Below, one piece after another: positions 1 to 29,984 of a stretch of DNA of 29,984 nt (within the stretch, counting starts at the first letter, position 1; every line of letters starts with the position of its first letter). The DNA is from Holosporales bacterium (GTDB taxonomy: Bacteria > Pseudomonadota > Alphaproteobacteria > RUG11792), in the NCBI GenBank assembly GCA_031286725.1, contig JAITTR010000088.1:1-29984 (forward strand), written 5' to 3'. A program made the position numbers and the translations under genes. Below the pieces are notes generated by a model. It did not search any database. It was not told where the DNA came from and saw nothing but the letters and a program-made list of their open reading frames with translations.

Positions 1-99
1 GATTATATAGACGGCCAACTCCCCGCCTATATTCTTAGAATACCTGAGAGTTTAATAAAACGCAAAAACTTTTTTATCCTCTAAAATTTTATGCAAATT
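1..99 (-). repeat. Partial copy (R0) of the dispersed sORF/hairpin repeat unit, upstream block only; truncated by the window edge
   Basis: ATATAGACGGCCAACT-CCCCGCCTATATT...AAAAACTTTTTT...CTAAAATTTTATGCAAATT aligns by eye with 9485-9588 and 23593-23696. Confidence 0.9.
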
Positions 100-144
100 A
101 GAAACAAGGTTAAACAAAAGGCGGCAAAGTTACGCAAGACTTAT

Positions 145-1524
145 TTAGCATACGACTTTTTTTTCGGCGATAGCTTTTTTATAGGTTTTGCCAAGGTATA
201 CCGCTATTATTGCTAATACGACAATCAATGGAAACCCAACTATTCCAATTAAAGTTAAATAGTATGCCATTCCGGTAGCTCCGCCGAAAGCGGTTTGTAA
301 TGGTTTCAACAACATGCAAAATAGCGAGCTTGCTCCTTTGGAAAGTCTCGATTCAAAAGCGTCTATCCACGCCTGAGCCTTATATCGAGCGGAAGTTGAC
401 GTTGGGATGTACAGTTGTTTTAAAGTTGGGTTGTTTAAGGCAAATTTTATGGCTTTGCCACCAGCCATTAATACAAATAAAAGAGTCAATGAATCAAATG
501 TTAAAAACAAAAAGAGAGAGAATCCCCAAAGTAGAGGCATAAAGAGAAGGGCAACTTTCAATCCCATAAATCTTGGGATATTAGTTACTCCAATAAATAA
601 AAGAGCTGTAGATATTATATTAAGGCTTGACGAATATAGGCCAAAATAGTCGCTGAGCTCTATACCGGAGAATACCTCGCTTGCTTTCAATTTAAAGCTG
701 AAATCAAAAGTCGTCAATAAAAATTCAATAATGAATCCGAATATAAAGATACAGCATAAATATTTTTGGGACAATATAAGTTTAATTCCGTCCGTAAAAT
801 TAGGCTTTTTATTTGATATTTCCTCTTTTTCCCTTTTTTTCTCTTCTCCGCTTTCGAAGCCAGCCAACAATTGGTCCGGGGTCGTTTTGAAGAAATGTTT
901 CACAAGAGGAATTACTGCCAACATTAGAATACCCAGGATAATCATCGAAAGTAAATCGGTTTCAAACCCAAATCTATTCGACAAACCGACTACAGGATAC
1001 GGGAGGAAAATACCTCCGCTTTGGCCTATTAAGAATATAAAAGGAATTCCTCGACGCGCGCTTTGAGGCGTTGCGCTATCGGTAACTATTCCCCAAAAGT
1101 GGGTAATTAAAAGCACACCCCAACTATCTCCCCAGAAGAACCAGGAATAAGCAATAATAGAGGTTCCTATAGGGGCGGAATATATTTTAGCTTCGCAGAT
1201 AAACACAAGCATAGCGAGGCCAAGAGTAATAATGCCATAGACTAGAGGAATCGTAGCAAACAACTTTTCTTTTGAATGTCTTCCGATTAAATAGGTGTAA
1301 AATCCAATTAGCGGTATTATTAATAAAACGGATACCATTTTAGCATAAGGAATATACGCGCCTCCAACAAGCCGTATAAACGCCGAATCTCTTAAAGATT
1401 GTACAATCCAGTAATTTCCAACAAGCATGAAAAGTATAAAACCCAACCTAATAAATTTTCGAAGTTCTTGTTCTTCGAATTCTCCAAAGCTAAACTTACA
1501 AAATTTTATTAACAGCTTGATCAT
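145..1524 (-). CDS. Npt/Tlc-family nucleotide (NTP/NDP) transporter, MFS-like, about 12 TM
   Basis: Hydrophobic ~460 aa protein with family-like motifs RDS.F, FWG, KQLYIPT...RYKAQAWID..SR.SKG. ATG at 1524 follows an AGGGAAG SD; the ORF track extends to a TTG at 1554. Substrate cannot be assigned. Confidence 0.8.
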   Translation of the reverse strand: MIKLLIKFCKFSFGEFEEQELRKFIRLGFILFMLVGNYWIVQSLRDSAFIRLVGGAYIPYAKMVSVLLIIPLIGFYTYLIGRHSKEKLFATIPLVYGIITLGLAMLVFICEAKIYSAPIGTSIIAYSWFFWGDSWGVLLITHFWGIVTDSATPQSARRGIPFIFLIGQSGGIFLPYPVVGLSNRFGFETDLLSMIILGILMLAVIPLVKHFFKTTPDQLLAGFESGEEKKREKEEISNKKPNFTDGIKLILSQKYLCCIFIFGFIIEFLLTTFDFSFKLKASEVFSGIELSDYFGLYSSSLNIISTALLFIGVTNIPRFMGLKVALLFMPLLWGFSLFLFLTFDSLTLLFVLMAGGKAIKFALNNPTLKQLYIPTSTSARYKAQAWIDAFESRLSKGASSLFCMLLKPLQTAFGGATGMAYYLTLIGIVGFPLIVVLAIIAVYLGKTYKKAIAEKKVVC

Positions 1525-1693
1525 GTTAGCTTCCCTGAATGGCAAATTGACCAATTAAGCAAATAGAATAACGTATAAATATAGATTTTTCAATAACTTT
1601 TGCCTCCCGCCGAAGTTTTTCAATTATATACCTCATAAGACCTGAGACAGCTCGGGATAGGCGAGTCGCCTTCATAAATATTCCAAAGCTTTC

Positions 1694-1722
1694 TTGCTAA
1701 CTTTGCGAGACTTTAGTACGAT
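1694..1722 (+). promoter_or_regulatory. Candidate sigma70 promoter of the methyltransferase-vsr operon
   Basis: TTGCTA (1694-1699), 17-bp spacer, TACGAT (1717-1722), 30 nt upstream of the TTG start. Confidence 0.5.
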
Positions 1723-1752
1723 TGCGCTAAAGAAAATAAAACGGGTTGGAAG

Positions 1753-2694
1753 TTGCGAAAGTATAAGTTTATAGACTTATTTTGCGGGATAGGAGGATTT
1801 CGAGTGGCTTTAGAGAGACGTGGTTTCGAATGCGTATTTTCAAGCGATATAGATCCATATGCTCAAGAAGCCTATATGAAAAATTTCGGGGAAAAACCGG
1901 AAGGAGATATAACCGAAATTTCAAATAACAGGATACCGAAACACGATATTTTATGTGCTGGATTTCCTTGTCAGGCATTCAGTATTTCCGGCAAAATGGG
2001 CGGTATCTCAGATTCGAGAGGCCGTTTGTTTTACGAAGTTATAAGAGTTGCGGAATACCGAAAGCCTTACGTTTTACTTTTGGAAAACGTCGGGAATATT
2101 TTGTCAATTGATGGCGGAAATGTCGCAAGCATAATAGAAAAGAAATTAGATCTGATAGGATACGATTTGCATAAGCATGTTTTAAATTCCTCTTTTTTTG
2201 GGGTGCCGCAGGCTAGAAAGAGAGTGTATTTTGTAGCCATAAGAAAGGATCTTAAGGACGAAATAAAATACGAAAGGCCGAAAGAAACCTTTCAAGAAAT
2301 ATTTTTGGAAGACGTTTTGGAGACTAACGTGGACAAAAGCCTTTTTTTAGATCGTCTTGACGTCAAGATGACGAAGGACGAAAGACAAGTCAAAAACGAG
2401 CTTAAGCCAATTAGAATAGGAATCGTAAACAAAGGAGGACAAGGAGAGAGAATTTATAGTCCTAAAGGCCATGCGATAACTCTTTCCGCATATGGCGGCG
2501 GAGCGGGGGCTAAAACAGGACTTTATCTTACCAAAGAAGGCATTCGTAGACTCTCTATAGCCGAATGCAAAAGAGCTATGAGTTTCCCAGAAGAACATTA
2601 TGTAATCGAAGGTTCTCAAGGATATAAACAGTTAGGTAACGCCGTCGCTCCCGATATAATTGCTCGCGTGTTGAACGGTATAGTCGGGATGTAA
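1753..2694 (+). CDS. DNA (cytosine-5)-methyltransferase, M.HhaI-like (predicted GCGC target)
   Basis: Motifs FIDLFCGIGGF (I), GFPCQAFS (IV, catalytic PC), ENV (VI), PQARKRVY (VIII), KQLGNAV (X). The TRD KGGQGERIYS.KG.AITLSAYGGG..AKTG.YL closely matches the M.HhaI TRD as I recall it. Confidence 0.95.
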   Translation: MRKYKFIDLFCGIGGFRVALERRGFECVFSSDIDPYAQEAYMKNFGEKPEGDITEISNNRIPKHDILCAGFPCQAFSISGKMGGISDSRGRLFYEVIRVAEYRKPYVLLLENVGNILSIDGGNVASIIEKKLDLIGYDLHKHVLNSSFFGVPQARKRVYFVAIRKDLKDEIKYERPKETFQEIFLEDVLETNVDKSLFLDRLDVKMTKDERQVKNELKPIRIGIVNKGGQGERIYSPKGHAITLSAYGGGAGAKTGLYLTKEGIRRLSIAECKRAMSFPEEHYVIEGSQGYKQLGNAVAPDIIARVLNGIVGM

Positions 2695-2699
2695 TTGAT

Positions 2700-3125
2700 A
2701 TGAACGATATTTTTGATAAGAAAACACGATCTTCTATTATGAAAAGCGTCAAATCGTCAAAAAACAAGTCCACGGAATTAAGACTAATATCTATTTTTAA
2801 TGAACTCCAAATTAAAGGATGGAGAAGAAATTATAAGATAAAAGGCAAGCCTGACTTTGTTTTTCAGAAAGCTAGAATAGCAGTGTTTGCAGACGGATGT
2901 TTTTGGCATGGACATAATTGCCGAAATACAACGCCCAAAGATAATGACAATTATTGGAGCGCTAAGATAAGCCGGAATAAAAAACGAGACCAGGATATTA
3001 CGAAATATCTCGAGCAAAAAGGATGGAAAATAATTAGGATTTGGGAATGCGAATTGCAAAATAAAAACAAGACGAACATAGAGTTAAGGCTCAAGCCAAT
3101 TGTAGAACAGTCCGTATATAAATAG
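2700..3125 (+). CDS. vsr: Very short patch repair endonuclease
   Basis: D.F....RS.IM..VKS..K.TE..L, KPDFVF....IAVFADGCFWHGH, W..KI.RN..RD, GW.IIRIWECEL; directly downstream of a C5-MTase, the typical context. Confidence 0.95.
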   Translation: MNDIFDKKTRSSIMKSVKSSKNKSTELRLISIFNELQIKGWRRNYKIKGKPDFVFQKARIAVFADGCFWHGHNCRNTTPKDNDNYWSAKISRNKKRDQDITKYLEQKGWKIIRIWECELQNKNKTNIELRLKPIVEQSVYK

Positions 3126-3194
3126 ATTCTCTTTTCCCGTTTTTATATCAATAGCGGTAGGTCTTCTCCTCGGTAATTTAAAGGTCTAAAAAAT

Positions 3195-3330
3195 GGGGGA
3201 CTGTCCGTAATATATATAACTCCATTTTTCTTGCGAAATTAATGCTCTCTTTCCTATTTTCATGAACTAACAAACGCAATTTATGAAAATACAATGCTAC
3301 TGTATTTTTACTGATATTATATATTTTGGA
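3195..3330 (-). mobile_element. IS1016-like (IS1595 family) remnant, internally deleted
   Basis: The minus strand encodes ISKNTVALYFHKLRLLVHEN, resembling the IS1016 transposase HTH region (NKNTAAYYFHRLRLLIYQN as recalled). It is followed by TTACGGACAGTCCCCC, resembling the IS1016 right end (...GGACAGCCCC). No DDE portion is present. Confidence 0.6.
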
Positions 3331-3485
3331 AAAGTTAGAAAATGAAAAAAGAGGAGGCGTGGAAGATTCAAGTTTTGCGCTAGATGGAGATTTAATCCGA
3401 CAAATGATAAAAAAGGAGAACAAAATGGACGAAGCTCTCATTGAAAGCTCCCAGAAGAAGCCAATTTTCAGAACATAATATAGAT

Positions 3486-3835
3486 ATTTTAACCGACAGA
3501 GGTAGAAATATTGTGGGAGGATGGAAAGCCACGCATTTCAGGTATACCTTACTATTGAAGAAATAGAACATACGAAGACAAAAACGCCTTATCCCCCAAT
3601 TAACAGAATTGTTGAGAGGGTTCACAAAACTATGAAACAAGAATTCTATGCTGTATCTTTCAAGAAAAATATTTACGAAAGTGTTGAAGAGCTTCACAGA
3701 GATGTTGATGAATGGTTAAAATACTATAACAATGAACCTCCTCACAGTGGAAAATATTGTTATGGAAAAATGCCAAAGCAAACTTTCATAGATTTAAAAC
3801 ATATAGCTTTTGAAAAGAGTAAAAAATTTGTATAA
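3486..3835 (+). pseudogene. IS481-family transposase C-terminal fragment, frameshifted
   Basis: ILTDRG / (1-nt shift) / YCGRMESHAFQVYLTIEEIEHTKTK...N.IVERVHKTMKQEFY....KK.IY.S.EEL..DVDEWLKYYNNE.PH.GK.C.GK.P matches the IS481 integrase-core pattern. The N-terminus is missing. Confidence 0.85.
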
Positions 3836-3909
3836 AAATACATCTGACAGTTATATCTCTTATGACAACCAAATGCGTTAGCTTCTCTATCTCTTGTTTC
3901 CACTTCTTC

Positions 3910-4069
3910 TTACCCATTATATTCCCCAGGCCTTACGCCTATCCATAGCAGTCCTACGAATATTATAACTACCAATGTAACAGTCATTCTGTTTAGGTTC
4001 TTATGCGCTATAGCAAGATCTTGTTTTTAGATATATTATTTCTTGCTCTAGCTTTCTTATTTTATTCAT
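3910..4069 (-). pseudogene. Small single-TM protein with a frameshift
   Basis: MNKIRKLEQEIIYLK / shift in AAAAACAA / DLAIAHKNLNRMTVTLVVIIFVGLLWIGVRPGEYNG*. Read manually. Confidence 0.4.
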
Positions 4070-4097
4070 TATAAATGTCCCTTACTGATGCCTTTTA

Positions 4098-4351
4098 CTA
4101 TTCCCTGTTTATTGCTTCCATCTCTTCTTTATTTTCCATTACTTGTCCCCTTTCGTCTATTGGCCTTCCCCATTTATCTACTTTTACTTTTGCCGGTAGA
4201 CCCAGCTCTTTCCTCAGTTTCGCCACTTCTAATTCCGCTTTTTCTTTTTCCGCTTCATTTTTGTCAGCTTGATGGTTTCTACTTGTTGTACCGCGCTACA
4301 TCCTGTTAGCCCCAATACTATTCCTATACTTACAATTACTTTATTCAGCAT
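4098..4351 (-). pseudogene. Small lipoprotein, apparently frameshifted
   Basis: ATG at 4351 overlaps the end of the upstream ORF. MLNKVIVSIGIVLGLTGC has a lipobox; this frame stops at 4229, while a second frame continues ...DKNEAEKEKAELEVAKLRKELGLPAKVK...INRE* to 4098. Confidence 0.5.
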
Positions 4352-4532
4352 CATCGTCTAATACTCCATTTGGTTCTATTCCTTGCATCTTCGCGATCGT
4401 TTCTTCCGGCGTTTGCGAACTACATCCACTTAGCATACTTACCAGCCACGCTACCGCCCCTAGGCATGCCATTGTTTTTACTGTCATTAACATTATTCCT
4501 ACTCTATATAATACGTTCTCTTTACTCGTCAT
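4341..4532 (-). CDS. Small putative lipoprotein (63 aa)
   Basis: ATGA overlap with the upstream ORF stop; hydrophobic stretch ending in LSGC (lipobox). Confidence 0.55.
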   Translation of the reverse strand: MTSKENVLYRVGIMLMTVKTMACLGAVAWLVSMLSGCSSQTPEETIAKMQGIEPNGVLDDDAE

Positions 4533-4729
4533 CCCAGTGCCCATCCTTCCTTGTACCCTATTTCATACGCCTCTTGATCTAGACACTGGAGTAACTGCAG
4601 CAATCCTCTGTCGTAATGCTTCCTATCGTATGCGTCGTATTTCCCCTCTATTATTAATTCCAAATACCTAAACGCTCCGTTGTCTCGCTCTCCTAGCTCT
4701 ATCATTTCTTTCCTCCATCCTTTCTTCAA
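4529..4729 (-). CDS. Small hypothetical protein (phage-like cluster)
   Basis: 66-aa ORF on a purine-rich strand, translationally coupled to the next ORF; no recognisable motif. Confidence 0.4.
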   Translation of the reverse strand: MKKGWRKEMIELGERDNGAFRYLELIIEGKYDAYDRKHYDRGLLQLLQCLDQEAYEIGYKEGWALG

Positions 4730-4968
4730 TAAATATCAATAAGACATACCAATAATTTTTCCGTCAAAATTTTATACATTATACTACTCATTAGCGGAAT
4801 TGTATACAGGATCTTTTGGTATGAATCCATATTGTCAAAAAGGGCAAGAGAAGCAAATGTCATCAATCTTTGTGTTCCCTATATATTATTTCGAATAAAT
4901 CCATAGATAGTTTAGAACGAGCAGGAAGGGGCGGGAAGTAGAAGGAATTGTTATTTTTAAAGAAGTTA

Positions 4969-7209
4969 TTAAACAAGGATTTCTCGTTTCCCAGTATGAT
5001 TGGGAGCGGATATGGCACCTTTTGCTTCCATTTCTTCAATGATTCTCGCGGCTCTGTTATACCCTATTTGAAGTTTTCTTTGTATGTAACTGATGGATAC
5101 TTTTCTGTCGCTTATTATTATTTCAAGGGCTTTTTTATACATATCGTCAGATTCAAAATCCGAATTCCCCCCGGATTCGGAATCTAAAGATTGCTCGCTA
5201 ATAACGTCTACGTAATCCGGCTCTTTTTGGCCTTTTATATACGAAACGACTCTTTCGACTTCTATATCCTTAACAAACGGACCGTGAACCCGTAATATCC
5301 TTCCGGCTCCGGACATATAAAGCATATCTCCTTGCCCTAAGAGTTGTTCCGCGCCTTGCTCTCCAAGAATTGTTCTGCTGTCAATTTTGGAAGTTACTTG
5401 AAAGGCGATTCTAGTTGGAAAGTTCGCTTTTATTGTTCCGGTTATAACGTCTACGGAAGGCCTTTGGGTCGCCATAATTAAATGTATGCCTGCGGCTCTC
5501 GCCATTTGAGCTAATCTTTGAATTGCCGTTTCAACATCCTTTCCAGCGACAAGCATTAAATCGGCCATCTCGTCGACTATGACGACTATATATGGCATAG
5601 GCTCGAAATCTAACTGCTGAGTTTCGAAAATAGGACGGCCTGTTTCTTGATCGAAACCAGTTTGTACTTTTCTGACTAAGAGGTCGCCGTTTTCTTTAGA
5701 TTCTTTTATTTTTTTATTGAATCCGTCGACATTTCTTACTCCTAACTTGGACATTTGCCTATATCTATTTTCCATTTCGACAACTGCCCATTTTAATGCG
5801 AAAACGGCTTTTTTAGGATCCGTAACGACCGGAGTCAAAAGATGCGGAATTTCGTCGTATACTGATAATTCCAACATTTTAGGATCTATCATAATTAATT
5901 TGCAATCGCTTGGAGAAAACTTAAACAGTATTGATAAGATCATGTCGTTTATGGATACGGATTTTCCTGAGCCAGTCGTCCCGGCGACGAGCAGATGAGG
6001 CATTTTGGAAAGATCCGCCATCACGGGATTTCCGCTTATATCCTTTCCAAGAATGAGGGGTATTCCTATCGAAAAATTTTTAAACGTTTCAGAGGATAAC
6101 AGCTCCCTTAAATAAACGGTATGACGACGCTTGTTTGGAAGCTCTATTCCTATCGCGTTTTGGCCTGGGATTATTGAGATTCTAGCGGAAATAGCGCTCA
6201 TAGATCTCGCAATATCGTCGCTTAAGCTAATGACTCTGGAGGTTTTTATGCCAGGAGCTGGCCTAAATTCGAACATAGTCACTACCGGCCCTTGCCTTAC
6301 GTTTAATATTTCTCCTTTCACTCCAAATTCTTCTAAAACGCTGCAAAGTTCGGTTGATAAAGCCTCTATTTTCCTTTCGTCTTGATAAGATTCTTTTTGA
6401 TTAAATTTATCTAATAATTCAACGCTTGGAAGCGTGTAGGCTCCTCCTCCAACAACAAGACCAGTCATATCTTCAATATCTTCTTCTTGAGAGAAAGTTT
6501 CTGTTGGTATTGGTTGTTTGTTTTCTTTATTTTCTGCTATATTGGGAATGCCTTCCCAGATAGGGGGAATGTTTTCTTTTTGTTTTCTTTTTAAGGTATT
6601 AGAAACAATTTTATTTATTCCCGATAATATTTTCGAAGTGTGTTCTTTAGCCGAATAGAAACTAATAAAATAAGCTTTTTTCGCTATTAATAGCCAAATA
6701 ACGCTCAAAAGAATAAAAATATATTTACATAAACTTGATTTGTTTAGCCCGTTAACAAATATCATTTTCGATATAGAATAGCCAAAAAAACCGCCAGCAA
6801 AATAGTCTATATTTAATTTGTTTATAATATTTATTCCAAAACGATTTGAGGAAAATACGTTTAATACGACGCAGCCAATAATTGTAAAACAAATAAGCGT
6901 TAGATACTTGTGTTTTATATAGTGTATTTTTCCTGAGACGATATTCCAACCCCAAATAAACAATAAAATACTTAAAAAGTAACTTATTAATCCAAAAAAT
7001 TGAACAAACAAATCAGAAATATACGCTCCGTATATACCAAATATATTTTTAATATCCGAATCTGAAGCGACAAAAATTCCGGGATCCGCCAAATTATGCG
7101 AAATTAAGGAAATAATTAAGAATATAGAAAATAACGATAATATTATCCCGAACAAAAATCCTTTTAGACTTCTTCTCGTATTCTCTTTTATATGTTCTAT
7201 TTTTTTCAT
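4969..7209 (-). CDS. ftsK: DNA translocase FtsK
   Basis: N-terminal TM domain, PHLLVAGTTGSGKS Walker A, IVVIVDEMADLM Walker B, ARAAGIHLIMATQRPSVDV, gamma domain SISYIQRKLQIGYNRAARII. Confidence 0.98.
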   Translation of the reverse strand: MKKIEHIKENTRRSLKGFLFGIILSLFSIFLIISLISHNLADPGIFVASDSDIKNIFGIYGAYISDLFVQFFGLISYFLSILLFIWGWNIVSGKIHYIKHKYLTLICFTIIGCVVLNVFSSNRFGINIINKLNIDYFAGGFFGYSISKMIFVNGLNKSSLCKYIFILLSVIWLLIAKKAYFISFYSAKEHTSKILSGINKIVSNTLKRKQKENIPPIWEGIPNIAENKENKQPIPTETFSQEEDIEDMTGLVVGGGAYTLPSVELLDKFNQKESYQDERKIEALSTELCSVLEEFGVKGEILNVRQGPVVTMFEFRPAPGIKTSRVISLSDDIARSMSAISARISIIPGQNAIGIELPNKRRHTVYLRELLSSETFKNFSIGIPLILGKDISGNPVMADLSKMPHLLVAGTTGSGKSVSINDMILSILFKFSPSDCKLIMIDPKMLELSVYDEIPHLLTPVVTDPKKAVFALKWAVVEMENRYRQMSKLGVRNVDGFNKKIKESKENGDLLVRKVQTGFDQETGRPIFETQQLDFEPMPYIVVIVDEMADLMLVAGKDVETAIQRLAQMARAAGIHLIMATQRPSVDVITGTIKANFPTRIAFQVTSKIDSRTILGEQGAEQLLGQGDMLYMSGAGRILRVHGPFVKDIEVERVVSYIKGQKEPDYVDVISEQSLDSESGGNSDFESDDMYKKALEIIISDRKVSISYIQRKLQIGYNRAARIIEEMEAKGAISAPNHTGKREILV

Positions 7210-7455
7210 TCTAAAAAATATTTGTTATTTTCTATAAATAATAGCAAAAAAATAATCGCTATTAAATACGCATCGTTAGCGTATAAAAATTTGATCATTT
7301 TGCTTTTGATGATGGCATATAAACGGCAACCTGGGAATAACATCTGCTCAAGAGTAAGAGCTCTTCTTTGAGTTATGGAAAATTAATTTTGAAATCCATA
7401 TAATAGACAGTATACTATATGCTATTGTTATATTGTTAGCTCGGGATTTGGACGG

Positions 7456-8826
7456 ATGACTATAAAATACGAAAACCAAGAATCGAATATAGAAAAAGGG
7501 GCAGGCCCTAAGATAGTCGTTATTGGCGTCGGGGGAGCAGGGGGAAATGCCGTAAATAATATGATACGCTCCAATCTTGAAGGAGTGGTTTTTGTCATAG
7601 CCAATACTGATTCTCAAGCTTTAAGACAATCTCTAGTTCCAGAAGATCAAAGAATTCAATTAGGTTTAACTATAACTCAAGGCCTTGGGGCAGGCTCGAA
7701 ACCAGACGTTGGAAAAGCTGCTGCGGAAGAATCTTCGGAAGAAGTTTTGAAGTTTATTCAAGGGGCGAATATGGTTTTCATAACCGCGGGAATGGGCGGA
7801 GGCACGGGAACCGGAGCCGCTCCTGTAATAGCCAGAATCGCGAGAGAAGCAGGGATCTTAACCGTAGGAGTTGTAACCAAGCCTTTTTCGTTTGAAGGAT
7901 CTCATAGAGCCAAATCCGCGGAAAAAGGCATAGAGGATCTACAGCAATACGTTGACACTCTGTTAATAATTCCAAACCAAAATTTATTTAGATTAGCAAC
8001 CGAAAATACAACTTTTGCCGATGCTTTTAAAATGGCTGACGAAGTTTTATATTCCGGAGTTCGAGGCGTCACAGACTTAATGATAATGCCTGGGCTTATT
8101 AATCTTGATTTTGCCGATATTCGATCCATTATGAGCGAAATGGGCAAAGCTATGATGGGAACGGGAGAATCCGAAGGGGAAAGAAGAGCCTTAGACGCTG
8201 CGGAAGCCGCTATTTCGAATCCTCTTTTAGACGACGTTTCCTTACAAGGAGCGCGAGGAGTTCTTATTAATATAACCGGCGGTTACGATATCACTTTATA
8301 CGAGGTTGACGAAGCTGCCAATAGAATTAGAGACGATGTAGATTCCGAAGCAATTATAATATTCGGCTCGACGTTCGACGAAAGGCTAAACGGAAAAGTA
8401 AGAGTTTCTGTCGTAGCGACCGGAATTGGCGGAGCTCAAGATTCAATATTTAAAAATAGAGACATATCCGGAGTTATGGGGTTGAATAAACGCGATTCAA
8501 ACGCAAAAATGTTCGAGCAAGTCTCAATGAAAAACATTGAGCAAAAAGAAGAACAAAAATATTCAGACAATATAATAGACTTGCCGGGAAACGACGATTT
8601 AATCCAACCCCAGGTTTCTGAATATATTGAAAAGCCAAAGAGAAAAGCCGGATCGTTTTTCGACATGTTTACGTCCAGACACAAACGAGATTCGATAAAA
8701 ACCGAAGAAGATTATTCGTCTTTGGAAGTTCGAAAAAACGTTTTTAAAGAACGTAAAGACGAATTATCTGAATCTGAACTTCAAGACGATCTCGAAATAC
8801 CTTCTTGTTTTAGAAAAAAGAAATAG
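7456..8826 (+). CDS. ftsZ: Cell division protein FtsZ
   Basis: [26 protein letters not shown] tubulin signature, NLDFAD, C-terminal core [11 protein letters not shown]. Confidence 0.99.
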
Positions 8827-8831
8827 ACGGA

Positions 8832-9209
8832 ATGGCTTGCTTTGATGCGATAATTGTTGCTATAATAACCGGTTGCTTTCCCATATTAGCCCTCTTATTG
8901 TCGAAATTCTCCGGTCTAATAAATAAGAAAAATGAGCGTTCTGTCTCATCAGCTTACGAATGCGGCTTTGAGAAAAAAGACAATAATTTTCAATACATCG
9001 GGAATATGGTTATTATTACGCTATCTATTATAATAGAGCTAATAGTCGTCTTATTATTTCTATGTTGTATGTTTAATATACAATCCCTAACTTTGTATGG
9101 AAAAGTATGCGCGCGAATATTATTATCCATATTGATTATATCGATAATTTTATCATATAAATGCTTAGCTAAAGACTTAAAAAAGAGGAGACCGTTTTTT
9201 ACCGCTTGA
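8832..9209 (+). CDS. nuoA: Degenerate NADH-quinone oxidoreductase subunit A (NuoA/ND3)-like protein
   Basis: 125 aa, three hydrophobic segments, with the SAYECGF loop motif after TM1. The TM2 FDLE motif has decayed to IELI and the PW motif is absent. Confidence 0.65.
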   Translation: MACFDAIIVAIITGCFPILALLLSKFSGLINKKNERSVSSAYECGFEKKDNNFQYIGNMVIITLSIIIELIVVLLFLCCMFNIQSLTLYGKVCARILLSILIISIILSYKCLAKDLKKRRPFFTA

Positions 9210-9260
9210 GCTTTTTCGAATTTATTAAGAAGGTATAAGTCTATTAAGTTTTGTATTAGA

Positions 9261-9588
9261 CTTGTCAAGGTGGAGAGCGAGCAAAGCGAGCGGACCTTGA
9301 CAAATCTTCAGGGCGGATATGGTAAAATCGAAGAATACCATATTCGCCCTTTTGGAAAACGTATTAGCCCCACGCTCTTATTCGTTAAATGAAATCTATT
9401 AGAGTCTTCTAAGAATTTATTAGTATTAAACAACATGTTATGTTTTCCTTTCAAATAAAGATTGATTATAAGGTATTCAAATTAGGTTTGATATAGACGG
9501 CCAACTTCCCCGCCTATATTTTTAGGATACCTTATTGCTTCCATGAAATACAAAAACTTTTTTGTCCCCTAAAATTTTATGCGAATTT
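9261..9588. repeat. Full copy (R1) of the dispersed repeat unit: double hairpin + small ORF + upstream block
   Basis: Hairpin 1 TTGTCAAGGT/ACCTTGACAA (9262-9271/9294-9303); hairpin 2 AGGGCGGATATGGTA/TACCATATTCGCCCT (9310-9324/9336-9350); blocks 9411-9470 and 9485-9588 align with 23482-23540 and 23593-23696. Confidence 0.9.
9308..9436 (-). CDS. Repeat-borne small ORF, 42 aa (MLFNTNKFLEDSNRFHLTNKSVGLIRFPKGRIWYSSILPYPP)
   Basis: AAGGAAAACATAAC-ATG start context; same start and same stop position as its paralogue at 23343-23507. Below the ORF-track size cutoff and read manually. Confidence 0.5.
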   Translation of the reverse strand: MLFNTNKFLEDSNRFHLTNKSVGLIRFPKGRIWYSSILPYPP

Positions 9589-9675
9589 TAACAATTAAGA
9601 GAACAACAAGACTTATTTTGGATAGGCGATAAATGTGTTATCATAAAAAAAGACGGTTGGTTTTTCCTAGTTATT

Positions 9676-10179
9676 ATGAGAGAAGAGAAAAAGACTGAAA
9701 AGTTAGACGAAAGCGGACAAGAGCCTATTGAAAATAATGCGGAAGATCTTCGAGCGAAAGCGTCAGATTTAGAGGACAAGTTATTACGTTCCGTTGCCGA
9801 AAATCAGAATTTAAGGAAAATATGCGAAAAAGAAAAAGCTGATATATCCAAATATTGTATTTCGGCTTTCGCAAAAGATATATTAATTGTTAGGGACAAT
9901 TTAAGCCTAGCGCTTTCAAACTGCGATAAAGATAACAATATTGTCGAAGGCGTGAGATTGACTCTTGCGGAATTAGACCGAATTCTCGAATCTTATGGAA
10001 TAAAAATAATAGAAGCCTTAGGGAAAGAATTTGATCCGAACATTCATCAGGCGATAATTGAGATAGAGGATAACGCAAAATCTCCCGGGATTGTTGTCAA
10101 AGTTATGCAAGAGGGATTTATTATCAACGGAAGGTTATTGCGTCCGGCTCTTGTCGGAGTTTCTAAAAAGTGCTCTTGA
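9676..10179 (+). CDS. grpE: Nucleotide exchange factor GrpE
   Basis: LLRSVAENQNLRK, FAKDIL.V.DNL..AL, FDPNIHQAI, V.KVMQEGF.INGRLLRPALVGVSK. Confidence 0.97.
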   Translation: MREEKKTEKLDESGQEPIENNAEDLRAKASDLEDKLLRSVAENQNLRKICEKEKADISKYCISAFAKDILIVRDNLSLALSNCDKDNNIVEGVRLTLAELDRILESYGIKIIEALGKEFDPNIHQAIIEIEDNAKSPGIVVKVMQEGFIINGRLLRPALVGVSKKCS

Positions 10180-11525
10180 AGTTGTTTAATACTCTATCAG
10201 GGAAAAAAGAAATTTTTAAGCCGATAAGCGAAAACAATATAAAAATGTATGTTTGCGGGCCGACTGTATATGACAAGGCTCATATTGGAAACGCTAGGCC
10301 GGCAGTTGTTTTTGACGTTTTATACAGAATATTAAAATATATATACCCAAAAGTTACTTATGTCAGGAATATAACGGATATAGACGATAAAATATATCAG
10401 GCCGCTATTAAAAAGAATGTTGCGATACATGAACTTACGGGAAAAAATACCAAAGAATATCATGAGGATATTTCGAAACTCAACGTTTTGGCGGTTGACA
10501 TAGAACCGAAAGCGACTGAGCATATTCCAGATATTATACAATTTATAGAAAAACTAATAGAAAACGGGAACGCTTATTTGGCCGATAACCACGTATATTT
10601 TGACGTTTCTTCATTTGAAAATTATGGAAAACTTTCCAAGAAAAATATTGAGGAATTAAAAGAAGGAGCGAGAATCGAAGTTTCCGAGTCGAAAAGAAAC
10701 CCAATGGATTTCGTCCTTTGGAAACCTGTCGACGAAAAATTTAATTTCGGATGGGAAAGCCCATGGGGAAAAGGGCGGCCGGGATGGCACATAGAATGTT
10801 CCGCAATGTCTTCAAAATATTTGGGAGAGATTTTTGACATACATGGCGGAGGCATAGATTTGGTATTTCCGCATCATGAAAATGAAATTGCTCAATCTTG
10901 CGCGATAAATAGAAGAGAAACAATTGCAAATTATTGGATGCATAACGGACATTTAAACGTTAACGGAACAAAAATGTCAAAGTCTCTAGGAAGTTTCTTT
11001 ACGGTTAACGAATTATTAGAAAAATTCGACGGAGAAACGCTTCGAATGGCTTTTCTAATGACGCATTACGCTTCTCCTATGGACTTTTCTATGGAGACTC
11101 TAAAACAAGCTAATAACATACTTAATAGATGGCAAAACGCAATCAAAAGCATAGAAATAGAGGACTCCGCGGAGATTGCTCAAGACGTTCTAGCCGCTCT
11201 TTTGGATGACATGAATACTCCAAAAGCTATAGCTTTACTTTCCGAAACAGTTGACAAAATAAATAAAGGCGACATAAAATTAGCGACCGTATTTATAAAT
11301 ACCTGCCGAAAACTTTTGGGGATATTAACGAAGAATCCAAAAGATTGGTTTTGTTCTGTATCGCCTGAAAAGAAAAAATGGTTAGAGGAAAAAATAAGAC
11401 AAAGGCAAATAGCGAAAGACAAAAAGGATTACAAATTAGCTGACGAAATTAGGAGCGAGTTGGCGGATTGCGGAATAATAATTGAGGATACGAAGAATGG
11501 GGTTGATTGGAAAACTAAACTCTAA
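10170..11525 (+). CDS. cysS: Cysteine--tRNA ligase
   Basis: MYVCGPTVYD.AHIGN (HIGH), DFVLWK, GRPGWHIECSAM, DIHGGGIDLVFPHHENE, KMSKS. Confidence 0.99.
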   Translation: MLLKLFNTLSGKKEIFKPISENNIKMYVCGPTVYDKAHIGNARPAVVFDVLYRILKYIYPKVTYVRNITDIDDKIYQAAIKKNVAIHELTGKNTKEYHEDISKLNVLAVDIEPKATEHIPDIIQFIEKLIENGNAYLADNHVYFDVSSFENYGKLSKKNIEELKEGARIEVSESKRNPMDFVLWKPVDEKFNFGWESPWGKGRPGWHIECSAMSSKYLGEIFDIHGGGIDLVFPHHENEIAQSCAINRRETIANYWMHNGHLNVNGTKMSKSLGSFFTVNELLEKFDGETLRMAFLMTHYASPMDFSMETLKQANNILNRWQNAIKSIEIEDSAEIAQDVLAALLDDMNTPKAIALLSETVDKINKGDIKLATVFINTCRKLLGILTKNPKDWFCSVSPEKKKWLEEKIRQRQIAKDKKDYKLADEIRSELADCGIIIEDTKNGVDWKTKL

Positions 11526-12024
11526 AAACTTTACTCTTTTTATAATTTCTTTCTTTGGCATAGGATTAATTTCAAGAAAAATGCCTGGGACCGTCGGTTC
11601 CGCTTTCGCGACTTTTCTTTCTATATTTTTAGTCAAAAATCCTAATACTCTACTACTTTTACTCATTGCCTTTTTTATTGCCGGAGTTATATTATGCGAT
11701 TATTTTGTAGTAAAAATGGAATTCGCTCAAAACAAAGATCCTGGTTATATAGTCATAGACGAAGTTTGCGGTATATTATTAGGAACGTATTTCTTGCAAA
11801 TATTTGGATATGCTTCGGCATTCTCGTTGATTACAAATTTTGCTATATTTAGATTTTTCGATATTTTAAAGCCGCCTCCTATAAAAAATATTGAAAACGC
11901 AATGAAAAACAACCAAAAAACAATAGCTCTTGGAATAATGCTTGACGACATATTAGCTTCGCTTTTCGCTACTGTATCTCAGATACTAATTCTCAAAATA
12001 ATTAATTTGTTGTATAATCCTTAA
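11497..12024 (+). CDS. pgpA: Phosphatidylglycerophosphatase A
   Basis: GIG.I..MPGTVGS, KDPG.IVIDEVCG, FRFFDILKP.PI, GIMLDDILA. Confidence 0.93.
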   Translation: MGLIGKLNSKNFTLFIISFFGIGLISRKMPGTVGSAFATFLSIFLVKNPNTLLLLLIAFFIAGVILCDYFVVKMEFAQNKDPGYIVIDEVCGILLGTYFLQIFGYASAFSLITNFAIFRFFDILKPPPIKNIENAMKNNQKTIALGIMLDDILASLFATVSQILILKIINLLYNP

Positions 12025-12049
12025 GCTTCTATATCTTCCGGCTATTTAG

Positions 12050-13837
12050 ATGACTAAAATAAAACTCTTAGACAACGAAATAATAAATCAAATAGCCGCT
12101 GGAGAAATAATCGAAAGGCCTGGCTCGGCATTGAAAGAGATAGTTGAAAATTCCATAGACGCTTCCGCGAAAAATATCGATATATTCCTAAAAAATGGAG
12201 GAAAATCAGGAATAATAGTAGAGGACGACGGAGTTGGGCTATCTAAAGAAGATTTGCAAATGTGTATAAAAAGACATGCGACTTCGAAACTTAGCGATAT
12301 TAATTTATTCAATATCAAAAGCTATGGGTTTCGGGGAGAAGCTATCCCGTCAATCGCATCCGTCAGCGCTTTTTCAATCGAATCGAAAGGATTTGGAATA
12401 TCCGTAAGATTCTCTAAGGAATCCGAAATTTTCCCTTCTCCAATTCAAAGAACAAAGGTTTGCGTTGAAGACTTATTTTCGTCTCTTCCCGTTAGGCTGA
12501 AGTTTTTAAAATCAGAACAAGCCGAATTTTTAAATTGCGTAAATATCATAGAAAATTTTGCTCTGACCAGAGCAAATACAAATTTTTCGCTCTCGACTGA
12601 TAAAAAAACAATACTTTTATTTAAAAACGATTCTGTTGAAGATAGATTATCCAGAATATTCGGAAGAGAAATGTTTAAAAAATCAATATATTTCGAAGAA
12701 AGCGACGATAAAATGAGAGTATACGGATATTTATTTCATCCGATGGATAATAGGTATTTTCAGACTTTTCAAAAAATATTCGTGAATAATAGATACGTAA
12801 AAGACAAAATAGTTTCCTCCGCAGTAAAAACCGCGTATAAAGACCTAATTCCATCTGGGCGATATGCCATAGCCGCGATATTTATAGAAATCGATCCTTT
12901 TTACGTCGACGTAAATATCTCGCCAACAAAATCGGAAATAAGATTCAGAGACGCTTATTATACTCAGAAATTTTTAACAGATGCTATTTCTAAAAATCTT
13001 AGGAAATTCGATAGGGTCGCGATCGATTTTAACGCTTCTTATATAAACAAGCCGAAGACAATAGAAAACGAAAATAACTCGCCTATAGTCATAGACGAAA
13101 AAGTTATGAATTTTTTAGGAAACAAACCCGTATTTAACGAAAATAATTTTAGCAAAACTATAGGAATAATCAATCAAATAGAGGAGGTTGAGCGAAAAGA
13201 AGGGAATCCTTTTGATAACCCGCAGAATATAGATGCTCCGCTTAAAGAAATAATAGAAACAAAAAGTAACTTTTTCGGAACGGCAGTTTGCCAAATCTTT
13301 AATTCGTATATAATTTCGGAGAAAGAAGACGAGATAATAATAATTGACCAACATGCGGTTCACGAGAAAATAACTCAGACAAAAATACTAAGCGAAATAA
13401 ACTCGAAAAATAAACAATATTTAATAACATCGGAAAGTATAGAACTAACCGAAAGTCAAATTAATTTTGCGGGGAAAATAATAGATATTTTACAAGATTG
13501 CGGATTTTCAATAAAAATAGTTCAAAAATCAATAATAATCTCCGCCATACCGACAGTTTTAAACGACCATGAAGCGAAGAGTTTCATAATAGACATATTA
13601 TCGTCAAACGAGGAATTCTCTGACGGAGTATTGATAATTGACATTATAAAAAAGAAAATCGCCAATAAAGCCTGCCACAACAGCATAAGATTCGGACGAA
13701 AATTATCAATTCAAGAAATGAACGAAATAATAATTCAAATGGAAAAAACCGATTCAATTCATCAATGCAACCACCACAGACCTTCATTCATCTCTATATC
13801 TAAATCCCGATTAGGAAAAATGTTCGAAAGAAATTAG
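12050..13837 (+). CDS. mutL: DNA mismatch repair protein MutL
   Basis: NQIAAGEIIERP.S.LKEIVENSIDA, RHATSK, GFRGEA, DVNISPTKSEIRF, C-terminal DQHA, ACH and CNH..RP motifs. Confidence 0.97.
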   Translation: MTKIKLLDNEIINQIAAGEIIERPGSALKEIVENSIDASAKNIDIFLKNGGKSGIIVEDDGVGLSKEDLQMCIKRHATSKLSDINLFNIKSYGFRGEAIPSIASVSAFSIESKGFGISVRFSKESEIFPSPIQRTKVCVEDLFSSLPVRLKFLKSEQAEFLNCVNIIENFALTRANTNFSLSTDKKTILLFKNDSVEDRLSRIFGREMFKKSIYFEESDDKMRVYGYLFHPMDNRYFQTFQKIFVNNRYVKDKIVSSAVKTAYKDLIPSGRYAIAAIFIEIDPFYVDVNISPTKSEIRFRDAYYTQKFLTDAISKNLRKFDRVAIDFNASYINKPKTIENENNSPIVIDEKVMNFLGNKPVFNENNFSKTIGIINQIEEVERKEGNPFDNPQNIDAPLKEIIETKSNFFGTAVCQIFNSYIISEKEDEIIIIDQHAVHEKITQTKILSEINSKNKQYLITSESIELTESQINFAGKIIDILQDCGFSIKIVQKSIIISAIPTVLNDHEAKSFIIDILSSNEEFSDGVLIIDIIKKKIANKACHNSIRFGRKLSIQEMNEIIIQMEKTDSIHQCNHHRPSFISISKSRLGKMFERN

Positions 13838-14039
13838 CGAGTTAATAGCTTCAGGAATTCGGAATAGTATTATGATTATTCTCGCTTTATTAAAAGGTTG
13901 AAAACATTAATTTATAGCTCTTTTACCCCAGATACAGAATGAGCGAAAAGTTTAACGTATTAACTATTTATTAATCAAATCATATTACAATATTAACATA
14001 AGGTTATGAATTGTCTGCAGTTTTTAGGAGACGTATACT

Positions 14040-15113
14040 ATGAATTATAAATTTTTAATATTTACCGGGACTATGTGTATCTGTTCTTGTCCTGCTTTTT
14101 CAGCCGTTTTGGAAGACGTTTCAGAGAATATTCCCGTTACGGAGCCAGCTCAAGTTGAACAACCGCCACAACTGGGCGCTTCGCAACGGGTGGGAATTGG
14201 TGGCAAAAAGAAAATAAGCAGATCAGTTTTTGATCAATTTAAAATCCCCGAGCAAAAACAAAGAACTTGCCAAGAAGCTTTAGATCAATCTATTGCGGAT
14301 GGAAGCGGCATATTGGACTTAAGCGCTACTACGGATTTTGCTCAAAACGGTTGGGCTGCGATCGAAGCGTTTTTAAGGAAAATAAAAGAAACTAATTCGT
14401 TTGGAACATATTCTAAAAATCTCAGCGTAGATTTATCAAAAACTAATGTTACTCCCGAAATATTATCAATGTTAATGGAGCGAGCAAAATTAGATGGCCT
14501 AACTTTAATTTTGAATCTTTATTATAACAAAACTATAGGCGACGAAACGATTGACGTTATTGGATCGTTCTCGAACATCTACTCTATCATATTACGCGGA
14601 ACGAATATTAGCGACGTAGGTATAGCTAAATTCAACGCGATTTTAGAAATGTCGGGGATTGGAGTATTGCATAGCGTAGACGTATCCGAGACGAATGTTT
14701 CTCCAGGCGGAGCTAAAGTTCTGGCAGAGCAGATGCAAAAAGCGATTGAGGCATGGAAAATTCAGAATCCCACCTCGACTTATAATATTAAGGGAGCTGG
14801 AGTTATTTACGAAGAATCTTCATTCGTAAAAGTCCCTCGTAAAAGACAGGGTCTAAAGCCAAATCTAGCGGTGCAAAATACGCAAACGCCTAGTTCGTCA
14901 ACTATTGTCGCTTCACCGTCTCAGCCAACAGAGCAGGGAATATCTTTGGAAAGCTCTACGGAAATTATTTCTGATCAACAACCTCTCCTCGAAGAGGCTC
15001 CGGAGTCCATAGCTTTGAACACTCAAGAAGTATTGGAACCGGCGGGTCTAAACGCGGAAGTTCCTATAACGGATCCAGGCGTTGGTTCTGAACTTGTTGA
15101 GGTATTAGAATGA
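14040..15113 (+). CDS. Exported leucine-rich-repeat (RNI-like) protein with a low-complexity acidic C-terminal tail
   Basis: Sec-like signal peptide (...CPAFSA). About 4-5 LRR-like units (LDLSAT, VDLSKTNVT, LNLYYNKTIGDE, IILRGTNISDVG, VDVSETNVSPGGAK). The tail is S/E/P-rich. Confidence 0.6.
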   Translation: MNYKFLIFTGTMCICSCPAFSAVLEDVSENIPVTEPAQVEQPPQLGASQRVGIGGKKKISRSVFDQFKIPEQKQRTCQEALDQSIADGSGILDLSATTDFAQNGWAAIEAFLRKIKETNSFGTYSKNLSVDLSKTNVTPEILSMLMERAKLDGLTLILNLYYNKTIGDETIDVIGSFSNIYSIILRGTNISDVGIAKFNAILEMSGIGVLHSVDVSETNVSPGGAKVLAEQMQKAIEAWKIQNPTSTYNIKGAGVIYEESSFVKVPRKRQGLKPNLAVQNTQTPSSSTIVASPSQPTEQGISLESSTEIISDQQPLLEEAPESIALNTQEVLEPAGLNAEVPITDPGVGSELVEVLE

Positions 15114-15431
15114 TTTGTTTTGGATAAGAACATAGAAAACCCAATATATTTCGATATATAGATGGGTGACTTAGGACGCGTACCAGCTTTGTGTACCAAC
15201 GCAGGTTTCCTCAAAATTCTGTGCATGGGAAATTTTATGTGCCGAATTCTTTGTCAAAAATTCAGGTTAATTAATCGCATAAATCTTGTTTCGCATATAT
15301 CTGAAGAAATTAAAAATACCCCTGTTTTTAATTTATATTCGAAACCGAAAGCTAATAAAATCAAGTAAAGTCGGTTTGTTACTTTTATTTAATTAGGCGA
15401 TTAATGCATTTAAGTAAACGCTTTAACATAA

Positions 15432-15704
15432 TTATAACCAACCCAGTGGGTTGATAAAGCCTTTTGCTTCCCCATCTATTGGGAAGCGCTTGTTCAATAA
15501 TAGGCATTCTAATTCTCGCGGTTTATTTAATAATTCCCTCTTTATTATGATATATATTTTCTCGTCGTAATTTGCTTTATACATTATTTCTATATATGCA
15601 TTATTTTCTTCGTCTATTATTTAGCTACATATTTTTACAGCTTTTGTTAATTCTACTAATTTAGATGTTTTTTTGTTGTTCTCTTCTTTTTCTCTTGTTA
15701 TCAT
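15432..15704 (-). pseudogene. Degraded phage/plasmid-type gene fragment (weakly DUF927-like)
   Basis: A ~90-codon frame with one in-frame TAA at 15621-15623: ...KAVKICS*IIDEENNAYIEIMYKANYDEKIYIIIKRELLNKPRELECLLLNKRFPI. The family resemblance is impressionistic. Confidence 0.3.
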
Positions 15705-15823
15705 TTTTACAAGATCCTTTCTGAAAGGGATTTTGTTTCAATAGCTATATCTAAAAAGTATAGCTTCCGAAAGAAAGGATCTCAATCGTTTTTTAGAATC
15801 CAGATAAACTATTTTGGGGACCT

Positions 15824-15884
15824 TGGGGGCAACTTAGGGGACGTTTTCCAACAGCAACCCATTGGATTTCCTAAGTTGCCCCCA
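15824..15884. repeat. Perfect 15-bp GC-rich inverted repeat (stem-loop) followed by a T tract
   Basis: TGGGGGCAACTTAGG (15824-15838) / CCTAAGTTGCCCCCA (15870-15884), an inner CCAA/TTGG pair, then TTTTTTT at 15894-15900. Confidence 0.9.
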
Positions 15885-16022
15885 TGGGCCCAGTTTTTTT
15901 AATCGAAAAATATTTTTATATATTTTTAAATTTTTTGTTTTTGCCTATATATTTTTTAATGTAGCTGGGTTATAGGGATAGGCACATCCCTATATAATAA
16001 CAGAAGGGTCTAATAAAAAAAG

Positions 16023-16211
16023 ATGGCAAAAATGAAAGTAAAAATATTAGCGTTAACTACGTTATTAGTAGCAACAGTAAATTGCATGGAAATAGCATTA
16101 CCAAAGATGGAGGAAACGCCGGAATTTCAGCAACAAATAAGATATTACGAAAAGTATATCGAGTGTTGGTTTGAGGAAAAAGAAGAAATGAAGAAAAATG
16201 TTCGGAATTGA
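16023..16211 (+). CDS. Small hypothetical exported protein (62 aa)
   Basis: Basic N-terminus plus hydrophobic stretch (KILALTTLLVATVNC), charged remainder; preceded by a 9-bp hairpin at 15971-15994. Confidence 0.45.
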   Translation: MAKMKVKILALTTLLVATVNCMEIALPKMEETPEFQQQIRYYEKYIECWFEEKEEMKKNVRN

Positions 16212-16561
16212 GTAGGATAGTAGTAATGGCACGGGATAGAGATAAGAGGGGGGATAGTTGTTTTGAGTCCAAGAATACTCTCTGAAGGGAAACGATTATA
16301 TAATAAAGGAAACAACAGAGCATTGTATGTTTGCGAAAGACGTAAGGAATGCTTTGTTAGAGATTGGTATTGATTTAGAAAGGGGATATGAAATGAAAAA
16401 AGTAAATGTAATGATAGGATAATAGGAAACCTAGGCATGATGATGCTAGTAGATAAAAGAAAAAATAACATAGAAAACGTAGCTGAGTACTTCAGTCATT
16501 GCGAATCGAAAAACATAGAAGAAAATGATAATAAAGAGTTAAGTATTCGCCTAAAGAAAAT

Positions 16562-16827
16562 CTATCTTAAGGATAAATCCTTATCCCATATCCTAAAATT
16601 ATCGTTACCATCTTGTCCTTCTCGATACTTCTTAATCTCTTTTGTAGCTACTCCTATTGTTAACAGAAATATCCTCGTATCTCTTCTTTAGTTCTGGAAA
16701 CTCTATTTGTAATATATGCGCATGTTCTACTCTTATGTTTCCTCTATTTTATATTGACATCTCATATTTAGAGCATACTTCTTGGATTATACTCTTCAGT
16801 ATGTATCCCTATTTGGTTACGTAAAAT
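16562..16827 (-). pseudogene. tnpA: IS200/IS605 TnpA (Y1 HUH transposase) remnant
   Basis: Across frameshifts and stops: ILRNQIGI / LKSIIQEVCSKYEMSI*NRGNIRVEHAHIL (HUH) / EFPELKKRY / RGYFC / TIGVATKEIKKYREGQ. There is an internal deletion between HUH and EFPELKK, and a small hairpin TAAGGA-TAAA-TCCTTA at the 3' end. Confidence 0.8.
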
Positions 16828-17124
16828 AGTTCCGTATGCTCCCTGCCTACCTAGTATTATACTATTTTCTTTCTATTCTAACATATCTGTAGAAGTAAGT
16901 ATAAAATGTGGGATAAACATGCTATGAAACGCTGTTTGGTATTCTGCTTAAGCAAAATATCTTCTTGCTCAGAACTTAAATTCCCACTCTACATAAATTA
17001 CAGAGCATACTTTTTCTTTGTTTTATATGTGGTATTATACTATATAAATGGGCGGGGAAAGGTAGACGCGCAAAAATGAGTACGCCAACAATTGATTACA
17101 ACTTAATTATGGAATTTGCGCGTT

Positions 17125-17535
17125 ATGAACAATGTAAGCGAGAAAGTCATGGAAGAAGACAAAATTAGATATTTAGAAGCGATACAAGGCACAATTAATC
17201 GGATGGCAAGCAATTCATTTGCCATCAAGAATTGGTTTGTAGTGTTGTTTGGGGGATTGTTGACAATTTTCTTTAAGCAACATGAAATTTGGGTTCCAAT
17301 TGTTGGTATTGTTATAACAATATTTTTTGCGACTCAGGATGCTTATTATTTGTATTTAGAAAGAAGCTATAGAAACCTGTATGCTTTAGCGTTGAAAGAC
17401 GAAGTTGAATTGTTCGATATGGATACAACAAAAGTAAGAACGCATGTTTTATACGTCAAATCTTTTGGGTCGTTTTCTATAATAATTTATTTTGTTTCTC
17501 TTTTGTGTTTTGCTATCTTATTATTTATAAAATAA
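17125..17535 (+). CDS. TIR-associated membrane protein (3 predicted TM), putative effector
   Basis: KIRYLEAIQGTINRMASNSFAIKNW...QDAYYLYLERSYRNLY...FDMDT fits a family I recognise as sitting next to TIR genes. Three hydrophobic segments. Alternative ATG at 17149. Confidence 0.75.
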   Translation: MNNVSEKVMEEDKIRYLEAIQGTINRMASNSFAIKNWFVVLFGGLLTIFFKQHEIWVPIVGIVITIFFATQDAYYLYLERSYRNLYALALKDEVELFDMDTTKVRTHVLYVKSFGSFSIIIYFVSLLCFAILLFIK

Positions 17536-17556
17536 GCAGTTTTGAGAGTACATTTA

Positions 17557-18102
17557 ATGAAAAGACAGGTATTTTTTAGTTTTCACTATAAAGCTGACGC
17601 GTGTCGCACTGGTCAAATTAGAAACATAGGAGTCCTAGAGGGCGGAAAAATAGTTTCTGATAATGATTGGGAAAAAGTAAGAGGAGGTAGTTATGATGAT
17701 ATTCAACGTTGGATTAATGAGCAGCTAGACAAAAGATCTTGCACAGTTGTTTTGATTGGGACAGAAACCGCTAACAGGGATTGGATTAAGTATGAAATAA
17801 TGAAAAGCTGGGAACTAGGTAAAGGGCTTGTTGGTATATATGTCCACAACTTAAAAGATCCGCAAACCGGCTGTTCTCAGAAAGGAAAAAATCCTTTTGA
17901 CAATGTTATTCTTCAGAATGGAGCTACGCTAAGTTCTGTCATAAAACCTTATGATCCACTACCATCTGATGCGTATAACTGTATAAAAAACAACATCGAG
18001 AGCTGGATAGAGGAAGCGATCGAAAGAAGGCCAAGAAACATCCAGTTAATGCAAAGTAGTAGGCAATATCTATGCGAGAAAATATTTAGGAATGGCATGT
18101 GA
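17557..18102 (+). CDS. ThsB-like TIR-domain protein (MTH538/DUF1863 type)
   Basis: VFFSFHY, CTVVLIG.ET.NR.WIKYEIMKSWELGKGLVGIYVH.LKD, KGKNPFD match Thoeris ThsB motifs; the catalytic Glu is intact (E80 from the ATG at 17557). Confidence 0.92.
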   Translation: MKRQVFFSFHYKADACRTGQIRNIGVLEGGKIVSDNDWEKVRGGSYDDIQRWINEQLDKRSCTVVLIGTETANRDWIKYEIMKSWELGKGLVGIYVHNLKDPQTGCSQKGKNPFDNVILQNGATLSSVIKPYDPLPSDAYNCIKNNIESWIEEAIERRPRNIQLMQSSRQYLCEKIFRNGM

Positions 18103-18343
18103 ATGTTAATTCTAAAGATGAGCAGAAGTATCAAGATACTTAAAAAGTATTGCTTAAACGCACGATCTGTACTAAACTGAATAAATAAGCGTTTTTTTAT
18201 ATAAAGTTATGGTTTGCAAATTCTTAAAATTTTCTAAATCATCTATTGGGCAAGCCAGTCGTATAACTTTATTTTCATCCCGATCTCGTCGCAATTAAAC
18301 GAAAAAATATTTTAGTTTTCTTTGATTTTTGAGGTTTTGGATT

Positions 18344-19522
18344 ATGTTTATAAAAAAGTTTTTAAATTTGCCATTTTGCGTTATATCTCTTTTTATACTA
18401 ACGTTGTGTTTTGGCAATAGCGTTAGCTTTGAAATAAAAACGCAGTTATATGCGATAAGTTTGTGTTTGAAGGACTTAATAGTTTTTGTCCTTCCGCTTT
18501 TGATATTTTCTCTCGTTATGTCGGGAATCTTAAATTTGAAGAACGAATCTTGGAGAATCGTTTTAATATTGATTCCTCTTGTTTGTCTGTCAAATTTCGC
18601 AGCGTTTTGGACGTCATATATCTTTACGGTTCCAATTTTGAAGTTCGGAATATTAACTATTTCCGAGTTGAGCCAAGAGAACGGCTTGCCTCCCGCATGG
18701 AGCGTTTATATATGCAAACTTGTTAGCAACGATATTGCGTTGCTGTCAGGATTAACGTTTGGGATAGCGGGAAACTTCATAAAATTAAAATTCATCGATA
18801 CGATATCTCAGAAATTGTTGCTCGTCTCGAACTTTATTTTGAAAAAAGTAATTTGTCTAATTCTGCCATTGTTTATCCTTGGGTTTATTATAAAAATGCA
18901 ACACGAGGGGGCTTTAACGCTTGTTATTAAAGAATATTCGAAGCTTCTTTTGCTCGTCGCAATTTTGTCGTATGGATACATGTTTTCCGCAATATATTTT
19001 CTATGCGGAAGGCGTATCTCTATGGCGATAGAAAAGTTTAAGAACCTGATACCTGGAATTTTAATCGGATTTTTCGGCATGTCGAGCATAGCGGCTTTGC
19101 CAACGACAATCGAGGGCTGCCAAAAGAACTTAAAGGATAAAAATATAGCTAGTTTTGTCGTTCCTGCGGCGGCAAATATGCATCTTTTGGGAGACTGCTT
19201 TGCTCTTCCGATAATAGGATTAGCGCTTATGGTTTCTTTTGGCTATGGCATTCCAAGCGTTCAACAGTTTTTGGTATTCTCGATTTACGGAGTTGTTGCG
19301 AAATTTGCCGCGGCTGGAATTCCTGGCGGAAGCGCAATAATTTTTGCTCCGCTCTTTGAGAATGTGTTTGGATTTTCGGCTCCGATGTTAACGGCCGTCA
19401 CGGCTATATACGTTCTCTTCGATCCTGTCGCAACCTCGGCAAACGTTTTTGGGCATGGAATGTTCGCTATATTTTTTGAAAAGGTTTCCGCAAAGATTTT
19501 AAGAAAATCTAAATTGCGATAG
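18344..19522 (+). CDS. Dicarboxylate/amino acid:cation symporter (DAACS/SDF family)
   Basis: Polytopic membrane protein with LKDLIVFVLPLLIFSLV, F..MSS.AALP.T, VP...NMH..GD, AGIPGG and DP..TSANV.G motifs. Confidence 0.85.
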   Translation: MFIKKFLNLPFCVISLFILTLCFGNSVSFEIKTQLYAISLCLKDLIVFVLPLLIFSLVMSGILNLKNESWRIVLILIPLVCLSNFAAFWTSYIFTVPILKFGILTISELSQENGLPPAWSVYICKLVSNDIALLSGLTFGIAGNFIKLKFIDTISQKLLLVSNFILKKVICLILPLFILGFIIKMQHEGALTLVIKEYSKLLLLVAILSYGYMFSAIYFLCGRRISMAIEKFKNLIPGILIGFFGMSSIAALPTTIEGCQKNLKDKNIASFVVPAAANMHLLGDCFALPIIGLALMVSFGYGIPSVQQFLVFSIYGVVAKFAAAGIPGGSAIIFAPLFENVFGFSAPMLTAVTAIYVLFDPVATSANVFGHGMFAIFFEKVSAKILRKSKLR

Positions 19523-19749
19523 ATTGGTCTTTTATGTCTAACCTTAGAATTCATTTCTGGAGGTTAGGCAAGAAATTCATTGTCTGTATAAAACTTGTCC
19601 GAAATTGTTATGACTTAAATCTGGATAATATATCTTCCTCCGAAGATGCAAAGGAATAATTCTACAATAAAGAAAACTCTGTACTATTGCGGATTCAGAT
19701 CGTATTATTCTACTATAAGTTTATATATAGAGAATTGTCGCTTAGAAAA

Positions 19750-20346
19750 GTGAATAATTTAAAAAATAACGTTATTTTTACAGTTTTCATTTTCTTATTC
19801 GCAACGTCTATTACTACGGCTATATCGTTTTATTTGTTTGGAAGAGAGAATCAGAAATCAGACGTTATAAAGATAGCGGTTATAGACGCCGAGAAGTTAA
19901 AAAATAATGCGAGATGTTTTAGAGCGCATGAAAAAATCGCGAAAATGTTATCGGAAGTCATTGCCAGAATGAAAATTTCCGAAGACGAAATAAAATCCGA
20001 ATATGAAGCATTAAAAGATAATGAAAAATTAAACGACAATCAAAAAAGACAACAAGTCAGTCAAATAGAAAATAAGTGGACTGAAATTTCTAATAAATAT
20101 AACATAGAGATACAAAATATAAAAAACATGGATTTGAAATTGTCAGAATATCTAGAAAACAAATTAAATAATATAGTGTCTCGAGTTTCCAGAGTTTGGA
20201 AGATAAGCGTAGTATTAAATAAGGAAACGAAAGATTCTATTATAGTATTCTATAATTCTAAAAATATTGATATAACAAATTTGGTAGTAAGAGAGTTAAA
20301 CAAACAAATTCCAATAGTAAATTTTAAAAAGGTATTGAATGATTAA
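19750..20346 (+). CDS. ompH: OmpH/Skp family periplasmic chaperone
   Basis: N-terminal hydrophobic segment, KIAVIDAEKL, coiled-coil core, DITNLVVRELN; immediately upstream of lpxD, the usual synteny. The GTG start at 19750 is uncertain (ORF open from 19687). Confidence 0.8.
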   Translation: MNNLKNNVIFTVFIFLFATSITTAISFYLFGRENQKSDVIKIAVIDAEKLKNNARCFRAHEKIAKMLSEVIARMKISEDEIKSEYEALKDNEKLNDNQKRQQVSQIENKWTEISNKYNIEIQNIKNMDLKLSEYLENKLNNIVSRVSRVWKISVVLNKETKDSIIVFYNSKNIDITNLVVRELNKQIPIVNFKKVLND

Positions 20347-21418
20347 TTCCAAATTTTATACTCAAAACCGCTTTTTTAGTCTTCGGGACATATGCAGTAT
20401 TTTAGGCGTTTTTGTGCCAGAGCAATGCAATTTGGATAAAAATATAACTTCCATAGCAAAATTAAACGAAGCCGCCGAAACGGATATTACGTTCTTTCAT
20501 AATCAAAAATATTTGGAAGATTTAAAAAACACTAAGGCTTACGCTTGTATACTTTTAGACAAGTTTAAAAAATACTTGCCAAGCAACGTCGTTCCTGTCG
20601 TCGTTAATCAGCCATATTTGGCTTTGGCTCTTCTTTTAAAAGAGTTTTATTCGATAAAAGGTTACGATATTAGAGAAACCTTTATATCGAAAAATGCGAG
20701 CGTCTCTAAAAAAGCAAAAATAGGAAACAATTGCCACATATCGGATTTCGTTTTTATAGAAGATGACGCGATGATAAAAGATGGGACTTTTATTGGGCCA
20801 AATGCAGCTATCTTACGAGGAACGGAAATAGGCGAGAATTCTCATATAGAATCCAACGTAACCATAGGTTTCTCGAAAATAGGCAACAACGCCTATATAA
20901 AAACAGGAACAAGAATAGGCCAACAAGGTTTTGGTTTTTATATGGGGAAAGAAGGAATCGTCGACATACTACAAATAGGAGTTGTAGTAATTGGAAACAA
21001 TACGCAAATAGGAGCTAATTGCACTATAGACAGGGGAAGTATTGGAGAAACAAGAATAGGAGATAACGTAAGAATAGACAATATGGTTCATATAGCCCAT
21101 AATGTTGAGATTGACTCAAACAGCGTAATTGCCGCTCAAACAGGAATAGCGGGAAGCTCTAAGATTGGAAAATATTGCGTTTTTGGCGGACAGGTCGGAA
21201 TAGCGGGTCATATAGAAATTGGAAATAGCGTAACAATAGCCGCTCAGTCCGGAGTTATGAGAGATGCCGACCCCAATAGTAAAATTGCGGGAACTCCAGC
21301 GCAAAACATTACAAATTGGCATAGACAAAGTGTTCTGTTAAAAAAACTATTAAAGCAAAGGATATCCGCCCCCAAAGGGCTCTTCGCAAGAATAAAACAA
21401 TGCCTCTTTAAAATCTAA
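20339..21418 (+). CDS. lpxD: UDP-3-O-(3-hydroxymyristoyl)glucosamine N-acyltransferase
   Basis: Hexapeptide repeats, IGQQGFGF, Q.G.VVIG....IGANCTIDRG, IDNMVHIAHNV, AQTGIAGS. Confidence 0.97.
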   Translation: MINSKFYTQNRFFSLRDICSILGVFVPEQCNLDKNITSIAKLNEAAETDITFFHNQKYLEDLKNTKAYACILLDKFKKYLPSNVVPVVVNQPYLALALLLKEFYSIKGYDIRETFISKNASVSKKAKIGNNCHISDFVFIEDDAMIKDGTFIGPNAAILRGTEIGENSHIESNVTIGFSKIGNNAYIKTGTRIGQQGFGFYMGKEGIVDILQIGVVVIGNNTQIGANCTIDRGSIGETRIGDNVRIDNMVHIAHNVEIDSNSVIAAQTGIAGSSKIGKYCVFGGQVGIAGHIEIGNSVTIAAQSGVMRDADPNSKIAGTPAQNITNWHRQSVLLKKLLKQRISAPKGLFARIKQCLFKI

Positions 21419-21419
21419 G

Positions 21420-21588
21420 CATACCAAAAACTATATATTTCCTTTTGGAACGAAAAAACAAAAGATCAATTTACGAAGCGTGTTGTCAAGGGCAAATAGC
21501 GAACAAAGAGAGCGTCCCTTGACAACTCGAGCGGAGTAAATTGGTATAATGGAGTTCCCCCAAAAGGAAATGTATAAATAAAGGTATG
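21420..21588. repeat. Divergent hairpin-core copy (D) enclosed by ~28-bp imperfect terminal inverted repeats; MITE-like
   Basis: Core GTTGTCAAGGG/CCCTTGACAAC (21482-21492/21516-21526), then TGGTATAAT. Flanks CATACC..TATATTTCCTTTTGG (21420-21448) and CCAAAAGGAAATGTATA..GGTATG (21560-21588). Confidence 0.75.
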
Positions 21589-21613
21589 GAGAAGTTATTT
21601 TGGAGCGGAGATT

Positions 21614-22591
21614 TTAGATATAGCGCAATCCTCTATTAGTCAAGACTCTTCCGCGAGGGGTTTTTTGTATAAGACCTTGTTGGATTAGGTATGGTTCTAT
21701 GACCTCTTCTATAGTGTTTGGAGATTCGCAAAGAGCTGCAGAGATTGTGTCCAATCCCACGGGGCCGCCGTTAAATAAATCTTTTATAATTCCTAAGTAT
21801 TTTTTATCTTCAGAATCTAATCCCAGCGGATCAACGTTAAGTTCGTCAAGAGAATTCCTAGCCGCGTCTTCGGTTATTATTGAGATATTTAAAACGCTTG
21901 CGAAATCGCGAACTCTTCTAAGCAACCTATACGCTACTCTCGGCGTTCCCCTGGCTCTTCTTGAAATTTCCAAAGCTGCGTTTTCTTCTATTTCAAATCC
22001 GAGAAGCGTCGCGTTTCTCTCTATAATATAAGCCAATTCTTCCGTCGTATAAAATTCAAATCGGAGCGGAATGCCAAATCTTTCTCTAAGAGGCTGAGAT
22101 AAAAGCCCCAGCCTCGTAGTTGCCGCAACTACCGTAAACTGCGGAATATCAAGCCTTAAAGACTTTGCGGCTCGCCCTTCGCCAATTATTATGTCTATTT
22201 TGAAATCTTCCATCGCAGGATACAACATTTCTTCAACGGCAGGCTGCATCCTATGTATTTCGTCTATAAACAAAACGTCTTTTTCCTTCATATTCGTCAA
22301 AATAGCGGCCAAATCCCCTGTTTTTATCATGACAGGCCCAGACGTTATTTTTATAGAGGAATCCATTTCGTTAGATATAATCTGAGCCATAGTCGTTTTT
22401 CCAAGCCCAGGCGGGCCGGAAAGAAGAACGTGATCAAGAGCTTCTCCTCTTGTTTTTGCCGCTTTTATAAAAACGTCTAGGTTTTTGCAAATGCTTTTTT
22501 GCCCCGTAAAATATTCTAAAGTTTTTGGGCGGAGCGCTCTATCGGCAAAAGCGTCTTCGGTTATCAAATTTGGCGAGATTATTCTTTCCAT
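21614..22591 (-). CDS. ruvB: Holliday junction branch migration helicase RuvB
   Basis: [63 protein letters not shown]...KTPRGR. Confidence 0.99.
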
Positions 22592-23301
22592 ATTTGAATT
22601 ATATTGAATAACCCTTTTATATGCAAAATTATTATCGTATCGTCATTTCAAAAATTTTATTTGCCAGAGTTCTTGATCGCTTTTTAGAATGCAATTTTGG
22701 TAAGAATTAAACTCTTCTTTTAATAAATAATAAAATAAGCTACCCACAAGCCTGTTTCTGAAAGGTTAGAATTTTAAGGGATTCGCCATATAGAAACAGA
22801 AGCTAATATTAGAGCGATAATTTCTAATTATCAAAATGACTGAGAATCAAAAATATGGTTGTTTGGAAGCGGTTCTCTAGCCTCTCCATAGCCGTTTCGC
22901 GCGTCTTACGACGGAAATATTGGGACTCTTCAGAGAAAAATTAACTAATAAACTCTGGTTGCGATTTCCACAAGATTCAAAAGTAAAATTACTATGTTTT
23001 TGCGAACCCAACCGCTTCTCCTAACTCATGGAAACGAGAATATTCTACAATGGCAATAGAACGATTAGACGAGCGGGAAGAGCTATAAGATCCAGTATTC
23101 TATCTTAAACGCTTCTCTGCCAACAGTATTTTAGTAACGCAATCTAAATCTCCTTTACGCGAAAGACAGTAAATGGCTTCCTTCTTGAAGCTACAGGCAT
23201 ATGCCCTACAATAACCGCAATTAAAGGTTTATTGAAATACGTTCTCTCGATTGTTTCTACACAATATAGTTAACTTAAAATCGAAAAGAAGACGTCTAAC
23301 C

Positions 23302-23696
23302 GATTTGTCAAGGTAGAAAGCGCAGCGGACCTTGACAAATCTTCAAGGCGGATATGGTATAATTTCCCCCATACCATATCCGCCCCTTGGCAACATATTC
23401 GATGATTTATCAAATTCTGAATAATGAATATCCGTATCCCAAAACTCCTTAGCAGTTAAAGGTATTTTCTTAGAATTTTTAAAGAATTTATTGGTATTAA
23501 ACAACATGTTATGTTCTCCTTGATAATAAAGATGGATTATTTAGAATATCCAAAATTTGTCTTTTGGACAAAGAAATCTTAAATATCCGATGGGTTTGAT
23601 ATAGACGATCAAATCTCCGCCTATGTTTTTAGGATACCTTATTGCTTCCATGAAATACAAGAACTTTTTTTGTCCCCTAAAATTTTATGCAAATTT
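23302..23696. repeat. Full copy (R2) of the dispersed repeat unit
   Basis: Perfect 13-bp hairpin GATTTGTCAAGGT/ACCTTGACAAATC (23302-23314/23329-23341); perfect 14-bp hairpin GGCGGATATGGTAT/ATACCATATCCGCC (23347-23360/23371-23384); downstream blocks homologous to R1 and R0. Confidence 0.92.
23343..23507 (-). CDS. Repeat-borne small ORF, 54 aa (MLFNTNKFFKNSKKIPLTAKEFWDTDIHYSEFDKSSNMLPRGGYGMGEIIPYPP)
   Basis: Strong SD (AAGGAGAACATAAC-ATG); paralogue of 9308-9436; read manually. Confidence 0.5.
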   Translation of the reverse strand: MLFNTNKFFKNSKKIPLTAKEFWDTDIHYSEFDKSSNMLPRGGYGMGEIIPYPP

Positions 23697-23774
23697 GCAG
23701 AAATCAGAACATTTAGAAACGGGGTTTTATAAATAAATCTCTTTTAACAAATACCCGGAGTAATAAGGCTAAAA

Positions 23775-25025
23775 TTACTTTTTAAATATCAAAGTCGCGT
23801 TAGTGCCGCCAAAGCCAAAAGAATTGCTCATTACGCAAGGCAGAGGTTTTTCTTGAGGAACATTTGGAGTCAGGTTTATATCGCAACCTTCGTCTGGGTC
23901 GTCTAAATTTAAGGTTGCGGGGATTATACCCTCTTTCATCGCCAATAAACAAATTATCGCTTCGACAGCTCCGGCTGCTCCCAGCAAATGTCCCATGGAA
24001 GATTTCGTAGACGAAACGTTTAATTCGTAAGCATAATCGCCAAATAGAGATTTTATTGCGTTTACCTCTGCTATATCTCCCGGAATAGTAGAGGTTCCGT
24101 GGGCGTTTATATAGGATATTTCCGTTTTTGAAATTCCAGCGTCTGCAAGCGCGTTTTTCATGGATAAAATAGCCCCTTTTGATTCCGGATCTGGAGCCGT
24201 TATATGGTATGCGTCGCATGACGCTCCGTATCCTATAATTTCCCCATAAATATTAGCTCCTCGGATTTTTGCTGATTCGAACGATTCTAACGTTAAAATC
24301 CCCGCTCCTTCGCCAACAATGAAGCCGTCTCTTAGTTTATCCCAAGGTCTTGAGGCTTTTTCCGGAAAATCGTTAAACCCCGTTGAAAGAGCTTTTGCCG
24401 CGGCAAAGCCGGATACCCCGAGTCTACAAACGGCAGCCTCCGCTCCCCCGGCTATTGCAAAGTCGACATAGCCGTTTTGAATTAATCTGAACGCCTCGCC
24501 AATGCTATGACTTCCTGCAGCGCAAGCTGACACTACTCCATAGTTTTGCCCTTTGAAGCCGTATCTCATAGCAACGTGTCCTGAAGCTAAATTAATAAGA
24601 ACGGAAGGAATGAAAAAAGGGCTTACTCTTCTCGCTCCTTGAGCATGCAATACGACGGAAGTATCGTATAATCTCGAAACCCCGCCTATTCCAGATCCTA
24701 TAATAACCGCCGTCTTATTTCTTTGGTCTTCGGTTAATTCGGAAAATCCGGAGTCTAAATACGCTTGCTCGGATGCGCATATAGCGTAAATTATAAACTG
24801 GTCAATTTTTCTCTGTTCCGAGGGGGAAAGATATGAATTAGGGTTGAAATCTTGTTCGCCTTTTTTTATTATTCCTGCGATTTGAACGTTAAGGTCTGAT
24901 GCGTCAAAACAATCGATCGGTCTAATTCCGCTTTTTCCGCTAATTAAATTTTCCCAAGTAAATTTAACGTTATGCCCAAGAGGCGAAACGCACCCAAGCC
25001 CAGTTACGACAACCCGTCTCTTCAA
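23775..25025 (-). CDS. fabF: 3-oxoacyl-ACP synthase II
   Basis: KRRVVVTGLG.VSPLG, VSACAAGSHSIG (catalytic Cys), DAYHITAP, YINAHGTST, KSSMGHLLGAAG, SNSFGFGGTNA. Confidence 0.98.
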   Translation of the reverse strand: MKRRVVVTGLGCVSPLGHNVKFTWENLISGKSGIRPIDCFDASDLNVQIAGIIKKGEQDFNPNSYLSPSEQRKIDQFIIYAICASEQAYLDSGFSELTEDQRNKTAVIIGSGIGGVSRLYDTSVVLHAQGARRVSPFFIPSVLINLASGHVAMRYGFKGQNYGVVSACAAGSHSIGEAFRLIQNGYVDFAIAGGAEAAVCRLGVSGFAAAKALSTGFNDFPEKASRPWDKLRDGFIVGEGAGILTLESFESAKIRGANIYGEIIGYGASCDAYHITAPDPESKGAILSMKNALADAGISKTEISYINAHGTSTIPGDIAEVNAIKSLFGDYAYELNVSSTKSSMGHLLGAAGAVEAIICLLAMKEGIIPATLNLDDPDEGCDINLTPNVPQEKPLPCVMSNSFGFGGTNATLIFKK

Positions 25026-25043
25026 TATTGCGCACTCCTGAAG

Positions 25044-25277
25044 TTATTTCCCCAACGCCTCGAGATATTTCACCGCGTCGGCTACAGTCGCGATTTTTTC
25101 AGCTTCGTCTTCGGGAATTTCACAGTTAAATTCTTTTTCGAATTCCATTATTAACTCAGCTTGCTCAAGACTATCCATCCCCAGATCGTCTTTAAAACTC
25201 GCGGATTCTACGACTTTACTTGAGTCTATTTTTAAATTGTTTACTATTATGCTTTTTATTTTTTCAAAAGCTTTCAT
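25044..25277 (-). CDS. acpP: Acyl carrier protein
   Basis: [36 protein letters not shown], with the phosphopantetheine Ser; upstream of fabF. Confidence 0.98.
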
Positions 25278-25311
25278 TATTCGTCTCTCTTTAAGATTAT
25301 TAAATCAAAAA

Positions 25312-25339
25312 ACTATAGCAAGAATGTAAACTATTGCAA
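25312..25339 (-). promoter_or_regulatory. Candidate sigma70 promoter for acpP-fabF
   Basis: Minus strand TTGCAA, 16-bp spacer ending in TGC, then TATAGT (extended -10), about 35 nt upstream of acpP. Confidence 0.5.
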
Positions 25340-25419
25340 TGAAAAAATCAAGTTTTAAATTTCTAAAGAACGCTCCATGATTTGCTCTTTTGCAAACGCC
25401 TTCCTATTTCTTATCCAAA

Positions 25420-25503
25420 GGGCGGATATGATATTTTTTAATTATACCATATCCGCCCAAAAAGATTTGTCAAGGTTCGCTGCGCTTTCTACCTTGACAA
25501 ATC
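25420..25503 (-). repeat. Solo double-hairpin core (C), inverted relative to R1/R2
   Basis: GGGCGGATATG/CATATCCGCCC (25420-25430/25448-25458) and GATTTGTCAAGGT/ACCTTGACAAATC (25464-25476/25491-25503). The loop is the reverse complement of the R2 loop (AGAAAGCGCAGCG). Confidence 0.92.
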
Positions 25504-26000
25504 GGTTTTCGTTATCTCAAGAATGTTTGATTTTCCTTGCATTTGTTGCCGTTAAATTTTAAAATGTTCCAAGCGAGCATTTTAAATCCCCCCAAATTTA
25601 AATAAATTTTATGTAAATAATCGTCAATATGGAATTATGATAGCAATGTTACTTCTCTTAAAGTATAGAACTTTAGGAACAAACAAGCAGTAGCAAATTT
25701 ATATAGGCTAGCGATAATAATTAAATGGCTGATTAGAGAGCTATATTCTCTGTATTATAATATATTATAGTAAGCGGGAATTTAGGAATATTTTACTCTA
25801 ATATAAAAACCTAATACTTAGAATATCTAAAAATGCATAAGAGGAAAAAGTTTATCAGAAGGTAGATAACTATTTTAATCTGCTTTGCAAGTCTTTTTCA
25901 AATCTATCGGCTTTAGCAAAATAGTCAATTTCAAAATCCCTACTATCGATTAGAAATTCAGCGTATAATGCTATATGCTCGAATTAAAAAGTGATGTTTT

Positions 26001-27233
26001 ATGTCAATAATAAAGAATGTTTTCGCAAGGGAAATTTTAGACTCGAGAGGCCTGCCGACAATAGAAACCGAGGTTATCTTAGAATCGGGGATTACTGGAC
26101 GGTCGGCGGTTCCGTCCGGAGCTTCTACGGGATCATTTGAAGCGTTAGAACTTAGGGACGGAGGAACAAGGTTTTTGGGAAAAGGCACGTTAAGCGCTGT
26201 TAAAAACGTTAATACGATACTTTCTCCCGCTTTAATTGGCAATGATTCGACCAATCAAAATCTTATAGATAAAATTATGTTAGAGTTAGACGGAACAGAT
26301 AATAAATCAAAATTAGGAGCAAACGCGATATTATCTGTCAGCGTAAGCTGCTGCATAGCGGCCGCGAATTATTTTGATATTCCTCTTTATAGATATATCG
26401 GAGGTCTTGCGGGAAGAGCATTACCAAAACCTATGATGAACATATTGAACGGCGGAGCTCATGCCGACAATAAAATAGACGTTCAAGAGTTTATGATTAT
26501 TCCTGCGAAGTCCTTGTCTTTTAAAGAATACGTAGTCATTTGTTCTGTTATTTATCAAAATTTGAAGAAAATTCTAAAAGAAAAGGGATTGAACTCAAAT
26601 GTTGGAGACGAAGGCGGAGTCGCTCCGAGTCTTTCGTCTACGCGAGAGGCTCTTGACTTAATAACGTTAGCCATAGAAAAATCCGGATACAAACCGGGGG
26701 AAGATATTCAATTTGCTTTAGATGTCGCTTCCTCGGAGTTTTTTAATGATGGAAAGTATAATTTTGAAGGGAAAACAAGAACTCCAAAAGAAATGATTGA
26801 TTTTTATTCTAAATTGATAAAAGAGTATCCTATAGCCTCAATTGAAGATCCGCTTGCCGAGGAAGATTGGAATTCTTGGAAGGATTTGACAAACGCTATA
26901 GGAGATTCGCTCCAAATAGTGGGAGACGATTTGTTTGTCACTAATAAGGAAAGATTGCGAAAGGGCGTTGATTTAGGAGCAGCTAACGCTATTTTGATAA
27001 AATTAAATCAAATAGGAACTCTGACGGAAACTTTGGAAACTATCGCCTTAGCGAAACAAAACAATTATAACGTCATAATTTCCCACAGATCCGGGGAAAC
27101 ATGCGATACGACTATCTCGGATTTAGCGGTTGCTACGTCGGCTCCGTATATAAAAACCGGAGCTCCTTGTCGCGGAGAAAGAATTGAGAAGTATAACAGG
27201 TTACTGCGTATAGAAGAGCGATTTAATTCCTGA
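26001..27233 (+). CDS. eno: Enolase
   Basis: [99 protein letters not shown]. Confidence 0.99.
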
Positions 27234-27665
27234 TTAAGGGGGATTTCGTTAAAAAGGGAACAGTTTGGGGTAGTAGCCTACTTGACGTTGGGTTTTATAA
27301 TAAAGTAGGGATAACGTTTTACGCTCAGCTCAGTTTGAAAATATATTATCGTAATGACAATTGCTAAATTAGTTGAGGAATTGTAACTCCGTAATAAGAT
27401 TTTTCATAAGTTACAAGAGAAGATTGCTCTATCTAAAATCAATTTTTGATAAATATTCTTCGCCGTTATCGTGTTAACTATAGACGATACTCTGAAGTTG
27501 AGCGCTTGCAAAATTAAAGCGAATAAGGAGCTATATGGAGAGTAAAAGCTAAGGATAGCGGCAATTTTTTGAAGTTAATAAAACATTAGTTTTTGAAAAT
27601 TTTTAAATAAAAATATAACTGCGCTATAATGATTAATGATATGAGTAGAAACTTGACGTGAACAA

Positions 27666-28412
27666 TTGATAGACGCAATGTCCTCGTTTGAGGTAAAAAA
27701 TATTGTTCCAATAAATTTTTTAGGGTTTGATATTTCTATTACAAACTCGTCTTTGTTCATGTTGATTGTCGTAGGAATAATCGGAATTGTCTTTTTCTTA
27801 GGAACGTCCGATAAAGGACTAATCCCAAACAAGCTTCAAGCGGCGACAGAAAACGCTTTTTATTTTGTTGGGAATATAGTAAAAACCAGCATTTCCAAAA
27901 AGAGCGTCGAGTTTTTTCCATACGTTATCGCGTTATTTATGTTTATCTTATTCGGCAACGTAATAGGCTTGCTTCCGTTTTCGTTTTCATTTACAAGCCA
28001 AATAATAGTTACGTTTGGGATGGCGTTGATAGTATTTCTGTTGTCGCTTGTTCTTGGGATATGCGCTCAGGGAATAAAGTATTTTAAACGTTTTTGTCCC
28101 GCAGGAATTCCTGAATATCTAATTCCGTTTTTTATCGTAATTGAGTTAATGTCATTTTTGTTTAGGCCGATTAGCTTGGGGATTCGTTTGTTTGCTAATA
28201 TGTTGGCTGGACATGTTATGATAGAGGTAATAGCAAGTTTTGCCGCGTCAATAGCCGGTATTCTAGCGTTATCTTATTTCGCGGCGATACCGATTATTAT
28301 AAACGTGTTATTAAACGCATTTAAGCTTTTGGTCTGCGGATTGCAAGCTTATGTGTTTGTGGTTTTATCTTGCATATATTTGTCGGAGTCTATTGAAACT
28401 CCGGAGCATTAG
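27666..28412 (+). CDS. atpB: F0F1 ATP synthase subunit a
   Basis: DISITNSS, NVIGLLP.SFSFTSQI, IELMS..FRPISLGIRLFANM.AGH (essential Arg), LQAYVF..L.CIYL. The start may be the ATG at 27678. Confidence 0.97.
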   Translation: MIDAMSSFEVKNIVPINFLGFDISITNSSLFMLIVVGIIGIVFFLGTSDKGLIPNKLQAATENAFYFVGNIVKTSISKKSVEFFPYVIALFMFILFGNVIGLLPFSFSFTSQIIVTFGMALIVFLLSLVLGICAQGIKYFKRFCPAGIPEYLIPFFIVIELMSFLFRPISLGIRLFANMLAGHVMIEVIASFAASIAGILALSYFAAIPIIINVLLNAFKLLVCGLQAYVFVVLSCIYLSESIETPEH

Positions 28413-28433
28413 TTGTTTTTAAAGGAGAAAAGA

Positions 28434-28661
28434 ATGGATGTAGGAGCAGCAAAATTAATTGGAGCCGGAATAGCGGTAATAGGTCTTTTTGGCGTTGGAA
28501 TAGGACTTGGAAATTTGTTTTCGTCTTTAATAAAATCAATTGCGAGAAATCCGTCGGCAAAAAACGATTTAATGTCCGCGAATATGTTGTGTTTTGCATT
28601 ATTGGAATCAATCGCTTTATTGGCATTCGTCGTGGCTATGATTATATTATTCGCAAGTTAA
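28434..28661 (+). CDS. atpE: F0F1 ATP synthase subunit c
   Basis: AAKLIGAGIA.IGL.GVGIGLG, IARNP loop, FALLESIAL (carboxylate); AAGGAG SD before the ATG at 28434. Confidence 0.97.
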   Translation: MDVGAAKLIGAGIAVIGLFGVGIGLGNLFSSLIKSIARNPSAKNDLMSANMLCFALLESIALLAFVVAMIILFAS

Positions 28662-28665
28662 TATT

Positions 28666-29109
28666 ATGATGCCTCAGTTAGATTCGTCCTCGTATTGTTC
28701 GCAATTATTCTGGCTATTTATTAGTCTTTCTGTTCTTGTTCTTTTATTTAAAAAATATTTTATACCGAGAATGAACTTGATCATCGAAAAAAGAGACGGA
28801 CATATATCTAAATACAATTCAGAAATAGAAAAATTAGAATGCGACGTGAAAATATTGAGCGAAAATCTTAGAGAAATTCAAAATAACTCTATAATAAAAT
28901 CCGCAGAAATGATACACGCTGCGACAAAAAAGTCTTCGGAGTTTCTTGACGAACAAATAAAAATAATAAAAAAAGAAAACGAAGAATTACTTAACGGAAT
29001 AAAAAAGCGATTAGAAGAAGAAATAAAAAGTTTGGATTCGGCTTTTAAAACTCAAATAGAAATAACGTCTCAAATTATATTTAATAAACTTTTAGAAAGG
29101 AAAATTTAG
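28666..29109 (+). CDS. F0F1 ATP synthase subunit b'
   Basis: MPQLD...Y.SQLFWL is the alphaproteobacterial b' N-terminus, followed by TM plus coiled coil; position after atpE. Confidence 0.9.
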   Translation: MMPQLDSSSYCSQLFWLFISLSVLVLLFKKYFIPRMNLIIEKRDGHISKYNSEIEKLECDVKILSENLREIQNNSIIKSAEMIHAATKKSSEFLDEQIKIIKKENEELLNGIKKRLEEEIKSLDSAFKTQIEITSQIIFNKLLERKI

Positions 29110-29113
29110 GAAT

Positions 29114-29632
29114 ATGTTTGTTACGTCGATTTTTTATGATGTCCATACATATTTAATAATTAGCTTTATCCTTACGATATTCTTAATATTTAAATTTGCC
29201 TGGGGGAAAATTACACAATCTTTGCAAGCAAAAATTGACTCTGTGAGAAGTTTAATAGACAGTTTAGAAAAACAAAAAAAAGACGCAGAGGAGCAAATGG
29301 AAATATTAAAACGAGATCTGGAAGAATATAAGAAAATTGCTGAGACAAGCGTTTTCAATGCTCAAGCCGAGGCAAAAAGAATTTCAGAAAAGTCGTATAT
29401 AATAGTAGAGTCCATAATATCTCAAAAGCAAGAAGAATATAAAGAAGTAATATCAAAAATAAAAGATAGTTTTTCCATTGAATTGCAGAATAGAATTATA
29501 AAATTAATAAAAAAAGAATTGATAAAAAAGATGAAAGAATCAAAAGATGACAGAGAAATACAAAATATTAGCATAAATAATTCAACTAAAATGATTGAGG
29601 ATATTGTTGAAAGATATGCAAATAATTGCTAA
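29114..29632 (+). CDS. atpF: F0F1 ATP synthase subunit b
   Basis: N-terminal TM (ISFILTIFLIFKFAWGKI), long coiled coil, operon position. Confidence 0.85.
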   Translation: MFVTSIFYDVHTYLIISFILTIFLIFKFAWGKITQSLQAKIDSVRSLIDSLEKQKKDAEEQMEILKRDLEEYKKIAETSVFNAQAEAKRISEKSYIIVESIISQKQEEYKEVISKIKDSFSIELQNRIIKLIKKELIKKMKESKDDREIQNISINNSTKMIEDIVERYANNC

Positions 29633-29984
29633 GTTTTTTGGAGTAATTTGGTTAATACTATTATGCCTTTTCCCGGCTAGCTGCGATCAATCCAAGAATG
29701 CGAATGATGTTAGAGGAATATATGTCGGAGCTTCTAATAAAATTTTATCAATGATAGAAATCGCAAAAAAGTTATCGGCAAATGCTATGGTTATAGACAT
29801 TAAAAACGATTTGGGAGAAGTTACCTGCGATTTAGGCGTTGGCTCTCAAAAGAAATATATATCGGATATTAAGGGGGTTATAAAATATTTGAAGGAAAAC
29901 GGAATATACGCGATAGCTCGTATAGTTGCGTTCAAAGATCCTCTCTCCTCCGAAACTATGCCAGATTTAGTTATAAGAAACAAA
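29616..29984 (+). CDS. Putative glycoside hydrolase (DUF4015-like), possibly a lipoprotein; truncated by the window end
   Basis: Read manually: MQIIAKFFGVIWLILLCLFPASCDQS...VRGIYV...NAMVIDIKNDLG...YISDIKGVIKYLKENGIYAIARIVAFKDP. No stop before position 29984; overlaps atpF by 17 nt. Confidence 0.75.
   Translation, partial: MQIIAKFFGVIWLILLCLFPASCDQSKNANDVRGIYVGASNKILSMIEIAKKLSANAMVIDIKNDLGEVTCDLGVGSQKKYISDIKGVIKYLKENGIYAIARIVAFKDPLSSETMPDLVIRNK

Follow-up and report, generated by a model that had tools for sequence, protein, structure and literature searches.

A probable type V Thoeris-like gene pair in the reduced genome of a Holosporales bacterium

Which kind of system is formed by a TIR gene and a gene for a small membrane protein lying side by side in the genome of a seemingly intracellular bacterium, and is the membrane protein a new kind of effector? 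The window analysed here, the whole stretch of 29,984 nucleotides of contig JAITTR010000088.1 of a Holosporales bacterium (GenBank assembly GCA_031286725.1), carries such a pair. The initial annotation had proposed a Thoeris-like ThsB TIR signalling to a membrane effector of a novel class. Our analysis points to a probable two-gene Thoeris-type abortive-infection system of the type V kind (ThsB with ThsF), most likely acquired horizontally. The features of the locus are as follows.

15114–17124, no strand: ORF-poor upstream stretch, context only (no ORF longer than 108 aa)
17125–17535, + strand: thsF-like effector gene (136 aa from ATG; ORF and PADLOC PDC-M50A match)
17536–17556, + strand: intergenic spacer between the thsF-like and thsB genes (21 nt, operon-like spacing)
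17557–18102, + strand: thsB gene, encoding a ThsB-type TIR protein (181 aa; Pfam, PADLOC and PDB matches)

The ORF list of the window agrees with the first description of two close, uninterrupted genes on the same strand (17125–17535 and 17557–18102): the membrane protein gene comes first and the TIR gene follows after a gap of 21 nt. In homologous pairs the intergenic gaps are mostly about −30 to +40 nt. Alternative in-frame starts are present for the membrane protein gene (TTG at 17116 and ATG at 17149) and for the TIR gene (TTG at 17542). The G+C content of the two genes (0.31 and 0.38) and their GC3 (0.31 and 0.33) match the genome means (0.366 and 0.334, respectively). No convincing promoter or terminator was found for the pair; a single weak promoter-like site is located at 16878–16907, and shuffled sequences give more. 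An NCBIfam search returned no match for either protein.

As anticipated from its motifs, the second gene product is a ThsB-type TIR protein with its catalytic glutamate. It matches Pfam PF08937 (1.1e-24), the PADLOC models ThsB1 (1.9e-69) and PDC-M50B (1.2e-60, with residues 1–158 on positions 1–159 of a 162-position profile), PDB entry 8wcf (2.4e-48, full-length alignment) and the Bacillus cereus ThsB structures 6lhy and 9b7d (3e-20), with the catalytic Glu kept. This Glu is residue 80 (codon 17794–17796) and lies within the conserved W..YEI motif. We counted 1,179 homologues at E ≤ 1e-10; among the matches listed they are mostly 159–165 aa long with about 87% query coverage, and the closest is 65% identical. 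No cap2/cap3-like genes were seen near the pair, and a literature search on 8WCF and 8xMP found nothing relevant. At its C-terminus the protein carries an extension of about 25 residues (window 18030–18102), past the 8wcf alignment and past the ends of the 159–165-aa homologues, which may stem from the loss of an ancestral stop codon in an AT-rich genome.

TIR proteins that are 56–61% identical to that of the window are paired in two ways. Some adjoin genes of the same membrane protein family, as in Thermus islandicus (L047, 56%) and a Bacilli MAG (L049, 61%), and others belong to classical type I operons with a SIR2-STALD ThsA (L043–L046, 61%). The pair shares with type I Thoeris a TIR that is 61% identical to ThsB in SIR2-STALD operons, and differs from it in the effector, which is the NADase ThsA there and a membrane protein, without ThsA, here. 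In the 92%-complete assembly no SIR2_2 (PF13289) domain was found, and thus no SIR2-SLOG ThsA at the locus or elsewhere; ThsB_TIR and TIR_2 have no further match in it either. This leaves the membrane protein next door as the sole candidate effector.

This membrane protein contains three hydrophobic segments (residues 31–50, 55–73 and 108–136), and the three hydrophobic helices that had been read from the sequence are borne out by an AF2 model built on an 85-sequence alignment (pLDDT 94.9; helices 2–52, 56–90, 107–114 and 117–135). The predicted layout is an N-terminal cytoplasmic helix, a TM1–TM2 hairpin, a cytoplasmic helix and a C-terminal TM3. Pfam searches agree with the early remark that SIR2, SLOG, Macro and caspase domains are missing from the protein, DUF3278 at 0.052 being the sole Pfam trace. 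The family is large: an exhaustive HMMER search gave 2,683 clusters (50% identity), of which 290 reach E ≤ 1e-10; the best 150 of the 2,683 clusters are mostly 125–150 aa long, and the closest relative among the matches listed is 53% identical. PHROG 19896 also matches the protein (5e-20). A first group of nearly invariant residues lies at the end of helix 1, where it enters the membrane (L17, Q21, I24, R26, N30, S31, K35 and W37), and a second lies where the second helix of the hairpin leaves it (D72, Y75, E79, R83 and Y86, together with the invariant L76); S116 is nearly invariant as well. In the modelled antiparallel hairpin, the two groups would face each other at the cytoplasmic surface of the membrane. 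A Foldseek search of the PDB returned nothing at E ≤ 0.001, and VIA-align against 48,161 chains gave generic long-helix matches (Z up to 10.2), identifying no solved relative.

Both proteins can be placed in an existing catalogue. Four PDC-M50A models of PADLOC match the membrane protein, the best at 1.4e-27 (residues 9–134 on positions 1–129 of a 134-position profile). Adjacent genes on the same strand thus match both components of the PADLOC-DB v2 candidate PDC-M50 (PDC-M50A and PDC-M50B) over their full length, with the same two proteins, adjacency and strand. The pairing of a TIR with this membrane protein was therefore already catalogued. The catalogue describes no mechanism for PDC-M50, and we found no mention of it in the literature.

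A description of such a system is provided by a recent survey of TIR operons (Yirmiya et al., bioRxiv 10.64898/2025.12.03.692087), in which seven new types of Thoeris were validated. Type V pairs ThsB with ThsF, which spans the membrane with three helices and is annotated as DUF2270 (PF10028). Upon infection, 3'cADPR was produced by the TIRs of both protective Bacillus type V systems; in that of Bacillus thuringiensis, toxicity was specific to added 3'cADPR, and defence was lower in the presence of Tad1, a sponge for this molecule. AlphaFold3 predicts that ThsF assembles into a channel-like homo-heptamer whose protomer interfaces form positively charged pockets. Of the two protective systems, one was not triggered by 3'cADPR, and no protection was obtained from a third that had been cloned (Yirmiya et al.), so that signal and activity are not uniform within type V. 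The pair in the window resembles this type in being a two-gene combination of a ThsB TIR with a small three-membrane-helix protein, in having the same TIR kinds as partners of its membrane protein family, and in its sporadic occurrence in defence islands and on mobile elements. It differs in that its membrane protein lies below the PF10028 threshold, in that the validated systems come from Bacillus while the host here is a reduced intracellular bacterium, and in that the validated TIRs fall into other clusters, the TIR type of the window having been put in type V computationally only.

The novel effector class proposed at the outset therefore does not hold: the membrane protein maps to PDC-M50A of PADLOC and has the architecture of validated type V. 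The other half of that proposal, a Thoeris-like ThsB TIR signalling to a small membrane effector, is supported by genomic context, namely the missing SIR2_2 domain described above and the linkage to TIR genes. For the latter, a pattern scan with a 23-row subset of the alignment, over one genome per prokaryotic species, gave 391 loci, of which 80 were retrieved. A TIR gene lies within 300 bp of the membrane protein homologue in at least 59 of these 80 loci, which span many bacterial phyla and archaea; the neighbourhood survey that had been suggested thus confirms that the homologues are linked to TIR genes. In a sample of 400 Pseudomonadota genomes, the family was found in seven; the TIR gene is adjacent in six and the seventh is a fragment at a contig end. 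At two metagenomic loci (L001 and L002) the homologue immediately precedes a ThsB_TIR gene, and the surrounding islands carry RloB/AAA_21, HipA and recombinase genes. Plasmids bear the family too (121 records): an Escherichia coli IncC/IncR plasmid and a Vibrio plasmid both have a TIR gene adjoining the homologue. In a small Vibrio phage, a homologue lies beside a gene annotated as ThsB. This sporadic distribution, with seven of 400 Pseudomonadota and one of 24 same-family genomes, is as expected for a mobile defence gene.

Some loci of the membrane protein family have other neighbours. In two Bacilli MAGs (L049 and L050, 2038–5039), the pair is followed on the same strand by genes for an ADP-ribosylglycohydrolase (PF03747) and a Fic protein; the former might assist the pair by degrading or resetting an ADPR-derived signal. 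At three loci (L058, 28–2478; L104, 200–2488; L007, 54–1478) the homologue has no recognisable TIR neighbour, its partner being a 760–820-aa protein with weak WD40/β-propeller matches or a 474-aa protein without significant Pfam match. These partners may be alternative sensors, or TIRs too divergent to detect.

Does the membrane protein belong to the ThsF family itself? DUF2270 is its nearest Pfam family: PF10028 gives no match to the window protein, seven of its 85 relatives match at E < 0.01 (best 1.1e-5), and when nine relatives were run singly, eight matched in register with 14–22 bits, the cut-off being 25. In hhalign, the family aligns with the canonical 240-aa alphaproteobacterial DUF2270 at 79% probability over 38 columns covering the TM hairpin, and the protein superposes with a TM-score of 0.79 over 129 residues on an Atlas cluster consisting 100% of DUF2270. 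The TIR partners provide a further argument. In Table S1 of the survey, TIRs of several clusters are labelled 'DUF2270 - Type V' (Yirmiya et al.), and four TIR kinds so labelled there adjoin our membrane protein family, their likeness being judged by shared motifs. Cluster 2661146773 resembles the TIR of the window (NDWE..V.RGG, IKYEI and NPFD motifs shared), cluster 2734579397, which holds the validated B. thuringiensis TIR, resembles those of six loci (L076, L078, L114, L119, L032 and L034), and cluster 2742576382 resembles that of L008; cluster 2612357774 may correspond to the TIRs of L039 and L051, on a single five-residue motif. On these indirect lines and on the shared three-helix topology, membership of the ThsF family is very likely, though short of proven, as PF10028 does not match and the hhalign alignment is weak.

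Another family of small membrane effectors was compared with the protein. SLATT effectors (ThsH of type VII Thoeris and the 2TM effectors of CBASS) are likewise small helical membrane proteins encoded beside a signal-producing enzyme, with two TM helices as opposed to three here and another set of conserved motifs. No SLATT Pfam model matches the window protein (E ≤ 1) or any of its 85 relatives (E ≤ 0.01), which rules out a SLATT identity by sequence. One AFDB cluster named SLATT superposes on the protein with a TM-score of 0.79, a likeness at the level of the fold only.

The lack of a PF10028 match, the weak profile–profile alignment with canonical DUF2270 and the superposition of the SLATT-named cluster are what would be expected if the membrane protein were distinct from the validated ThsF, whether as a PDC-M50A family of its own, as a SLATT-like protein as in type VII, or as a member of the '3TM' class, a separate, putative effector class listed in the survey (Yirmiya et al., bioRxiv 10.64898/2025.12.03.692087). 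The logic of a TIR signal reaching a membrane effector would then be the same, in an unvalidated type, and the TIR product may be another one, for example canonical cADPR. We consider this quite unlikely: the negative SLATT searches of the protein and its relatives speak against it, as do the four 'DUF2270 - Type V' TIR kinds found beside the family, and the '3TM' entries examined use FISHSW-type TIRs, which are absent beside this membrane family in the loci examined.

If the pair is of the type V kind, its mode of action can be proposed by analogy with the validated Bacillus systems. Upon phage infection, Glu80 of the TIR would convert NAD+ into a cyclic ADP-ribose isomer. That close TIRs swap effectors between the type I ThsA and this membrane family suggests a common signal, and such swapping among related TIRs was also found by Yirmiya et al. 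Since type I and validated type V both use 3'cADPR, it is the most likely product, and we favour it with some reserve. The signal would then bind a conserved positive site on the cytoplasmic face of the membrane protein, at the junction between helix 1 and the helix following TM2, where R26, N30, S31, K35 and W37 lie opposite D72, Y75, E79, R83 and Y86 as candidate pocket residues. The juxtamembrane Arg/Lys cluster is a natural candidate for the nucleotide pocket, and an oligomeric ring for the form that breaches the membrane. Such a homo-oligomeric effector ring would finally compromise the membrane and halt phage replication. A four-copy complex prediction of the membrane protein scored 0.15 against a mark of 0.42, which weighs neither way on oligomerisation.

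We may wonder at this stage what a system of this sort does in such a host. The assembly comprises 820,620 bp in 110 contigs, with a G+C content of 36%. Among the other genes of the window are one for a TLC ATP/ADP translocase and a duplicated one for the ATP synthase b subunit. Genomes of the family measure 0.5–1.1 Mb, compared with 1.4–8.8 Mb for other members of the class. From the translocase, the 0.82 Mb assembly and the small genomes of the family, we infer a reduced, obligately intracellular host, probably an alphaproteobacterium. Among 24 same-family genomes, one other (G003) contains the membrane protein family, with a copy there frameshifted and lying beside a weak ThsB-like ORF, and the same-genus genome (64% complete) gives no match to the membrane protein. 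ThsB-type TIRs occur in four of 41 same-family genomes, the three others being truncated, frameshifted or interrupted by a stop. As TIR modules are so sparse and mostly broken in this family, the lineage seems to gain them sporadically and then to lose them. A search of the literature, non-exhaustive, showed no Thoeris in Rickettsiales or endosymbionts among the best-ranked matches. Among sequencing runs, none of RNA was listed as containing the sequence, and a single run shared a small part of its words.

The degraded modules of the sister genomes (L008 in G003:C1, L138 in G455:C3, L139 in G002:C37 and L140 in G006:C90) take several forms: a membrane protein gene with a frameshift, adjoined by a weak ThsB-like ORF; a ThsB that is truncated or interrupted by a TGA; and a 98-aa TIR fragment. 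In another, a FISHSW-type TIR lies in two pieces, after which comes a 151-aa, seemingly membrane-bound protein outside this membrane family.

The surroundings of the pair bear on whether it is under selection. The initial annotation had described the neighbouring ORFs as decayed and taken the intactness of the pair amid debris as a sign of selection. The first statement holds for the ORF-poor stretch of about 2 kb upstream (15114–17124) and fails for the flanking genes, which are intact on both sides: a 357-aa ORF and MutL upstream, and an SDF symporter, OmpH and LpxD downstream. With intact flanking genes and a pair whose composition is that of the genome, the second is not borne out. The stretch 15114–17124 contains no Rfam family and no recognisable pseudogene remnant, and gives no blastx match to the genes that flank homologous pairs. 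It includes a dispersed repeat (approximately 16538–16893) with blastn copies of 72–93% identity on contigs C42, C3, C85 and C50 and short matches in the same-family genome G008, and with no second copy within the window at E ≤ 1e-3. Neither a tRNA nor convincing flanking repeats mark island boundaries around the pair, and synteny with the same-genus genome breaks off at a contig end right beside it.

It is possible, and in our view rather doubtful, that an intact and selectively maintained type V Thoeris works in this obligately intracellular alphaproteobacterium of about 0.9 Mb. If it does, phage or mobile elements exert real pressure inside the eukaryotic host cell, and an endosymbiont family repeatedly gains and loses TIR immunity. 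The pair could also be a recent passenger without a current role, intact for want of time to decay, as might be suspected from the three broken ThsB-type TIRs out of the four in the family, from the frameshifted membrane protein gene beside the weak ThsB-like ORF of G003 and from the lack of a match in the 64%-complete genome of the same genus. We hold this to be unlikely, given that both ORFs are full length with all conserved residues present and that the closest relatives among the matches listed are 53% (membrane protein) and 65% (TIR) identical. The GC and GC3 of the pair, being those of the genome, further imply that the acquisition was not very recent, unless the donor had a similar composition. 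Bacterial TIR effectors that act on host cells exist, and the genome, with its TLC translocase and 0.82 Mb, looks obligately intracellular; one might imagine the TIR as a virulence factor that consumes NAD+ or interferes with TLRs in the eukaryotic host, as some TIR proteins of intracellular pathogens do, instead of acting against phage. This is highly improbable for a TIR of the short ThsB type without any extra domain, 56–61% identical to TIRs in Thoeris operons of free-living bacteria, and having as its conserved partner a small membrane protein that belongs to the bacterium.

Returning to the reading of the pair as a type V Thoeris system, the pairing was already present in PADLOC and the system type already validated and named; what is unusual is its presence in a tiny intracellular genome. 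Its value is modest and ecological, in that an apparently obligate intracellular lineage with a genome below 1 Mb carries an entire module of TIR-based immune signalling; for the discovery of defence systems it counts for little. The mostly degraded modules of its relatives form a small natural series on the phage exposure of reduced endosymbionts and on the rate at which their defence genes decay.

A few other elements of the window may be mentioned. A G+C-rich inverted repeat without Rfam match is found at 15817–15891 (22-nt arms, 91% complementary, 31-nt loop). The 357-aa ORF (14040–15113), without Pfam match, has a hydrophobic N-terminus resembling a signal peptide. It is 41% identical to its same-genus homologue (L137, G001:C77:13503-14714), compared with 63–71% for the flanking housekeeping genes, and that homologue is inverted and located at the very end of its contig; the ORF may mark a rearrangement breakpoint next to the Thoeris pair and encode a secreted protein that evolves fast. 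Finally, and with no obvious restriction enzyme seen, positions 1753–3125 encode an intact C-5 cytosine DNA methylase (PF00145, 5.7e-78) followed by a Vsr very-short-patch repair endonuclease (PF03852).
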